This document shows, in pieces, positions 1 to 64,000 of a DNA stretch of 64,000 nt (positions are counted from its first letter, which is position 1; each line of letters begins with the position of its first letter). The notes below the pieces were generated by a model. The model was given only the letters and a program-made list of their open reading frames with translations, did not search any database and was not told the origin of the DNA. The DNA is taken from the NCBI GenBank assembly GCA_965197475.1, contig CBDANF010000003.1, positions 2,432,001 through 2,496,000 on the forward strand, given 5' to 3'. The stretch is from Candidatus Poribacteria bacterium (GTDB lineage: Bacteria > Poribacteria > WGA-4E > WGA-3G). Both the position numbers and the translations under genes were made by a program.

Positions 1-1879
1 CGGTTGCCTTTTCTTTGCCGTTTAGTGCTTGGCAATCGTGAAACTTCTTTCTCCACCTTTGATTTTTAATGTCTATCGGGACAAACAGTTGTACTTGATG
101 CATGCCATCCTCATCTGCAATCGCAAATTGGAAAAGTCGTTGGTCTGAAGTATCCACCTGTGACACCTTCATCTCCATCTTGGGTCGTTTGTCAAAGAAA
201 GGTTGAGTTGGGTTAAAGAAACGACTCTTATCTAACCATTCTGCCTCACATCTGGACAATTTTGCCCACTTTTTTTTCCATGGCATCATATTGTTAACAC
301 GGTAGAAAAGACGTTTCAAAACGCTTGGTTCATACTGAGGCGGAAAATAAGGTAAACCGAAGGCATCTCTAAAAGTATATGCAACAGATTGCCGATCAAG
401 ATATTTAACGGAAGCATAGACAAGTCTACCATGGGTAATTCCTACAATTTCATTGTGCCAGATATTGTCTTTGATTCCTTCCTTGGCAGGGTACCAAAAT
501 GTTCCATTATTGCCCGTATGGAATAATTTCGGAACTGCCTGCCAAACTGCTGATATATCATCTACAACTGCAAGCCAGATATCGTTTGACAAATCAAAAT
601 TATTGATTTGATTTTCTTTTACAAGATATATCTTGGCTTTTCCGTTTTCATCGGTTTCAAACTTGAATGTTTTTCTACCGAAACCGTGGCGTTCCATCTC
701 ATCAGCGTAGAAGTCTTGAACCTCTCTTATTGATTTATCTAATTTTTCTGTTATGTTTGGGAAAGGTTCTTTATCTTTTGAAAGGAAGTAAATTATTCGG
801 ATAACATCGGAAGGGGGAGTAGCAGACTCTAATTGCTGAGAATTAAGTTGCCACACTTGGATAACACCATCCTCATTGCCACTGACGAGCAGACTTCCGT
901 CTTGCGTAAACGAAACATCCCGCGCTTCCGTTGGTATTGAGGTGATTGGTGCTCCATTTATAGTTGACCAGAGTTCTACGCCTCTTCCTGAATAGGATTG
1001 ATGATTCGCAGTGGCGCATGTCTTTCCATCTGGAGAAAACACCAAATTTTCAACATGTCCGCGTAGCACCTCACCCTTCCGTTGCCAACTTGGTAACTCC
1101 CACATGATATACCCCTTCACAGACGCAGAACTATACATGTCTTTCTCATGACCACCACTTACCATATATTTGTTGTTAGGTGAAAACTTTAGGAAATTCA
1201 TTTCTAACAGAGCTGTTTCCAGAGTCTTGACAAGTTTTTTGGTTTTTAGATTCCAAACGTTTACGTTTCCATTTGCATATCCAGTGGCAATCAATTTGCC
1301 ATCAGGTGAAATGTCTACAGCACGTGCCCAACTTCCGATTTTATGTGCTTCATCAAACGGTAGCGTGTCTATTTCCTTTATCTGCTTTGGATTCCGTATA
1401 TCCCACAGTTTTACTCCATTACGAACTGTCACGAGTTGATGTCCATCTGGCGAAAAAGCGAATTCACGCGAAGTCTCAAGAGAATTGAGTTTCCTTTCTG
1501 AAGCGACATCCCATAATATAAGCGTTCCAAAACCAGCACTTGCAAGCAATTCTCCTGTGGGTGAGAAACCAATGTGCGCAAACTGTCCGGGATGGCTAAG
1601 AATTTTCACTGGATCTATTGTGTTGTTTCTGTCCCACAACTTTATGGTGCCGTTTTGATCTGCACTTGCAATAAGGTTTCGATCCGATGGTGAAAATGCC
1701 ACAGAATATATTTCAGTGTTCTGATGGAATTCAGCTATGATCTTAGGTTTTTCAGGAAGTTGTGCAAATTCTTGTGGACTCAATTCATGAGGTTGTGAAC
1801 GTAAATTTAAAAACACCACTATTCCAATAACGATTATTACTAAAATGATGGACAGCACTACTATCTTTTTATTTTTCAT
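1..1879 (-). CDS. WD40-repeat protein with degenerate zincin-like C-terminal domain; 3' end runs off the window; tandem paralog of 1930..3936
   Basis: Absent from the ORF track because it has no stop inside the window. ATG at 1879 reads MKNKKIVVLSIILVIIVIGIVVF...; WD repeats (SVAFSP..LIASADQNGTIKLWD); long blocks identical to 1930..3936. Confidence 0.85.
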   Translation of the reverse strand, partial: MKNKKIVVLSIILVIIVIGIVVFLNLRSQPHELSPQEFAQLPEKPKIIAEFHQNTEIYSVAFSPSDRNLIASADQNGTIKLWDRNNTIDPVKILSHPGQFAHIGFSPTGELLASAGFGTLILWDVASERKLNSLETSREFAFSPDGHQLVTVRNGVKLWDIRNPKQIKEIDTLPFDEAHKIGSWARAVDISPDGKLIATGYANGNVNVWNLKTKKLVKTLETALLEMNFLKFSPNNKYMVSGGHEKDMYSSASVKGYIMWELPSWQRKGEVLRGHVENLVFSPDGKTCATANHQSYSGRGVELWSTINGAPITSIPTEARDVSFTQDGSLLVSGNEDGVIQVWQLNSQQLESATPPSDVIRIIYFLSKDKEPFPNITEKLDKSIREVQDFYADEMERHGFGRKTFKFETDENGKAKIYLVKENQINNFDLSNDIWLAVVDDISAVWQAVPKLFHTGNNGTFWYPAKEGIKDNIWHNEIVGITHGRLVYASVKYLDRQSVAYTFRDAFGLPYFPPQYEPSVLKRLFYRVNNMMPWKKKWAKLSRCEAEWLDKSRFFNPTQPFFDKRPKMEMKVSQVDTSDQRLFQFAIADEDGMHQVQLFVPIDIKNQRWRKKFHDCQALNGKEKAT

Positions 1880-1929
1880 TTTTCCTCTTTATTCGAAATG
1901 CTAAATGGAATTTGACATATCAATGAACC

Positions 1930-3936
1930 TTATGGCTTTTCTGAAGGTTCTGGTGTTTTCTCAGTAATACTGAATTTTCGTGATGCGATGTTTCCATGCA
2001 TGTCAATCATCCGAAGTTTAACAATCTTTATTTCAGGATATGTTATTTCAAAAGCAACGGTTGCCTTTTCTTTGCCGTTTAGTGCTTGGCAATCGTGAAA
2101 CTTCTTTCTCCACCTTTGATTTTTAATGTCTATCGGGACAAACAGTTGTACTTGATGCATGCCATCCTCATCTGCAACCTCAAATGTGAAGTGCCGCAAA
2201 CCGCTGTCTTTAGGGACGGATACACGCATATCCATTTTTGGGGCTTTGTCAAAGAAAGGTTGGTTTGGGTTAAAGAAACGACTCCTATCTAACCATTCAG
2301 CTTCACACCTTGACAATTTTGTCCATTGTTTTCCCCAAGGCATCTTGTTATTAATATGGGAGAAAAGACGTTTCAATGAGTTTCGCTCATATTCAGATTG
2401 AACATAAGGCACACCAAAGACACCTCTTAGAACATACGCGACAGACTCCCGATCAAGGGATTTAACGAAAACTTGGACATTTTTTCCAGGGGCGATTCCT
2501 TCAATATATCCTCTCCACACATTGTCTTTGGTAGAATAGGCATCATTGCTGGTGTACCGAAATGTATGAAAACGACTCATAACGTTGTATAATTGAAGAA
2601 CAGGCTGAAAAGTCCCTGATATGTCATCTATAATTGAGAGCCAGATGCCGTTTGGTAAAACAGTATTGGTTTGATAATATTTACCAAGATATATCTTGGC
2701 TTTTCCATTTTCATCGGTTTCAAAATTAAATGTTTTTCTGCCAAATCCGTGTCGTTCCATCTCATCCGCGTAGAAGTCTTGGACTTCTCTAATTGATTTA
2801 TCCAATTTTTCTGTAATGTTTGGGAAAGGTTCTTTATCTTTCGGAAGGAAGTAAACTATCCTGACAACATCAGCAGGGGGAGTGGCTAACGCTAATTGCT
2901 GATAATTCAGTTGCCACACTTGGATAACACCATCCTGATTGCCACTGACGAGCAGACTTCCGTCTTGCGTAAACGAAACATCCCGCGCTTCCGTTGGTAT
3001 TGAGGTGATTGGTGCTCCATTCTCAACTGACCAAAGCTCTACTCCCCTCCCTGAAAAAGACATCTGATTCGCACCCACGCATACCTTTTCATCTGGAGAG
3101 AACACTAAATTTTCGATGTGTCCCCGTTGCACCTCCCCGTAGCGTTGCCAACTTGGTAATTTCCACATGATATAACCTCCCGGATTCATCATTTTGAACT
3201 CCTGATCTCCACTTACCAAGTAATTGTTTTTAGGTGAAAACTTAAGATATCCCATCTTTATAAAGGGTGATCTTAAAAGTCTTACATGTTGTTTAGTACG
3301 AAGATCCCAAACGTTCACGTCTCCATTAGCGTATCCTGCAGCAATCAGTTTGCCATCTGTTGAGATGGTTACTGCACATGCCCAACTTCCGATTTTATGT
3401 GCTTCATCAAACGGTAGCGTGCCTATTTCCCTTATCTGCTTTGGATTCCGGATGTCCCACAGTTTAGCTCCATTACGAACTGTCGCGAGTTGATTTCCAT
3501 CCGGTGAAAAAGCGAATTCATTTCTGGAGGTGTCAAGTGTATTGATTTTGTTTCCTGAAGCGACATCCCATAATATAAGCGTTCCAAAACCAGCACTTGC
3601 AAGCAATTCTCCTGTGGGTGAGAAACCAATGTGCGCAAACTGTCCGGGATGGCTAAGAATTTTCACTGGATCTATTGTGTTGTTTCTGTCCCACAACTTT
3701 ATGGTACCGTTTTGATCTACACTTGCAATAAGGTTTTGATCCGATGGTGAAAACGCGACAGAATAAATACTTGGACCGTAGTTAAATTCGTCTATGAGTT
3801 TAGGTTTTTCAGGCAGCTGCGCGAATTTTGGTGGAATCAATTCCTGCTGCTGTGGACGTGAGATGAAATACGCTGTGGTGCTAACAACTGCTATTACCAC
3901 AACAATGAATAAAGCAAAAATTATTTTAGTTTTCAT
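1930..3936 (-). CDS. N-terminally anchored WD40-repeat protein with C-terminal metallopeptidase-like (apparently inactive) domain
   Basis: Hydrophobic N-terminus, about 7 WD repeats, then a VRIVYFLP..VQDFYADEMERHGFGRKTF domain without HExxH. Confidence 0.85.
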   Translation of the reverse strand: MKTKIIFALFIVVVIAVVSTTAYFISRPQQQELIPPKFAQLPEKPKLIDEFNYGPSIYSVAFSPSDQNLIASVDQNGTIKLWDRNNTIDPVKILSHPGQFAHIGFSPTGELLASAGFGTLILWDVASGNKINTLDTSRNEFAFSPDGNQLATVRNGAKLWDIRNPKQIREIGTLPFDEAHKIGSWACAVTISTDGKLIAAGYANGDVNVWDLRTKQHVRLLRSPFIKMGYLKFSPKNNYLVSGDQEFKMMNPGGYIMWKLPSWQRYGEVQRGHIENLVFSPDEKVCVGANQMSFSGRGVELWSVENGAPITSIPTEARDVSFTQDGSLLVSGNQDGVIQVWQLNYQQLALATPPADVVRIVYFLPKDKEPFPNITEKLDKSIREVQDFYADEMERHGFGRKTFNFETDENGKAKIYLGKYYQTNTVLPNGIWLSIIDDISGTFQPVLQLYNVMSRFHTFRYTSNDAYSTKDNVWRGYIEGIAPGKNVQVFVKSLDRESVAYVLRGVFGVPYVQSEYERNSLKRLFSHINNKMPWGKQWTKLSRCEAEWLDRSRFFNPNQPFFDKAPKMDMRVSVPKDSGLRHFTFEVADEDGMHQVQLFVPIDIKNQRWRKKFHDCQALNGKEKATVAFEITYPEIKIVKLRMIDMHGNIASRKFSITEKTPEPSEKP

Positions 3937-5102
3937 TTTAGTTTCTCCATGTCCCAGAGTCGAAGAACACCACCATAACCCCCACCTGCAAGCATGCTAC
4001 TATCTTGTGAAAATGTAATTGCCATTGCTCCACCTAAATATCCTTTACCTTTCAGCAAGGCGATAGGCGTAAGACTTTCAATAGTCAAGAGAGTTACCTC
4101 GCCAACATCTGAAATGGCAAGAATCTTTCCATCAGGCGAAAATGCAAGATCGCTGATGTATCGATCACTCACATCATGGTAGATTTGCACTTCCGGTAAG
4201 CTCCATATAGTAAATCCCTTCCATTTACCATAGGTTTTAATACCGATAAATCTTCCGTCACAAGAAAACTTTACATCTCGGAGAAAACCCATGTGAGTAT
4301 CCTCCAATAACTTTATACGTCGATTATGCTGTACATCCCATAATATCAAACTAAAGTGTTCAGCAGCAGCAATCCAACGTCCATCAGGGGAAAAGATTAT
4401 ATCTTTCAACCATTCGTGGCTATCATGTGGAACCGATAATGTCTTGACAAATTGCTTTTGTTCTAAATCCCAAAATTTAATGTCGCCGTTCTCATATCTA
4501 ATAGCAAGCCATTTACCGTTAGGTGAAAAGTCAGCACATTGCATAGAATTGTGATATCTGGTATGATGAATCTCCGTTATCTCCGTTATTTCCGTTATTT
4601 CATTTGGATTCCGAATGTCCCACAACTTCATACGTTCCCGATAAACGGTTGCAAGGCTATCCGCAGTTGGAGAAATAACAGCTGCCTGCTGGTATCTTTC
4701 CTTAGGCACTTTTATTTTCGCACCTGAAAACGTATCCCACAATATTGTTTTTCCATGCAGCCCTTTACTGACAAGCAATTTACCTGTGTGTAAAAAATCT
4801 ATTGATACGAGCTTCTCTTCATTGTCGATTAGGGTTGTTGTTGCGGTATCCGGGTTATTTCTGTTCCATAGTTTTATGTTATTGTCATCACCTGCACTTG
4901 CAATGATATCTGGATTAGATGGAGAAAATTCAACGTCTTGAATCTGGGCACCATGATTGAATTCCGCAAGCGGTGCAATAGGTCTCATGCGTTCCAGTAT
5001 CGTTTTTTGATTATCGTTCCACTGTTGCCACGTTGAAAACGCTAAAACCCCTACGACTATTAGAATAGCGATGAATAGGAACACTATTTTTTGCGGTTTC
5101 AT
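3933..5102 (-). CDS. WD40-repeat protein with N-terminal signal/anchor
   Basis: Repeated FSPDG..LA..G...LWD motifs; overlaps the next gene by 4 bp. Confidence 0.9.
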   Translation of the reverse strand: MKPQKIVFLFIAILIVVGVLAFSTWQQWNDNQKTILERMRPIAPLAEFNHGAQIQDVEFSPSNPDIIASAGDDNNIKLWNRNNPDTATTTLIDNEEKLVSIDFLHTGKLLVSKGLHGKTILWDTFSGAKIKVPKERYQQAAVISPTADSLATVYRERMKLWDIRNPNEITEITEITEIHHTRYHNSMQCADFSPNGKWLAIRYENGDIKFWDLEQKQFVKTLSVPHDSHEWLKDIIFSPDGRWIAAAEHFSLILWDVQHNRRIKLLEDTHMGFLRDVKFSCDGRFIGIKTYGKWKGFTIWSLPEVQIYHDVSDRYISDLAFSPDGKILAISDVGEVTLLTIESLTPIALLKGKGYLGGAMAITFSQDSSMLAGGGYGGVLRLWDMEKLK

Positions 5103-5152
5103 TTGTGTGTCTCCAGAAACTTATGAGTAAGTTATAGAGCAAGATTCTTCTG

Positions 5153-5974
5153 TTATTCCACGGCAACAATTGCAATCTTCCAGCGGTCTGCTTGTTGGAA
5201 TAGGTTCTCCGGAGCCATCACGAAGGTGCGCTTTGCCTCAACTGCCAAAACGCTGCCTCTGACAGCATGCAATGTCTGGAGCGTTTGCATGCCTACCGTC
5301 GGAACGTCAATACGGAAATCGTGGTTTTCAGCGGCAGCTTTGGCAACCACAACTCCTTTTCCTCCCAAATTTCCACCCCTCTCAATTGTGGTGTCTGTTC
5401 CCTCAATAGCTTCAATAGCGAGGATAATCTGATTTTTGATAACAACAGTCTGACCGATATCAAGGTTCGCTATCTGTCGAGCGGTTTCTATTCCAACTTT
5501 TATATCTGCCCACTGTGCAGTATTCGGTTTGCGTTTTGTGAGAACACCGGATTCTGGTAATAAATGCGATAGAAAAAGATCTTGTTTGAGGACAGAAAGT
5601 CCTTTGGTTTGAAAGTGTTCAAGGACAGCCGCAACAATTGCGGAAGGTTTTTGGCTACGATTCTGTGCCAAAATCTTGATTGCTGTCGCATCAACTTGAA
5701 AGGGACGCAGTAGAATACTTGGTTCAATTTTTCCAATAATGACAAGTTCTTTTACGTTTAAATCAAGTAGTTTTTGCGTGATTTTCTGAATTTGTCCGAC
5801 ACCGTAAGTATAGAGTTCACAAGGTATATCAGTGAAACGTTGTTCATCTGTTTTAGTGATTTGTATGATTATCGGTTTTCGACCTTGTGCAGCAGCACTT
5901 TGTGCCACAAGAATTGGAAGTTCTCCTGCTCCTGCGATAATACCGAGTTTTTCCACGTCATTTGTTCCGTTCAT
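5153..5974 (-). CDS. lpxI: UDP-2,3-diacylglucosamine diphosphatase LpxI family
   Basis: LGIIAGAGELP, DIGQTVV, AIEAIEGTD and DFRIDVPTVG motifs typical of LpxI (DUF1009). Confidence 0.85.
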   Translation of the reverse strand: MNGTNDVEKLGIIAGAGELPILVAQSAAAQGRKPIIIQITKTDEQRFTDIPCELYTYGVGQIQKITQKLLDLNVKELVIIGKIEPSILLRPFQVDATAIKILAQNRSQKPSAIVAAVLEHFQTKGLSVLKQDLFLSHLLPESGVLTKRKPNTAQWADIKVGIETARQIANLDIGQTVVIKNQIILAIEAIEGTDTTIERGGNLGGKGVVVAKAAAENHDFRIDVPTVGMQTLQTLHAVRGSVLAVEAKRTFVMAPENLFQQADRWKIAIVAVE

Positions 5975-6019
5975 ACAACTTTTGTGAAGAGGGTAGTTAT
6001 CAACTTCCGGATGTTTTTA

Positions 6020-7261
6020 CTATGTGTGGCGAATTGCATCAATTGGACTTAATTTTGCTGCTTGGCTGGCGGGGTAATAACCGAAAAAGATCCCAACAGC
6101 TGTTCCTGCTGCAACAGAAGTGAGCACAGATTTTATGGTAATCACCGAAGGCCATCCGATCATTCCCTTCATGAATTTGCCGACTGCCCACGCAAACCCT
6201 TGTCCGACTAACGCCCCTAATGCGATACCGAGCAGACTTCCGATGAGACACAAAAGTATCGATTCAGTTAGAAATTGGAACCGAATTTGATAGCTTTTGG
6301 CACCTACAGCTTTCCGCAATCCAATCTCCGGTATCCGTTCTGTTACTGAAACAAGCATAATATTCAGAATACCGATGCCGCCTACAATCAACGAAACTGA
6401 AGCGATGATGACTAACACCAGCTCTATGATAAAAATAGTTTTTTTCGCGCTTTCAATGCCTTTCTGTGCTTGCCATGTTCTAAAAAACGTGTCATCCCCG
6501 CCGTGGTTGCGTCTAATTACGGTTTGCACCTCTTTAACTGCTTGGTCTACAACAAGAGGGCTTTTAGCACGCACCATAATATGTCCGACGTTGTCGTGTC
6601 CCCAAAACCTCGTTTGGGCGGTAGTAATCGGAATAAAGATCATATTGTCATCACTTTTGCCTGCCTCTAACCCGGGGCCACGACTTTCCATAATGCCGAT
6701 AACAGTAAAACGTTTGTTATTGATCCCGACTTCCTTTCCGATCGGATCCATCCCCTTGAACTGTTCTTTCCAGACTTGTGAACCAATCACACAGACCTTA
6801 TTCCAGAGGTCCATGTCGGTATCCGCAAGGAATCTGCCATATTCGGCATGCCACTGTCGGACTCCTTGATATTCAACTGTGGTTGCTCGCATATAGGTCG
6901 GTCGGTGTCTTCCCTCAGCTTCAAAGTTGATGTAGTAACTTCCTTCTACGGTGGCTATTTCAACGGATGGGCACTGTTGTAGAATATCACGTAGATCCGT
7001 CATATTTAGATAATGTGGACTTGTGTTTCGTTGCCACCGATGATTGCGCCTAATCATTCCCGGGCGGTAGACTCCAAACATACTGGGTCCACCAATCTTT
7101 TCAAATTCTAACATCACGAGTTTTTCTGCACCCGCACCTAACGACATCATAGCGATTACGCCTGCAATTCCGATCGTGATCCCTAAAAGTGTCAGAATTG
7201 TGCGGAGCTTGCTTGCACGAAGTGCTGAAAACGCTGTGAGTAGGTTCTCTATAATTCTCAT
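6020..7261 (-). CDS. ABC transporter permease, MacB/FtsX family
   Basis: LRTILTLLGITIGIAGVI, GGIGILNIMLVSVTERIPEIGLRKAVGA and GYYPASQAAKLSPIDAIR motifs. Confidence 0.92.
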   Translation of the reverse strand: MRIIENLLTAFSALRASKLRTILTLLGITIGIAGVIAMMSLGAGAEKLVMLEFEKIGGPSMFGVYRPGMIRRNHRWQRNTSPHYLNMTDLRDILQQCPSVEIATVEGSYYINFEAEGRHRPTYMRATTVEYQGVRQWHAEYGRFLADTDMDLWNKVCVIGSQVWKEQFKGMDPIGKEVGINNKRFTVIGIMESRGPGLEAGKSDDNMIFIPITTAQTRFWGHDNVGHIMVRAKSPLVVDQAVKEVQTVIRRNHGGDDTFFRTWQAQKGIESAKKTIFIIELVLVIIASVSLIVGGIGILNIMLVSVTERIPEIGLRKAVGAKSYQIRFQFLTESILLCLIGSLLGIALGALVGQGFAWAVGKFMKGMIGWPSVITIKSVLTSVAAGTAVGIFFGYYPASQAAKLSPIDAIRHT

Positions 7262-7447
7262 TTTCCCCCATTCGTGATGAATACCTGACTACAAGACGCT
7301 AAACGGAATTTCGCAGATGGATAACTAACTTATTGCGTCTGTTTACGAAACGTGTTAAAATGGCAAAACGAATTTATCCAACTAATGTATATTCACAGTA
7401 TACTACAAAACAAATAAACATGCAAATTTCTTGGAGACAGATTAGTT

Positions 7448-9283
7448 GTGGAAACGAATTTTTCCTATATTCCAAATGGTTCCCTGCTAACCTATCCAGG
7501 TATACAAGGGTTTACAGCACATCAAGCTGAATTAGACAAACTTGCCCGGTTTAAAAAGCAAGCTTGGATTCATTTGGATTCTGCAACCATTCAGACGCGC
7601 TACCGACTCAAGGTTGTAGAGTTGCATTTCACAGTATCAGAAACAGCTGAGTCTATTCAGGAGAATTTGCGAAAAGTTTTTTCTGACAAAAAATTGGCAG
7701 GTGGTGAGGAATCATTTAATCAATTCTATCTTATTGCCCAAGTACCTACAGACGCGTTATTCTATAACATCACGGATTACGTTCAACGTTGTATGATGGG
7801 CGATCTTTCAATTGCAGAGCGGTTACATGATAGAGCAGTGCTTTACATCTATCAGTCTGAAGAAGACGCTGATGACTTACTAAGTGATTCTGGTGTTAGT
7901 GCCTTTATTAACAGGGTTTTGGCGAGTTATGTAGCGTCTTATGGTACAGATGCGATTATCGGTTTTGCTGTTGATCTACCGCACTTTCTGTCTGTATTTG
8001 AAGCGGATGGCGCATCAATACCGTGGAGTAGTGTGTTGTTGAAGCAAATTCGGGAAGAAAACTTTAAGGATAGCCGTAAGTCTTCAACAGATGCTCGTGG
8101 AAGTTTTTTGCCTTTTCTTTTTTATGAAAAGTATAATTCGCCGGTAATCAGAAGTTTTTTCTGGCAGGCTTTGACATCGCAGTTCGCGCAAAGTTTCCTT
8201 GGTGGGTTAAGAAATTTCTGTCACCAGCACCACTTAAGATTAGCGGTAACACTACAGGAAAGTGCAAGGTCATTGCAGTATGAATTGGGGACGCTTTTGG
8301 AGCAGGTGGATTGTCCAATTCTCATCTCTGCAGAGTCGGATACGCCGCGCCGCTTTGTTGTTGCTAAGTCTGTGTGTAGCAATGCGCGGCATGCTGGGAT
8401 TTTGCGGAAGGAGACATACACATTTAATCAATGCGTCAAAGATGCTATCCTCGGTTTCAATCAGTGGATATCAAACAGAATAACGAATAACTATTCTGAT
8501 TCCGACGCGTATCAATCTCTTGGTCAATTACTACAAGTTGGGCATCCGAAGCGGTCGATTTTAATGTTAGCACCCACACAGAGCTTATGGATGAAACCAG
8601 ATGAGAAGCAGTGGAATAACATAACAAAAGCATGGGGATGGTTGTGTGAAACAGTATGGAACATGGGCTATGATTTTGATATTGTCTCTGAAGCACAAAT
8701 CTTTGGTGCTACAGTAGATAAGAAAAAAGGAGAGATATGTTTAAATGAAAACAAATATGGCTTGATATTACTGCCAAGTTGTTTATCGCTGCATCAAACG
8801 ACTGTAAAACGATTAGCGGAATTATTGAAGGCGAAAGGAAGACTCATTGTCAATGCACCGGTTCCTTATCTGCTAAATGGAAAAATTGGACTTGCCCCGT
8901 ATCTACTGGAACACCTAATTTACAGTCGGCGGACCACTATTTTAGATGGACCGCAGAGTGAAAGGGAAACGGATCTCAGAAAATATATCAGAAAATGGGT
9001 CTATCCTGATATTTCCGTTTTTACAGGACAAGAAAATCAACTAACAGAAGTCGTGCAAGTACTTCACAGAAAACATGGGGATTATCATACGTTCTATCTG
9101 TTCAATACGGCAGAGAGACCGATTGAAACATTAGTTGAGATAACGGGTGAAGCAGAAGTCGTTGATGAACGTCTTTTGCAGACGGGGGAACAGGTGTCGT
9201 TAACCTTTTGGCATGCGAATGGAAAGACGTATCTGAATTGCACGTTTGACCCAGAACAAGGTAGGCTTTTTGTCGTTTCTTAA
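7448..9283 (+). CDS. Hypothetical protein, possibly a divergent glycoside-hydrolase-like protein
   Basis: 611-aa ORF; the GYDFDIVSE...YGLILLP segment resembles the trimerisation/GATase-like domain of some GHs, and YLFN near the C-terminus fits. Weak call. Confidence 0.45.
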   Translation: METNFSYIPNGSLLTYPGIQGFTAHQAELDKLARFKKQAWIHLDSATIQTRYRLKVVELHFTVSETAESIQENLRKVFSDKKLAGGEESFNQFYLIAQVPTDALFYNITDYVQRCMMGDLSIAERLHDRAVLYIYQSEEDADDLLSDSGVSAFINRVLASYVASYGTDAIIGFAVDLPHFLSVFEADGASIPWSSVLLKQIREENFKDSRKSSTDARGSFLPFLFYEKYNSPVIRSFFWQALTSQFAQSFLGGLRNFCHQHHLRLAVTLQESARSLQYELGTLLEQVDCPILISAESDTPRRFVVAKSVCSNARHAGILRKETYTFNQCVKDAILGFNQWISNRITNNYSDSDAYQSLGQLLQVGHPKRSILMLAPTQSLWMKPDEKQWNNITKAWGWLCETVWNMGYDFDIVSEAQIFGATVDKKKGEICLNENKYGLILLPSCLSLHQTTVKRLAELLKAKGRLIVNAPVPYLLNGKIGLAPYLLEHLIYSRRTTILDGPQSERETDLRKYIRKWVYPDISVFTGQENQLTEVVQVLHRKHGDYHTFYLFNTAERPIETLVEITGEAEVVDERLLQTGEQVSLTFWHANGKTYLNCTFDPEQGRLFVVS

Positions 9284-9286
9284 AAC

Positions 9287-9462
9287 CAGGACTTACGCAT
9301 TTTCTCTTAAAGTCCCCCTGATAAGGGGGACTTAGGGGGTTAAAAACACGGAAATAACGACTTTGAACTGCGGGATGGACGCATAAGTGGTAGACTCCTT
9401 GATGGCATCTGCCAGTTTAACCCCCCTAACCCCCCTTATCAAGGGGGAATGCGTAAGTCCTG
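9287..9462. mobile_element. MITE type A (TIR CAGGACTTACGCA) with 5-bp target duplication AAAAC
   Basis: Perfect 13-bp TIRs; AAAAC at 9282-9286 and 9463-9467; internal CCCCCT.AT.AGGGGG hairpins; related copies at 14341 and 18493. Confidence 0.85.
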
Positions 9463-9469
9463 AAAACAT

Positions 9470-9825
9470 TATACCATTTCTAAGAGATTGTATTGCATTA
9501 TTCGTCCGTCGGGTAGCACTTGCGATACCCTTATGCGTCAAGTTTAGTGTTATGCGGTGGAAAAAATGGGCACCTCATGCAGCATGCCATAAGCGCATGC
9601 TGCCCCTCTGGGGCTTGGTAAACACAGACATCAGCTGCTGGACACCTCATGCAGCATGCCATAAGCGCATGCTGCCTCTCCGAAGCTATAGTCAATCGTA
9701 TTCAGCACCAGCGGTGCGGAAGGTGTATAGAAAAGTATACCACAAGAAACCAAGCACCAGCGGTGCGAAAGGTGTATGGTATAAAACAAGCTATTATGAT
9801 ATTTTGTCAATTAGATATGGTATTA
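9470..9825. mobile_element. IS630-type MITE carrying REP-like repeats
   Basis: Ends TATACCATTTCTAA and TTAGATATGGTATTA match the TIR (TAATACCATTTCT) of the IS630 at 49200-50358. The right end coincides with the stop codon of the Wza-like gene. Confidence 0.6.
9571..9777. repeat. REP-like repeat cluster
   Basis: 34-bp CACCTCATGCAGCATGCCATAAGCGCATGCTGCC at 9571 and 9643; AGCACCAGCGGTGCG(G/A)AAGGTGTAT at 9704 and 9753; related units at about 25892 and 44950-45025. Confidence 0.8.
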
Positions 9826-11043
9826 GTTCCTTGTTACGCTAATAATGATAGATGTTATTGTAAGAGCAGTTGAGGACAGAGTGCCGATTAATCCCCAATT
9901 TATCTGAAACCGCTTGTGGACCTCTAAGATATCTCCAGGATAGAGTAAAATCGTGTCTGTGCCAGGTTTAAAAAGATGTTCTATAGTTGTGCCATCCTTG
10001 CGATGGATATGAAACTTCTCTCGGTTCGCTGCTTCCTCTAAACCGCCTGCCAAGGCGATAGTTTTCTGCAACGTCAGGGGACCACGAACGCGGTGTGCTC
10101 CCGGTATGCGAACATATCCAGTAACATAGATAGGCTCCACCTTGAAAGCGTTGGGAATAAACAGCACATCACCATCGGATAGAGAAATTTCTGTCCCGTT
10201 TTTATCAGTTGGTTTCCAAAATTGTTCGGTGACACTTAATTCAGTAAGGGTGCCATCTTTGTCAATCTTTACAAGAGCAGTCATATCAGCTTCTTCAGTG
10301 AATCCGCCTGCTCTTGCTAATGCGTTGGCAATGCTAATTTTTTTGCGGATAAATAGTTTTCCTGGTCCCTTTACTTCTCCTTGAACTTCAATCACACTGA
10401 GCGGCATTACAAACACTAAATCGTTAGCATTTACGCGGATATCCGGATAAGGTTGGTTTTTTAATAAATCGTAAGTTTCAACCTGCGTGGTTGGTTTTTT
10501 TGATGTGGAAGCACTTGATTTAGTCTGTTTTGATGAATCATCTGACTGCGTAGTAGCATTATATCGGATCAATTGGACCTGTTGGACATCAGCGTTTTCA
10601 GTCATTCCACCAGCAAGAGCAATTGCGCGATCTAAATCAATATCAGTTTCTGGAGATATAACGTAGCGACCAGGAGTGGTTACCGCGCCACCGACAAAAA
10701 CACCATTCTCTTTTGATGCTACAGACACCATGATCACAGGATTATTGACAAGTTTCTCGTTCAACAAAAATTCACGAATAACCTTGTTGATCTCTTCAGA
10801 TGTCTTACCTACTACCTCAAGATCACCACCAAAGTAGCTAATTCTACCATCATCGCGCACCTGCACAGAATGTGTGTACTCCGGTTGTCCTATCACAGCT
10901 ATGAGTAGCCTATCTCCCTTTTTGATGTGGTAGACTTCAGCAAAGAGCGTTGTGCTTAATATCAATAATAAGAAAATTGTAGCAGCTTGCAAGCAACGCG
11001 AAGTGATATAGGAAACTTGTAAGCTTCGCAAAAAACTATTCAT
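9823..11043 (-). CDS. Polysaccharide export protein (Wza/Poly_export plus SLBB repeats)
   Basis: YHIKKGDRLLI..VRDDGRIS motif, three G.V..PG...AIALAGG SLBB units and a C-terminal hydrophobic helix. Confidence 0.85.
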   Translation of the reverse strand: MNSFLRSLQVSYITSRCLQAATIFLLLILSTTLFAEVYHIKKGDRLLIAVIGQPEYTHSVQVRDDGRISYFGGDLEVVGKTSEEINKVIREFLLNEKLVNNPVIMVSVASKENGVFVGGAVTTPGRYVISPETDIDLDRAIALAGGMTENADVQQVQLIRYNATTQSDDSSKQTKSSASTSKKPTTQVETYDLLKNQPYPDIRVNANDLVFVMPLSVIEVQGEVKGPGKLFIRKKISIANALARAGGFTEEADMTALVKIDKDGTLTELSVTEQFWKPTDKNGTEISLSDGDVLFIPNAFKVEPIYVTGYVRIPGAHRVRGPLTLQKTIALAGGLEEAANREKFHIHRKDGTTIEHLFKPGTDTILLYPGDILEVHKRFQINWGLIGTLSSTALTITSIIISVTRN

Positions 11044-11074
11044 ATAGGAAATCCAAAAAATGTTGACATATCTG

Positions 11075-11100
11075 TGTAGGCGCGCTTTGTTAGCGCGCTG
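11075..11100. repeat. GTAG-type REP-like palindrome (relatives at 29382-29407, 34013-34039, about 40688)
   Basis: TGTAGGCGCG(C/T)TTTGT.AGCGCGC hairpin repeated in intergenic regions. Confidence 0.7.
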
Positions 11101-11139
11101 TCAATAGTGTTCACGTGATTATGGGTCTTACTATGATGT

Positions 11140-11340
11140 TTAATCATAGTCAAAGAGCGAAAGCTGCCCCTTTTTCGCAGAAATATGTCTACGATTACCG
11201 ATTGGTCTGATCGGCTGTTTTCGCCAATACGGTTTGACGTAAGTACCGTTACAGCGGCGGTATCCGTTAACAAGAATTTTTCCGCTCGTGTCAATATGCG
11301 TTTTCATCGGCTTAAAAAGGTAGATTTGCTTTGCCTTCAT
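11140..11340 (-). CDS. Small basic protein with V.GY.R.NGTYV.P.WR motif and C-terminal QLSLF
   Basis: 66-aa ORF located between same-strand genes; both motifs recognisable. Confidence 0.6.
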   Translation of the reverse strand: MKAKQIYLFKPMKTHIDTSGKILVNGYRRCNGTYVKPYWRKQPIRPIGNRRHISAKKGQLSLFDYD

Positions 11341-11359
11341 GGCAGCCGACCTGTGAATC

Positions 11360-11707
11360 CTAATCTTCTTTTAGCGAATCGAGATAGGCTTTGAGACAAT
11401 CCCGTGCAAGTTGGACACTATAAGTAGGTACCAGAATATCTCCCCATTCGGATTTTGTAGCGTTTCCTTTTATTCCACCGCAGGCAGGCATCTCATGAGA
11501 TCGCAAATAGACTTCAATTCCATCATCCTCTAACACACTTTTGAGGATAAGTCCGGCGACTTCATTCGGCACAGACTTAACGACGTACCAATCAACCGAT
11601 TCCGGTACTTGGGTCGGTGCTAAGCCAGGAAGAAGGTCTTCCTGACATTTTGGACAGGTTAAGACACCATCTTTATGGTTTGTGTTGCATTCTGGACAAA
11701 ACGGCAT
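11360..11707 (-). CDS. DUF2007-like protein with N-terminal zinc ribbon
   Basis: MPFCPEC...CPKC followed by A.ILKSVLEDDGI...ILVP. Confidence 0.8.
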   Translation of the reverse strand: MPFCPECNTNHKDGVLTCPKCQEDLLPGLAPTQVPESVDWYVVKSVPNEVAGLILKSVLEDDGIEVYLRSHEMPACGGIKGNATKSEWGDILVPTYSVQLARDCLKAYLDSLKED

Positions 11708-11764
11708 AATCTTTTCCTCCTCATAGATTGTGTTAATAATTGTAGTATAACAGATGCGAAAAAA

Positions 11765-12196
11765 TTAATCAAGACAAGGAAATTGCCAAAGTTGTAGCGC
11801 AGTTTTTCCTAACACCCACTCCTTATCTTCCGGTGTAAAGAAATCCATTTCATCACGGACAACAGATAGCGTTTGTGCGTAAGTTGCGCGACTTAAACAG
11901 ACCGGCCAATCTGTGCCCCACATTATTCTGGAACCACCGAAGGCATGATACACTTTCTTAACCTGTTCATGTGTATCAGTCCACGGATACCTTTTCATTG
12001 CGTCTGCAGCATAGCTATTATCCCAAAGATAGTGGATAACCTGAACAAGCACGGTTTTTTCAACGCCGTTCGCTTCCATTAACTCAAGTAACATTTCCGG
12101 CGTTGCATCCTCTTTGGGTGCTCTACGTTCATCACGTCCCCACGGGTACTTTGGATCGTTCTTCCAGACATGAACATGTGGGTCGATAATTCTCAT
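11765..12196 (-). pseudogene. Amidohydrolase_2 family protein with a large in-frame internal deletion
   Basis: N-terminal IIDPHVHVW and C-terminal RIMWGTDWP are both present but the protein is only 143 aa; abrupt junction at MKRYP|WTDTH. Confidence 0.7.
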
Positions 12197-12197
12197 A

Positions 12198-13214
12198 TTA
12201 TTGCTCCTTCGGTTTTCTCAAGAATCCGTAAACGCCTAAAGGCAGACAGTAAAGTAGAATAAGGATGTGTAAACTGAACCCCGTAACAGTGGCAATCTCC
12301 ATTGATGTGCCGAAATAATTCAAGAACCATGCAAACGGAAATTCCGTTGTTCCGAAGTTACCGACGGTCTGTATAGGCAAGAGGTTGAACCCGTTTGTAA
12401 ATGCAAGCGCGAAAAGCACTTCTATCAAAGGAATATCAACACCCATTTCGGCAATAAGATAACACTGAAACCCGAAGCGGATTGTGAGACAGAATAAAGA
12501 ATATCCCCAGACTTTCAGAAAGCGTAGATTGAACCGAAACGAGGTGATTTCATCAACGATTGTTACGCATTTGTTGACAAACCATGTAATTGGCGGTTTC
12601 TCCAGACGCAATAGTGGTTTGGCACAATTCTGGGCAAGGGATGCACAAAAATTTGGTGCGACGCACGCCAAAACTATTACCAATATTAGTCCTGATCCGA
12701 TGAGCAATGGCGTTAGGTAAAGCACTGTCCAAGAAAACTTACCACCCAGTTTCGGGAGCAGTAGCGTAGCCGTGGCAACCATCAAAGCGATTAACAACAC
12801 TAAGTCAATGACACTTGCCACCATTAGTGAGGCAATGCCCTGCGTTGCATCAACTTTTTGCCGCCGTTGCATTAGATATACATAAGAAATATCACCTGTC
12901 CGCATCGGTAGAAAATTGCCCCAAAAAGTGTGCAAGGCAAGGATAGGAAATATTTGATACACACTGGAATCTAAACCGAGTAATGTTCGGAACCGCAGTG
13001 TTTTTGCCAACACCAATAGACAATAACAACCGAACCCTATTAAAACCGCTTTAATTGAGAGCCTGCTAAGCGTTTCAGGTATCGCTTTAAGATCAATCTC
13101 TTTTAAAAGGAAAAATGAGATAACAACTGCTAAGCCGGTTGGTAAAGCAATTCTGAGAATCCGCTGGAGTCGCTTTTTGTTCAAAATATCCCTACCGTTG
13201 CGACTGAACATCAA
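12198..13214 (-). CDS. Lysylphosphatidylglycerol-synthase TM / flippase-like membrane protein
   Basis: Multi-TM; NFLPMRTGD and PIQTVGNFGTTE motifs. Confidence 0.85.
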   Translation of the reverse strand: MMFSRNGRDILNKKRLQRILRIALPTGLAVVISFFLLKEIDLKAIPETLSRLSIKAVLIGFGCYCLLVLAKTLRFRTLLGLDSSVYQIFPILALHTFWGNFLPMRTGDISYVYLMQRRQKVDATQGIASLMVASVIDLVLLIALMVATATLLLPKLGGKFSWTVLYLTPLLIGSGLILVIVLACVAPNFCASLAQNCAKPLLRLEKPPITWFVNKCVTIVDEITSFRFNLRFLKVWGYSLFCLTIRFGFQCYLIAEMGVDIPLIEVLFALAFTNGFNLLPIQTVGNFGTTEFPFAWFLNYFGTSMEIATVTGFSLHILILLYCLPLGVYGFLRKPKEQ

Positions 13215-14061
13215 AATGATCTGAATAAACTTTCACGAGATCCCCTTTTCGAAAACCGGGTACAGCAGTGCCGCATTCCCTCGCTAAGCCTTCATAATCA
13301 ATATGCATCAACTTTTCTAATACACCAGTATTGTTCGCCTTCAAAAGAATCCACTGCTTATTTCGTTCACACTGTCTCTCATTAGCCTCTCTGCGGGAAT
13401 AATCTTGCCATCCTTGACAAGGGACAGCAAAATCAAAACTGTTTTGAAAGACTTTAAGTGCTGCTTGTGTATTGTTATACTGCCATATTTGAAAATCCTG
13501 ATGCCGTATAGGTAATGGTTTATGTTCACGCATATCTTGATGTTTGCTCGGTAAACGTGTCCATATCTGAAACTCAGTATTCACCGAAAATGATTTGCCA
13601 GAATCGAGATGGAAAGCATCTCTCGGCAACGCCAATTTGCTAATAAATCGCATGCTTTTTTCAAGCTGCTTATGGACGATATATTTTCTAAAGTTCACCG
13701 GGACAATAAAAGCGACAATATTCGCCAAAATAGCAGCATGGTTAAAGAAGGCTATCGCCATCTTCCCGCGTTTGCCAAATGGGGGATTGCCGACAATGAC
13801 GGTGCCTGTCGGCGGATATGGAAGGCTGGTAACCTCAAAAAAGTCTTGTGCGATTACATTTCTGCATTTAGGAAAAACGTCTATGCCCAATCTGCGGTGC
13901 TGGGGCAAGCATTTGAAAAACGCACCTGTGCCAGCAGAAGGTTCTACAAAGAACATATCGCTGGCAGTGCGGTTGACAGATGGAAGCGTTTCCAATAAGT
14001 ATTTCCAACACGATGCCGCGACTTCTTGCTTGGTATAAAATGGATTTAATGATCTTTCCAC
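13192..14061 (-). CDS. Orphan SAM-dependent DNA methyltransferase (amino-MTase)
   Basis: FYT, motif I VEPSAGTGAF and motif IV VGNPPFG. Confidence 0.85.
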   Translation of the reverse strand: MERSLNPFYTKQEVAASCWKYLLETLPSVNRTASDMFFVEPSAGTGAFFKCLPQHRRLGIDVFPKCRNVIAQDFFEVTSLPYPPTGTVIVGNPPFGKRGKMAIAFFNHAAILANIVAFIVPVNFRKYIVHKQLEKSMRFISKLALPRDAFHLDSGKSFSVNTEFQIWTRLPSKHQDMREHKPLPIRHQDFQIWQYNNTQAALKVFQNSFDFAVPCQGWQDYSRREANERQCERNKQWILLKANNTGVLEKLMHIDYEGLARECGTAVPGFRKGDLVKVYSDHFDVQSQR

Positions 14062-14340
14062 GATTCAGTTTCCTTGATGAATTGATTTTATCATACTCGC
14101 AAAAGAATAAATTGTCAAGGAAAAAGGTGGGTTTAGTAGAGATATTCAGTTTTCAAGTTTTTCTAATCCAGAAGCGTGAGATTAAACTTCAAACAGGTTA
14201 AAAGAGGCGCAATGAATTGCGATTAAAAGCGTTTTCCATTAAATGGTACAAGGCAGGGCACAGGGACCCCGCCTTACAATGTTAAGAAGTCTATACCAAG
14301 TACGCGTGAGGCATCACCGGCAATGTCTATGTATTTCTAT

Positions 14341-14460
14341 CAGGACTTACGCAAATTGGGAGAAAAAGGAAGTATTGGACTTAAAAAGTCGTTATTTCGG
14401 TGTTTTTAACCCCTAAGTCCCCTTATCAAGGAGACTTTTGAACCTATTGCGTAAGTCCTA
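14341..14460. mobile_element. MITE type A, left copy
   Basis: CAGGACTTACGCA...TGCGTAAGTCCTA; its reverse complement aligns with 18493-18634. Confidence 0.85.
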
Positions 14461-14698
14461 TTTAATTTGACTTTTTAGTCAAAACATGGTATTATGCAAT
14501 ATTAAACGGTAGGTGGATTTATGAAAACAGAAACACACTAAATGTGTGAAACATAATATTACATAAAAAGAACCTGCTAGCACAAGTCGTTACTATAGCA
14601 TTTTTTAGCATTTTTTGCGGAATTGTCCTGCTGATTTACGCATTTTTGGCGTTGAGTTATGCTAAATATGCTGATTCGGATCCTGATTCATTTTTTTA

Positions 14699-14727
14699 TT
14701 GCACAAATTTTGTATAATTGCTACAAT
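14699..14727 (+). promoter_or_regulatory. Sigma70-like promoter
   Basis: TTGCAC-17 nt-TACAAT. Confidence 0.5.
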
Positions 14728-15274
14728 ATATGTGACGTTAAAAATTCACGAAGGGCGCGTGGGTTACGTCAGGGCAGCTTCCTAATCTATTTAGGTGCGC
14801 CGCCGGTGCAGACACACCAAGCGACGCTTAGCACTGCCATAGAACCAGTATGACAGTGCTGGTTTCTATTATAGCAGAAAGCCACGCTTTTTGTTAGTTT
14901 AAAGTGGAAACCAGCTCCCTATAGGGACGAGTTGCCTGAAAATTCTTCTCTTTCGTTGACAGATGTGTTTGTCAACCCTTCCTGTAGACTGTCAAGTATA
15001 CACAACCCTGGTGTTATTTTAATTAACAGTCTAAATTTGAAATACACCCATAAATTATTATATATCACAACGAGTAGTAACTTATGCGTTTACATAAGTT
15101 AACAGAAACTTGTTGTTGCTACAGACAAAGCAATAACGATTCCACAGCATTTTGCTGTGGTTGCAACTTAACTACGGTATATTTTTGAATTACTCGGACA
15201 CTCGCCTACCAGGGACGAAAGTGTTTATTTATTCTTATAATTCACCGTAAAAACAGGAGGAAGCAAATTCTGCT

Positions 15275-16579
15275 ATGAAGTTACACAAATTTGGATTAAT
15301 GTGCATCGCGTTACTCGTTCTAATTCACAATGGAGTGGCGCAAGATTTTGAGATACAATATTTTGGGATACACGATCTTAATATATCAGGAATATTAGCA
15401 CCAAGCAGGGAAATTATTGAGACAGTATATGACAACAGAAGCATTGCTATGGGTAAGACAGCTATTACGACTGCAAATAGTAGTGCTGCAATCTTTTCAA
15501 ATCCATCTATTCTCGGTACGTTTTCCGATGGCCACGTCCATGTAGGTGGAAAACTCTTGTACGGAACAACCACGGATGAAGTTCTGAGTGAAAATGAGCG
15601 CGTTGAGTCCTATGAAGCTAGTTACTCACCGTTTCCAAATCGGTCATACCTGGGGTTTGCATTCCCTTATAAGTATGATAACCAATTCAAACTTGTGTTT
15701 GGTCTTGGGTATCAGCGGAATGAGGAACATAGGGGTGAAGTGGAAGCAATCGTGTTGGATGATCAGTGGTCGGACCAAAGGGGTACCATCGTGAAAACGC
15801 GTAAAACAATAACTGGAATCGCACAGACCCGTGGTGCATTGAGCACACTCACTCCAGGAGTCGCGCTTAATATCCATGATAGATATTTCTTTGGTGTAAC
15901 GCTCAATCGGACCGTTGGTGCAATTTTAGAAACGTTGGAATTGAAAAGTTCTAATCAACAAGAAAAAAGAGAGGCAGAGATAGAACAATCGGCTTTGTTC
16001 TTAAGAATTGGTGCTCTGGCTGAGGTAACTCCTGAACTCTCTATTGGGTTGACATACCGCCCAGAATTTGAATGGGAATTTGGAGAGGCTATCACGAAAA
16101 ACTATGTGAACGGTGAACTCGTTGATACGGATAGGGATCAAGACATTCGTGAGTTAACTATACCCGGTATGTGGGGAATCGGTGCGAAATATAAGGTTTC
16201 TCCAAAATTGGTATTAGCTGCGGAATTACAATCACGTCCGTATTCGGAACTTCAATGGAGCAGGGGTATTGAATATCAACAAATTATAGACGACGGGTAC
16301 AATGTTTCCGTTGGGGCAGAATTCCTTGAGCTCGGTTTTCCTATTCGGATTGGTGCATTTCGCGATGTGATTCCGTTCGTAGATGAGAACGACACTAACC
16401 CAATGGGCTTTGCCGGACTCACTGCGGGAATCGGTTCGCGCAGCGGAGAAAACTTCTCTTGGGATGCTTCGGTACTTTGGGGTAGATGGGAGCAAACGGT
16501 CAACGATAATGGCCAAAAATATTCTGAGAATCTCTTCCGTGTCGGTGTTTCTGGCACTTATCACTTCAAAGCGTTTTGA
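15275..16579 (+). CDS. Outer-membrane beta-barrel, FadL/PorV-like
   Basis: AGGAGG SD, signal peptide, RSIAMGK...A....SAAIFSNPS motif, alternating beta-strands and terminal YHFKAF. Confidence 0.75.
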   Translation: MKLHKFGLMCIALLVLIHNGVAQDFEIQYFGIHDLNISGILAPSREIIETVYDNRSIAMGKTAITTANSSAAIFSNPSILGTFSDGHVHVGGKLLYGTTTDEVLSENERVESYEASYSPFPNRSYLGFAFPYKYDNQFKLVFGLGYQRNEEHRGEVEAIVLDDQWSDQRGTIVKTRKTITGIAQTRGALSTLTPGVALNIHDRYFFGVTLNRTVGAILETLELKSSNQQEKREAEIEQSALFLRIGALAEVTPELSIGLTYRPEFEWEFGEAITKNYVNGELVDTDRDQDIRELTIPGMWGIGAKYKVSPKLVLAAELQSRPYSELQWSRGIEYQQIIDDGYNVSVGAEFLELGFPIRIGAFRDVIPFVDENDTNPMGFAGLTAGIGSRSGENFSWDASVLWGRWEQTVNDNGQKYSENLFRVGVSGTYHFKAF

Positions 16580-16656
16580 GGTGTAAGTATTAAAAGTTAA
16601 TGCGAGAGATGTTATCACACTGATAAACATTTTAAAATTTTTATGGAGGATTTAGA

Positions 16657-17712
16657 ATGAAAATTGGGTTGCCTTGGAAAATATCGACAATTATGTTAAT
16701 TCTCTGCTGTTTTTACGGATGCGGCGGTGATGATGGAGAGGATGGTAGTATCTCCGATTCAGGAGTGCAGACTGAGGACATCATTTCGACTATCACAATT
16801 GAGATAGTCAATAGCAAAGAATTAGAAGTAGGGAAAGAGGTGCAATGGCGGCTAAAAGCTGAACCTGCACCTACAACTGATTTAGCGATTTTGCTGGATG
16901 CTGGCGATTGGGTAATCATCCCTAAATCTGAGAATTACTCGAAAACGTTCATTTTTACGTTTTTGAGAAATAGTAACATCAGAGTTGAGCCGCTACCTGT
17001 GATATTTATCGTCGGTGAAGGTTCGGTGTTGGACCTTGACGAACTTCAAAAGTTTTTACCTACTGAGTCAATCGGCGGCACTACAATCCCGGAACACTAT
17101 GATTTCACTACATATAAAGTAGGAGAACCGTCACACATTTCTGTGGAAGTAAAGCGTGCAGCGTTTCTAAGTGCTACCCCCGCAGATGGACATCTCCCAG
17201 CTAACGGTAGTATCACCGTCAGCTTTACTGAGAACCCTGGTGGAGTAACAGCCAGTGTTGGGGATGTTACAGGCTCTGGTAAGACGCGGAAAATCACGGC
17301 ACCCGCTGATGGTTTCCCAATTGGTGCCCTTGCCCTTAATCTTACTTGGGAAAATGGGGGTGCTGATGGACATACGCTAAACTATACTGTCGTTGCCGCA
17401 GATCAAACACCGCCGGAAGTAATCGATAGTGATCCTAAAAACGGTGCTAAAAACTTAAACCCAGACAATGTGTTTGATGACGGTATTACGGTTACCTTCA
17501 GTGAACCTGTCACCGGAGATCTCATGCTAATGGATGGTGATGATGATGTCGGTTGGACATCCGTGGCTGATGGAAATACAATCATCCTCATAGGGAATGC
17601 TGGTCAAGAACTCAGCAACGAAACCGAATACAGAGTTGCTGGTGAAGTTATGGATGATGCTGGTAACGAAACTGAAGTCAGCATCACTTTTGTCACCGAA
17701 GCCAAGGAATGA
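16657..17712 (+). CDS. Lipoprotein with Ig-like (Big_5/SbsA) domain
   Basis: Lipobox-like YGC followed by acidic GGDDG; DQTPPEVIDSDPKNGA...ITVTFSEPV...DDAGN. Confidence 0.75.
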   Translation: MKIGLPWKISTIMLILCCFYGCGGDDGEDGSISDSGVQTEDIISTITIEIVNSKELEVGKEVQWRLKAEPAPTTDLAILLDAGDWVIIPKSENYSKTFIFTFLRNSNIRVEPLPVIFIVGEGSVLDLDELQKFLPTESIGGTTIPEHYDFTTYKVGEPSHISVEVKRAAFLSATPADGHLPANGSITVSFTENPGGVTASVGDVTGSGKTRKITAPADGFPIGALALNLTWENGGADGHTLNYTVVAADQTPPEVIDSDPKNGAKNLNPDNVFDDGITVTFSEPVTGDLMLMDGDDDVGWTSVADGNTIILIGNAGQELSNETEYRVAGEVMDDAGNETEVSITFVTEAKE

Positions 17713-17755
17713 TCAAATTCACAATATCTCACTTTATTTTTAGGAGGAAACTAAC

Positions 17756-18361
17756 ATGATACAACGATTCAGCAATTCAATTATCTGCATTGTCATCTTC
17801 GTAACGTTAATCAGTCTCATAATGAGTTGCGGAAGTGATGACGATCAGGTAATTATAACTGAAAACCATCTTCCGATTGCAGTCGGAAACTTTTGGACCT
17901 TCATAGATATAGATCCTGGATACTTCAATGATGATTCAGGATCTATCTTCATCACAGGGACAACAAAGTTGTCCAATGGCAAAACTGCATTCATTGCCGA
18001 GGTAACAGATGAATATGGAAATGATAGAGGTTATCTGTCCCGGGCAGCTAACGATCTTTTGCTGTTCCATAAAGCGTTAAACGATCTTCAAGGAGAGTTG
18101 ATTTATAGCCCACCGATTAAGGTTGGCACAACGTGGCAAGGACGTGAAGGTGAGGCAGAAGTTATAGTTCAAGAAACTGTCAACACACCCGCAGGAATTT
18201 TTCAAAACTGCTTTCGTATCAATGTACGCGTTGTTGATGATAATGACTATTACTCAATCTGGCTTGCCAAAGATGTTGGTCCCGTCAAATTAGCGGTGAT
18301 TGATACTCGAGATGGAGAAATTGAGTCAACCATTGTTCTTGAGAAATTCAACGCAAAATAA
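17756..18361 (+). CDS. Lipoprotein, hypothetical (P..VGN.W / ETVNTPAG.F / WLAKDVG family)
   Basis: AGGAGG SD, lipobox IMSC and the named motifs. Confidence 0.75.
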   Translation: MIQRFSNSIICIVIFVTLISLIMSCGSDDDQVIITENHLPIAVGNFWTFIDIDPGYFNDDSGSIFITGTTKLSNGKTAFIAEVTDEYGNDRGYLSRAANDLLLFHKALNDLQGELIYSPPIKVGTTWQGREGEAEVIVQETVNTPAGIFQNCFRINVRVVDDNDYYSIWLAKDVGPVKLAVIDTRDGEIESTIVLEKFNAK

Positions 18362-18365
18362 TCTT

Positions 18366-18405
18366 TTGTAAAGCTCAGAGTCTCTTGAGGTTCTGAGCTT
18401 TACAA
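18366..18405. terminator. Stem-loop terminator after the three-gene cassette
   Basis: 14-bp inverted repeat TTGTAAAGCTCAGA / TCTGAGCTTTACAA. Confidence 0.65.
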
Positions 18406-18492
18406 CGTTGTTTTGTTAACTCTTGCAAGGTGATGATTTCTCTCAACTTAATCTAAGGGAGATATACAATGCACAAAGTAATCCAATACAGC

Positions 18493-18634
18493 CAGGACTT
18501 ACGCAATAGGTTCAAAAATCCCCTTGATAAAGGGAAGGGTCCCCATAGCGTATGGGGTGAGGGGGTTAAAATACCGAAATAACGACTTTTTAAATCCAAT
18601 ATTTCCTTTTTCTACTCAATTTGTGTAAGTCCTG
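18493..18634. mobile_element. MITE type A, right copy (inverted, with an extra internal hairpin)
   Basis: CAGGACTTACGCA...TGTGTAAGTCCTG; inserted CCCCATAGCGTATGGGG palindrome. Confidence 0.85.
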
Positions 18635-18635
18635 T

Positions 18636-19373
18636 CTATGAAAGCCCATCCCAATATTTCCACATATCTTCAGGGGTTTCAAACTTAATCTCATGTAAAT
18701 CTCTCCTACTGTACCTACCGATGAGCGCGATTCTGACGTTGCGTCCGCAATTCGGACCGGCGGTATGACTCATCTGATGATGCCAGAAACAGACATCACC
18801 TGCCTCACCCGTGAATTCATAACTCGGTCCCAAATCAAACGGAGCAACGCCACCGGGAAGGCTATCAAGGTCGTGGTATCTGAAGTATTCTGCCCAGATA
18901 CGATGGCTTCCAGGCCAGATTGTAAACCCGCCACCTTGTTTCTCAACTGTGTCAAGATATACGGTCGCGCCAAGCGTGAATGCACCGACAGTGCCTTTAG
19001 GAACACCGTTATGAGGGGTGTGGTAGCCGTCTAAGTGTCCAAGCGGTTCGCGCCATTCTCTGTCGGGGTCAGGAAAATTGAGATGCGGCCCCGCACCGCC
19101 GCCCGTATTCAGTTTTCCTTCACCGACCATCTCCTCTGCCATTGCGAAGACATTGTTACCATAGATTGTTCCCTTGATAACACCCTCACCGCCGATAGGA
19201 GCGGTGCGATATCCCTTGCGAGTCCAAGATTCAGGATCGTTCCTATCTTCGTCAATTGACTCCCAAACTCTATCCAATGCGGCATCAATTTCTTGCTGAC
19301 TAAGCGCGCCGCGCACAACCAGATAGCCGTTCTCTTTGAAAAATTCTTTGTCTGTGTCTGTTAACAAAGACAT
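18636..19373 (-). CDS. Phytanoyl-CoA dioxygenase (PhyH) family protein
   Basis: FFKENGYLVV, HLD, GGFTIWPGSH and GDVCFWH...H motifs; start chosen at MSLLTD. Confidence 0.9.
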   Translation of the reverse strand: MSLLTDTDKEFFKENGYLVVRGALSQQEIDAALDRVWESIDEDRNDPESWTRKGYRTAPIGGEGVIKGTIYGNNVFAMAEEMVGEGKLNTGGGAGPHLNFPDPDREWREPLGHLDGYHTPHNGVPKGTVGAFTLGATVYLDTVEKQGGGFTIWPGSHRIWAEYFRYHDLDSLPGGVAPFDLGPSYEFTGEAGDVCFWHHQMSHTAGPNCGRNVRIALIGRYSRRDLHEIKFETPEDMWKYWDGLS

Positions 19374-19536
19374 AATTTTTGTTCCTTTTATTATATGGGG
19401 AAATTCCATTATATCTTGAAATAATTTTAGTTCTATATAACGAAATATTTACTGCAGTCTGATGTTTCACATCTTTTGGTCTTATCTTAGTGTAAATCAA
19501 TACGTCGATTAGACTGGTATATGAGGTATAGGTCTT

Positions 19537-20508
19537 TCATTCCAATTCAAATAATAACAATTGTTCAGGATCATGCTGCTTTGCAAGAGAGATAACATCC
19601 ACCGTTTTACTCGAAATCTGTTCATCAATCTGTTCTGCACCATTAACTGGGTCAAGGCTAATACCATCTAACTCAATCAGCGAGGTATTACCCTTTGGTG
19701 GATTGTCAAGATAGCTTGGATCAAGTACGAAGAGTGGTAGACCCATCTTGAGAGCCGTTTTTGCGGCATTGAAAGTCCCACTCATTTTACCTTGTTCGTC
19801 TCGCTCAGGTCCTGATTCAATTACAACGACTGCTTTGGAGAGAGCACACACCAATTTATTCCGAATCATTGCGTTGCGCGCAAGCCATTTCACAGATGGA
19901 TTAAATTGTGACACTGCCAAAATATTTTGTTTCCAGTTGAATTCCTTGAATGCCTTTTTCTGATGTAATTCTTTGATGCCGTAAGGCAGCACGATTGTAG
20001 TTGTTCCTTCTGCTTCTAAAGCTCCTAAGTGTGCTTCTGAGTCAACCCCTTTAGCATATCCGGAAACTACATTTCTACCTAATCGCGCAAGATCACCAGC
20101 AAGTTTTCTCGCAATACCAATTCCTTTATTGGACACATTCCTTGATCCAATAATTGCTACACTATCCGAATTAAGATATTTTCTTTGTCCTTTGATGAAC
20201 AAAATCGGGGTTATTTCAAGAATATTTGATGGGAAATTAGGATGTCCTGGGTAGATAATTTCTACTTCCAATCTTTTTAGTTGCTTATACTCCCCTAACA
20301 CCTCCTCTCTGTCCTCTTCACGGATTTTACTATTCAAGATTTTAGCCAAATCGGGAAAATGAACAGATAGGTCGTTTTGGTTACACGGCAACATTTCAGG
20401 ATCAAGTTGCTGTGTTTCCAATATCTTGGAAATTGATACGAGAAGTTTCGGACCTACGCCGCGTGTCTTAAAGAGTCGGAACCAAAAATAATCTATGTCA
20501 ATTCTCAT
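19537..20508 (-). CDS. dprA: DprA/SMF family DNA-processing protein
   Basis: VAIIGSR, VVSGYAKGVDSEAH, RNKLVCALS and GTFNAAK.AL motifs. Confidence 0.85.
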   Translation of the reverse strand: MRIDIDYFWFRLFKTRGVGPKLLVSISKILETQQLDPEMLPCNQNDLSVHFPDLAKILNSKIREEDREEVLGEYKQLKRLEVEIIYPGHPNFPSNILEITPILFIKGQRKYLNSDSVAIIGSRNVSNKGIGIARKLAGDLARLGRNVVSGYAKGVDSEAHLGALEAEGTTTIVLPYGIKELHQKKAFKEFNWKQNILAVSQFNPSVKWLARNAMIRNKLVCALSKAVVVIESGPERDEQGKMSGTFNAAKTALKMGLPLFVLDPSYLDNPPKGNTSLIELDGISLDPVNGAEQIDEQISSKTVDVISLAKQHDPEQLLLFELE

Positions 20509-20557
20509 CTTTATGTCCTTCTGTTAGTGAGCGTTAGGATTTCTAAAATTTGCAACT

Positions 20558-21199
20558 TTAACTTCCACTTGTCCGCGTCCGCGTGAGTGTTAGAACAAGC
20601 ACATGCCGAACACTACCCTGATCATAAAGGGCGTTGGTGACTTCGGTTAAAGTTGTTCCAGAATCAAAGAGATCATCAAACAGCAACACACACTGATCTT
20701 TGAACTCTTGGTTGTGAACAACAAACACCCCTTGAAGTTGTTCACGTTTTCTTTCTACGTCCGGAATATTTTTAAGGGGTAGCGTCTGTTTTACTTTCTT
20801 CAGATAATCAGTGTGAACCGGCAGCCCAAGCAGTTTTCCTACCTCTCGTGCGATTTCGGTAACAGGTTGAAAATCCCTATTTGTGTCTGAGATCGGGATG
20901 GGAATAATTGCCTTCAAATATGGGAGAACAGGATACCCATCAACGGCAAATTCTTGTATAACAAATTGAGCTGCGGTTTCAGCTATCGGTTGGATCTTGC
21001 TTCTATCATTGTTGTACTTTACCTGATAAACCAATTCACCAAGTTCAGTCCGATCCGTGTCATATCCTCCATCTGGTAAAGGACGACTTGATATCGTGTG
21101 AATATCCAAAGCCCATCCAGATCGCCAATTTCCGTGAATTTTTTGCGGATTGATATTCAAGAATTGATCAATAGAGTTTGGGACTTCACAAAGAAACAC
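20558..21199 (-). CDS. ComF-like phosphoribosyltransferase (start uncertain)
   Basis: PRPP loop VLLFDDLFDSGTTL; GWALD.HT.SS and RTELGELVYQVKY motifs. Confidence 0.85.
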   Translation of the reverse strand: MFLCEVPNSIDQFLNINPQKIHGNWRSGWALDIHTISSRPLPDGGYDTDRTELGELVYQVKYNNDRSKIQPIAETAAQFVIQEFAVDGYPVLPYLKAIIPIPISDTNRDFQPVTEIAREVGKLLGLPVHTDYLKKVKQTLPLKNIPDVERKREQLQGVFVVHNQEFKDQCVLLFDDLFDSGTTLTEVTNALYDQGSVRHVLVLTLTRTRTSGS

Positions 21200-21357
21200 T
21201 GTGCTATCCTAACTTACACATCATTTATCATTTTCTGTAGGGTACCACAAAGTGGCTATGAAGTCAACTTTTTTATATTAATTGGGAGTGTAGATTTTAT
21301 GTCATGAAGCGTAAGGTTGCCCTTTGTCTGACCAGGATTTCATATCAACGCGGTATC

Positions 21358-21412
21358 TCCAACCGAATCAACGCTAAATGCGCGTACGGTATTTAGCGTT
21401 GATTCGGTTGGA
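21358..21412. repeat. 22-bp perfect inverted repeat with 11-nt loop
   Basis: TCCAACCGAATCAACGCTAAAT / ATTTAGCGTTGATTCGGTTGGA. Confidence 0.85.
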
Positions 21413-21495
21413 CAAATTACCGTTTCTGTTTCCAGTCCATAATCCGCGTAAAACCACGATTCAGATTACAAAATATCTACATTCCACTTTTATAT

Positions 21496-22641
21496 TTAAG
21501 CGTTGACTATAAATCCGTTCTCTTCAAGTGCTTTTTGATAGGGACCTTCATCTATTCTCAACCCAAAACCGGGGAGATCGGGGACATTTACATATCCATT
21601 TGAAATAGAATAGCTGGAATCGTCTACCCCCGGTGTTGTTGCATGATCCCATTCAACAAACTCAAACCGCTCTACCTTAGCAGCGAGGTGACATGTGGCA
21701 AAATTACCGTAGTATCCACCGTAATGATGTGGTGCTGTGCCCACGTTAGCAGCATCCAATTCGGGTCCCAATTCAAGCCATCGTGAGAAACCAGGATGGA
21801 AAATATCATATTGAACTATGTCAATAAGTCCTTGTTTTGCCCAGCTGATTAGATTCGGAGAGGCACCACCTTCGCCATCGGCGATTTTGGTCTGTATTCC
21901 TTCAGCATTCAACCATTCCTTTAGTAGACTATAAACCCGTGCATCCTCGTGAAACGCTTCCTCCATCCAATAGACATTAGCATCTGCTGTTCCACCTAAT
22001 ACCTGCTTGGTAATATTGAGATTGTAGCCGTTGTTTGCGTCAATTAGAATTGTAGCATCAGATCCCACTGCCTCACGCACAGCATGGATAACATCAATAT
22101 CGCGTTGCGTACCTTTTTCAAGGGGCATGTGCATTGCACCACGACCAACCTTAATCTTGTATGCGTTATGCCCACGTGCCTTACCCTCAAGTGCTTCAGA
22201 AGCGATAAAGGCTGCAGCTTCAGCATTGTCATCAAGATGTAGGTCATCAATGTAGAGAGAAGTATCGTAACACGGTGCTTGAAAGTCACCATCTTCACCA
22301 GATAACATTGCATAGACAGGTTTCTGATGCAACTGTCCGACCAGGTCCCAGAGAGGATATTCAAGGAATTGAAATTCCTCTTTCACACCGTTTTCTATGT
22401 CAAACGCATCGCTCAGTTGAAACCCAACAATCGCTTTGGCTTTTTCACGAGAAATTGACGAAAACCCGATGCCGCTGGCACCGTCAGCGGTTGTTATACG
22501 TGCAATGGGAGGTCGCACATGTAATCCGTGTTCACCGAGCCGCGAGTTGCAACCGGCTTTGCGCGGGCGTTCGCCTGTCAAGCGCGCCCACTCAATCCGT
22601 TCTATTTTTACATTTTCCAAAGTTATTCTCCTTATCAACAC
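21496..22641 (-). CDS. Mandelate racemase / enolase superfamily enzyme
   Basis: KIKVG, IDANNGY, WMEE, ADGE and PGFGL motifs. Confidence 0.9.
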   Translation of the reverse strand: MLIRRITLENVKIERIEWARLTGERPRKAGCNSRLGEHGLHVRPPIARITTADGASGIGFSSISREKAKAIVGFQLSDAFDIENGVKEEFQFLEYPLWDLVGQLHQKPVYAMLSGEDGDFQAPCYDTSLYIDDLHLDDNAEAAAFIASEALEGKARGHNAYKIKVGRGAMHMPLEKGTQRDIDVIHAVREAVGSDATILIDANNGYNLNITKQVLGGTADANVYWMEEAFHEDARVYSLLKEWLNAEGIQTKIADGEGGASPNLISWAKQGLIDIVQYDIFHPGFSRWLELGPELDAANVGTAPHHYGGYYGNFATCHLAAKVERFEFVEWDHATTPGVDDSSYSISNGYVNVPDLPGFGLRIDEGPYQKALEENGFIVNA

Positions 22642-22649
22642 TAATTAAC

Positions 22650-23159
22650 CTACATTTGCGTCTGAAGTAAAGCAATACTTTTCTGATCTAATTTATTATA
22701 GTTTTCAATTTCATATCGGTTGCCATCAACATCTTTAATGAGTACGCGCCCATTTTCAAGAGTGACGACATCGTATCGGGTACGCATACCGAACTCTACA
22801 TCACCTTGGCTGGTTTCAACATCCCACAGCGTGACACCGAATTGTCCATCAAGCGAATTGATTTTGGTGATTTTCGGCATAAAGTATCGTTTTTGTAACT
22901 CGTCCATGAGGACATCGCGAGATTGGGATGTAAGCTTTCTTACATCCTCCACAATGCCTATTTCGTTACCCTCGCTATCCAATAGGGCTATGTACCGGAC
23001 CGTTTCATTTATAGGAAAACTACGCACAGGTTCAACCTTCGTATGTGTTGTTCCGTCAGGAAGTTGGACAACAAGTTCTCCAAACGCGTTCCGAGCGATG
23101 CTGAGCTTGCTTGCGTCAAGAAATTCTAATTCGTCAGTAACTTTTATCGGTTCATACAT
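22650..23159 (-). CDS. DUF1854 family protein
   Basis: PVRSFPI, EIGIVED, YFMPKITKI, WDVET and DVDGNRY motifs. Confidence 0.85.
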   Translation of the reverse strand: MYEPIKVTDELEFLDASKLSIARNAFGELVVQLPDGTTHTKVEPVRSFPINETVRYIALLDSEGNEIGIVEDVRKLTSQSRDVLMDELQKRYFMPKITKINSLDGQFGVTLWDVETSQGDVEFGMRTRYDVVTLENGRVLIKDVDGNRYEIENYNKLDQKSIALLQTQM

Positions 23160-23190
23160 TAGTCTGTCTCCTACAACCTACTCCATAATA

Positions 23191-25688
23191 CTACCATGCG
23201 CGAATCTTGGATAATTCGGTCTGTTTTTGACACAGATTTGCATAAGTGCCATCTTTAGCAATTAATTCCTCATGTGTCCCGATTTCGTCTACTTCACCCT
23301 CTTTCAAAACAACGAGTCGATTCGCATATTTTAGGGTTGACAATCTATGCGCGATTGCGAACACTGTCCTCCCTCGGACAAGCCGCTGCAACGCCTCTTG
23401 GATTTTAGATTCCGTTTCAGTATCTATGGAAGAGGTGGCTTCGTCTAAGATGAGAATGCGGGGGTTTTTTAAGATTGCGCGTGCGATAGAGATTCGTTGC
23501 CGTTCACCACCAGAGACGCGCGCACCTCGTTCGCCGACCATCGTATCGTAACCGTCAGGAAATTTGATAATAAAATCGTGTGCATTTGCGGCTTTGGCAG
23601 CAGCGATAATCTCATACCGAGATGATCCAGGTTTTGAGTAACCGATATTTTCAGCAATCGTGCCTTCAAACAGGAATGGGTCTTGTAGCACAACGCCAAC
23701 TTGTTGCCGGAGTGCCTTTATCCGAATATCTCGGCTGTCGTGCCCATCTATAACGATTGCCCCTCGGTTTGGGTCATAGAAACGGGTGATGAGATTGACA
23801 AGCGTACTTTTTCCTGCGCCACTATGTCCAACTAAACCAATCATCTCACCAGCATCAACTTGGAAACTGATCCCGTTGAGAGCATTCTTTTCGTTATCGT
23901 AAGAGAAATAGACATCTTTGAATTCAATGTCACCCGTGATATTGGCAAGTGCTATTGCATCCTTTTTATCTGCAACGGTGGGTGGCGTATCTAATATTTC
24001 AAACACACGTTCTGCGGAGGTGCCTGCGCGGATGAACCTTTCATTCATTTGGCAGAGAGTAGACACAGGACCAAAGAATTGCATCATGTAAGATTGAAAC
24101 ATAACCAGAGTGCCAAGGGTTAGATCGCCTTGGAAGATCTGCCATCCGCCAACTAACCAAATCAGGATAGAGCCGGAAAAGGTGATTAATTGCATGATTG
24201 GACGATAAAGTGTCCCAAGTTTTGCTGCGTTCATTTCTCCATCAAACACTTGATACGTCAGATCGCTAAACCGGCTAATCTCATACCGTTCTCGTGCGAA
24301 TGCCTTGACAACTCTCACTCCGGGAATAGTGCTTGCGAGGATCGTGCTAATTTGGGAGTACCGTTTCCATAAAACCTGATACACTTTGCTCATCTTTTTA
24401 CCAAAAAAGATTGTGAAAAAGATTAGACAGGGGATCGGAATTAGAGTCCAAAGTGCAAGTTTCCAACTGAAAATGAACATGATAATACACATATTAATGA
24501 GGGTAAGAGAATCACCGATAATATCCTGTAGTCCATTTGCTATGAAATCCCGAAGTCTTGATACATCGTGCGTGATCCTGGACATCAGATTACCAGTGTC
24601 ACGTTCATGGAAAAAGTCAATGGAGAGCGTGTTCAGATGTTCGTAAGTCTCGTTTTGGAGTCGTCGGGTGATATTCTGACCTACCCATGCCATCATATAC
24701 CCACGAACAGAAGAGAGTGCCATGGAAAAGACTCTAATACCTGCCATGAGTAGAACAATCCATATTAAGTGTCCAAAACTTCCACCGAGTGGCATACTAC
24801 CGAACCATCCGCTAAACGTATCTGCTATACCTCGCAGTTGTCCCCAAGATGTTTCAGGTAAGGGTTGTCCATTATTGACAGCAGTTCCGACTGGATCCAG
24901 AATATTGTCGATCAACTCTCTGCTTAGAATAGGTGGGAGCACATTGATAAACCGAATTACCAACATCATTAGGAAAGCAGGAATCATGACATGTAAAAAT
25001 GGGATTGCATATTTGAACAGACGGAAAATGAGTTTGCTGTTTTGAACACAGTTTACACACACACCAGTCCAACTCGGGATTGGATGACCGCACTTTTCAC
25101 ATCGACTTTTGTCTCCACCTCGTTGTAACCCCGTAGTACTCCCAATTCCGGGACCTCGTCTGCCACGTCGTCCACCAGGTCCGGGCCCTCGGTGTCTCCG
25201 TCCTTCCCTTGCACCGCTACCGTTTGATGAAGATAATCTTTCTAATTCTGATACAGTAAGGTTGAATTTTGGCGTTAACTTTTTAGAATAGCGCGCCAAT
25301 TCAACAGCATTTTCCGATGTCGTTACCTTGAGTATGGTATTACCGTACATCTCAAGGACTTCAATGTCTTCAACAGAGTTTAGATCCATCTCTCGAATGT
25401 TGTGTCCGAGAACACCTTCCTGATTAAAAGCAATGAGTCGTTTATCAGTAGCTAATAGCCAATCTTTTCCATAAGTGCCATCAAACCGCAGATCGGTTGA
25501 AACAGCAACCTTGATTTCCTCCCCTTTTTCAAGCAGTTCTTGTGCCCGTTTTTCAAGGAGTTCAGGCACTTCTTCCTTCGTCGTTAACTCTGTATTACCT
25601 TTTTCCGGAAACGCGCTTTGTCACCAAAAGACCCCATTCCCATCCGGCGTGAGCTGCCGCGCCCTGAACCTGGCATCGGACCGTGCAT
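23191..25688 (-). CDS. ABC exporter (TMD+NBD) with N-terminal extension; probable 1-nt frameshift near 25590
   Basis: GHSGAGKST, VSGGERQR and ILDEATS. An upstream ATG at 25688 with GGAG SD reads MHGPMPG...KKVIQ and then shifts frame relative to ELTTKEEVPE (track start 25569). Confidence 0.85.
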
Positions 25689-25821
25689 AGGTTAAACTCC
25701 GCTAAATCAAATTATATTTTCTTTTTAACGAATTTTCAGCGGAAAGGTTGAATAAATTTGTGGTGGTCACGGAAAAGCACGCTAATTCTGTGGGTATACT
25801 TCTGTAAAAAACTACACACTG

Positions 25822-25847
25822 GTAGGTGCGGTTTCCTAACCGCACCT
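25822..25847. repeat. GTAG-type REP-like hairpin
   Basis: GTAGGTGCGGTTTCCTAACCGCACCT. Confidence 0.7.
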
Positions 25848-25970
25848 TATGCGCCAATTTAGTGGTTTTTCAAATATGCGAAACTTTCTTCAGTCCCGTA
25901 GGGACGCAATGTTTATAGCAACTCAGGTTTAACAGAAATTTCGCGCACCCTTGAATCTGAGCATTTCAGA

Positions 25971-26732
25971 TTAATTCGCGATTACTTCTAACGCTTGCAT
26001 CCGCTCAAGTGCGAATACCCGAGTATCTTGGCGCAATTCGCAAAATCCCTCTACACACAACGTTTGTCCAGACTCACGACTGTTCGGGATATTAAGAAAC
26101 CGCTCCGGTACAACTACACGCGTCATCCATGTTTTAGCATTCGGTTTTTTATAATCAAACCGAATCTTCTGATTATTGTCAATTGCGAGTTGGATTTCTG
26201 AAAATTGCTCCGAGAACTCTGATTGTGAAGGGGGTAGCGTAAAACTGCCAAGAACATCGCCTTTTCCGTACATACTTTCATGACACGGTTTGCAAATCAA
26301 TTCAAGATTATCCAACGTGTTCGTCCCATCTTCACACAAAGGAATCTCATGTATCAGATAAACGTTCCGTTCTTCTCCACAACTTGAACAGACAGAACCG
26401 TTCTGTTGGATAAAGTGACGTTTTCGTTCACTCCAATCTGGAGGCCAACTTGGGAAATAGTTATAAATTGAGGTCAAAACGGATTTTAACTTCGCGAGTT
26501 CAGCGGATAAACTTTTGACCTTAGACTCAGATAACACGCTTGCTTGTTCTATATCGCTCAACACAAAGATAGACAGTATAAGTTGTGAACTCTGTTGACG
26601 CAGAACAGCCTCAACTTCATCTTCCCGCATTTGCAGCTTGACCAGACAGGAAGGATGAAGAAACTCGCCATTGGACAGTGACATGTCGTATTCATAGTCG
26701 ACATACTGCTTGCACACGGTACAATAAGGCAT
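25971..26732 (-). CDS. Zn-finger + HNH-like + WYL domain protein
   Basis: CTVC...HPSC; PPDW...CSSCG...HEIP...GTN..DNL..ICKPCH; C-terminal AI.....IRFDY...R.VVP...GFCELRQDTRVFALERM. Confidence 0.8.
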   Translation of the reverse strand: MPYCTVCKQYVDYEYDMSLSNGEFLHPSCLVKLQMREDEVEAVLRQQSSQLILSIFVLSDIEQASVLSESKVKSLSAELAKLKSVLTSIYNYFPSWPPDWSERKRHFIQQNGSVCSSCGEERNVYLIHEIPLCEDGTNTLDNLELICKPCHESMYGKGDVLGSFTLPPSQSEFSEQFSEIQLAIDNNQKIRFDYKKPNAKTWMTRVVVPERFLNIPNSRESGQTLCVEGFCELRQDTRVFALERMQALEVIAN

Positions 26733-26856
26733 TTTCTTTTCCTTGCACTTAGGTGCGGCTTGAAGGGAAATTGCACGAACCCAATTTCTCATACATAATT
26801 AACAAAATCAGTATATCATGTTTAACGGAAATTAGCAAAACTTCCAAAGTTAAAAT

Positions 26857-27537
26857 CAGAGCCATTCAATTTTCGAAATACATATTGTTGTATAGGTTAT
26901 CATTATGTGGCCTGACTTTTCACGCCACACATAATGGACTTCACCTTAGAGATTAGTCTAAAATCATTTGAGGTGAAAATGACAAAACAAAAGTCTCGTC
27001 ATCTACTTGAAATGTTAGCAGAAGTTCCTGATTCTCTCAAGTCACAAGGCAACGCCATCCGCTCCCAGTCATTTTAGGTCTCAAGGTTGTCGCAATGCTG
27101 TGTGGGTATCGCAGTTATAGTGCTGTTGAAAAAGGACACGGTTGGATACAAACACGCACGCTTACTGCCAGCACCGCTTTCACAGACTATTTGGCATGGC
27201 CGGGGGCTTGCAAAGTGTATCAATACTGATGCGAACGCACGCAAACCCGCCTAGGAAAAACAACACATTGGATACAATATGGGATAACAAGTTTGCCACC
27301 AGAAGACGACTCCGCAGCACGACTTTTGACACTACGGCGTGGACATTGGGCAATAGAGAACTTGGCGCATCACAGTGGTAGTATTCCACAAGTAATATGT
27401 GCATTACGAAATGCGGTGATCAGTCTTTTGCGCACATCTGGATACACTGAATAGCATATTCACTCCGATATTTTGCCGCACATCCAGAGCAAGCACTCAA
27501 ACTCATCGGGAGAGATACCGAAAATTGAATGGCTCTG
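26857..27537 (+). mobile_element. ISAs1-family element remnant with internal deletion
   Basis: 19-bp perfect TIR CAGAGCCATTCAATTTTCG; fragments LAEVPD..GKRHPL, EKGHG, RGHWAIE and LRNAVISLL with frameshifts. Confidence 0.85.
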
Positions 27538-27626
27538 GATGATAAAAACCTTCCATTCCATAGCCTTAAAAGGTGCATCCGTTTCAGTGTATTAAATGAA
27601 AACAATTTGCAAATCAAAGGAGACAC

Positions 27627-28510
27627 ATGCGTAATACAATTGCTTATAGGTATTGGCAGACTGGTGATGACAACGCTATTCTGAAGTTGTTAGTGCCAGC
27701 TGAACAATGCAGGGAAGGCCATTATTGAAGAAAGTTTAACAGTCCATCTCTTGAACCAGAAGGCATTCGTATAGCGTTAGTTGGTGAAAGAGTTGTTGGA
27801 CATGTATTTGGTTCTCAAACTTCGCTATTTATTGAGGGGAAAGCTCAAGATTTCGGGATGGTGACACTTGTGTTTGTTGCTCCAGACATGCGTCGTCAAG
27901 GTATCGCAACCCGCTTGACGCAGGACCTAAATGCATACTTTGAAAGGAAAGGCTATCGCGGAAGCATTCTTTTTGTCGAGACTGCGGGAGCCTATCAATT
28001 GTATCAGAAAATTGGATATCAAGAGGCTTATAGGGAGTTGCGGACGCAACTCCCACCACGTTCAAATTCTGCTCGACTCAAATGGGCGGAGGTGAAACCT
28101 GAAGATTTGGGTAGTTTACATCAACTAAAAAAGAGATGGGCAAGTCAGAATTTTCCTGTTTTGTGGAATCCTCAAGGTTCAGAGTTACATCAATATAATA
28201 TGAAGCAGTATCGTATGTTACAACGCGGCGCAAGTATCATCAGCTATGCCAAATGGGATGACCCATCAGAACACCGTCCACAAGGGTTAATATGTGACCC
28301 AATGGTACCAGACGAGGCCCGATGGAAATTATCCAATCGGTGCAGGCAGCAATTCCCACCCCACGCGCATGGCAAACAGCCGAAAGGAGTAGATATAAAG
28401 ATTCGCTTCGATCTCTCGGTTACGCACTCCACCCGACAAAGATAGTCAATATGTTGGCATCTTTTGGTCAAGAGATTAATTGGACGGAAATCCCTCGAAC
28501 CTTATGGTGA
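27627..28510 (+). pseudogene. GNAT N-acetyltransferase pseudogene
   Basis: ATG at 27627 (AAGGAG SD) is in frame with 27858; in-frame TGA at 27726; VAPDMRRQGIA and LYQKIGY motifs; frameshift near 28320. Confidence 0.75.
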
Positions 28511-28550
28511 AGTGACGAAACCTTTACAACAGCAATATATGTACACACAA

Positions 28551-29321
28551 TTAGATTTCTTTAAAATAATTCAGAACTGTGTTATGCAGGATTCCATTGG
28601 TTGCTACCAGTGAAGCAGTGTCTTTCGAAATGGCTTGTCCCTGTATATCCGTCACCTTCCCACCAGCTTCCCGCACAATAACAGTAATCGCCGCAATGTC
28701 CCAGATACTAATCGCCGCTTCAATCACTGCATCCACTCTGCCAGAAGCCACGAGGTGATACATATAGAAATCTCCGAATCCTCTGGAGCGAGCAGCAGCA
28801 TTGATAAGATTACATATCCCTCCAAGCATATCTTTTTCGGCAAACCATTTCAATCCGCCGTGGCAGATCATTGCATCTGCAGGCTGCGAAACATAGGAAA
28901 CCTTGATCAGTTCGCCATTTAGAAATGCCCCTTTGCCGACCTCAGCATAGAGAAGTTCGTTCAATAATGGCGCGTTGGAAACACCAAGGATGAGTTCTTC
29001 ATCTTTCATCAGTGCGATCTGTGTCCCGAAGATAGGGATTTTCCGAATATAGTTCTTAGTAGCATCAATCGGGTCAATAATCCACATATAAGGTGATGTG
29101 CCTTCTTGTGTTCCATATTCTTCGCCTAAGAATCCGTGGTCGGGAAATGCTTGCTTGATGGTCTCGCGGATAGCTTTTTCTGCTTCGGTATCGGCGCGGG
29201 TGACCGGTGTTTCATCTGCTTTAAGTTCAACTTTTAATACATCGCTTTTGTAGTATGATGTGATGATCTCTTCTGCATTTTTGACTGCCGCTAACGCGAC
29301 AGTTAAAAAATCACTTGTCAT
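28551..29321 (-). CDS. Inositol monophosphatase family, HisN-like histidinol-phosphatase
   Basis: TPVT.AD, GEE, WIIDPIDAT, RSRGFGD and WDIAA motifs. Confidence 0.85.
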   Translation of the reverse strand: MTSDFLTVALAAVKNAEEIITSYYKSDVLKVELKADETPVTRADTEAEKAIRETIKQAFPDHGFLGEEYGTQEGTSPYMWIIDPIDATKNYIRKIPIFGTQIALMKDEELILGVSNAPLLNELLYAEVGKGAFLNGELIKVSYVSQPADAMICHGGLKWFAEKDMLGGICNLINAAARSRGFGDFYMYHLVASGRVDAVIEAAISIWDIAAITVIVREAGGKVTDIQGQAISKDTASLVATNGILHNTVLNYFKEI

Positions 29322-29436
29322 GAATTCTCCTATTGGCTGGTGGTATTTATAGTAGATGTTCAATTAACGATACACCTTGATCAGCGCGCTTACAAAACGC
29401 GCCTACAGAGAAGAAGCTGTTAGTTTTCCCATAATA

Positions 29437-29811
29437 CTATTCTGAATGTGTTTTCCAAAACCACCGCGTCACTTTTGAGAAAAACGGACGATGCTTAGCA
29501 ACAAACTGATAGACAGCTTCTGATAAGAGGGCAAACCCAGGCAGATTGTTGTAAGACCACAGGAGAAAACGGTTATCTAAGGCTCGTAGAACTGCCTCGG
29601 CACCCGAAAAAATCTGTCCGTTTTCTAAAATTAACTTCACTGAGGTTTGGAATACGGAAATTGGTATCTCTGGAAATTCCGCGGTCACCTGTTGATAAGA
29701 GGCATAATCTATACGATCTTGGGTGACGTGTTGCCATCGAGCAATCCAATATCTGCAGAAATCGCAGGCACCATCGTAAACAAGGAGTGGTTTGTTAATT
29801 TGTGATCCCAT
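29437..29811 (-). CDS. DCC1-like (DUF393) thiol-disulfide oxidoreductase
   Basis: LVYDGACDFC and Y.FVAKHR motifs. Confidence 0.88.
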   Translation of the reverse strand: MGSQINKPLLVYDGACDFCRYWIARWQHVTQDRIDYASYQQVTAEFPEIPISVFQTSVKLILENGQIFSGAEAVLRALDNRFLLWSYNNLPGFALLSEAVYQFVAKHRPFFSKVTRWFWKTHSE

Positions 29812-29889
29812 TAGAAATTACCAAGATACTTGTCAATCCGCGAAAGGTGTTTGCATGTCCGGGTGTATTGAAAAATTTCCATGTATTTC

Positions 29890-31698
29890 CTATCTCTTTT
29901 GTGGAACGTTCCACAGCAGAATAGTTCCATCCCAACTTCCACTTGCAAGAGTTTTACTATCTGGAGAGAATGCTATTGACTTGATACTCCATTTATGGCC
30001 GGAATAGGTTCGCTTTAGCTTCCCAGTTTTTGCATCCCACAAACGGATCCGTTCATCATCACCTACACCAGCAAGGGTTTTGCCATCTGGAGAATACGCT
30101 ATGAAATCAGCAACATCGTCATGCCATTCAAGATTACGTCTGTTTCGTCCGAGACTTAAAATAGACTTAAAAACTTCAAACTTTGTTGAATGTTGTTCAA
30201 ACGTCTGCTTATTTTCTCCTGTCTTTGCATCCCATAACTGAATACGCCGCCCTGCAGTCGCAAGCAATTTCCCATCCGAGGAATATGCTATTGAAAATCC
30301 ACTGCCTGTATCAGGTAGAGTCAGTTTGAGTTCTCCTGTAATAACATCCCACAAGCGGATTGTGTGGTCATTACCTGCACTCGCTAACATTTTACCGTCA
30401 GGAGAAAATGTCACAGAACGGATATCATCTGTATGCCCTTTGAGTGTCAATATTTGTTTTCCGGTATCTGTATCCCACAATCGGAGCTCACCGTCCCAAC
30501 TTCCACTCGCTAATGTGCGATTGTTTGGTGAAAATGCCACAGAATTTATACCATTTTTATGTCCTTCAAGAGTCAACTTGTGCTGTTTGGTATCTACATC
30601 CCATAACAGAATCGCGTAGCCACTTGCACTTGCTAACGTTTTACCGTCTGGAGAATACGTAACGGAACCAATTGTTCCTCTATGTCCTTTAATGGTTAAC
30701 TTGTGTTTTGCTGTACCAACGTCCCATAAAAGAATTGTTCCATCCCAATTCATACTGACAAGCGTTTTACCATCTGGAGAATATGTAACCTCTTGAACCG
30801 AACTCCCATACGGGAAAAGTGTCTGCTCCAGTTCCTCTGTCGCTACATTCCACAACTGGATGTTCGCGCCATTACCACTTCCACCTGCAACGAGGGTTTG
30901 ACCATCAGGACTAAATGCTACAGAATTGACACGGCCTTTGTATCCAGAAATAGTATGTTTGAGTTGTCCGGTGTTAGCATCCCATAAACGAACCGTCTGG
31001 TCCCTACTTCCGCTCGCAACAACATTGCTATTTGGTGAAAACGCTATTGAATTAACCCGATGTGCATGTCCTAAAGCGGTTGCTTTGAGTTGTCCGGTGT
31101 TAGCATCCCACAAACGAACCGTGTGGTCCCAACTTCCACTCGCGATCGTATTGCTGTCTGGAGAAATAGCAACTGTATAAATTTTTTCTGTATGTCCTGT
31201 AAAAGTTCTTTTGAGTTTCCCAGTCCCTAAATCCCACAAACGAATAGTTCGCTCATCACCTGCACTGACAAGTGTGTTCCCATCCGGAGAAAACACTATA
31301 GAGCGAATATTACTTGTATGACCGAAAAGTATTTTCTCCTGTTTCCCTGTCCTGATATTCCAAAGCCGAATCGTATACTCATCTCCCAAGCCACTGCCGC
31401 CAGCAACTGTTATCCCATCCGGAGAGAAAGCAACACAATGAACGGCATTCGCGTGTCCAGTAAGCAGATTCACTTCCGCGCCAGTATGTGCATTATAAAT
31501 CCACACTCCAATACTACTTGCGACTGCCAACAGAGTGCCATTGGGAGAATACGCTATATCTTCTGCATCCCCTTTACCGAGACGCGCTTTTGCACCGTTA
31601 GGTAAACTGAACAAAGTATAGTCCTGGGCAGATGTATTTGGTAAGAATAACAGAAAAAGCAAGGATAGGGTGATGAGAAATTGATAGATTGTTTTCAT
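29890..31698 (-). CDS. Secreted WD40-repeat protein
   Basis: Signal peptide, LP.GAKARLGKG and many GH...FSPDG..LASGS.D..IRLWD repeats. Confidence 0.92.
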   Translation of the reverse strand: MKTIYQFLITLSLLFLLFLPNTSAQDYTLFSLPNGAKARLGKGDAEDIAYSPNGTLLAVASSIGVWIYNAHTGAEVNLLTGHANAVHCVAFSPDGITVAGGSGLGDEYTIRLWNIRTGKQEKILFGHTSNIRSIVFSPDGNTLVSAGDERTIRLWDLGTGKLKRTFTGHTEKIYTVAISPDSNTIASGSWDHTVRLWDANTGQLKATALGHAHRVNSIAFSPNSNVVASGSRDQTVRLWDANTGQLKHTISGYKGRVNSVAFSPDGQTLVAGGSGNGANIQLWNVATEELEQTLFPYGSSVQEVTYSPDGKTLVSMNWDGTILLWDVGTAKHKLTIKGHRGTIGSVTYSPDGKTLASASGYAILLWDVDTKQHKLTLEGHKNGINSVAFSPNNRTLASGSWDGELRLWDTDTGKQILTLKGHTDDIRSVTFSPDGKMLASAGNDHTIRLWDVITGELKLTLPDTGSGFSIAYSSDGKLLATAGRRIQLWDAKTGENKQTFEQHSTKFEVFKSILSLGRNRRNLEWHDDVADFIAYSPDGKTLAGVGDDERIRLWDAKTGKLKRTYSGHKWSIKSIAFSPDSKTLASGSWDGTILLWNVPQKR

Positions 31699-31775
31699 CT
31701 TGCATATTTCCTTTTATTGTAAAATCTAAAGGGTTGTATGTCGGACGTATATTGGAATATTTCCATCTAATTGTT

Positions 31776-33962
31776 CTATTCATTTTTTGGAACGTCCCAC
31801 AGCAGAATTGTGCCATCATCACTGCCACTGGCGAGGGTTTTACCATCTGGACTGAACGCCACCGAACTAATCCCACCTGTATGTCCAGAGAGTGTTTTCA
31901 AGTGTTTGCCCGTACTGGTATTCCATAAGCGGACGGTTTTGTCATAACTACCGGAAGCAATAGTTTCTCCATTGGCGGAAAAGCGTACAGTTGTGATAGT
32001 GCCTCCGCCGCAATAGGGATGACTTACATGTCCAGAGAGGGTATTCAAATGCTGTCTGAGACTCATATCAAATAGTTCCACCAAACTGTTGTGTCCATCT
32101 ACCATAGCGATTATCTTTCCATCTGGAGAAAAACCTCCCAAACTTGTAGCACCCGAATATCCGATGAGTTTTCTGATATGTTGACCTGTTTTACCATCCC
32201 ATAGATACACACCGTCGTCCCAACTTTCTTCATAAATGCCAGTAACGATAGTATTTACATCAGGTGAAAAGTATACTCCGTCAATATATCCCGTAATTCC
32301 AGTCAGTATTTTTAGGAGTTGTCCAGTTTTCACATCCCATATTTGTACTGTATTTTCTGAACTCTGGGTAACGATTTTTGTACCATCGGTTGAATAATCT
32401 ACTCCGTAGAGTTTACCCTTAATCCCAGTCAGTGTACTGAGCAGTTGTCCCGTGTTGGCATTCCACAGTCGGGCACTATTGTCCGAACTCCAACTTGCAA
32501 TCGTTTTACCATCAGGTGAATAGTATACCTGAACAATATCGTGTCTGTGCCTTGAAAACGTATTGAGGAGTTCTCCTGTGCCCACATCCCATAAACATGC
32601 CATACCCCACGTACACTTGGCAGTGAAAGTTTTTCCATTCGGTGAAAAACGAAAGGTGTTAACACTCCCCTTTAGTCCATTGAGCTTATATTGTTTCAGT
32701 GGCTGCCCAGTGCTGCTGGCATCCCACAACCGCATAGTTTCGTCATAGCTCCAGCTTGCAATGGTTTTCCCATCTGGAGTATAGGAAACGTTACCGACGC
32801 TTTCCATATATCCATCAAGCGTTTTGAGGAGTTCTCCTGTGATTGCATCCCACAGACGCACCGTCTTGTCCGAACCCTTGCTAAGGAGCGTAATTCCATC
32901 TGGAGAAAAGGAAACGGTATCAATACCACCTGTATGTCCAGAGAGTTTTATCAATTCCTGTCCCGTGGTAGCAGACCATTGGCGTATCGTGCCATCAGAC
33001 CCAGCGGCAGCGATAACTTTTCCATTTGGCGAAAAACATAGACAGGACGCGCTACCTCCTGTATGTCCGACAAGACTTTTCAGATGTTGTCCAGTTTCGA
33101 CATCCCAGAGATGTACCTTACCATCCGATGAACCCCCGGCAGCGATAATATTTCCATCTGGAAAAAAAGAAAGGGTTAGGACTTTTCCCTTATGTCCGAT
33201 CAATGTTTTCAGAAACTCCCCTGTGCTGGTATCCCATAGACGTACCGTGTCGTCGCTACTTCCGGTAGCGAGAATTACTCCATCGGGAGAAAAACATATA
33301 CTGTCAACACTACGTTCATGTGCGGTGAAAGTATTTAGAAGCTGCCCTGTTCCGGCATCCCAGAGGCACACGGTGCCATCCGACCAACCATTAACGATAG
33401 TCTTTCCGTCGGGCGAAAAAGAAACAATTTCAACTTTATCCTTATCCCCAGCAAGGGTTTCCAAGAACTGTCCGGTTTCGACATCCCAAAGATGTACGGA
33501 GGAGTTATTGTCTTCCCAAGTTACCACTGTTCTTCCATTCGGTGAGAAGCACAATCTTTTGAAATGCCTGTCTTGTATAGACAGGGTTTTCAGATACTTT
33601 AATGTAATAGCATCCCACAAAAACACTTTTCCATCCTGATCTTCAGTAGCGATAGTTTTTCCATCAGGAGAAAAGCGGACGCTGTTGATAGCATACGCAT
33701 ATTTCGTTGGATCAATGAGTTGGTTTAGTTCTTTGCCAGTGATCGAATCGTAAACCAAAACTCCAACTGAAGTCGCCACGGCAAACCGAGTGCCATCTGG
33801 AAAATGAGCCACCTCCCTTAATATCCCTTTACCGATGCGGAGTTTTGCACCTTCTGGCAAATTTGATTTTGTGGCATCTTGTGCAGATGAATTTGGGAGA
33901 AACAATATGATAAGCAAGGATATGGTTATGATAAATTTGCTCACTGATTTCATCTTTCTCAT
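31776..33962 (-). CDS. Secreted WD40-repeat protein
   Basis: Signal peptide, LPEGAKLRIGKG and about 15 WD repeats. Confidence 0.92.
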   Translation of the reverse strand: MRKMKSVSKFIITISLLIILFLPNSSAQDATKSNLPEGAKLRIGKGILREVAHFPDGTRFAVATSVGVLVYDSITGKELNQLIDPTKYAYAINSVRFSPDGKTIATEDQDGKVFLWDAITLKYLKTLSIQDRHFKRLCFSPNGRTVVTWEDNNSSVHLWDVETGQFLETLAGDKDKVEIVSFSPDGKTIVNGWSDGTVCLWDAGTGQLLNTFTAHERSVDSICFSPDGVILATGSSDDTVRLWDTSTGEFLKTLIGHKGKVLTLSFFPDGNIIAAGGSSDGKVHLWDVETGQHLKSLVGHTGGSASCLCFSPNGKVIAAAGSDGTIRQWSATTGQELIKLSGHTGGIDTVSFSPDGITLLSKGSDKTVRLWDAITGELLKTLDGYMESVGNVSYTPDGKTIASWSYDETMRLWDASSTGQPLKQYKLNGLKGSVNTFRFSPNGKTFTAKCTWGMACLWDVGTGELLNTFSRHRHDIVQVYYSPDGKTIASWSSDNSARLWNANTGQLLSTLTGIKGKLYGVDYSTDGTKIVTQSSENTVQIWDVKTGQLLKILTGITGYIDGVYFSPDVNTIVTGIYEESWDDGVYLWDGKTGQHIRKLIGYSGATSLGGFSPDGKIIAMVDGHNSLVELFDMSLRQHLNTLSGHVSHPYCGGGTITTVRFSANGETIASGSYDKTVRLWNTSTGKHLKTLSGHTGGISSVAFSPDGKTLASGSDDGTILLWDVPKNE

Positions 33963-34066
33963 CTCCTTTTAACGAATTGCGGTAGATATTATATATAACG
34001 GTAAACTGTTGATAGGCGCGCTTACAAAGCGCGCCTACAATGTAACATCAAAATGTGGAAATACAT

Positions 34067-34225
34067 TATAGTAAAATCTGTAATTATCTGGACACTGCTG
34101 TAGCGTCCACTTTCAGTTTGCGCAAGGACGACACAAACTAAAAGTTTGTGCTACAAAATATGCGGTAGGAACTGTTTCCCAACTGGACCGATAACAATGT
34201 CCAAGTAATTCTAAAATCTACTATA
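34067..34225. mobile_element. IS630-type MITE (159 bp, TA ends), identical to 44774-44932
   Basis: Imperfect TIR TATAGTAAAATCTGTAATTATCTGGACA / TGTCCAAGTAATTCTAAAATCTACTATA; resembles the IS630 end at 48465. Confidence 0.85.
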
Positions 34226-34264
34226 ATATGGTATCATTCTTGAAAAAGAACGACAGACAAGTAT

Positions 34265-36886
34265 TTAACGTTTCTCGACTTGGAAGTTGGCATCCAGTGC
34301 CTTTTCAACGCGAACTTGTGATTCTTCAAGGTGTGCAACACTGTAATCATCCAACTTATCCTTGGAATTTTGAAGCAGGTTCTTTAGACGATTGTTGATT
34401 TGTCCGAGATGGAGACGTGCAAGGGACCTTGCATCTTCTGGTGTGCCACTATCCGCGTCAAGCACAAGTTTAATAAGCTGCTTCAGATGTTCACGTTGCA
34501 ATCCACGTCGGAAACTGGATATAAATGCATCTGAATTCGTCCACTGCTTTTCCCCAGCATTCTTATCAAGTTCAACCCAAACAGCGTCCGTTATCCCCGT
34601 AAAGAGTTCTGGCAATGTAAACACATCCTCATTGTCAGAAAACTTGAGTTCTGTGTCTTGGACACGCGCAAGAACATTTGGATCAAGCAATCGACCCAAA
34701 ATTTGGCTTTGGTTTCGCAGAATAACGTCATGAATCGGGTAATCCAATCGAGACGAATTCCCACTACTTGCACCCCAATCGCTCCATTGAGTAATCGCAA
34801 TACTGTTCAGCAGCTTAGGTGGAAAATCGAATGTTTTATCTGAGAGTGCATGTTCTTTGATAAATGTCAGTGCTTCACGCTGCTTCTTCGCTGGAACAGG
34901 CACATAAGGTAAACGCCCATTTTTATCCCCACGATGGTCGCGATGGTGATATTGTCCACCGATGAAACGAGTCGCAAGGAACATAGAACGACTATATTGA
35001 CCCAGTAGCGACCTGAATGCCCGCCGGACGCGTTGGTAACCCATTCCATCTTGTGTGACTTTGTCTGCAATCTCGTCCCATAGTCCAGCAACAATCTCTC
35101 GACGTTGTTTAGCAAATTCAAGCGGATCCGCACCAAGGTCCCAACGATTGACTAACGGATCAAGGTCGCGATATTGATACATGGAAGCATCACCATCAGT
35201 GCCATATCTAAGTTCCGGGGCTGCTACACGTGATGCGATTTTCTGCAACTCCGATAATTCTGCTTCTGGCTTACTCCCACCGATCTGTTTATAGGCGTAT
35301 TCAACCACCCAATAGTCCCAGGGACCGATTGTTGTCGTATAATAATCTCCCTGTTTTTTTCCTTCAGGCGCGATGTTTACCGCATCATATTCCATCACGG
35401 AACCGTGGAGTGCTTTACCAACCTTCTTGTTTATGTCGTCAAGTGAAAATATCGTACTCGCTTTAAAGTTGTGTCGTAATCCCAATGTGTGACCGACTTC
35501 GTGCATAATCAATGCTTTGAGTGCTTGACCGATAAACTCCTCTGGAAGTTCTCCATCGTCAATTATGCCACGTGCTTGTAGAACGCTTGCCATGAAACCC
35601 ATTTGACGTGCAAGCCCAGTCGCCATTTGACAGTTATGCCGTGATGAATGATCAATCGGATGGTTGCGCTCATGTTCTAATTCCTCAAAGAAAGTGGTAT
35701 ACTCGCGCTGCCAAGATCTGATCCAACTTTCACCGACAAGGATATCTGCATCCAGAATCTGTCCTGTCAGCGGATTCACGCGAGAGGGACCAATTGCGAA
35801 GGATGCACCAACAACCCAACGAATCGTATTATACCGGGCGTCCTCAGGATCCCAATCCTCATGATCTTGTTGAATCCGTGCTTCAATAGCATCAACAAAA
35901 CCTGCTTTTTCAAAAGCCTTATTCCATTCCAGAATACCCTGACGTACGTATGGACGAAAACGATGTGGAACGGTTTTCTCTATGTAAAATATAATTGGAT
36001 CCTTCGGAGGAGAAAGTTTTGCATTTTTGTCAGCCTTCTCCAAGTGCCAACGATTGACAAAACGGATGTATGGCTCATCACTGGTTTGAAGTGAAAAGTC
36101 TTTCACTGTCGTCATGAAATGTCCCATACGATCATCAGCCAAACGGGGTTGATAGTTGTTTGATGGTAGTTCTGCAAGACTGTAGTGCACTGATAATTGG
36201 ATACCACGACTATCCGGAATTGTTTCACGATTGCCACTTGCAGAATAAACTGCATCGACTCTCAACTCAACGTTTTTGGGAAACGTTTTAATGGCTCCCC
36301 ATGTGCTGCGCCCTTTGTCAAAACGAGCACCACCACCTATCTGACCCGACAAAGGTGGCAGGTCTGACATAAATACGGGTGAAATATTTACTAACAAACT
36401 CTTACGTTGTGGATGGACACTTTCAAGTTTGAGGGCAAAAAGTACAGAGTCACGATATCCCAAGTCTACCGCTTCTGCTATTGGAGTTCCTTTATTAGCA
36501 CGAAAACGAACATTTTTACGGACAAGATGTACCTTATCACCAACACGCCGCCACTCAAGCAACCACTCATCCATGGTCATACCTGAAAGAAGGTATCCGG
36601 TTCCAATGCCCCGCGCGATGCTAATCATGCATAGAAAAGGCTTGTCCAATTGCGATGGTTGTATTTCACAATAGAGGTTTTCTTTTTTCTGATATAGCTT
36701 GAAAAAACCTTGATAACTTTTACTGTCTTCAATAACTTTATTAAAATCCTCATACTCTTTTTTCTGTTTTGCGGGTGTTGCCTGTGTAGCAGGCTTTGCC
36801 ACTTTTTTCTCTTCTTGTGCAATTATCGGCAGACAAAAACCGCTTATAAAAATAATACAGATCCAAAAAGTGAATAGGCGTTGCAT
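34265..36886 (-). CDS. Secreted zinc-dependent metalloprotease (DUF5117/DUF4953, EcxA-like)
   Basis: HEVGHTLGLRHNF, SVMEY Met-turn, PRLADDRMGHF and WNKAFE. Confidence 0.9.
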   Translation of the reverse strand: MQRLFTFWICIIFISGFCLPIIAQEEKKVAKPATQATPAKQKKEYEDFNKVIEDSKSYQGFFKLYQKKENLYCEIQPSQLDKPFLCMISIARGIGTGYLLSGMTMDEWLLEWRRVGDKVHLVRKNVRFRANKGTPIAEAVDLGYRDSVLFALKLESVHPQRKSLLVNISPVFMSDLPPLSGQIGGGARFDKGRSTWGAIKTFPKNVELRVDAVYSASGNRETIPDSRGIQLSVHYSLAELPSNNYQPRLADDRMGHFMTTVKDFSLQTSDEPYIRFVNRWHLEKADKNAKLSPPKDPIIFYIEKTVPHRFRPYVRQGILEWNKAFEKAGFVDAIEARIQQDHEDWDPEDARYNTIRWVVGASFAIGPSRVNPLTGQILDADILVGESWIRSWQREYTTFFEELEHERNHPIDHSSRHNCQMATGLARQMGFMASVLQARGIIDDGELPEEFIGQALKALIMHEVGHTLGLRHNFKASTIFSLDDINKKVGKALHGSVMEYDAVNIAPEGKKQGDYYTTTIGPWDYWVVEYAYKQIGGSKPEAELSELQKIASRVAAPELRYGTDGDASMYQYRDLDPLVNRWDLGADPLEFAKQRREIVAGLWDEIADKVTQDGMGYQRVRRAFRSLLGQYSRSMFLATRFIGGQYHHRDHRGDKNGRLPYVPVPAKKQREALTFIKEHALSDKTFDFPPKLLNSIAITQWSDWGASSGNSSRLDYPIHDVILRNQSQILGRLLDPNVLARVQDTELKFSDNEDVFTLPELFTGITDAVWVELDKNAGEKQWTNSDAFISSFRRGLQREHLKQLIKLVLDADSGTPEDARSLARLHLGQINNRLKNLLQNSKDKLDDYSVAHLEESQVRVEKALDANFQVEKR

Positions 36887-37141
36887 TTAGTTTTCTCCTT
36901 ATTTTAGCTGCAATAACTTATGTGTTTGCGACAATTAACCGCGGACTCAATTACATGTATCATAATAACCCGATGGAGTTGAACCCGCGAATGCCATTAG
37001 TACGTTCAGCGTTGATTTGATAAATCCCACGAACGAGTTTTGCTATGTGTCGCAGTCCAATGAAGACGGGATGAGATGTCGTGTTTTTTTGGGTTGATCG
37101 GAAACCTGTAGTTGCCCTTACGTGATTTATTTTCATAGACT

Positions 37142-37281
37142 TAGGTCATTTAGTTTTAGGTTTTCAGAATGCCACATTAGGACTTAGCGCGCTATAATTC
37201 GCGTAAATCGGGGTTACAAACCCCTCCCACAAGAATAATTCACGCTGAATTTCAAGAAACAACGGAAACTAAATAGCCCTG
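37142..37281. mobile_element. 140-bp MITE with 9-bp target duplication
   Basis: TCATAGACT at 37133-37141 and 37282-37290; TIRs TAGGTCATTTAGTTT / AAACTAAATAGCCCTG. Confidence 0.75.
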
Positions 37282-37542
37282 TCATAGACTTGAAAAAGGC
37301 ATCAATTTTACAGAAAAGTGGTATAATGTTCATGGAGAACTTCTTTTGATAATGGGTTTAGGTTAACTCATTACATCAATGGATTTCTCTTTATACCATG
37401 CTCTTATCAAACTCACTTTATTATAACATATAACTACCTTTTTTGCGATACAAAATCTGAAACTGATAGGAGATTTTGTTTTATTATAATTTATCTTCAA
37501 CTTGATGCTCGGTACGACAAGTGTATAGTACCGAATGAACTT

Positions 37543-38220
37543 TCAGTCTATATTGTTCGTAAAATACTTACACACACTTTGTAAATTGCAAGCTTGACAT
37601 TCCGGCGTTTTCTGGCATACTCTTGCCCCATGCCGAACAATCAGGGCGTGATATTCGTTGAACAGATCCACATCGTGGGGAAGGTTGTCCATAAAGAACG
37701 CACGAAGTCTCGCGTAGTGATAGTTCCCTTCAACCCATCCCAATCGGCTCAGAAGTCTGTAGGTATAAGTATCAACGACGAAACTCGGTTTTTCTGCAGC
37801 GTAGAGAATAATAGAATCGGCTGTTTCGGGACCGACACCGTAAATAGAGAGCAGCTCTTCACGTAATTCGGGGACACCTTGCATAAACATTGTCTGCATC
37901 GGGCGTTCAACGATATGTTCAACAAAGGCACGCACCTTCTTTGCTTTCATCCGAAAATATCCAGAAGGTCTGAGAAGTTTTTCCAACTCATCTTGGCTAA
38001 TCGCGTGTATCTGTTTTGGCGTAAATGCGTCTGCAGTTTTGAGATTGTCTATTGCTTTAACGACATTCCGCCACGCAGTGGCTTGTGTCAAGATAGCACC
38101 AAGTGCTACTTCAAAGGGTGTATCTGCTGGCCACCATCTAAGGGTGCCGTGTTGTGTTCGGAGTTGATGATATAGGTCAAGCAGTTTTTTATTCAGATTT
38201 TTTTCAAAAATAATTCGCAT
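37543..38220 (-). CDS. Endonuclease III-like HhH-GPD DNA glycosylase with 4Fe-4S motif
   Basis: WWPADTPFE, GVGPETADSI, VVDTY and C-x6-C-x2-C-x5-C. Confidence 0.9.
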   Translation of the reverse strand: MRIIFEKNLNKKLLDLYHQLRTQHGTLRWWPADTPFEVALGAILTQATAWRNVVKAIDNLKTADAFTPKQIHAISQDELEKLLRPSGYFRMKAKKVRAFVEHIVERPMQTMFMQGVPELREELLSIYGVGPETADSIILYAAEKPSFVVDTYTYRLLSRLGWVEGNYHYARLRAFFMDNLPHDVDLFNEYHALIVRHGARVCQKTPECQACNLQSVCKYFTNNID

Positions 38221-38267
38221 ATCGGTATAATTTATATAATTCCCAATTTAGACAGCGAGGAAATGAA

Positions 38268-39155
38268 ATGAACATCAGTTTTAGTACCAGTGTCGGCGGT
38301 GGTGCGTGGAGTTTTGCTGAATGCGCCGCATGGGCAAAAACCTACGATTTTGACGCAATCCGCCCAAACGCTAACGGCCTTTTTGAACCGAACCAGATTA
38401 TACAATCAGGTGGCGAAGATGTCAAGGAAATTTTGTCTTCCACAGACATCTATGTTGCAGCTTTAACAGCACATTCTAACCTTTTGGACGATGATTCAGA
38501 AATACGAGAAAATGCTCGCGATATGTTGATGCAAGCAATTGAAGCAGCGCATATACTTCAAATTCCAATAGTAGTTACTTACGCTGGAAGTCCTGTTAGT
38601 TGGCATTTTTACGGGCAGTTTTCCTCTGAACCCGGTAACCCTGGGGATCGCTCCGTAGAACTCGTCCAACGATTCAAACTGATGTGGACACCCATTGTCC
38701 AATTTGCTGAAGATAGAGGTGTAAGACTTGCTTTAGATTGTGCAGTTCGCATGGGCAATATTGCTTGTAATCCAGAAATGTGGGAAGGTATCCTTGATGC
38801 GATGCCTTCGGATGCTCTGGGATTATCTTGCGACCCATCACACTGGCTATGGATGGGGATTTTGCCTGCCGAAGACGCTATTCGTATGTTTAGCGGGAAA
38901 TGGTATTATGCCGATGTTAAGGATTGCGAAATTAGTCCACGCATGCTTTTCAGACAAGGTATTATCGGTAACTGGTGGTGGCAGTATCGGGTGCCGGGAC
39001 GAGGACAATTAAATTGGGGCACGATAATCGGTGCGTTGCAGGAATCTGGATACGATTATGTTCTTTGCGTCGAAAACGAAGATCGTGGTGCACCGGGGCT
39101 AGAAGGTTTCGCTATCGGTTGTAAACATCTCCGCCAATTCCTGGCAAATTCTTGA
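38268..39155 (+). CDS. Sugar phosphate isomerase/epimerase (xylose isomerase-like TIM barrel)
   Basis: DPSH, KD, PGRGQLNW and VENED motifs. Confidence 0.8.
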   Translation: MNISFSTSVGGGAWSFAECAAWAKTYDFDAIRPNANGLFEPNQIIQSGGEDVKEILSSTDIYVAALTAHSNLLDDDSEIRENARDMLMQAIEAAHILQIPIVVTYAGSPVSWHFYGQFSSEPGNPGDRSVELVQRFKLMWTPIVQFAEDRGVRLALDCAVRMGNIACNPEMWEGILDAMPSDALGLSCDPSHWLWMGILPAEDAIRMFSGKWYYADVKDCEISPRMLFRQGIIGNWWWQYRVPGRGQLNWGTIIGALQESGYDYVLCVENEDRGAPGLEGFAIGCKHLRQFLANS

Positions 39156-39255
39156 TTGTTGCATACAAAACATGTGCCAAGTGTTAGAAATTCAATGTCA
39201 CATAACTCAATACGTTCCTTGAAATTGATTTCGGTTTGTGGTAGTTTATTGGTAA

Positions 39256-40317
39256 ATGATGAAACAATTGAATCCTAAATCACACAGAATCGTTATTCTT
39301 GCTGAAGGATCGTTCGGTGTACTTGAATCGAAAACCGCCACGGTTTTGGTGCGTTACCTTCCTGACAACGTTGTCGCTGTCATTGATAGTACGAAAGCGG
39401 GAAAATATGTCAATGAAGTCATCGAAATTGGCGAAGGAATTCCGATCATCAGCAATCTGGTAGAGGCGATGCGGTTTCAACCGACGATGTTGGCTATCGG
39501 TATTGCACCACCGGGGGGCGAGTTGCCGGGTGCTTGGCTCGGGATTCTCCATGAAGCAATCGGTAGTGGATTACACATCATGAGTGGTCTTCACCATTTT
39601 TTGAGTGATGACGTTGAGCTTGCAGCATTAGCAGGGACAAACAATGTTGTGCTGTGGGATGCACGAAAGCCATCAGATAATCTGCCTGTGGCAACATGTA
39701 AAGCTGCAGATGTAGATGCAACGGTTATTCTTACCGTCGGGTCGGATTGCCGCGTCGGGAAAATGCTATCCGGTATTGAGCTTACTTATGCAGCGCGGGA
39801 AAGGGGATTCAACGCTGAGTTTTGTCCGACTGGACAGAACGGCATTATGGTATGGGGGTGGGGCATCGCGATTGACGCTGTCGTCTCAGACTTCACCGCT
39901 GGTGCGGTGGAGCAGATTGTGCTTGAAGGTGCAAAAAACCACGACCTTTTAATCGTTGAGGGACAAGGATCATTGGTTCATCCAGGATATTCCGGCGTAA
40001 CATTAAGCCTACTCCATGGAAGTCTACCGGATGCGATGATATTTTGTCATCAACCCTCGCGGGAAAAGGTTGCGAGGTATACAGTGCCGCTACCCTCTTT
40101 AACCGAGATGATAGCACAGTATGAGATACTAACTGCACCTATAAAACCGGCTAAGGTCGTTGGATTGGCATTGAATTGTTTTGATTTATCTGAAAAGGAA
40201 GCGCATGCGGCAATTGCTGCTGCAGAGGCAGAAACAGGGTTGCCTGCTACAGACATAGTGCGGTTTGGCACAGAAATATTGGTTGATGCTATTCAGAAGG
40301 TGCATGAAGGTAACTAA
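39256..40317 (+). CDS. DUF1611 family protein (DgcN-like P-loop)
   Basis: KTA..LVRY, VGSDCRVGKM, TGQ.GI and EGQGSLVHP motifs. Confidence 0.88.
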   Translation: MMKQLNPKSHRIVILAEGSFGVLESKTATVLVRYLPDNVVAVIDSTKAGKYVNEVIEIGEGIPIISNLVEAMRFQPTMLAIGIAPPGGELPGAWLGILHEAIGSGLHIMSGLHHFLSDDVELAALAGTNNVVLWDARKPSDNLPVATCKAADVDATVILTVGSDCRVGKMLSGIELTYAARERGFNAEFCPTGQNGIMVWGWGIAIDAVVSDFTAGAVEQIVLEGAKNHDLLIVEGQGSLVHPGYSGVTLSLLHGSLPDAMIFCHQPSREKVARYTVPLPSLTEMIAQYEILTAPIKPAKVVGLALNCFDLSEKEAHAAIAAAEAETGLPATDIVRFGTEILVDAIQKVHEGN

Positions 40318-40360
40318 CGATGCTGTTTAACAAAGATGATTAGGGAGGAGACAATCTTAA

Positions 40361-40618
40361 ATGGTTACTCATAAATGGTTGGTAGAAACCGAAAATCCTC
40401 ATACTGTTCAAGTTAATCATTGGGACACGTCGTGGTTTTCTGGCAAGGTTCATATTTATGTTGACGACGAATTAATCTACGAAAGACATCTCAAATTATT
40501 TGACTACTCGCCGTTAGAGCATCGTTTCAAACTTGACGGGTTACCCTATATCATCCGAATTTTATACCGGACATGGCATTATGAATATGAACTGTGGGTT
40601 GATGGAAAACTGCAGTAG
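40361..40618 (+). CDS. Small beta-rich protein, FAIM1-like
   Basis: GGAGG SD; H.V...H..SGK..IYVD...F...YEYELWVDGK pattern. Confidence 0.55.
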   Translation: MVTHKWLVETENPHTVQVNHWDTSWFSGKVHIYVDDELIYERHLKLFDYSPLEHRFKLDGLPYIIRILYRTWHYEYELWVDGKLQ

Positions 40619-40817
40619 TTTAACCAATTGGGTAGAGCATCATAGATACTTCGTTGAGATGGTGGTTTCAAGCGCATACAACAGAAAAGCGCGTTTACAA
40701 ACGCGTCGACTGGAATAGGTTTTTGATTAAGTTCTGACATATTGTCGTAGGTCTTAGACTATATAATAATTCGCAATAAGTAGTTTTGGACTTGCAACAA
40801 GCCATTGAATTTTTCAC

Positions 40818-40847
40818 TTGACTCTCTTTTCTCCCACATGTTATACT
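40818..40847 (+). promoter_or_regulatory. Sigma70-like promoter inside the IS end
   Basis: TTGACT-18 nt-TATACT with TG extension. Confidence 0.6.
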
Positions 40848-40851
40848 ATCC

Positions 40852-40930
40852 TAACGTTGTTGGTAGGGAATCTCATCTGTCTCGCTTGAGGCAGTCCCTA
40901 CCAAACCGAATGAGATCGGGAACAACGTTA
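40852..40930 (+). ncRNA. Candidate structured RNA with bulge-loop kissing interaction
   Basis: Four predicted stems plus complementarity between AUCUCAU and AUGAGAU; begins at the predicted TSS. Confidence 0.5.
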
Positions 40931-40990
40931 AGGTTAAACAACGTGATCCTATAAACAAAACACGTACAACCCTTACCATAAGGGAATATC

Positions 40991-41227
40991 ATGGTACTTT
41001 TAGTGTGGCCACTTCTTGTATTTGCTTACTATAAGCAAAAATACACGTTGAAAAACTGGCTTTTGTTTTTCGCTATCATTGGATCTATAGTCACTGTTCT
41101 CGGTGCTCGAGAATACGCATTAGTAGCATTGGTAGCCCAAATTGTCGGCATACCTATTATTTTTCTGTCGGCAAGATTCACCGCTTGGTGTATCAAACGG
41201 TATGTAAACCGAAAGAAAACAGACTAA
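40991..41227 (+). CDS. Small multi-pass membrane protein (IS cargo)
   Basis: 78 aa, 2-3 hydrophobic segments, basic C-terminus; SD lies in the CCCTTA/TAAGGG hairpin. Confidence 0.7.
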   Translation: MVLLVWPLLVFAYYKQKYTLKNWLLFFAIIGSIVTVLGAREYALVALVAQIVGIPIIFLSARFTAWCIKRYVNRKKTD

Positions 41228-41275
41228 CCCAACAACGAGGTGCCCCTGTCCCCTCTAACTCACAAAGGAACTATC

Positions 41276-41611
41276 ATGTTAATCATATTTCCAAAACCTG
41301 AACAAATCACTGGATTTTGTCCATTAGCCGTAAATCTTAATATTTATGATGAAATTGTGATCATCAAGAACAACGAATCAAACTTGTTCAATCTGACTCT
41401 GTTGAAACATGTAGACGCTCATGGATCGAACCAATCAACTTTTCTCTACAATTTGGGCATCTTCCAATCCGAGTCAGATTGCTATACATTGTTCCAAAAT
41501 ATTCTCGAAGCTTTGAATTCGGATCAAAAGACATTCGAGCTTCCGCCATCTGTGCTGCAAGCACCGCCTGAACCCGCGGATCATGCAAAGAAACGCCCTG
41601 GGTACCTTTAG
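41276..41611 (+). CDS. Hypothetical protein (IS cargo)
   Basis: AAGGA SD before ATG 41276; homologous fragment at 42744-42974. Confidence 0.7.
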   Translation: MLIIFPKPEQITGFCPLAVNLNIYDEIVIIKNNESNLFNLTLLKHVDAHGSNQSTFLYNLGIFQSESDCYTLFQNILEALNSDQKTFELPPSVLQAPPEPADHAKKRPGYL

Positions 41612-41617
41612 TTTCAC

Positions 41618-42502
41618 TCATCTCATACTCTCATTAACAAACTTATCAAAGATGCTGTCAATGCTCCTATAGTTATACTTGTAGCACGCCTCTGCGACAT
41701 ACAGGGGCGTATATTCAGTCCAATAGTGGTGATGTGAACCATACCAAGCGCGTTTGAGAAGCGACCAAAACCCCTCAATCGTGTTTGTGTGGACATCACC
41801 GTCAACAAATTGCTCTTGATGATTGATGATATGATGCTTCATATCTCTACCGAGTGCGAGATAAGCATTATATTCATCGGTCATCAACTCCGAATCCTGA
41901 ACTTTCACGGCTCTTCGGATAAAGTCTAAAATAGTCCGTCCTGTCAAATCCCTTGCAAGTTGTGCTACAACTTTCCCACCGCGTTGGACAGCCCCGATGA
42001 TTGCGTCTTTATCAGTGCCACGACCACGCTTGGCAGGCTCCGCATCTGCTTTCTTGTTCGGCTTGCGAGGTTTACCCCCGATGTAAGTTTCATCAGCCTC
42101 TATGATGCCTTGTAATAGCACGTTGCTACCTTTCTTTGCCATTTCAGCACGGATACGAGTCATTATAAACCATGCAGTTTTCTGATTCAAGTCTAAATCA
42201 CGACTCAACTGGTAACTGGATAACGACTTCTTCGCATTCACAATCAACGAGATCGCCAAAAACCACTTCTGAAGTGCTATCTTTGTCCCGTGAAACACCG
42301 TGCCACACGTCACCTTGAAAGTAGCAGTGCAATCATGGCATTGCCAGCGTCCGATGCGTCCCAATTCCGTCTCTGTCCGTTCCGCAACGTTTAGACTATC
42401 ACAATGCGGACATCTTGGTTCACCACGCCACCGAATATATTCCAAATGCTCAATACATGCTTCTTGGTCAGGAAAACGCTCCATTACCTTCAATAAATCC
42501 AT
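41618..42502 (-). CDS. IS1595-family transposase
   Basis: CPHC/CHDC zinc ribbon, EADETYIGG, TDEY and HTNTIEGFWS motifs. Confidence 0.95.
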   Translation of the reverse strand: MDLLKVMERFPDQEACIEHLEYIRWRGEPRCPHCDSLNVAERTETELGRIGRWQCHDCTATFKVTCGTVFHGTKIALQKWFLAISLIVNAKKSLSSYQLSRDLDLNQKTAWFIMTRIRAEMAKKGSNVLLQGIIEADETYIGGKPRKPNKKADAEPAKRGRGTDKDAIIGAVQRGGKVVAQLARDLTGRTILDFIRRAVKVQDSELMTDEYNAYLALGRDMKHHIINHQEQFVDGDVHTNTIEGFWSLLKRAWYGSHHHYWTEYTPLYVAEACYKYNYRSIDSIFDKFVNESMR

Positions 42503-42743
42503 CAGATACTCCTTGAAATAGGAGTTGCTTTTTCTGACGGATTTCTGATATAATACCAGATAAGATTAGAACCGTCAAAAAGCAACTCGCTTTTTGTGTT
42601 CATTTAGGGGGCTACCAACCCCCTACTTTCTTATCTATATTGTATCATAGTTGCACAATTAAAACAAGTGGAAATGTAGTCTACATCTGTGTTTGTAGCG
42701 ATTTTTACATGTTTGTTGCAAGTCCAAAACTACTTATTGCGTT

Positions 42744-42974
42744 TCACTTTTAGCCTTACATACAGAGAGTTTTGTAGAACTCGCCCTTGTAAAACTTGAT
42801 ACAAATTTTCGCGTAGTGATTCAGAAACCTTTTGACACGGACAATGAGAGGTTGGAATTTGCTCTTGACATGATCGATGCTCTGAAAGATGGAAAGCCAA
42901 CTTTTGAACTTCCACAGCATTTTCCCTCAAATCCTGATGACAAAAAGAACAAGATTGATAAGGCATACCTTTAG
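42744..42974 (+). pseudogene. 5'-truncated homolog of the 41276..41611 cargo gene
   Basis: Open frame ...IDALKDGKPTFELP...KAYL* compared with ...ILEALNSDQKTFELP...PGYL*. Confidence 0.7.
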
Positions 42975-42983
42975 TTGTGTCCA

Positions 42984-43865
42984 TCACCGCATACTTTCAT
43001 TAACAAACTTATCAAAGATACTGTCAATGCTCCTATAGTTGTACTTATAGCACGCCTCTGCTACATACAGGGGCGTATATTCAGTCCAGTAGTGGTGATG
43101 ACTTCCATACCAAGCTCGTTTGAGTAGACTCCAAAACCCCTCAATTGTGTTTGTGTGGACATCACCCTCAACAAATTGCGTTTGATGATCTATGATATGG
43201 TGTTTCATCTCCTTGCCGATAGCGAGATACGCCTTATACTCATCGGTCATCAACTCCGAATCCTCAACTTTGACGACTCTTCGGATAAAGTCTAAAATAG
43301 TCCGTCCTGTCAAATCTTTAGCGAGTTGTGCTACAACTTTCCCGCCCCGCTGTACTGCCCCGATAATAGCGTCTTTCTCTGTTCCACGTCCACGCTTGGC
43401 AGGCACGTGGTCTTCCTTCTTATTAGGCTTACGAGGTTTACCCCCGATGTAAGTTTCATCTGCCTCTATGATGCCTTGTAGTAGCACGTTACCTTTCTTT
43501 GCCATTTCAGCACGGATACGAGTCATGATATACCATGCTGTCTTTTGATTCAAGTCTAAATCGCGCGCAAGTTGATGACTTGACAAACTTTTCTTCGCAT
43601 TCGTTATCAACGAAATAGCCAAAAACCACTTCTGTAACGCTATCTTTGTCCCGTGAAACACCGACCTGCACGTCACCTTGAAACTCACTTGGCACTCGTG
43701 GCAGTTCCAACGACCGATACGACCGATTTCTGTTTCTGTCCGTTCTCCTATATGATCGCTTTCACAATGCGGACACACAGGTTTACCTCGCCACCGAATC
43801 TTCTCTAAATGCGAAATACAACTCTCTTGATCGGGAAAACGCTCCATCACCTTCAACAAATCCAT
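42984..43865 (-). CDS. IS1595-family transposase
   Basis: Same motifs as the first copy; start MDLLKVM chosen by comparison with it. Confidence 0.95.
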   Translation of the reverse strand: MDLLKVMERFPDQESCISHLEKIRWRGKPVCPHCESDHIGERTETEIGRIGRWNCHECQVSFKVTCRSVFHGTKIALQKWFLAISLITNAKKSLSSHQLARDLDLNQKTAWYIMTRIRAEMAKKGNVLLQGIIEADETYIGGKPRKPNKKEDHVPAKRGRGTEKDAIIGAVQRGGKVVAQLAKDLTGRTILDFIRRVVKVEDSELMTDEYKAYLAIGKEMKHHIIDHQTQFVEGDVHTNTIEGFWSLLKRAWYGSHHHYWTEYTPLYVAEACYKYNYRSIDSIFDKFVNESMR

Positions 43866-44084
43866 CAGATAACTCCTTGAAATAGGAGTTGCTTTTTCTG
43901 ACGGATTTCTGATATAATACCAGATAAGATTAGAACCGTCAAAAAGCAACTCGCTTTTTGTGTTCATTTAGGGGGCTACCAACCCCCTATTTTCTTATCT
44001 ATATTATACCATATAAACCCAGTGGACACAAGGCTTTATAGCGATTTTTTAAAATTTTTCTCAAGTTCAAAACTACTCATTGCG

Positions 44085-44680
44085 TTTCTTTTTACCACTA
44101 TAATAACCCTTTTGAGTTTGTGGGTCTTTGGGGCGTCGTATCGGGCGTTCGGTGCTATCATGAAAAAAATGTTCTCCTTCTTGATTTTGAGTTGATACTT
44201 TTGATGGAGCACATATAGGTGCGGGGTCTGTTTCCCGAGATGGCAACTCTCCAAGTTCTGCTAATGCTTTGTTCAATATCGATAAAAGCAAGTGAATCCA
44301 TCTATTAGCAAGAGGTTGAGACATGCCAAAGAGCGCACCGAATAGCACTTGTTTCGGTGCTTCACGAAGGTAAATCAGTATAAATAGCAACATATCTTCA
44401 GGTGTATCAAAACGACTATTTTTATACGGTTTATATCTCCGTTTTTTGCGCGGTTTTCCTGCAAGGGTATGTGTTTGAACATACTCTAAAAAACATTTAG
44501 TAAAATAAGGTGATAGTTCAGTCCAATCTTCTAAGGTATATCCGGTGAGGGACAGGAGCGTATCAGGTTTGTCCCTTAGTTCTTGAAAACTTATCATGAG
44601 TTAGCCTCCTATTGTCCGATTGTAATAAGTATAATAGAGACTAACCAAACGGACAACTAATTAGTTATAATGTCTATTAT
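44085..44680 (-). mobile_element. IS5-family (ISL2-like) transposase 5' fragment truncated by IS1595
   Basis: SLTG...LLFILIYLR....G.LFGMSQP.ANRWI, D.TERPIRRP.D..QK.YYSGKKK; the ORF ends within the IS1595 TIR. Confidence 0.8.
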
Positions 44681-44773
44681 ACACCTCACCTATAGGAGCG
44701 ATCTCCTGATCGCGACCAAACGCAGTAATAGTCGGGAACAGGAGTTCCCTCCTACCGTTCAATAATATTGAAT

Positions 44774-44932
44774 TATAGTAAAATCTGTAATTATCTGGAC
44801 ACTGCTGTAGCGTCCACTTTCAGTTTGCGCAAGGACGACACAAACTAAAAGTTTGTGCTACAAAATATGCGGTAGGAACTGTTTCCCAACTGGACCGATA
44901 ACAATGTCCAAGTAATTCTAAAATCTACTATA
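44774..44932. mobile_element. IS630-type MITE identical to 34067-34225
   Basis: Base-for-base identical on manual comparison. Confidence 0.85.
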
Positions 44933-45344
44933 ATATAAGATTTAATTGATACACATTTCGCCCCGCGGGCTAATAGGGGTTGTTCACCAGCGTTTCTATA
45001 AACATTTCGCCCCGTTGGGTCTGCCTTTGCTGCACCTATAATAGTTTTTCTGTGGGTTACAACTTTGCACAAAACTCGTAGAAAAATAGAAAGGACTTGA
45101 GAACACAACATGAAACAGACAGAAATTGTCCAAACTTTAGTAACTATAAGGGAATTGATCGATTTTCAATAGGTAGCAAATTGAGTTATAATTCTAAAGT
45201 GCTCTGCCTTGCTACAGTAGATTCGTCAATTCACGCTGAAATCTATCCTTACGGATATCCGTTCCCTCCTATTATCCTGTTGTTAACCTTCTGTATAGTT
45301 ATAGTATAATATTGAAAACTGCTAATTGTTCTGAGGTGGACACT

Positions 45345-46516
45345 ATGCAAAAATTATTTCTCAAAATTATTAAACCGCAGGCCTTTATTGGGTGCTTTAT
45401 ATTACTCATATTAACCGGTATTTCACTTGTTTCTGCTGACGAGGAACACGGTGAATCAACCCGCCCCGACAGCTACGGACCAATCGGTGTAATGGGGGAG
45501 CAGGTGAGTTGATGCTTTCATATTGTTTTATGGGTATGGGTATGAATGGACTCCGAGATGGGGCTGATCCTATTTCAACCGAAGAAGCCCTCAAAACTTA
45601 TGCTATGGTTCCGACCGTAATGCAGATGCAAATGCGCATGTTCGGTGCGATGTTTGCGCCTCACGATATTGTCACGTTCATGGCGATGACAAGTTATCGG
45701 AGTAATTTCATGGAAATGAAAGGCGCACATGCTCACGCTACTGGAGGACATGACCATGCTGTAGGAAATCACGAGATCGAGAGCGGCGGACTTGGCGACC
45801 TCAGGCTTTCTGCACTGATTCCTTTACTCAATAGATCAAATTTAGTCCTACTTCTTAAAGCGGGTGTCTCTATCCCGGTAGGTTCTATTCCTGTAGAAGG
45901 CACACACGGTGGAACGGAGGAGGTAGTTCTTCCGTATCCGATGCAATTGGGTTCCGGTTCTTTTGAACTGATGCCTGGTGCAACCGCTGCGACAACACAG
46001 GGCAATTGGTCGTTTGGTTTGCAGGCGAATGCTGCAATTCCTCTCAATGAAAACAATCGAGGTTATAAATTGGGAACTTCTATTGGCACTACGGTTTGGG
46101 GCACACGCAAGCTCAATGACTGGCTCAGTGTTTCTATCCGTGGATCGTTTAAAAATTGGGGCAATATTTCTGGTCAAGATGCGGCATTCGCCCCAAAAGA
46201 CGAGATGGAATCGACAGAAGATCATCATGATACTGAGGAGCATGGAACCCAGGATGCTCATCATGCAGCACCGATGGAGACAACCGATGTTTATTATATC
46301 GCGCCAACGATGGACCCAAATCTTCGCGGCGGCACGCGCGGCAGTTTGTCAGCAGGTGTGAACTTCATCGTTCCTGACAGAGTCGGTGGTGTTTTGGCGG
46401 GGCAGCGGCTTGCTGTTGAGTTACAGATGCCGGTCTATGAGAATCTTGACGGACCACAGATGGGATTGGATTGGACTATTGTTGCTGGTTGGCAATACGC
46501 TTTTGCGTTATGGTAG
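45345..46516 (+). pseudogene. His-rich outer-membrane transporter-like protein split by a frameshift near 45500
   Basis: Signal peptide and RPD..PIGVMGE, then AGELMLSY in another frame; GLGD, LPYPMQLGSG and terminal GWQYAF. Confidence 0.7.
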
Positions 46517-46772
46517 AGCGGTTGTTGACTTTCGGCAGCTGGCTATTGGCTGTTGGTTATAACGTGCTGCTTACCAATTTTTTGGATGATCGGACTACTG
46601 CTTGGGTCTTAGGTTATTTCCAAGAGGATGCCGCAGCGTTCGGTGCTTAAATCTGTGCAGGTTAGACCGGGCGGTGGTTCTCGAATCGGTTGCGGTGTGA
46701 TTGGATTGATAGAGTAAAAGTTAACTCTTTTATAGAAGTGAACTCCTTAGTGGCGATTTCTAACTGCAGCTA

Positions 46773-47270
46773 TTACTGTGCCTCGCCTGCCTCCCGTAAC
46801 ACAAAATCAATCAGCGAGTCGCTCATACGCATTCCGTTATTTCGCAATGCCATTAAAAGAGGCTTAATTGCATCAATCAAGCCTTCTTCCTTTGCCTCCA
46901 GCAAAATACCCGCCGTTCCCTTCACAATGAGTCCGACTCTTTTAGCCTCCTGCCGTGCCTTCTTCTCATCTATAATCACAAAAGAAGCCTTGTGCTCATT
47001 AGCAAGAGCCAAGACCTCGGCTTCACCGTCATCAAGCCCTTCATAAACCGCTGCGTTTTGCGGATCCGTTAAATCAACAGTTTTAATCCACGGAGCATCA
47101 TTGAGTGCTTGTTGACGAACTTCTTTTTTCGTTCGGAGAAATTCCCTTTCAACTTCTCGTGGTATCCATACTTCTGTATAGAGATCCCGAAACAGAGAAA
47201 GAAGGTTTAGTCCCCAGAGCGAAACGAGGGGACTATTATTACTGATGATTGGCTTTACGGGCATTCTCAA
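46773..47270 (-). CDS. DUF3368 PIN-like putative toxin
   Basis: ISN.SPL, IP.EV..E, LDDGEAE, IIDE and GT.GIL..AK motifs. Confidence 0.85.
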   Translation of the reverse strand: MRMPVKPIISNNSPLVSLWGLNLLSLFRDLYTEVWIPREVEREFLRTKKEVRQQALNDAPWIKTVDLTDPQNAAVYEGLDDGEAEVLALANEHKASFVIIDEKKARQEAKRVGLIVKGTAGILLEAKEEGLIDAIKPLLMALRNNGMRMSDSLIDFVLREAGEAQ

Positions 47271-47898
47271 GCTCCTCTTTCAGATCTTCAGCTGTACCAA
47301 AAAGAGAAAGCTCATAATCCCCCATCAGATACCAAAATTTTTCGCGCGACACACCGGCAAGTCGTGCAGCGAGTCCACTGCTCAGTTCTTCATTTTCATA
47401 ATATTTCATCGCCAACGCTATACGCGCATCTTTATCAATTTCAAAAGACTCTGGATTCGAAGCCAGCAGATGTAAGATGTCTTCCGGCAACTTAACCCCT
47501 ATTTCCTTCTCAAATGCGGCGATACTTCCGTGTGTGTTATGAAATGCATCGGCAATATCCACACCTTGGAGTATAGCAACAGTGAGGTCTCTTTTCGCTT
47601 CTTCCCACTGTTTTGCGCGCAAGTATGCCTCACCCCGTGTATAATAGGATTCGGCAAACTTTGGCTTCAGGACAAGCATTTGGGTGTAGTCTGCAATAGC
47701 CTTGTTCAACTCGCCTTTGTCACGATACACATTACCGCGATAGTGGTGTGCATCGGCATAATCGGGGTTGAGTTTTATGGCTTTGGTATAATCAGCGATA
47801 GCAAGTTCCAACTCACCTTTTTTGCTGTGAGTTAACCCGCGATTGAAATACGTCTTGGCGAGTTTTTGATTGTGTTCTCTTGTCATTTTCTTCTCCAC
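47239..47898 (-). CDS. TPR protein fused to UPF0175 antitoxin domain
   Basis: AIADYTKAIKLNPDYADA TPRs; C-terminal LA.KYY....LSSGLAARLAGVSR. Confidence 0.85.
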   Translation of the reverse strand: MEKKMTREHNQKLAKTYFNRGLTHSKKGELELAIADYTKAIKLNPDYADAHHYRGNVYRDKGELNKAIADYTQMLVLKPKFAESYYTRGEAYLRAKQWEEAKRDLTVAILQGVDIADAFHNTHGSIAAFEKEIGVKLPEDILHLLASNPESFEIDKDARIALAMKYYENEELSSGLAARLAGVSREKFWYLMGDYELSLFGTAEDLKEELENARKANHQ

Positions 47899-47920
47899 GA
47901 TGTGGATGACTTAAGGGTAA

Positions 47921-48142
47921 TCATAGCATGTCCGGTGAACAGATTTCAACCGATTTATTGGTATGAAGGGCGAGATACTCGCTTACTTCAAAATTCATTC
48001 GATCAATCTCAGCAAAAAAGCCGCCCGCGGATAACTCATAATTCTTAGGATTGGTTTCGACTTGCGTAAGTTTTTCGACTTGTTTTTCAAAGCGTTTAAT
48101 GCGATCCAGCGTTGCCTCAAACTCTTGATTGTTCCGAATCAT
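47921..48142 (-). CDS. Small helical hypothetical protein (MI.N.QE..TL.RI family)
   Basis: GAGGTG SD before ATG 48142; resembles small proteins recalled from toxin-antitoxin neighbourhoods. Confidence 0.6.
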   Translation of the reverse strand: MIRNNQEFEATLDRIKRFEKQVEKLTQVETNPKNYELSAGGFFAEIDRMNFEVSEYLALHTNKSVEICSPDML

Positions 48143-48198
48143 TGTGACCCACCTCAATTCTACCGTATTTGATGCTTGCATTGTGTATTGCTTGGAAT

Positions 48199-48464
48199 TT
48201 ATATAGTTTCCGGATCCTCTACTTGATCAAGTGTTTCAGAAAGTGGGCCAACACGCATTTTGAGTTTCTTCGCTAATCCTTTATCACCCCGGATTAAGTT
48301 AATAACTATGCTTTCATAATCTGTTTTGTTTTGACATTTGAGAGATTTAGCGATTGTTTCAAGAGCACAACTATCATCCACTGGATAACGAGCTACCAGC
48401 TTGTCAAGGTTCCCATCTTCAATAAGTTTATTGAAACGATTAAGTTCATCAGTGAAAGGTGAAT
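48199..48464 (-). pseudogene. C-terminal fragment of a gene truncated by IS630
   Basis: Frame is open up to the IS end (YNSPFTDELNRF...LVARYP...) with no start codon of its own. Confidence 0.55.
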
Positions 48465-49201
48465 TATAGTAAAACCTGTAATTACTTATACACTTTTATA
48501 ATATCATCAATAGAGGTCTCAGCGTTGTATTGACGTATTCGCTTGATGTTAGCGAAATCTTTCTCAATCGGATTCAACTCCGGTGAATACGGCGGTAAAA
48601 ACAACAAACTCGCACCGCATTCCCGGATCAATGCTTCTGTTTGTGAACCTTTGTGGAAAGAGGCATTATCCATAATCACAACGTGGCTGTCGTCAAGCAA
48701 AGGACATAACATCTCCGAAAGCCATGCGTTGAAGGCAACCGCATCGCAACTACCTTCGAAAAGCACAGGCACTGTGAAACATCCATCAAGACGTGCCGCA
48801 ATCAAGGTTGTGGTGGTATACCGATGACTTGGCACTTTATCTTCAACACGGACACCTTTCGGGCATAAGCATACCGACGGAAATCGGTTTCGGTGAAACC
48901 ACTTTCGTCAAGATAAACCGGTTTTTTGCCATGCTCGTGTGTCTCTTGTTGAAGTGCCGAGAGATACTCTTGGCGTTTTACCGGACACTGTTCTTTGTAG
49001 GTCGTGGTCTTTTTTTTCGCGTGATATTGAGTTTTGCCAAGGCATAAAAGATGCCGTTTGTTGAAACACCGAAGTGTTTGGCACGTTCGGCGAGTGTGCT
49101 ATCGGGAAAATCGGCAACATGTTGTTGAAGCGCATCATAATCAATGTGTCGGGGCCCTTTGGGACCCGGCTTCTCATAGGCAAAGGGGTCTTCTGCTTCT
49201 A
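48465..49201 (-). mobile_element. IS630-family remnant (5'-truncated, frameshifted)
   Basis: IMDNASFHK, LPPYSPELNPIE, an A-run slippery site and TIR TATAGTAAAACCTGTAATTAC. Confidence 0.85.
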
Positions 49202-49218
49202 ATACCATTTCTGAATAA

Positions 49219-49767
49219 TTATATTCCATTTGCGACTTTCGTGAAATATTTAAAATTTGTGATTTGAGCAATAGCTGCCTTCGTATACTTTCTCAAGATT
49301 TGTGTGATTTTGTCCTGCATTTCCTCTATTGACCCCAATGTGTGCTGAAACAATTTGGCTTTGATGTCTTGCCAGAGTCTTTCGATCGGGTTCAACTCTG
49401 GACTATAAGGGGGTAGAAAAATCAAGGCGATGTTGTCAGGAAGTTGTAGCGATTTCGCCTGATGAAAACGACCATTATCAAGCACAAGGACATTTAGCGT
49501 CTTTGGAAAAGTCTTTGCTAACTCATCAATGAATACTTGGAAACAGACACCATTGAGCCAGGGCATTTCAAGGAAGAAACTTTCTCCTGTTATCGGTTCC
49601 ACAGCTCCGTATAGATAAAGGCTCTGGTAAGTGTGATCAACATTGGCAATCGGTTTAACACCGCGTAAGGTGGGATGCCGAGACGACACAGGCAAAAGAC
49701 CACACCTTGACTCGTCTTGGCAAAAAAGTCGGACGCTTTGAAAAGAAGATGCCTTCTCCGAAATCAC
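49219..49767 (-). CDS. IS630 transposase orfB (DDE)
   Basis: QDESR, LDNG.FH and PPYSPELNPIERLW motifs. Confidence 0.9.
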   Translation of the reverse strand: MISEKASSFQSVRLFCQDESRCGLLPVSSRHPTLRGVKPIANVDHTYQSLYLYGAVEPITGESFFLEMPWLNGVCFQVFIDELAKTFPKTLNVLVLDNGRFHQAKSLQLPDNIALIFLPPYSPELNPIERLWQDIKAKLFQHTLGSIEEMQDKITQILRKYTKAAIAQITNFKYFTKVANGI

Positions 49768-49811
49768 CTCCTCAACTTTGGTAGCGAAGTTAGCAACGAA
49801 CGCATCACACG

Positions 49812-50276
49812 CTACATCGTTTTTTTATGACTTTTGCGAGGCACTTTGAGTTTCGCATTCCATTTATACCGAACTAACGCATGAACTGTTTTATAGTGCA
49901 TTTGGACACCGAAGGTTTCTTCAATATAATCTGTTATCTGTTGATAACTGGAAAAACCTTCTGGTTTTTGAAGTTCCGCTCGCAGCAGCTCTTGTTGTTC
50001 TTTGGATAACCGAGGGGGACGCCCCGGGGAATAATCACGATCCAAAAGCGCATCAAGTCCTTCAGTCTCATAAGTCGCTATCCAGTGTCCAATCGTTTTT
50101 CGGCTGACACCTAACCTCTCAGCGACTTGCTTGCGAGTTATTGCTTGACCACTACGAAATAGGTAAAGGGCTGTCAATCTTTGCTTTTGATAACCTACTG
50201 ATGTCTTTCTCAACAGCCTTTTCAACTCTGAAACACTTTCTGTAATCTCTGGAGGCTTTATGTGCATTGGTATCAA
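49812..50276 (-). CDS. IS630 transposase orfA (HTH)
   Basis: HTH VAERLGVSRKTI..W, GRPP and K.KVPRKSH motifs. Confidence 0.9.
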   Translation of the reverse strand: MIPMHIKPPEITESVSELKRLLRKTSVGYQKQRLTALYLFRSGQAITRKQVAERLGVSRKTIGHWIATYETEGLDALLDRDYSPGRPPRLSKEQQELLRAELQKPEGFSSYQQITDYIEETFGVQMHYKTVHALVRYKWNAKLKVPRKSHKKTM

Positions 50277-50358
50277 TCCTATGATTTGTATAATTGGAAA
50301 AAGTATAGCAGAAATTGAAAACTTTTAAAAGGATAAATATATACAAGAAATGGTATTA

Positions 50359-50927
50359 CTTTCCTCTTAGCGGGAGTTGTAATTGTTTCAAACATAAAAG
50401 CAATCCCGCAGAATGAGACGCAAAAATCCGACGAATCTAAAAATGAAAATCCACGGAAACTCACTCAAAATGCAGGATTAGCATCATTTGTCCCACTTAC
50501 ACAAAGCGGTTATAAATTAGCAATCCGTTTTGCAGCTCGTGAAGATTTAAGAAAGAAACTTGCACCACTTTTCTTAAACGAATTGCGAAACATAAAAGAC
50601 GTTATACTTGTCGAAAATGATAGAGAAGCTGAGCTGATAATTCCTATTACGGCAGTATGGATCCAAAACGAGGATGAAGATAAAACGAAATTAATTATTA
50701 CACTCTGCGCTAATTTTCTCAAACCACTTGATATTGATAGGATTAAACCGAATATCATTCCGGAAAGGTGGGAGGAAACTAACAAACTTCTACAAGACAC
50801 CTTTGTGATGGTAACTACAGCAGTTTACACGTCTTCGATTAAGAAACTTCCGGAGTTAGTGAAAGAAATTGTGAGCGTAATGGATAGGGAAATTTTGGAA
50901 GTTGATAGAAAAAGGCGGCGCAAATAA
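50359..50927 (+). pseudogene. Secreted hypothetical protein with its 5' end removed by IS630
   Basis: The frame of 50583..50927 is open back to the IS junction (FLLAGVVIVSNIKA, a signal-peptide remnant). Confidence 0.55.
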
Positions 50928-50959
50928 ATGGGCATTACTGGGACTCGTCCAAATTGGGC

Positions 50960-53900
50960 TTAAAGTTCCGCGCTTACTGTCATCTCCAACCGATGTTCAG
51001 GTTTGCGCTGTTTCGTTGAGAGTAAACGGTAATTAAGCCGAAACAGCAAGTCAGTAAATTTGCGTAACCTATAATCTGCTGTGGCGCGAACTTCATGGCT
51101 GATGCCTTCGTAAAAGTAGTATTGTGCAAAAGGGACACCGCCATCGCTTTTGCCGTAGCCGAGTTTATGGTTAATATCAATGCGCCCCTTGCCGAAAATA
51201 CTATATGTGATACGATTTTCAAATGAGAAGGTGCGCGTCTTTGCTTCAGACTCTTCAGCAAATTGTTCTATATCAGTTGTGCGGTTGTATCCGCCGATAC
51301 CGCTCCATCGTATAGCGCGACTCAGTTCATACTGAAGTTTCAATTCTGTCGTCTGCTCAAATTGGCGTAGGTCGGAGATAGGGGTCGGAGAAAATAAATC
51401 GGAGTTGGAAACCCCTCCCACTTCTATTCCATTGGAATCGCCTTCCACTTCTTCAGGGAAGTTGAGTTGACTATATTTTTCTTTTTCTTGACGTTGTTCC
51501 CAGCTTGCCCCCACTGCGAACCGTTGCGTTGGATTTACGGAAAAAGCGATATCCCACGTTCGGTAATTCCGATGCCGTTCTTGTGTGTTAATCCGTCGGT
51601 TGAGTGTGCGTCTAGTCCGAAGATTGACTTCAAAACTAAACTGAGGTGAAGGGGAAAATTCAACGCGATGATGTTGGTTGACTCGGCCGAAAAGGGTTTG
51701 TGAACCTTGTAGGCTTTGGAGCAGATAGAGAGAAATAGCGTCTTCCGCTTCCTGTTCCTCTGTCAACCATAGGCGCGTCTGGACTCTGAGTGCATTTAAG
51801 AACCACGTGAATGGAGACCTTTGACTTTCGGCTTTTGGCTTTCGGTTGTCGGCAGGAGTACCTGGGGCGGGATGAGTTTGCCTCTCAAATCCTCTTGTGG
51901 ACGCATCGCGTTGATTTCGGGTGCGTCGAGCGAAGAACTGACGTGGTTGGATCCGAAGTCGGAATGCAGCGTCAACTGCTGTTGTCGGCTTATCTCCTAC
52001 ATTCTGGTAGATTTTGATGTACGTCCCTTCCTCTGGGTCTTCCACATAGCGCAAGTCATCTAATCTGACATAATACCCTTCACCCGGTTGGATTCTATGT
52101 CCCGTAAGCGGATGAATATCGGTATAGATTTCACGACGTTGGGTTGTCAGTTTTTTATCCAATTCATAGGTAACTTCAGCATCAATCGCACGACTGAACG
52201 GCGTTAATTGGATTGTCATATTCGCCAACTGTGTTGTTGTATCTATGCCGATTTCCGAATGCGCTTTCACCATACGGCGTGCAAGGTTCGTCTTCATATT
52301 CACCCACTGCCCTTGCCATGAAAAGAGACCCACTTTCCATGTCCGCGCTGTGGTAGACCGCATCCAATCAGAGATCCCTAAACTTTTGCCATCAAGCGTC
52401 AATAACGGTTCTTTAGCGAAAGCCTGTTCCAGCTCGTAACTTGTATGAACGGATACCCATTTGAAATCAACCAAATTGACGCGTCCAGAAGTCCGGTTAC
52501 GTCTGCGATTGCGCGCAGCGGTGTAATCATCAATTGCAGCGAACCGATCAAAAGTACCGACAAATTCAAATGGAGAGAGAAGATAGGATAGACTCCCCTC
52601 TTGCCTTGATTTTCGGAAATTTTCTTGGACATTCTCGGTCTCCTCGTTCGGTTCTATAAGGGATGTGCTGCGATAGTCATTCCAGCGAAGATTCGGCAAC
52701 TTTTCTAAAAAAGGTGTTTTGTCTGTCGGTTTGCGTGAAAGATCGTTTTCAGTAGGATTCGGTCTCCGTATGTCGCCAATTTGATATTGCGAGGATGGTC
52801 GGAATAAATTTTCCGTTTGCGGGGATGTAGCAGGAAAAACGGAACTTCTACTTGGACTCGGCGTGAAATTCGCACCCCAATTGAAATTATTACGGCGTGT
52901 TGTTGGTCCCTCAACCGCAGCCTCAATCGTTCTACCCGCACCCACATCAAATTGTAGCCATCTATAAGGAAGCAATTTGATGTCGAGATTTAACGTTTGC
53001 TCATCGGATGCTCGCGAGATGGAACTCGGATCAAGCAGAAACGCGTCCTCAAACCTTTCCGTCGCGTATTGTGTCCCATAGCGGTCGCGGGTGCGATTGC
53101 TACGTGATGCCCCAACAGGCAAAAAATCCGCGTCCATTGTTCGGACATCAAGATTTCCTATCAGTTTCGGACGCAGCCTGTTAGACCATGTTGGAATGTC
53201 CCATCCTGTGTTACCGATTAGTTTCCAAGCCTGGCTTACCTCCTTTCTGTCCACGGTTGAATAAGTATTCTTATCTAACGCACTAAAAGCGAGTTCTCCA
53301 TTAAGCCATGTTTGTTCGGCAAAATTTAGACGACTCTCTAATCCCCACACCGTATGTTTCTGCGGTGGCGTGAGGAGAAATCCATCTCCATCTGGGTCCA
53401 GGGTATTTTGGCGGAGTGCATCCAGATCGTCGTCATCAAAAAGGACCAAAGCCTGTTCCGGGTCGCCCAAATCTGCTTCCACAGCGTAAGAAGCACCGAG
53501 CGACAACCATTCCCCCGGCAAAATGAAAACGTTGTTGATCCCGTAAAGATTCTGTTGATACGCGCGGTCTTCCGGAATATATTCAAAGTCAACGCGGATA
53601 ACGTCGTTGCTTGTTATCAGATGCTTGCTGTTGAACTCAATAATTGGATCGCCGTATTCACGGATGATGTAATCGTTGTTTTCACCGCGCCGCATCTTCT
53701 CACCGTTCAGCCAAACAATCTCACTCCCTGCTTTGACGATAACGAACTGGTTATTCACATCAAGCCGATATTCACTGCGCCCCTCTTGCCCACGAATTAC
53801 CTTGCTGGTAGATTGCCCCTTTGGCAGTGCGCTCGGAATGAGATGGAATTTACTTCTCTTAAAATCACCTTCAACCTTGACACCCTCGAGAGCACGCGGA

Positions 53901-54754
53901 AAAAAGATAAATTCGGACGGACCTAAGGATGCATCAAAATCGCCTAAAGTGCCTATTACGTTCGGATGCATGATGCGAATGAGTTTCTGATTGATGTCCT
54001 GAATATCCTCGGTCATCCCTTCCGGCTGAATAGGCAAATCTTGGTCAGAGAGCATTGCCAACACCTCAATGTTATCTGAGACGTTCCCTCTGACATTGAT
54101 ACGGAACTCCTGATTTTGTGACAATGCGCGACCGCTGCCGACAGAAATGCCGAACGTCCGACTGCCAGAATACTCTAACTGCGATGGTGATGTTGAAGAA
54201 GGTGCACGGGGGACTGCAGGAACAGTTATCGGTCGGCTTTCCAAATCGGGTGATACATCTGATTCTGACTCATCGTCAAGTGATGTTCCGAAAAGGTCAC
54301 GCTTATATATCTTCTGGAGAGCGAATGGGATTGAACGGTAGGTAATCGTCCATATTACATTTTTCTGTGGGACAACTGATTTATCAAAGGTAATTTTGCC
54401 TGATACGTAATCAATCTGGTAATCTTTTCTGTTAACGAGTATCTGTCCGTTATTACCTGTTATCTTTTCACTGTTCAGAAAAATAGGCGGGTATTTAATT
54501 GTCCATTCCGTTTTTCCTGCTTCCAATTGGAAATTTTCTGACTTCTCAATAACAGAAAAAGTGGGTAGTTTAAGGGGAGGATTCTGCTTTTGCAGTTCAG
54601 TTTGTGCTTCAACAGGCTTAAAATACAAAATGAGAAGAGAACAGAAAAAAAATGGAAGTATGGAAAGTAGGATTTTTGTGTGCCTTGCCATCCTTCTACC
54701 TTTCCATTTTTGAGCCCTTCCATTCTCGTTTTTCTTATTCTGCTTTTTTCGCAT
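50960..54754 (-). CDS. Large outer-membrane protein, related to SprA-like/Bacteroidetes-type barrels
   Basis: Signal peptide; DYQIDY.SG.I.F; SGS.T.GISVG...LSDQ.LPIQPEG; GSE.VWLNG..RG..DY; beta-strand C-terminus. Confidence 0.65.
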   Translation of the reverse strand: MRKKQNKKNENGRAQKWKGRRMARHTKILLSILPFFFCSLLILYFKPVEAQTELQKQNPPLKLPTFSVIEKSENFQLEAGKTEWTIKYPPIFLNSEKITGNNGQILVNRKDYQIDYVSGKITFDKSVVPQKNVIWTITYRSIPFALQKIYKRDLFGTSLDDESESDVSPDLESRPITVPAVPRAPSSTSPSQLEYSGSRTFGISVGSGRALSQNQEFRINVRGNVSDNIEVLAMLSDQDLPIQPEGMTEDIQDINQKLIRIMHPNVIGTLGDFDASLGPSEFIFFPRALEGVKVEGDFKRSKFHLIPSALPKGQSTSKVIRGQEGRSEYRLDVNNQFVIVKAGSEIVWLNGEKMRRGENNDYIIREYGDPIIEFNSKHLITSNDVIRVDFEYIPEDRAYQQNLYGINNVFILPGEWLSLGASYAVEADLGDPEQALVLFDDDDLDALRQNTLDPDGDGFLLTPPQKHTVWGLESRLNFAEQTWLNGELAFSALDKNTYSTVDRKEVSQAWKLIGNTGWDIPTWSNRLRPKLIGNLDVRTMDADFLPVGASRSNRTRDRYGTQYATERFEDAFLLDPSSISRASDEQTLNLDIKLLPYRWLQFDVGAGRTIEAAVEGPTTRRNNFNWGANFTPSPSRSSVFPATSPQTENLFRPSSQYQIGDIRRPNPTENDLSRKPTDKTPFLEKLPNLRWNDYRSTSLIEPNEETENVQENFRKSRQEGSLSYLLSPFEFVGTFDRFAAIDDYTAARNRRRNRTSGRVNLVDFKWVSVHTSYELEQAFAKEPLLTLDGKSLGISDWMRSTTARTWKVGLFSWQGQWVNMKTNLARRMVKAHSEIGIDTTTQLANMTIQLTPFSRAIDAEVTYELDKKLTTQRREIYTDIHPLTGHRIQPGEGYYVRLDDLRYVEDPEEGTYIKIYQNVGDKPTTAVDAAFRLRIQPRQFFARRTRNQRDASTRGFERQTHPAPGTPADNRKPKAESQRSPFTWFLNALRVQTRLWLTEEQEAEDAISLYLLQSLQGSQTLFGRVNQHHRVEFSPSPQFSFEVNLRTRRTLNRRINTQERHRNYRTWDIAFSVNPTQRFAVGASWEQRQEKEKYSQLNFPEEVEGDSNGIEVGGVSNSDLFSPTPISDLRQFEQTTELKLQYELSRAIRWSGIGGYNRTTDIEQFAEESEAKTRTFSFENRITYSIFGKGRIDINHKLGYGKSDGGVPFAQYYFYEGISHEVRATADYRLRKFTDLLFRLNYRLLSTKQRKPEHRLEMTVSAEL

Positions 54755-55898
54755 TTGATGTCGAATTTGCTTTGAATATCACATGAAAAACTTTAATATC
54801 TCCCGCATCCGTGTCGCTCACAAAGACCCGTCCCTTCTCTGAAACAGCAATTCCGCAAGGATTCAACAACGACTTCATACTGAATTCTAAAATCGCTTTA
54901 CCTTCTGGTGTAAAAACCTGAATCCGTTGATTTCCACTGTCGGTGACGTAAAGATAGTTCCAAGCATCAAGTGCGAGTCTTTTCGGTTCACGAAACTGCC
55001 CGATCGCACTGCCTTCCTCACCCCACGTTTGGATAGGATTCCCACTGAAATCGTAACTCTTAATGCTATTATTACCCGTGTCTACAGCGTACACAGTTCC
55101 GTGCGGGTTAACAACAAGGTCGGTTGGATTCCAAAACTGTTCTCGACTGCTACCGAAACTCCCGATTGCGATAATAGGCGCGAGGTTTCTATTGAATTGG
55201 ACCCAGCGATGATTGAGTGTATCAACTACATACACATCTCCCTTCCGACCGATACCGATACCCTCAGGTGCCTCAAACTGAAAATCTTCTGGAGTGGTCG
55301 TAAGCGGGTAAAAAATTCTGTTCACCAGATTGCAATACTGGATTCGGTTATTGCCTGTGTCTGCAACATAGAGAGTGTCTAAACTGAGTGCCACGTCATT
55401 TGGGAAATCAAACTCACCTTCACGCCATCCGTAGCTCCCGAATTCAGCAATGAAATGCCCATTCCTGTCAATAACTTGTACCCGGTTGTTGCCCGCATCC
55501 GCCACGTATAGCTGTCCATAGGCATCAACAACCAACCCCATAGGCATCAGAAATTCGCCAGCACCTTGCCCCGCTCTACCGATTGTTTTTACATAGTTTA
55601 CACCTAATATAGGAGGGGCTTCGCGTGCTCGGATTGAAGGGACGATGTCTACATTGGGAGGTGTCGGAGGGCGCAGCGTTCCTGGACCATCCGGTTCAGG
55701 CACAGCACAACTTATATAGCAAAGGAGAGAAAACCAGATGAGAATATACCCACAGCAAGCTAACTTTATTGAAGCATTTTTGATAAAAAAACATAAGGAA
55801 TTTAGGAATCTATCCTCTGAATCCCTTATTGGCAGACTGAATTTGACATTACTGTCGCTGCACTTTAAATTTGAAAACAAACGTTGTTTGCTGATCAT
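54735..55898 (-). CDS. NHL-repeat (6-bladed propeller) protein; start uncertain
   Basis: Six G.F..P.G....YVADTGNNRIQ repeats. Confidence 0.9.
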   Translation of the reverse strand: MISKQRLFSNLKCSDSNVKFSLPIRDSEDRFLNSLCFFIKNASIKLACCGYILIWFSLLCYISCAVPEPDGPGTLRPPTPPNVDIVPSIRAREAPPILGVNYVKTIGRAGQGAGEFLMPMGLVVDAYGQLYVADAGNNRVQVIDRNGHFIAEFGSYGWREGEFDFPNDVALSLDTLYVADTGNNRIQYCNLVNRIFYPLTTTPEDFQFEAPEGIGIGRKGDVYVVDTLNHRWVQFNRNLAPIIAIGSFGSSREQFWNPTDLVVNPHGTVYAVDTGNNSIKSYDFSGNPIQTWGEEGSAIGQFREPKRLALDAWNYLYVTDSGNQRIQVFTPEGKAILEFSMKSLLNPCGIAVSEKGRVFVSDTDAGDIKVFHVIFKANSTSNAKKAE

Positions 55899-56526
55899 TG
55901 AATTCGCTCGTCACACCGGGAACAATAATACGTAGATTCGTAGACCTTGCACTGCGTTTTGGAAAATAGAGATAGAATCGCGTAAGGTTTTTAGGCATAA
56001 TGTTCGTCTTTTTTAAATCTTCAGTCGGTAGAACAGCAGCATCTCCTTGAATTCGAATAGTCTTGTCGTATCGGAAAACATCTGCTACGAACTCAGGAGG
56101 TAACTTCGGCTTAAAATTCCTTGATAAATGGAGTGCTTGCTGCGCCTTATCTAACTGTTTTATAATGTTCCCTGAGTGGTCAAGCATCTTACAATCTTCT
56201 CTTTTAAAACTGATCCAGTGATCTGTTCGGTTGTAAATAAGGATTCCAAACGCATTTACATTTTTCACATCGTGGAGCGGAACCGCCATTGCAACAATGC
56301 CATTTTCCACATAAATAACGGTACCGGTTTGCGGTGTGATTGTTGCATCCGGATCAAAAACCGGAACTATTATCTCTGGATGGAATAAGTCATTGGCAAC
56401 ATCCCCTATCTTTGCACATCCGACCAAAGATACAGACAGAGCGAACATCACCAAAATCTGACAAGTACGCGTCCAAATCAAAGATACATTTTGTGTGGTA
56501 TTTGTCGAATTACGGAAAAACTTCAT
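55849..56526 (-). CDS. Lipoprotein, hypothetical
   Basis: AGGAGGAGG SD before MKFFRN; lipobox LVGC. Confidence 0.7.
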   Translation of the reverse strand: MKFFRNSTNTTQNVSLIWTRTCQILVMFALSVSLVGCAKIGDVANDLFHPEIIVPVFDPDATITPQTGTVIYVENGIVAMAVPLHDVKNVNAFGILIYNRTDHWISFKREDCKMLDHSGNIIKQLDKAQQALHLSRNFKPKLPPEFVADVFRYDKTIRIQGDAAVLPTEDLKKTNIMPKNLTRFYLYFPKRSARSTNLRIIVPGVTSEFNDQQTTFVFKFKVQRQ

Positions 56527-56554
56527 TAAAACGTGCCTCCTCCTTTGTCGGTTA

Positions 56555-57553
56555 TTAGTTATTGTATGCCAACATTGCTGCACCGACGAGTCCAGCTTCG
56601 TTCCCCAAATTCGCTGGCACAATTTCCATTTCTCTGGGGATGTCCATTGCTCGTTTGGTGAATTCCTCACGAATATGTTGGAAGAGTAGATTTTCCCCTG
56701 CCGCTGCGATTCCACCGCCGATGATAGCAATTTGAGGGTTAAGAATATGCGCTATAGATGTCAATGCTATACTAATATATCTTCCTGTCTCTGAAAAAAT
56801 ATCACGTGCCAGTTCATCTCCTGCGGTGGCTGCTTCTGCGATCTGTTTCGGTGTCAATCCTTCAGGATTCAAACAAGTTTTCTTGCCACTTGCTATCTGC
56901 TGTAGCGTCCGTTCTACAATATGCCTTGCACCTGCGTAAGCCTCAAGACAACCGTGATTACCACATCCGCACTTACGACCATTCGGTTGCACAACCGTGT
57001 GTCCCAATTCGCCTGCTGTATTCCAGCTACCGTGGTAGACTTTTCTGTCTATGACAACACCGCCACCGACACCTGTGCCGAGTGTGAGCCCCACAACGTT
57101 CTGATACCCAACGCCAGCACCGTGATGTAGTTCACCTAATACCATCACATTAACATCGTTATCAATATAGAGCGGGATGTCTAAATTGCCAAGTTCGGCA
57201 GTGACATAATCGAGTAGCGGAATATCGCTCCATCCTGGAAAGTTTGGTGAAAAGTGGATAATACCACTCCCGGCGATGATGAGTCCGGGTGCTCCCAAGC
57301 CGATACCGGTAATCCTCTTTTCGCTTTCTTCATGCTGATGTGTTTCTATGTTTGCAGCCTTAATAACCTGCTTGATCATCTGAGCGATGCGTGCTGCTAT
57401 CGCCTTTGCGCCTTCATTCACGCGAGTGGCAACGACCTTGCGGCACGAAAGTGTTCCATCTGAAGCCAACAATCCTGCTTTAATATCTGTTCCACCCAGA
57501 TCAATTCCTATACTGTATTTCATTTTAAGTGGCTGTCGGTATTCCGAAATCAT
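56555..57553 (-). CDS. ROK-family glucokinase
   Basis: GIDLGGT, DNDVN, GTGVGGG, GELGH and CGCG..GCLE motifs. Confidence 0.92.
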   Translation of the reverse strand: MISEYRQPLKMKYSIGIDLGGTDIKAGLLASDGTLSCRKVVATRVNEGAKAIAARIAQMIKQVIKAANIETHQHEESEKRITGIGLGAPGLIIAGSGIIHFSPNFPGWSDIPLLDYVTAELGNLDIPLYIDNDVNVMVLGELHHGAGVGYQNVVGLTLGTGVGGGVVIDRKVYHGSWNTAGELGHTVVQPNGRKCGCGNHGCLEAYAGARHIVERTLQQIASGKKTCLNPEGLTPKQIAEAATAGDELARDIFSETGRYISIALTSIAHILNPQIAIIGGGIAAAGENLLFQHIREEFTKRAMDIPREMEIVPANLGNEAGLVGAAMLAYNN

Positions 57554-57590
57554 TTATCCCAGCTGCAGATTGCTGACTGCCAATAGCCTC

Positions 57591-58841
57591 CTAACTCTGA
57601 GAATTCCATTTGATACGTGCGCCGTCACCAACGTTACATACATAGATGTCGGGTTCAATGCCGGTACGTCGTGTATATTCTTTCATCACCTTGTCCCGAA
57701 ACGCCTCTACAGCATCTTGATAGACTAAATTTACCGTACATCCGCCGAACCCAGCCCCTGTCATCCGTGCACCGATGACACCGTCAATACTCTGCGCGAT
57801 CTCTGTTAACACGTTTAACTCATCGCAACTGACTTCATAAGCGTCACGTAAGCCAGCGTGTGAAGCATTCATGAGTGTGCCAAAAGTACTAATGTCTTTT
57901 GCTTTGAGTGCAGACACAGCACTTTGCACCCGCGTGTTTTCCTCAATGACATATCCACACCTTTTTTGTGTAATCTGGGGTAATTCTGCTTCATATTTTT
58001 TGAAATCTTCTAACGTCACATCACGAAGTGAAGTGACAGAAGGCAACCATTGCTGAAGAATCTCAACACCTTTTTCACATTCAGCACGCCGTTTGTTATA
58101 CTCAGAGGAAGCAAGCTCACGTTTGACGTTGGTGTTACAAATTACGATCAGAATATCCGTTAAGTTGAGCAGCACCTGCTTGTATTCAAGAGAACGACAA
58201 TCTAAAAACAGAGCGTGATTAGCCTTACCTAATAGCGAGATTGTTGGGTCCATGATACCACAGTTGACACCAACAAATTCATTTTCTGCCCGTTGACACA
58301 ACGCGGCTAATTCCGTAGGCGGGAGTTCAATCAATTCAATCTTACTATCAGAATTAATGCTTGTGTGTGCTAACTCTAAGCCGCACACACCCAAAAAAGC
58401 GAGTGATGAGGCGACTTCAAGCGCAGCAGAAGAACTAAGTCCTGCACCGATCGGGACATTTCCAGTAATTACTGCAGACATGCCCTGTAGTGTGTGTCCA
58501 ATCTTCTGTAAAATCTGTTCTTGTAACAAGTGTGCGACACCTTTCAGATAATTACTCCAAGCAGGCATTTCAGAATCATCAGGTGTATCCAAACTGAAGA
58601 TGCATTCATCATTCATATCTAAGGCGTGAAGGTGCACTTGGCGGTCAGAACGTTTGCTGGCAGCGATGTGGATGTATTTATCAATAGCCACAGGAAACAC
58701 ATAACCGTCATTGTAATCTGTATGCTCACCGATGAGGTTAACCCTTCCTGGTGCAGATACGATGAACTCTGGCGGATGACCGAAACGTTCTTTAAATTCT
58801 TGTTCCAATCTATTGTTTAAAATAGATTCTTCCTGTCTCAT
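57591..58841 (-). CDS. galK: Galactokinase
   Basis: APGRVNLIGEHTDYN, GAGLSSSAA and GARMTGAGFGGC motifs. Confidence 0.95.
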   Translation of the reverse strand: MRQEESILNNRLEQEFKERFGHPPEFIVSAPGRVNLIGEHTDYNDGYVFPVAIDKYIHIAASKRSDRQVHLHALDMNDECIFSLDTPDDSEMPAWSNYLKGVAHLLQEQILQKIGHTLQGMSAVITGNVPIGAGLSSSAALEVASSLAFLGVCGLELAHTSINSDSKIELIELPPTELAALCQRAENEFVGVNCGIMDPTISLLGKANHALFLDCRSLEYKQVLLNLTDILIVICNTNVKRELASSEYNKRRAECEKGVEILQQWLPSVTSLRDVTLEDFKKYEAELPQITQKRCGYVIEENTRVQSAVSALKAKDISTFGTLMNASHAGLRDAYEVSCDELNVLTEIAQSIDGVIGARMTGAGFGGCTVNLVYQDAVEAFRDKVMKEYTRRTGIEPDIYVCNVGDGARIKWNSQS

Positions 58842-58903
58842 TCGATTCCCTCAATTGATAAACCTTAGTTGTCTGTTGGACTCTATGATGTTCCCGAATA
58901 TGC

Positions 58904-59674
58904 TCAATCAATTGTTGAGGCAGGAGCGAAAAACTTCAACAATCGTGCTAACACTTCGTGCAACTCTGGACGTGGAATATAGCAGTCCACACTGATATCC
59001 GGGATGTTTAGATTTGAATCACGATTCTTTTCAGGCAGGAGTTGTTCTTCAGGTGCATGTAATGCTGGTTGCGGATGGAATCGAGGTGTATTTTCCGATA
59101 GTGATGTACACTCTGCTATAACTATTTCACCCACGGGCAAACGTGATGTAAGCTGTCCGTTCTCTGTTTCGGTCAAAACTGTCAGGTGTGGAAGTGATTC
59201 CTGTGCTAATTGCTCCAATTGTAGAAGAATCGGTACAATATCAGTAAAGGATATTTCTGCTTCAATCGGACTCGCGGTAAAAACAGAAAGCAGTGGAATT
59301 GATTTCTTCAACGCACACGCAATTGCCTCAGAAAACACAGTCAACTGCCGCTGTTCCATCGTAGCATCAGGATGCAAAACAAACAGACTAACGGGGTGCC
59401 CTGCGATGTTTTCCTCTGTAGCGAGGACATCGTTTGTAATCACACTTTGGCTGCTACTCTCATTTGAAAGGGCATCTGCAGCATCAAGAGAGTCAATACC
59501 CATAAGGAGGTTTAGCCGATTTTCAATTGACAAAGGAAAAAGTTCCTTGCACTTTGGACAGATAAAACCATTCCGTTCTAACTCTCCCCGAAAAGACACC
59601 TCACTACAGTGTGTGCATTTATGCCACAAACTGACGCTTTCCTCATCAATTTCAGTGCTTCGTGTGGTTTCCAT
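58904..59674 (-). CDS. Degenerate AccD-like protein (zinc ribbon retained)
   Basis: LW.KC..C....F..EL......CP.C...F.LS...R; ends VD..I.R.EL...L..LL; lacks GGSMG and SGGARMQE. Confidence 0.65.
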   Translation of the reverse strand: METTRSTEIDEESVSLWHKCTHCSEVSFRGELERNGFICPKCKELFPLSIENRLNLLMGIDSLDAADALSNESSSQSVITNDVLATEENIAGHPVSLFVLHPDATMEQRQLTVFSEAIACALKKSIPLLSVFTASPIEAEISFTDIVPILLQLEQLAQESLPHLTVLTETENGQLTSRLPVGEIVIAECTSLSENTPRFHPQPALHAPEEQLLPEKNRDSNLNIPDISVDCYIPRPELHEVLARLLKFFAPASTID

Positions 59675-59746
59675 ATTCTGACCTATTAGGTTCGTTGACC
59701 TGCAATTTATGCGCGTAAAACATAAATTTAGTAAGAAGGAGGAACG

Positions 59747-60091
59747 TTACAGAAAACTTGCTATTGCCTCTGCTTCTGTATCGTAGCGGTCAAATATTGT
59801 CACAAGTTTAGCCATAATGATGAGACTTCTGATGTTCCCGCCGATATTGAGGAGCACGGCTCTGCCATTATTGCGTCGGATAGAGGCATAGGCAGCAACA
59901 ATTACACCCAACCCGGAACTATCCATCATCTGGACCCGTTCCATATTTAAGATCATGAACACCGGTTCATCGCCCGTCGCCCGAATTTGGTCATCAATGA
60001 TGTTTTTCAGGGCAATTGTATTAGGACCAACGAGGTTACCCTCAATATCTAAAATTGTAACGCTCCCTTTATGCCGTAGGTTGACTTGCAT
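59747..60091 (-). CDS. STAS anti-anti-sigma factor (RsbV/SpoIIAA-like)
   Basis: MMDSSGLG phospho-serine motif. Confidence 0.92.
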   Translation of the reverse strand: MQVNLRHKGSVTILDIEGNLVGPNTIALKNIIDDQIRATGDEPVFMILNMERVQMMDSSGLGVIVAAYASIRRNNGRAVLLNIGGNIRSLIIMAKLVTIFDRYDTEAEAIASFL

Positions 60092-60206
60092 AAAAATTCC
60101 TTCCTCTTAAATAAATGATTGCCTTCCTGAAAGCACAACACAGTCGAGGTGCTGCCTCTGGACCCGTTTCTATGAATGTAGCACTAATCTTGGCTATCTG
60201 AAGGCA

Positions 60207-60635
60207 CTACGAATTTGGATTTTGCTTATATTTAACCATTTTGACAATGGTGCCCCTAGCCTCGTACACGACTTCATCCATGCAGGTTTCCATTAGGAAA
60301 AGCCCTCGACCACTACTTTTCAGCAGATTCTCCGGTTCAAGCGGATTTGCAACATCTTCGCGCTGAAACCCAGGTCCTTCATCAGTTACAACAATCGTAA
60401 GTTTTTCATCGTCAATAAGAAACTCAAATGTCGCTGTCTTATTAGAGTCTTCTTTATTGCCGTGCTTGATTGCGTTTGTCCCTGCTTCAATGACAGCGAG
60501 GTTTACATGTTCTTGTGCTTCTTCATCAAATTTCATCTCTCTCATAATGTCGCTGATAACAGTGTCAAGTAGATAAATCAACTGCATTGTACTTGGGAGA
60601 GAAAGGAAAATTCTCCATTGAGTTTTCTCGCCCAC
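60207..60635 (-). CDS. RsbW-like anti-sigma factor Ser/Thr kinase
   Basis: EAGTNAIKHGN, DEGPGF and GRGLFLM motifs. Confidence 0.92.
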   Translation of the reverse strand: MGEKTQWRIFLSLPSTMQLIYLLDTVISDIMREMKFDEEAQEHVNLAVIEAGTNAIKHGNKEDSNKTATFEFLIDDEKLTIVVTDEGPGFQREDVANPLEPENLLKSSGRGLFLMETCMDEVVYEARGTIVKMVKYKQNPNS

Positions 60636-60740
60636 GTGTTCGGCTCCTTCCTTACGAATGCAAAATGTCCGCGCGAATCATTCAAATGGTTGCACTAATC
60701 AACGCCGAATGTACTTATGGCATTCGGCGCAATTCTATTA

Positions 60741-61997
60741 TTACGTTGGATTTGTGTTAGCATCAGTGCGTTTGATTACAACTACGGCGCGGTCATCTTT
60801 GAGTTGTGTTGTTCCGCTAAATTCCGTCAAGTCCGTTTGAAGGACATCACAAAGCGATTCCGCGGATAACGTTAGGTTTTTTGAGAAGCAATCAATCAAA
60901 CGTTCTTCACCGTAAAAGTCATTTGGTTTTCGCCCCTCTGTTTCGGTCACACCATCGGTATAAAGTAAAAGGACATCTCCAGGAGATAATAGGCAGGTAT
61001 CAGAGGAAAAAGTTGCGATATCAAACGCTCCTATCAACATACCACCGGTTTCAAGCAACTCAACCTGATGTTGGCTCTTTTCGGCTTGTTCGGCATCTCC
61101 TGAACCTGTTTTGAAATGGATTGGTGGACAGTGTCCGCCGTTGGAATAAGTAAACTTCCCTGTGTCTATTTCTAATATACCGTATACCATTGTGGCAAAT
61201 TGTTCAAGGTCAGTGTTGTGGAAAAGTAAGGTATTAATTCGTTTTAAAACCGTCGCGGGACAATTTGCCTCATTACTTAGCAAACGTGAAGCGGTCTGAA
61301 TCATCACCATCAAAAGCGCAGCCGGAATTCCATGTCCTTTAACATCTCCCAATACAATACTGAGCCGTGTGTCGCTAAGTGGGATAAAATCGTAAAAGTC
61401 ACCGGAAACAGATGTTGAACTTCGAAACGTCGTGGCGAAGTCAAACCCATTAAAAACCGGTGGTTTCTCTGGAAGCAGCTTCAGTTGAATTTCTGCGGCT
61501 GCTTGGAGATGCGACCCGAGTTCAGCCACACCAGCTTCAGTGAAACTTTCACCCATTGCATTTATTAAGGGATTGATGTATTTGACCGGACGCGTTCGCC
61601 CCAAAACGGCATTAATCCGAGCAGTCACCTCTCGTAAATCAAAAGGCTTTGTAATATAGTCGTCTCCACCAATTTCTAACCCGCGTAATTTGTCCTCAGT
61701 TTGTGTTTTTGCTGTCAACCATAGGACAGGAATAGCACGCGTGTCTGTATCTTCCTTCAACTTTTTTATAACTTGTAAACCGTCCATCTGCGGCATCATG
61801 ACATCAAGTAAAATGAGGTCCGGTTGTTCTGCTTTGGCACTTTGGATCCCCTTCATACCATCACTGGCGGTAACGACATTGAATCCATCTGAAGCCAAAC
61901 TCATTTTGAGTAGGGCAAGGATATCAGTATCGTCATCAATTACTAAGATGGTTTCAGTTGATGGTGTAGGTTCAGGCAGTAAAATTGTTTCTGACAT
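60741..61997 (-). CDS. Receiver domain + PP2C (SpoIIE/RsbU) phosphatase
   Basis: LILLDVMMP and KPF; SGDFYD, GDVKGHG, YTDG and DD. Confidence 0.93.
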   Translation of the reverse strand: MSETILLPEPTPSTETILVIDDDTDILALLKMSLASDGFNVVTASDGMKGIQSAKAEQPDLILLDVMMPQMDGLQVIKKLKEDTDTRAIPVLWLTAKTQTEDKLRGLEIGGDDYITKPFDLREVTARINAVLGRTRPVKYINPLINAMGESFTEAGVAELGSHLQAAAEIQLKLLPEKPPVFNGFDFATTFRSSTSVSGDFYDFIPLSDTRLSIVLGDVKGHGIPAALLMVMIQTASRLLSNEANCPATVLKRINTLLFHNTDLEQFATMVYGILEIDTGKFTYSNGGHCPPIHFKTGSGDAEQAEKSQHQVELLETGGMLIGAFDIATFSSDTCLLSPGDVLLLYTDGVTETEGRKPNDFYGEERLIDCFSKNLTLSAESLCDVLQTDLTEFSGTTQLKDDRAVVVIKRTDANTNPT

Positions 61998-62082
61998 ATC
62001 TTTAGCCTCAGTTTTCTATTGAGAGATACTTGGTTAGCAAAACCTTAACTTATAATTTCGTCGGTGTAGAGAACAAAGTTTC

Positions 62083-64000
62083 TTATGATAAAAACGGAAT
62101 CCAGAATTGAAAGTTGCACCCCTTTTCATTTTCACCTACATCTACCCAGATTTTACCCTTATGCGCTTCAACGAATCCACGCGCGATTGAAAGCCCTAAA
62201 CCGGTGCCACCTTGTTCCCGCGTTTGAACATTCCCGAGTTGTCGAAACTTATCAAAGACGTTTTCGCGATCTTGAGCAGGGATACCAGGTCCTGTGTCTA
62301 TCACTTCAACATGGATGCCATCGTTTTTGTCTGTATCGGTAGTCCTATCTTCTAACGGATAATTCTTGCGCGCCAGTTGGACCTTTACTTCGCCGTTTGA
62401 TGGCGTGAATTTAATGGCGTTTCCAATTAGATTGGTGAAAATCTGACCGAGGTGTTCGGTGTCTCCGGTTAGATCGGATAAATCAGGTTGAACACTCAAA
62501 TCTAATTTGATTGTCTTTTCGTCGGCTTGTGGTTTGAGTTCCTCAAGTCGTTGTTGAGCGATTTCAGCAACGTTTACCGGTTCAAGTTTCATTACAATAC
62601 GTCCCGCTTCAATACGCGAGATATCGAGCAAATCATTAATCATCATGGCGAGCCGCTTCGACTGGCGATGTGCGCGTGTTAAACTCTGTTGTTGAACTTC
62701 GTTAAGAGGTCCTGCCTTTCCATCAAGTATCAGTGAGATAAATCCGATGATCGAAGTCAACGGGGTACGCAATTCGTGAGAGACAAGTGCCACAAAATCT
62801 GATTTCATCTTGTCTATCTCATGTTCACGCGTTATATCGTCAAAAACATAGACCATTCCCGCAATACCCACATTTTCATCAGGCAATTCGTCGCCCTTGG
62901 TAGTTGTCTCAATCGAAGAAAACTGACTTGAAACTACACGGAGGATACGATTTTCACCCTCTTGGTCTAAGTTGATCTCAACTGTAGCCCGAGCCTCTTT
63001 CCCATGGGCATTCGCCAAAACAGTTAAGTCTGTGGTGCGTATCAACTCAGTGAAACGATTTGGGAACTGTGCATCCTCACTAAAGTTAAGTAGGTGCTTT
63101 GCGGCAGGGTTAAAGTAAAGGATGTGATCGTTCGTATCAACAACAAGAAGCCCTTCAGCAAGGCAATCAACGATAGTTGTCATCTGTTGTTCGGCAGTGA
63201 TGAGTTTTTCAACAGCGATTTTCAGATTACGGTGCATGTCGTTGAATTCTTGCGCCAACATTCCGACTTCGTTCTTGGTGTCCACAGAAATAAGTTCGGA
63301 TTCCTCATTTTGGTACCATTGCATATTTGCTATCTGTTTTCGGACTTGGTCGGACTCTTCTTGGATAACCTCTTTTGCTTCTTGCCCGATGCGTTTCGCT
63401 GCTTGTGCAAGCTGCATGACCGGTTGGGAAATCTGCTTTGCCACAGCGTAAGCGACTGGCACAACAATAATACACGATAGTATGGTAACCCACAAGACAT
63501 ACTGATTTAGTTTAGCCACGCCTGCATAGGCTTGTGAACTTGGATAAGAAACAAAAACAATCCAATTGGTGAAATTATGCTCATCTTTCCAAAGTTTTAG
63601 TCTTGATCGTTGTGTCCTCGCCCATCCATAAACGCGGGATTCATTGTTACGATCTGCTTCGCCTGCGGCTTCATAGCCGTAGTAATCTCCTTTTTCCTTC
63701 TTTGCCTCAACAATTGCCCTTGTTGCGGCATGTTCCATATACATCTTATCATCTATGTTATACCCGCTTCCTTCTGAAGCAGCAATAATTTTTCCAGATT
63801 GAGTTGTCAGAATTGTATGGGTTTTTTCCATTTCTGGTTGTGTTTCCACTATATTCGAAAGTTCGCGTGTTTCCACTATATTCGAAAGTTCACGTAAAAC
63901 GAGAACAACCCTGAGTATACCAACAATATTGTTTTCAGTTTCTGAAGAAGGTCTTTGATTTCTCATGCGGATTGGGAATGCCACTAAAAGAGAATGCACA
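62083..64000 (-). CDS. Sensor histidine kinase (TM-HAMP-PAS-HisKA-HATPase), 5' end outside window
   Basis: SHELRTPLT, NLIGNAIKF, DTGPGI and GTGLGL motifs. Confidence 0.93.
   Translation of the reverse strand, partial: VHSLLVAFPIRMRNQRPSSETENNIVGILRVVLVLRELSNIVETRELSNIVETQPEMEKTHTILTTQSGKIIAASEGSGYNIDDKMYMEHAATRAIVEAKKEKGDYYGYEAAGEADRNNESRVYGWARTQRSRLKLWKDEHNFTNWIVFVSYPSSQAYAGVAKLNQYVLWVTILSCIIVVPVAYAVAKQISQPVMQLAQAAKRIGQEAKEVIQEESDQVRKQIANMQWYQNEESELISVDTKNEVGMLAQEFNDMHRNLKIAVEKLITAEQQMTTIVDCLAEGLLVVDTNDHILYFNPAAKHLLNFSEDAQFPNRFTELIRTTDLTVLANAHGKEARATVEINLDQEGENRILRVVSSQFSSIETTTKGDELPDENVGIAGMVYVFDDITREHEIDKMKSDFVALVSHELRTPLTSIIGFISLILDGKAGPLNEVQQQSLTRAHRQSKRLAMMINDLLDISRIEAGRIVMKLEPVNVAEIAQQRLEELKPQADEKTIKLDLSVQPDLSDLTGDTEHLGQIFTNLIGNAIKFTPSNGEVKVQLARKNYPLEDRTTDTDKNDGIHVEVIDTGPGIPAQDRENVFDKFRQLGNVQTREQGGTGLGLSIARGFVEAHKGKIWVDVGENEKGCNFQFWIPFLS
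63840..63893. repeat. 27-bp in-frame tandem duplication (RELSNIVET x2)
   Basis: GTGTTTCCACTATATTCGAAAGTTC(G/A)C repeated twice. Confidence 0.9.

What the first reader, a model, noticed from the sequence alone, without database searches (positions are those of the whole stretch)
40772..42741. IS1595 carrying a kissing-loop RNA, an SD-sequestered membrane microprotein and a second cargo gene
Seen, inside perfect 29-bp TIRs: a promoter (40818-40847), then an ~80-nt RNA with outer stem UAACGUUGUU/AACAACGUUA, stem GGUAGGGA/UCCCUACC, a 7-nt bulge AUCUCAU, hairpin CUGUCUC-GCUU-GAGGCAG and hairpin CCGA-AUGAGA-UCGG whose loop is complementary to the bulge. Next come a 78-aa hydrophobic, basic-tailed ORF with its SD in CCCTTA/TAAGGG and a 111-aa unknown ORF, both convergent on the transposase. 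I recognise no Rfam family. Inference: an RNA-controlled module (type I toxin-antitoxin-like, abortive-infection-like, or a new riboswitch/ribozyme) spread by an IS. This is the best candidate for an undescribed system in the window.
Basis: partly seen in the sequence, partly recalled or inferred. Interest (0 to 1): 0.78.

Follow-up and report, generated by a model that had tools for sequence, protein, structure and literature searches.

The report
Uncatalogued leader RNA on mobile genes
An insertion sequence in a sponge-symbiont (Poribacteria) genome carries one copy of a tightly folded leader RNA, absent from Rfam, that sits in front of many mobile-element genes, above all TnpB nucleases, and probably gates their translation.

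Summary
The element is an active IS1595-family insertion sequence with six identical copies in the genome.

The RNA is not private to this element. A covariance model built from it hits 87 of 112 genomes of the same Poribacteria family, with up to 23 copies per genome. On 97 distinct copies, 97.5% of cells form pairs and 33 of 35 pairs show double changes. These include all 6 pairs of the bulge-loop pseudoknot, which the model did not contain.

Each copy starts directly after a sigma-70-type promoter. In a sample of 100 copies the downstream genes are TnpB (38), phage GIY-YIG nucleases (7), DNA methylases, a defence gene and IS1595 cargo.

This gives an alternative, roughly iso-energetic helix, which in TnpB copies covers the start codon.

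Best reading: a bistable 5' leader that controls translation. No Rfam 15 family matches.

The 111-aa ORF is an accessory gene of this IS1595 subgroup, not cargo. The toxin-antitoxin and abortive-infection readings have no support.

Caveat: I recall a 'Poribacteria-1' motif in a 2017 supplement that I could not open.

The parts
40772..40800 (+). Left terminal inverted repeat of the IS1595-family element
   Evidence: 29 nt, 100% complementary to 42713-42741. The same ends bound six identical 1970-bp copies.
40818..40847 (+). Sigma-70-type promoter of the leader (TTGACT-18-TATACT, TG-extended)
   Evidence: An equivalent promoter scoring >=9 of 12 stands before 90 of 97 distinct copies of the RNA, against a mean of 8.4 of 97 in shuffles.
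40852..40930 (+). Leader RNA core, a three-way junction. P1 is 40852-40861 with 40921-40930. P2 is 40862-40869 with 40895-40902. The bulge is 40870-40876. Hairpin P2a is 40877-40894. Hairpin P3 is 40906-40919. The pseudoknot pairs 40871-40876 with 40910-40915.
   Evidence: Fold z = -6.1. On 97 distinct homologues, 97.5% of cells are paired and 33 of 35 pairs have changes on both sides, including 6 of 6 pseudoknot pairs. Slid controls give 32-46% paired.
40937..40944 (+). Second copy of the P1 3' strand (AACAACGT). It can pair with 40854-40861 in an alternative helix, P1'.
   Evidence: Sequence. Such a repeat, 5-11 nt after P1, pairs with the P1 5' strand at >=7 of 8 positions in 90 of 97 copies, against 32% in mismatched controls. 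The window's P1 type scores 8 of 8.
40945..40969 (+). Stretch resembling the first codons of tnpB (GATCCTATAAACA... against the tnpB start CGAACCTATAAATA...). It looks like a relic of a tnpB 5' end, and the start codon is lost here (ACG).
   Evidence: By-eye comparison with TnpB-linked copies. This is an inference.
40970..40984 (+). Small hairpin (CCCTTA-CCA-TAAGGG) holding the Shine-Dalgarno sequence of the 78-aa ORF
   Evidence: Sequence. The hairpin is formed in the minimum-free-energy fold of 40848-41010. Its conservation was not tested beyond one relative, where it is not kept.
40991..41227 (+). 78-aa conserved small membrane protein (2-3 hydrophobic segments, basic tail). This is the cargo gene.
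   Evidence: 25 cluster representatives at 56-100% identity, with 12 invariant columns. No Pfam, PADLOC, NCBIfam or PHROGs family.
41276..41611 (+). 111-aa accessory protein of this IS1595 subgroup, function unknown
   Evidence: Homologues hold the same position in IS1595 types B and D of the same genome. 56 representatives among 1.84 billion proteins. 8 of 13 loci in other genomes have an IS1595 transposase within 1.5 kb. AlphaFold2 gives a beta-sheet plus C-terminal helix at pLDDT 77.5. No significant PDB fold match; best E-value 0.3.
41618..42502 (-). IS1595-family DDE transposase with an N-terminal zinc ribbon
   Evidence: Pfam DDE_Tnp_IS1595 at 1.6e-36 and Zn_ribbon_IS1595 at 1.4e-09. NCBIfam transpos_IS1595 scores 188 bits against a cut-off of 75.
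42550..42578 (-). Predicted promoter of the transposase (TTGACG-17-TATTAT)
   Evidence: Consensus scan only.
42713..42741 (-). Right terminal inverted repeat
42742..44084 (.). Right half of a related IS1595 element (type B) that this element interrupted: the truncated accessory ORF (42816-42974), the transposase (42984-43967, minus strand) and a TIR
   Evidence: 80-93% identical blocks. The flank TTTCACTT continues the type-B accessory ORF. The other half lies beside the copy at C3:2586070-2588039.

Best explanation
The interval is an active IS1595-family insertion sequence. Its left part carries a promoter followed at once by one member of a large family of structured 5' leader RNAs that Rfam does not hold. 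This family is found on mobile genes of sponge-associated Poribacteria.

The RNA is transcribed from its first stem onward. It folds into a three-way junction that is locked by a pseudoknot between a 7-nt bulge and a hairpin loop.

The 5' strand of its closing stem, P1, has two interchangeable partners. One is the P1 3' strand. The other is an identical repeat a few nucleotides downstream, which gives helix P1'. A Shine-Dalgarno-like spacer often lies between the two.

In the commonest setting seen, the 5' end of tnpB in IS605-like elements, the repeat holds the start codon. P1 therefore leaves the start codon free, and P1' buries it. I read the RNA as a bistable cis-acting leader that sets how much of the downstream mobile gene is translated. 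The folded junction and pseudoknot would favour the ON form.

In the window's element the module has lost the tnpB start codon. It now heads an operon of a 78-aa membrane protein (cargo) and the 111-aa IS1595 accessory protein. Here it may act mainly as the promoter-proximal leader or stabiliser, and any switching effect on the 78-aa ORF is indirect.

Shown: the RNA structure, its spread, its position after promoters, the P1' repeat and the placement of the start codon.
Inferred: that P1 and P1' alternate, that this controls translation, and what tips the balance.
For: IS element:
- 29-nt perfect TIRs.
- Six 100% identical 1970-bp copies.
- IS1595 transposase domains.
- 8-bp AT-rich target duplications: intact at 1 of 6 copies, and reciprocally swapped between the window copy and the copy at C3:2586070.

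RNA is real:
- Fold z = -6.1.
- Model R1 hits 87 of 112 genomes of family f1 and 8 of 29 of f3, but 0 of 11 of f2 and 0 of 7 of f4.
- On 97 distinct sequences, 97.5% of cells are paired and 33 of 35 pairs change on both sides. 0 of 500 shuffles reach this, and slid controls give 32-46% paired.
- The pseudoknot was not part of the model, yet 6 of 6 of its pairs covary.

Transcribed as a leader:
- 90 of 97 copies have a sigma-70 match of >=9 of 12, against 8.4 of 97 in shuffles.
- The -10 box ends 14-16 nt before P2 in 83 of 97 copies, which places the transcription start at the first bases of P1.
- 97 of 100 hits have a same-strand ORF of >=40 aa starting within 300 nt.

Switch:
- The P1 5' 8-mer pairs at >=7 of 8 positions with a segment 5-11 nt after P1 in 90 of 97 copies, and at 8 of 8 in 63 of 97. 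Mismatched-locus controls give 32% and 6.6%.
- This holds for 34 of 40 different P1 sequences.
- The two states are iso-energetic without the pseudoknot: mean difference -0.06 +/- 4.8 kcal/mol on the 86 of 97 copies that could be scored. The minimum-free-energy fold picks P1 in 50 and P1' in 28.
- In 27 of 28 full-length TnpB-linked copies the ATG is at nt 5-7 of the repeat.

Specific to this lineage:
- 4 of 4 TnpB loci from other phyla have the -10 box directly before the ATG, and give no model hit at E<=1 with filters off.

Broader family:
- IS1595 types B and D score 26 and 25 bits with filters off and keep P1, the bulge-loop complementarity and the repeat.
- By eye, the genome's single tnpB keeps the same features.
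Against: - No experiment or raw-read RNA data shows the transcript, its ends, or either conformer.
- In 49 of 69 non-TnpB copies the repeat holds no start codon. In the window the 78-aa start lies about 45 nt beyond the repeat. Start-codon masking therefore cannot be the whole function, and it may not apply to this element.
- The repeat could be kept for another reason, such as processing, pairing in trans, or descent.
- Few unpaired nucleotides are conserved, so nothing points to a ligand pocket.
- The sample of 100 copies is the top-scoring part of roughly 340 matches and includes several copies per genome. The counts are therefore not independent.
- The energy comparison ignores the pseudoknot and other tertiary contacts.
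Confidence: 0.55

Rival explanations
1. The RNA is a 5'-end stabiliser or insulator. A compact, pseudoknot-locked fold whose first stem includes the very 5' nucleotides would protect mobile-gene mRNAs from 5'-end-dependent decay (the RNase E or RNase J route). It might also standardise expression wherever the element lands. No switching is involved.
For: The transcription start is predicted at the first bases of P1 in most copies. The leader is used before unrelated genes. Few unpaired positions are conserved. In the window the regulated ORF is far from the repeat.
Against: It does not explain why a second copy of the P1 3' strand covaries with P1 across 34 of 40 P1 types. It also does not explain why the tnpB start codon sits inside that copy in 27 of 28 cases.
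Confidence: 0.2
2. The RNA is a true riboswitch or protein-responsive switch. A small molecule, an ion or a protein (for example TnpB itself or a host factor) binds the junction-pseudoknot fold and shifts the P1/P1' balance.
For: The architecture resembles translational ON-switches: a three-way junction with a long-range loop contact, plus a strand-swap expression platform. P2 is unusually conserved in sequence within the main group: GGUAGRGA/UCYCUACC.
Against: The junction strands are very short (0, about 3 and 1 nt) and hold few conserved unpaired bases. The downstream genes share no metabolic theme. P2 differs in the divergent members. No ligand can be named.
Confidence: 0.15
3. The RNA is a self-cleaving or otherwise processed element. 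It would release a stable small RNA and an mRNA that starts near the Shine-Dalgarno-like spacer. The repeat would then serve to re-dock the product.
For: Only the compact junction-plus-pseudoknot fold and the association with mobile elements, both of which are common for small ribozymes. No direct evidence.
Against: No match to any ribozyme family in Rfam 15 at E<=1. No hammerhead-like conserved core in the junction. The contig-only RNA data cannot show ends.
Confidence: 0.05
4. The first reader's module: the RNA specifically controls a toxic 78-aa membrane peptide (type I toxin-antitoxin-like or abortive-infection-like), with the 111-aa ORF as partner.
For: The 78-aa ORF is hydrophobic with a basic tail, and its Shine-Dalgarno sequence lies in a small hairpin.
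Against: The leader is generic. A 78-aa homologue in another genome keeps only a truncated leader. Four more distant relatives show none at E<=0.01; a fifth gave only a marginal hit, E = 0.073. No antisense promoter was predicted over the ORF. There are no defence-family hits. The 111-aa ORF belongs to the IS1595 backbone. Six identical copies per genome are tolerated.
Confidence: 0.03
5. The fold acts as single-stranded DNA during IS200/IS605-type transposition rather than as RNA.
For: Many copies lie about 95 nt inside the left end of IS605-like tnpB elements, which move as single strands. That mechanism is established knowledge and was not tested here.
Against: The motif keeps a fixed position and orientation after a promoter. 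It also occurs in IS1595 elements and phage-like contigs, which do not use that mechanism. A separate left-end hairpin lies upstream of the promoter.
Confidence: 0.02

Closest known systems
Translational ON riboswitches with a three-way junction and loop-loop contact (for example the purine 'add' riboswitch; recalled knowledge)
   Same: It lies in a 5' untranslated region. Two helices are held side by side by a long-range tertiary pairing. The closing stem P1 competes with an alternative helix that covers the translation start.
   Different: There is no Rfam match. The junction strands are almost empty, with no conserved pocket. The alternative partner is an exact repeat of the P1 3' strand. 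The regulated genes are mobile-element genes, and no ligand is known.
Leader structures that limit transposase translation in IS10, IS50 and IS200 (fold-back inhibition; RBS-sequestering stem-loop; recalled knowledge)
   Same: It is a cis RNA helix in a transposon leader that can bury the initiation region of a transposon gene.
   Different: Those are simple hairpins. This one is a roughly 95-nt covarying junction-pseudoknot fold with two iso-energetic states. It serves tnpB and cargo genes, not the DDE transposase of the window's IS.
TnpB omega RNA (reRNA) and the Rfam IS605-orfB-I/-II motifs
   Same: It is a structured RNA physically tied to tnpB genes in IS605-like elements.
   Different: It sits at the 5' end, between the promoter and the start codon, not at the 3' end or right end. 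It has no guide segment. No Rfam family, including any IS605-orfB model in release 15, matched 11 sequences at E<=1.
Exoribonuclease-resistant RNAs and 5' stabiliser stems (recalled knowledge)
   Same: It is a three-way junction plus pseudoknot placed at the extreme 5' end of the transcript.
   Different: There is no evidence of nuclease stalling, and the topology was not compared in 3D. Those RNAs have no repeat that forms P1'.
IS1595-family 'transporter IS' with passenger genes (ISfinder/TnCentral concept; I saw only the listing, the rest is recalled)
   Same: It is an IS1595 transposase with a zinc ribbon, short TIRs and 8-bp target duplications, and it carries extra ORFs inside the TIRs.
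   Different: The extra ORFs here are a conserved subgroup-specific accessory gene plus variable small membrane proteins, driven by the structured leader.

Membership tests
IS1595 family insertion sequence | DDE transposase of the ISXO2/IS1595 type with an N-terminal zinc ribbon | tested here: met
   Pfam PF12762 at 1.6e-36 and PF12760 at 1.4e-09. NCBIfam NF033547 scores 188 bits against a cut-off of 75.
IS1595 family insertion sequence | Short terminal inverted repeats bounding the element | tested here: met
   29 nt, 100% complementary. The same ends bound all six copies.
IS1595 family insertion sequence | 8-bp target-site duplication (the family value is recalled) | tested here: met
   AAACTAAA stands on both sides of the copy at C3:590404. 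The window copy has TAATAATT and TTTCACTT, and these are swapped with the copy at C3:2586070, as expected after an inversion between the two copies.
Any Rfam 15 RNA family (riboswitches, ribozymes, IS605-orfB motifs, omega RNAs and others) | Covariance-model match | tested here: not met
   0 matches at E<=1 on window 38000-48000. 0 on 10 homologous loci totalling 34,329 bases. 0 at the gathering threshold on the whole window.
Riboswitch | Expression platform with mutually exclusive helices | tested here: met
   The P1' repeat is present in 90 of 97 copies. The two states are iso-energetic. The start codon lies inside the repeat in TnpB-linked copies.
Riboswitch | Conserved ligand pocket of unpaired nucleotides | tested here: inconclusive
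   Only a few unpaired positions are conserved: the A before the pseudoknot, a junction A, and an R after P3.
Riboswitch | Ligand binding that changes the fold | not testable with these tools
   This needs in-line probing or isothermal titration calorimetry.
Type I toxin-antitoxin system | Antisense RNA overlapping the small toxin mRNA | tested here: not met
   No promoter-like site on the minus strand between 40850 and 41230 in the consensus scan. This is a weak test.
Type I toxin-antitoxin system | Toxicity of the small hydrophobic protein | not testable with these tools
   The ORF is a conserved 78-aa protein family. Toxicity is unknown.
Known anti-phage defence systems | Match of a component to a PADLOC model | tested here: not met
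   0 families at E<=0.1 for the 78-aa and 111-aa proteins.
TnpB omega RNA | Location overlapping the 3' end of tnpB and the right end, followed by a guide | tested here: not met
   The motif lies between the promoter and the tnpB start codon, about 95 nt inside the left end.
Self-cleaving ribozyme classes | Site-specific self-cleavage | not testable with these tools
   Only contig-level RNA data were on hand.

The most novel reading that the evidence does not exclude
The RNA is a new class of responsive switch. The trigger could be a ligand, a protein, Mg2+ or temperature. It gates translation of the RNA-guided nuclease TnpB in Poribacteria through exchange of the P1 strand between two identical partners. 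It has been copied, together with its promoter and the tnpB start region, as a portable expression cassette onto IS1595 cargo, phage homing endonucleases, orphan methylases and defence genes. That would make it the first dedicated 5' regulator of TnpB, and a mobile regulatory module in its own right.
Probability: 0.35. Interest if true: 0.85.

Novelty: new variant of a known kind. Interest (0 to 1): 0.72.

Why it matters
TnpB is the ancestor of Cas12 and the most abundant RNA-guided nuclease in bacteria, yet little is known about how its expression is controlled. This RNA has strong covariation, a pseudoknot and a built-in two-state design, and it sits exactly between the promoter and the tnpB start codon in dozens of genomes. 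That gives a concrete, testable handle on TnpB control.

The RNA also shows that a regulatory unit (promoter, fold and initiation region) can itself spread between unrelated mobile elements: IS605-like elements, IS1595 elements, phage-like contigs and defence genes.

For RNA biology it offers a small fold of about 95 nt with roughly 100 natural variants. This is well suited to structure determination and to studies of strand-exchange switching.

For the IS1595 family, the work defines a subgroup with a conserved 100-aa accessory protein of unknown fold next to the transposase.

Tried and rejected
RNA-seq. One search found four sponge metatranscriptome runs from a single study holding 36-85% of the element's sampled words. 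Laying them gave low-depth contigs over 40772-41058 and most of the element. These are assembled contigs from RNA libraries. The tool states that transcription is not shown and that DNA may be present. They cannot show starts, ends or strand. I draw nothing from them.

Homologue collection through proteins.
- The genome-contig scan with the 78-aa alignment gave 1 locus among 73 pattern matches.
- The metagenome scan gave none among 105.
- A DNA pattern for the RNA core gave 52 metagenome loci, of which only 4 were real by the model. It also gave 6 viral loci; the 5 that I searched all hit.

Palindromes. A looser pattern, GGTAGGGA..TCCCTAC, mostly picked up an unrelated 29-nt palindromic repeat. 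Genomes rich in that repeat (family f2) have 0 of 11 hits with the RNA model, so the repeat is not the same thing.

Model R2, built from 100 hits, found the same 15 sites in the own genome under the default route. With filters off it also found the type B and D leaders.

Fold of the 111-aa protein. Foldseek against the PDB gave no match below E = 0.3. The weak resemblance to Pur-alpha, Whirly and levivirus-coat folds (beta-sheet plus helix) is a lead only.

Literature.
- 'Poribacteria-1': 0 papers.
- 'Poribacteria' with 'RNA motif': 0 papers.
- 'TnpB, UTR, pseudoknot, translation': 5 listings, none relevant by title or abstract.
- 'IS605-orfB': only the Rfam 15 paper, seen as a listing.
- In PMC5737381 (Weinberg et al. 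2017) a term search of the main text found 0 occurrences of Poribacteria, IS605 or orfB. Its supplements are closed.
- I recall, from no call, that this work lists a 'Poribacteria-1' motif. I could not check whether it is this RNA. If it is in Rfam 15, it did not match.

Other points. A target-site-duplication reading of the P1 repeat was considered and rejected, because the left partner is the reverse complement and not a direct copy. I did not test the conservation of the Shine-Dalgarno hairpin of the 78-aa ORF, the remaining families of the phylum (f5-f11) with the RNA model, or any 3D similarity of the RNA.

Full report
THE ELEMENT

Window 40772-42741 is bounded by perfect 29-nt inverted repeats. 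It encodes a 294-aa transposase on the minus strand (41618-42502) with the IS1595 zinc ribbon and DDE domain. Pfam gives 1.4e-09 and 1.6e-36. NCBIfam transpos_IS1595 scores 188 bits against a cut-off of 75.

The genome holds six 100% identical 1970-bp copies.
- One copy is flanked by the same 8 bp (AAACTAAA) on both sides.
- The window copy has TAATAATT on the left and TTTCACTT on the right. The oppositely oriented copy at C3:2586070-2588039 has the same two words swapped. The missing duplication is therefore explained by an inversion between these two copies.
- The right flank (42742-44084) is the right half of a related IS1595 element, type B, which the window's element interrupted inside its accessory ORF. 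The other half lies next to the partner copy.

The organism belongs to a phylum whose one named relative is a 'Candidatus Poribacteria' genome.

THE OBSERVATION

The promoter is TTGACT-18-TATACT at 40818-40847.

Its energy is -39.0 kcal/mol against -20.6 +/- 3.0 for shuffles, with z = -6.1 and 0 of 200 shuffles as good.

The 78-aa ORF, its Shine-Dalgarno hairpin and the 111-aa ORF are all present.

No Rfam 15 family matches: at E<=1 around the site, or at the gathering threshold over the whole window.

THE RNA IS A LARGE FAMILY

A relative of the 78-aa gene in another genome keeps a TIR remnant, the promoter, and only the P2 stem with its inner hairpin. The inner hairpin is fully changed but still paired.

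A phage-like contig of a different family carries the whole fold upstream of a GIY-YIG gene. Its P1 has a different sequence, and it shows a compensatory change in the bulge-loop pairing.

A covariance model built from these two sequences gave the following distribution:

| Poribacteria family | Genomes with a hit |
|---|---|
| f1 (own family) | 87 of 112, up to 23 copies each |
| f3 (one genus only) | 8 of 29 |
| f2 | 0 of 11 |
| f4 | 0 of 7 |

It also found 15 sites in the own genome.

I fetched 100 hits, of which 97 are distinct. They are the best-scoring part of roughly 340 matches, with several per genome, so they are not independent.

On these sequences:
- 97.5% of cells form standard pairs.
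- 33 of 35 pairs have changes on both sides.
- 0 of 500 shuffles reach this.
- Sliding the partners by 1-3 columns gives 32-46% paired. The smaller 32-sequence set gave the same picture.

The alignment was fitted to the nested helices. The pseudoknot was not in the model, yet all 6 of its pairs covary, at 97.9% paired. That is unbiased support for the 'kissing' contact.

With filters off, a second model also recognises the leaders of IS1595 types B and D (26 and 25 bits). These have a different P2 sequence but keep P1, the bulge-loop complementarity and the downstream repeat. By eye, the genome's only tnpB has the same architecture with yet another P2.

IT IS A 5' LEADER

Of the 97 distinct copies:
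- 90 have a sigma-70-type match of at least 9 of 12. Shuffled upstream sequences give a mean of 8.4 of 97.
- 78 have at least 10 of 12, against a shuffled mean of 1.1.
- In 83, the -10 box ends 14-16 nt before P2. Transcription should therefore begin at the first bases of P1.

97 of 100 hits have a same-strand ORF of >=40 aa starting within 300 nt. The downstream genes are:
- 38 fall in one cluster that Pfam calls OrfB_IS605 plus Cas12f1-like TNB, that is TnpB.
- 7 are GIY-YIG proteins on phage-like contigs.
- The rest are single cases. They include D12, N6_N4 and N6 DNA methylases, an AbiJ-TIR protein, DUF4268 and small secreted or membrane proteins.
- Several sit inside IS1595 ends.

In two copies of one tnpB element, identity starts about 95 nt upstream of the RNA, at a hairpin typical of IS605 left ends. 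The order is therefore left-end hairpin, promoter, leader, tnpB.

Four TnpB loci from other phyla (Geoalkalibacter, Chroococcidiopsis, Rhodothermus, Trichormus plasmids) have the -10 box directly before the ATG. They give no model hit at E<=1 with filters off. Family f2, which lacks the RNA, also gave no hit for this TnpB at E<=1e-10.

THE FEATURE THAT SUGGESTS A MECHANISM

The 3' strand of P1 is repeated 5-11 nt downstream. In the window the two copies are at 40921-40928 and 40937-40944, separated by TAAGGTTA.

| Pairing of the P1 5' 8-mer with the repeat | Same locus | Mismatched-locus control |
|---|---|---|
| At least 7 of 8 positions | 90 of 97 | 32% |
| All 8 positions | 63 of 97 | 6.6% |

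The repeat is present for 34 of 40 different P1 sequences. It therefore follows P1 as P1 changes.

Forcing either helix gives the same energy on average. The difference is -0.06 +/- 4.8 kcal/mol on the 86 of 97 copies that could be scored. The unconstrained fold chooses P1 in 50, P1' in 28 and neither in 8. The pseudoknot is not counted in these energies.

In 27 of 28 distinct full-length TnpB-linked copies, the ATG occupies nt 5-7 of the repeat. The spacer before it is usually Shine-Dalgarno-like, such as GGAG or AAGGA. P1 therefore leaves the initiation region free, and P1' buries the start codon.

I read this as a bistable translational leader. What shifts the balance is unknown. Candidates are co-transcriptional order, Mg2+ or temperature acting through the pseudoknot, a protein, or a ligand. 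Few unpaired bases are conserved, which speaks against a classical metabolite pocket.

LIMITS OF THAT READING FOR THE WINDOW

In 49 of 69 non-TnpB copies the repeat has no start codon. In the window it reads ACG. It is followed by a stretch that looks like the first tnpB codons, and the 78-aa ORF starts about 45 nt further on, behind its own small hairpin.

The leader module (promoter, fold, spacer, repeat and tnpB start region) therefore appears to have been copied from a tnpB element into IS1595. This step is inferred.

Here it may serve mainly as a promoter-proximal leader or stabiliser. The continued covariation of the repeat in non-TnpB settings means its role is not only start-codon masking.

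THE PROTEINS

The 78-aa protein is a real, conserved family: 25 representatives at 56-100% identity, with 12 invariant positions. It has no hit in Pfam, PADLOC, NCBIfam or PHROGs.

The 111-aa protein has homologues at the same place in IS1595 types B and D, convergent on the transposase.
- It has 56 representatives among 1.84 billion proteins.
- It occurs in 12 of 176 genomes of the phylum.
- In other genomes it lies within 1.5 kb of an IS1595 transposase in 8 of 13 loci. These include 1.6-kb elements that have neither the RNA nor a membrane gene.
- It is therefore backbone, not cargo.
- Its predicted fold is a five-stranded sheet plus a helix, at pLDDT 77.5. No significant PDB neighbour was found.

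The membrane gene is the variable part. Types B, C and D carry other small membrane proteins there.

COMPARISON AND NOVELTY

The IS meets every tested criterion of the IS1595 family.

The RNA works most like a translational ON-switch with a strand-exchange platform, or like the leader hairpins that limit transposase translation in IS10 and IS200. It is a member of no catalogued family. It gave 0 Rfam matches on 11 sequences at E<=1, and my four text searches found no paper.

One caveat stands. If that is this RNA, then the fold is known. The TnpB link, the promoter placement and the P1' repeat might still be new.

RNA-library contigs cover the region but prove nothing.

VERDICT

It is wrong in treating the three parts as one dedicated module.

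The finding is the first sighting of a widespread mobile-gene leader RNA whose most frequent partner in the sampled copies is TnpB.

| Claim | Confidence |
|---|---|
| The RNA family and its structure are real | about 0.95 |
| It acts in cis as a leader | about 0.8 |
| The P1/P1' switch controls translation | about 0.5 |

Noticed in passing
Other Poribacteria genomes, e.g. L039 (G021:C2:404252-404280) and L058 (G046): A 29-nt perfect palindrome, GGTAGGGAAC(AACGATCGTT or GCAGATCTGC)GTTCCCTAC, is scattered in up to about 36 copies per genome in families f2 and f3. Its outer arms equal the P2 stem of the leader RNA, yet these genomes give 0 of 11 hits with the RNA model. It looks like a REP-type repeat.
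   Followed up: partly
window 40772-42741 and G000:C3:2586070-2588039: The 8-bp flanks of these two oppositely oriented IS copies are reciprocally swapped. This implies an inversion of about 113 kb by recombination between them. Three other copies show a three-way exchange of flank words.
   Followed up: partly
L184:200-270, L185:225-295, L067:1640-1710, L080:1640-1705: A second conserved element of about 60 nt (GCTTGAG...GTGCATAACG...ATGCAC...CTCAAGC) lies just before a small, very basic ORF of 43-56 aa in IS1595 types B and D and in two other genomes. One compensatory change is visible in its inner stem. It may be another structured leader.
   Followed up: partly
G000:C3:2862074-2862230 (minus strand): The genome's single tnpB has a leader with the same architecture as the family: P1, P2 with a 7-nt bulge, an inner hairpin, bulge-loop complementarity and an adjacent repeat of the P1 3' strand. 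Its sequence is different, and neither model detects it.
   Followed up: partly
window 40361-40618 (+): An 85-aa ORF just upstream of the IS matches Pfam FAIM1 (Fas apoptotic inhibitory molecule) at 7.4e-07, scoring 29.5 bits against a cut-off of 22. This is an unusual domain for a bacterium.
   Followed up: no
window 42576-42625 (+ strand coordinates): Two terminator-like hairpins lie between the right TIR and the predicted transposase promoter. They are 93% conserved in the neighbouring type-B element. They could block read-through from outside into the transposase gene.
   Followed up: no
window 40841 (RNA-library contig of run X1): One contig matches 40841-41049 but carries 29 unrelated bases before 40841. 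The leader plus 78-aa gene may therefore also exist behind a different upstream sequence in the sampled community.
   Followed up: no
L119/L138 and L144 (D12 methylase loci): In L119 and L138 the tnpB start inside the repeat survives as a 9-codon upstream ORF. Its stop overlaps the methylase start (ATGA), which suggests translational coupling to the leader (Pfam of the L144 ORF). In L144 that start codon is lost (ACG).
   Followed up: no
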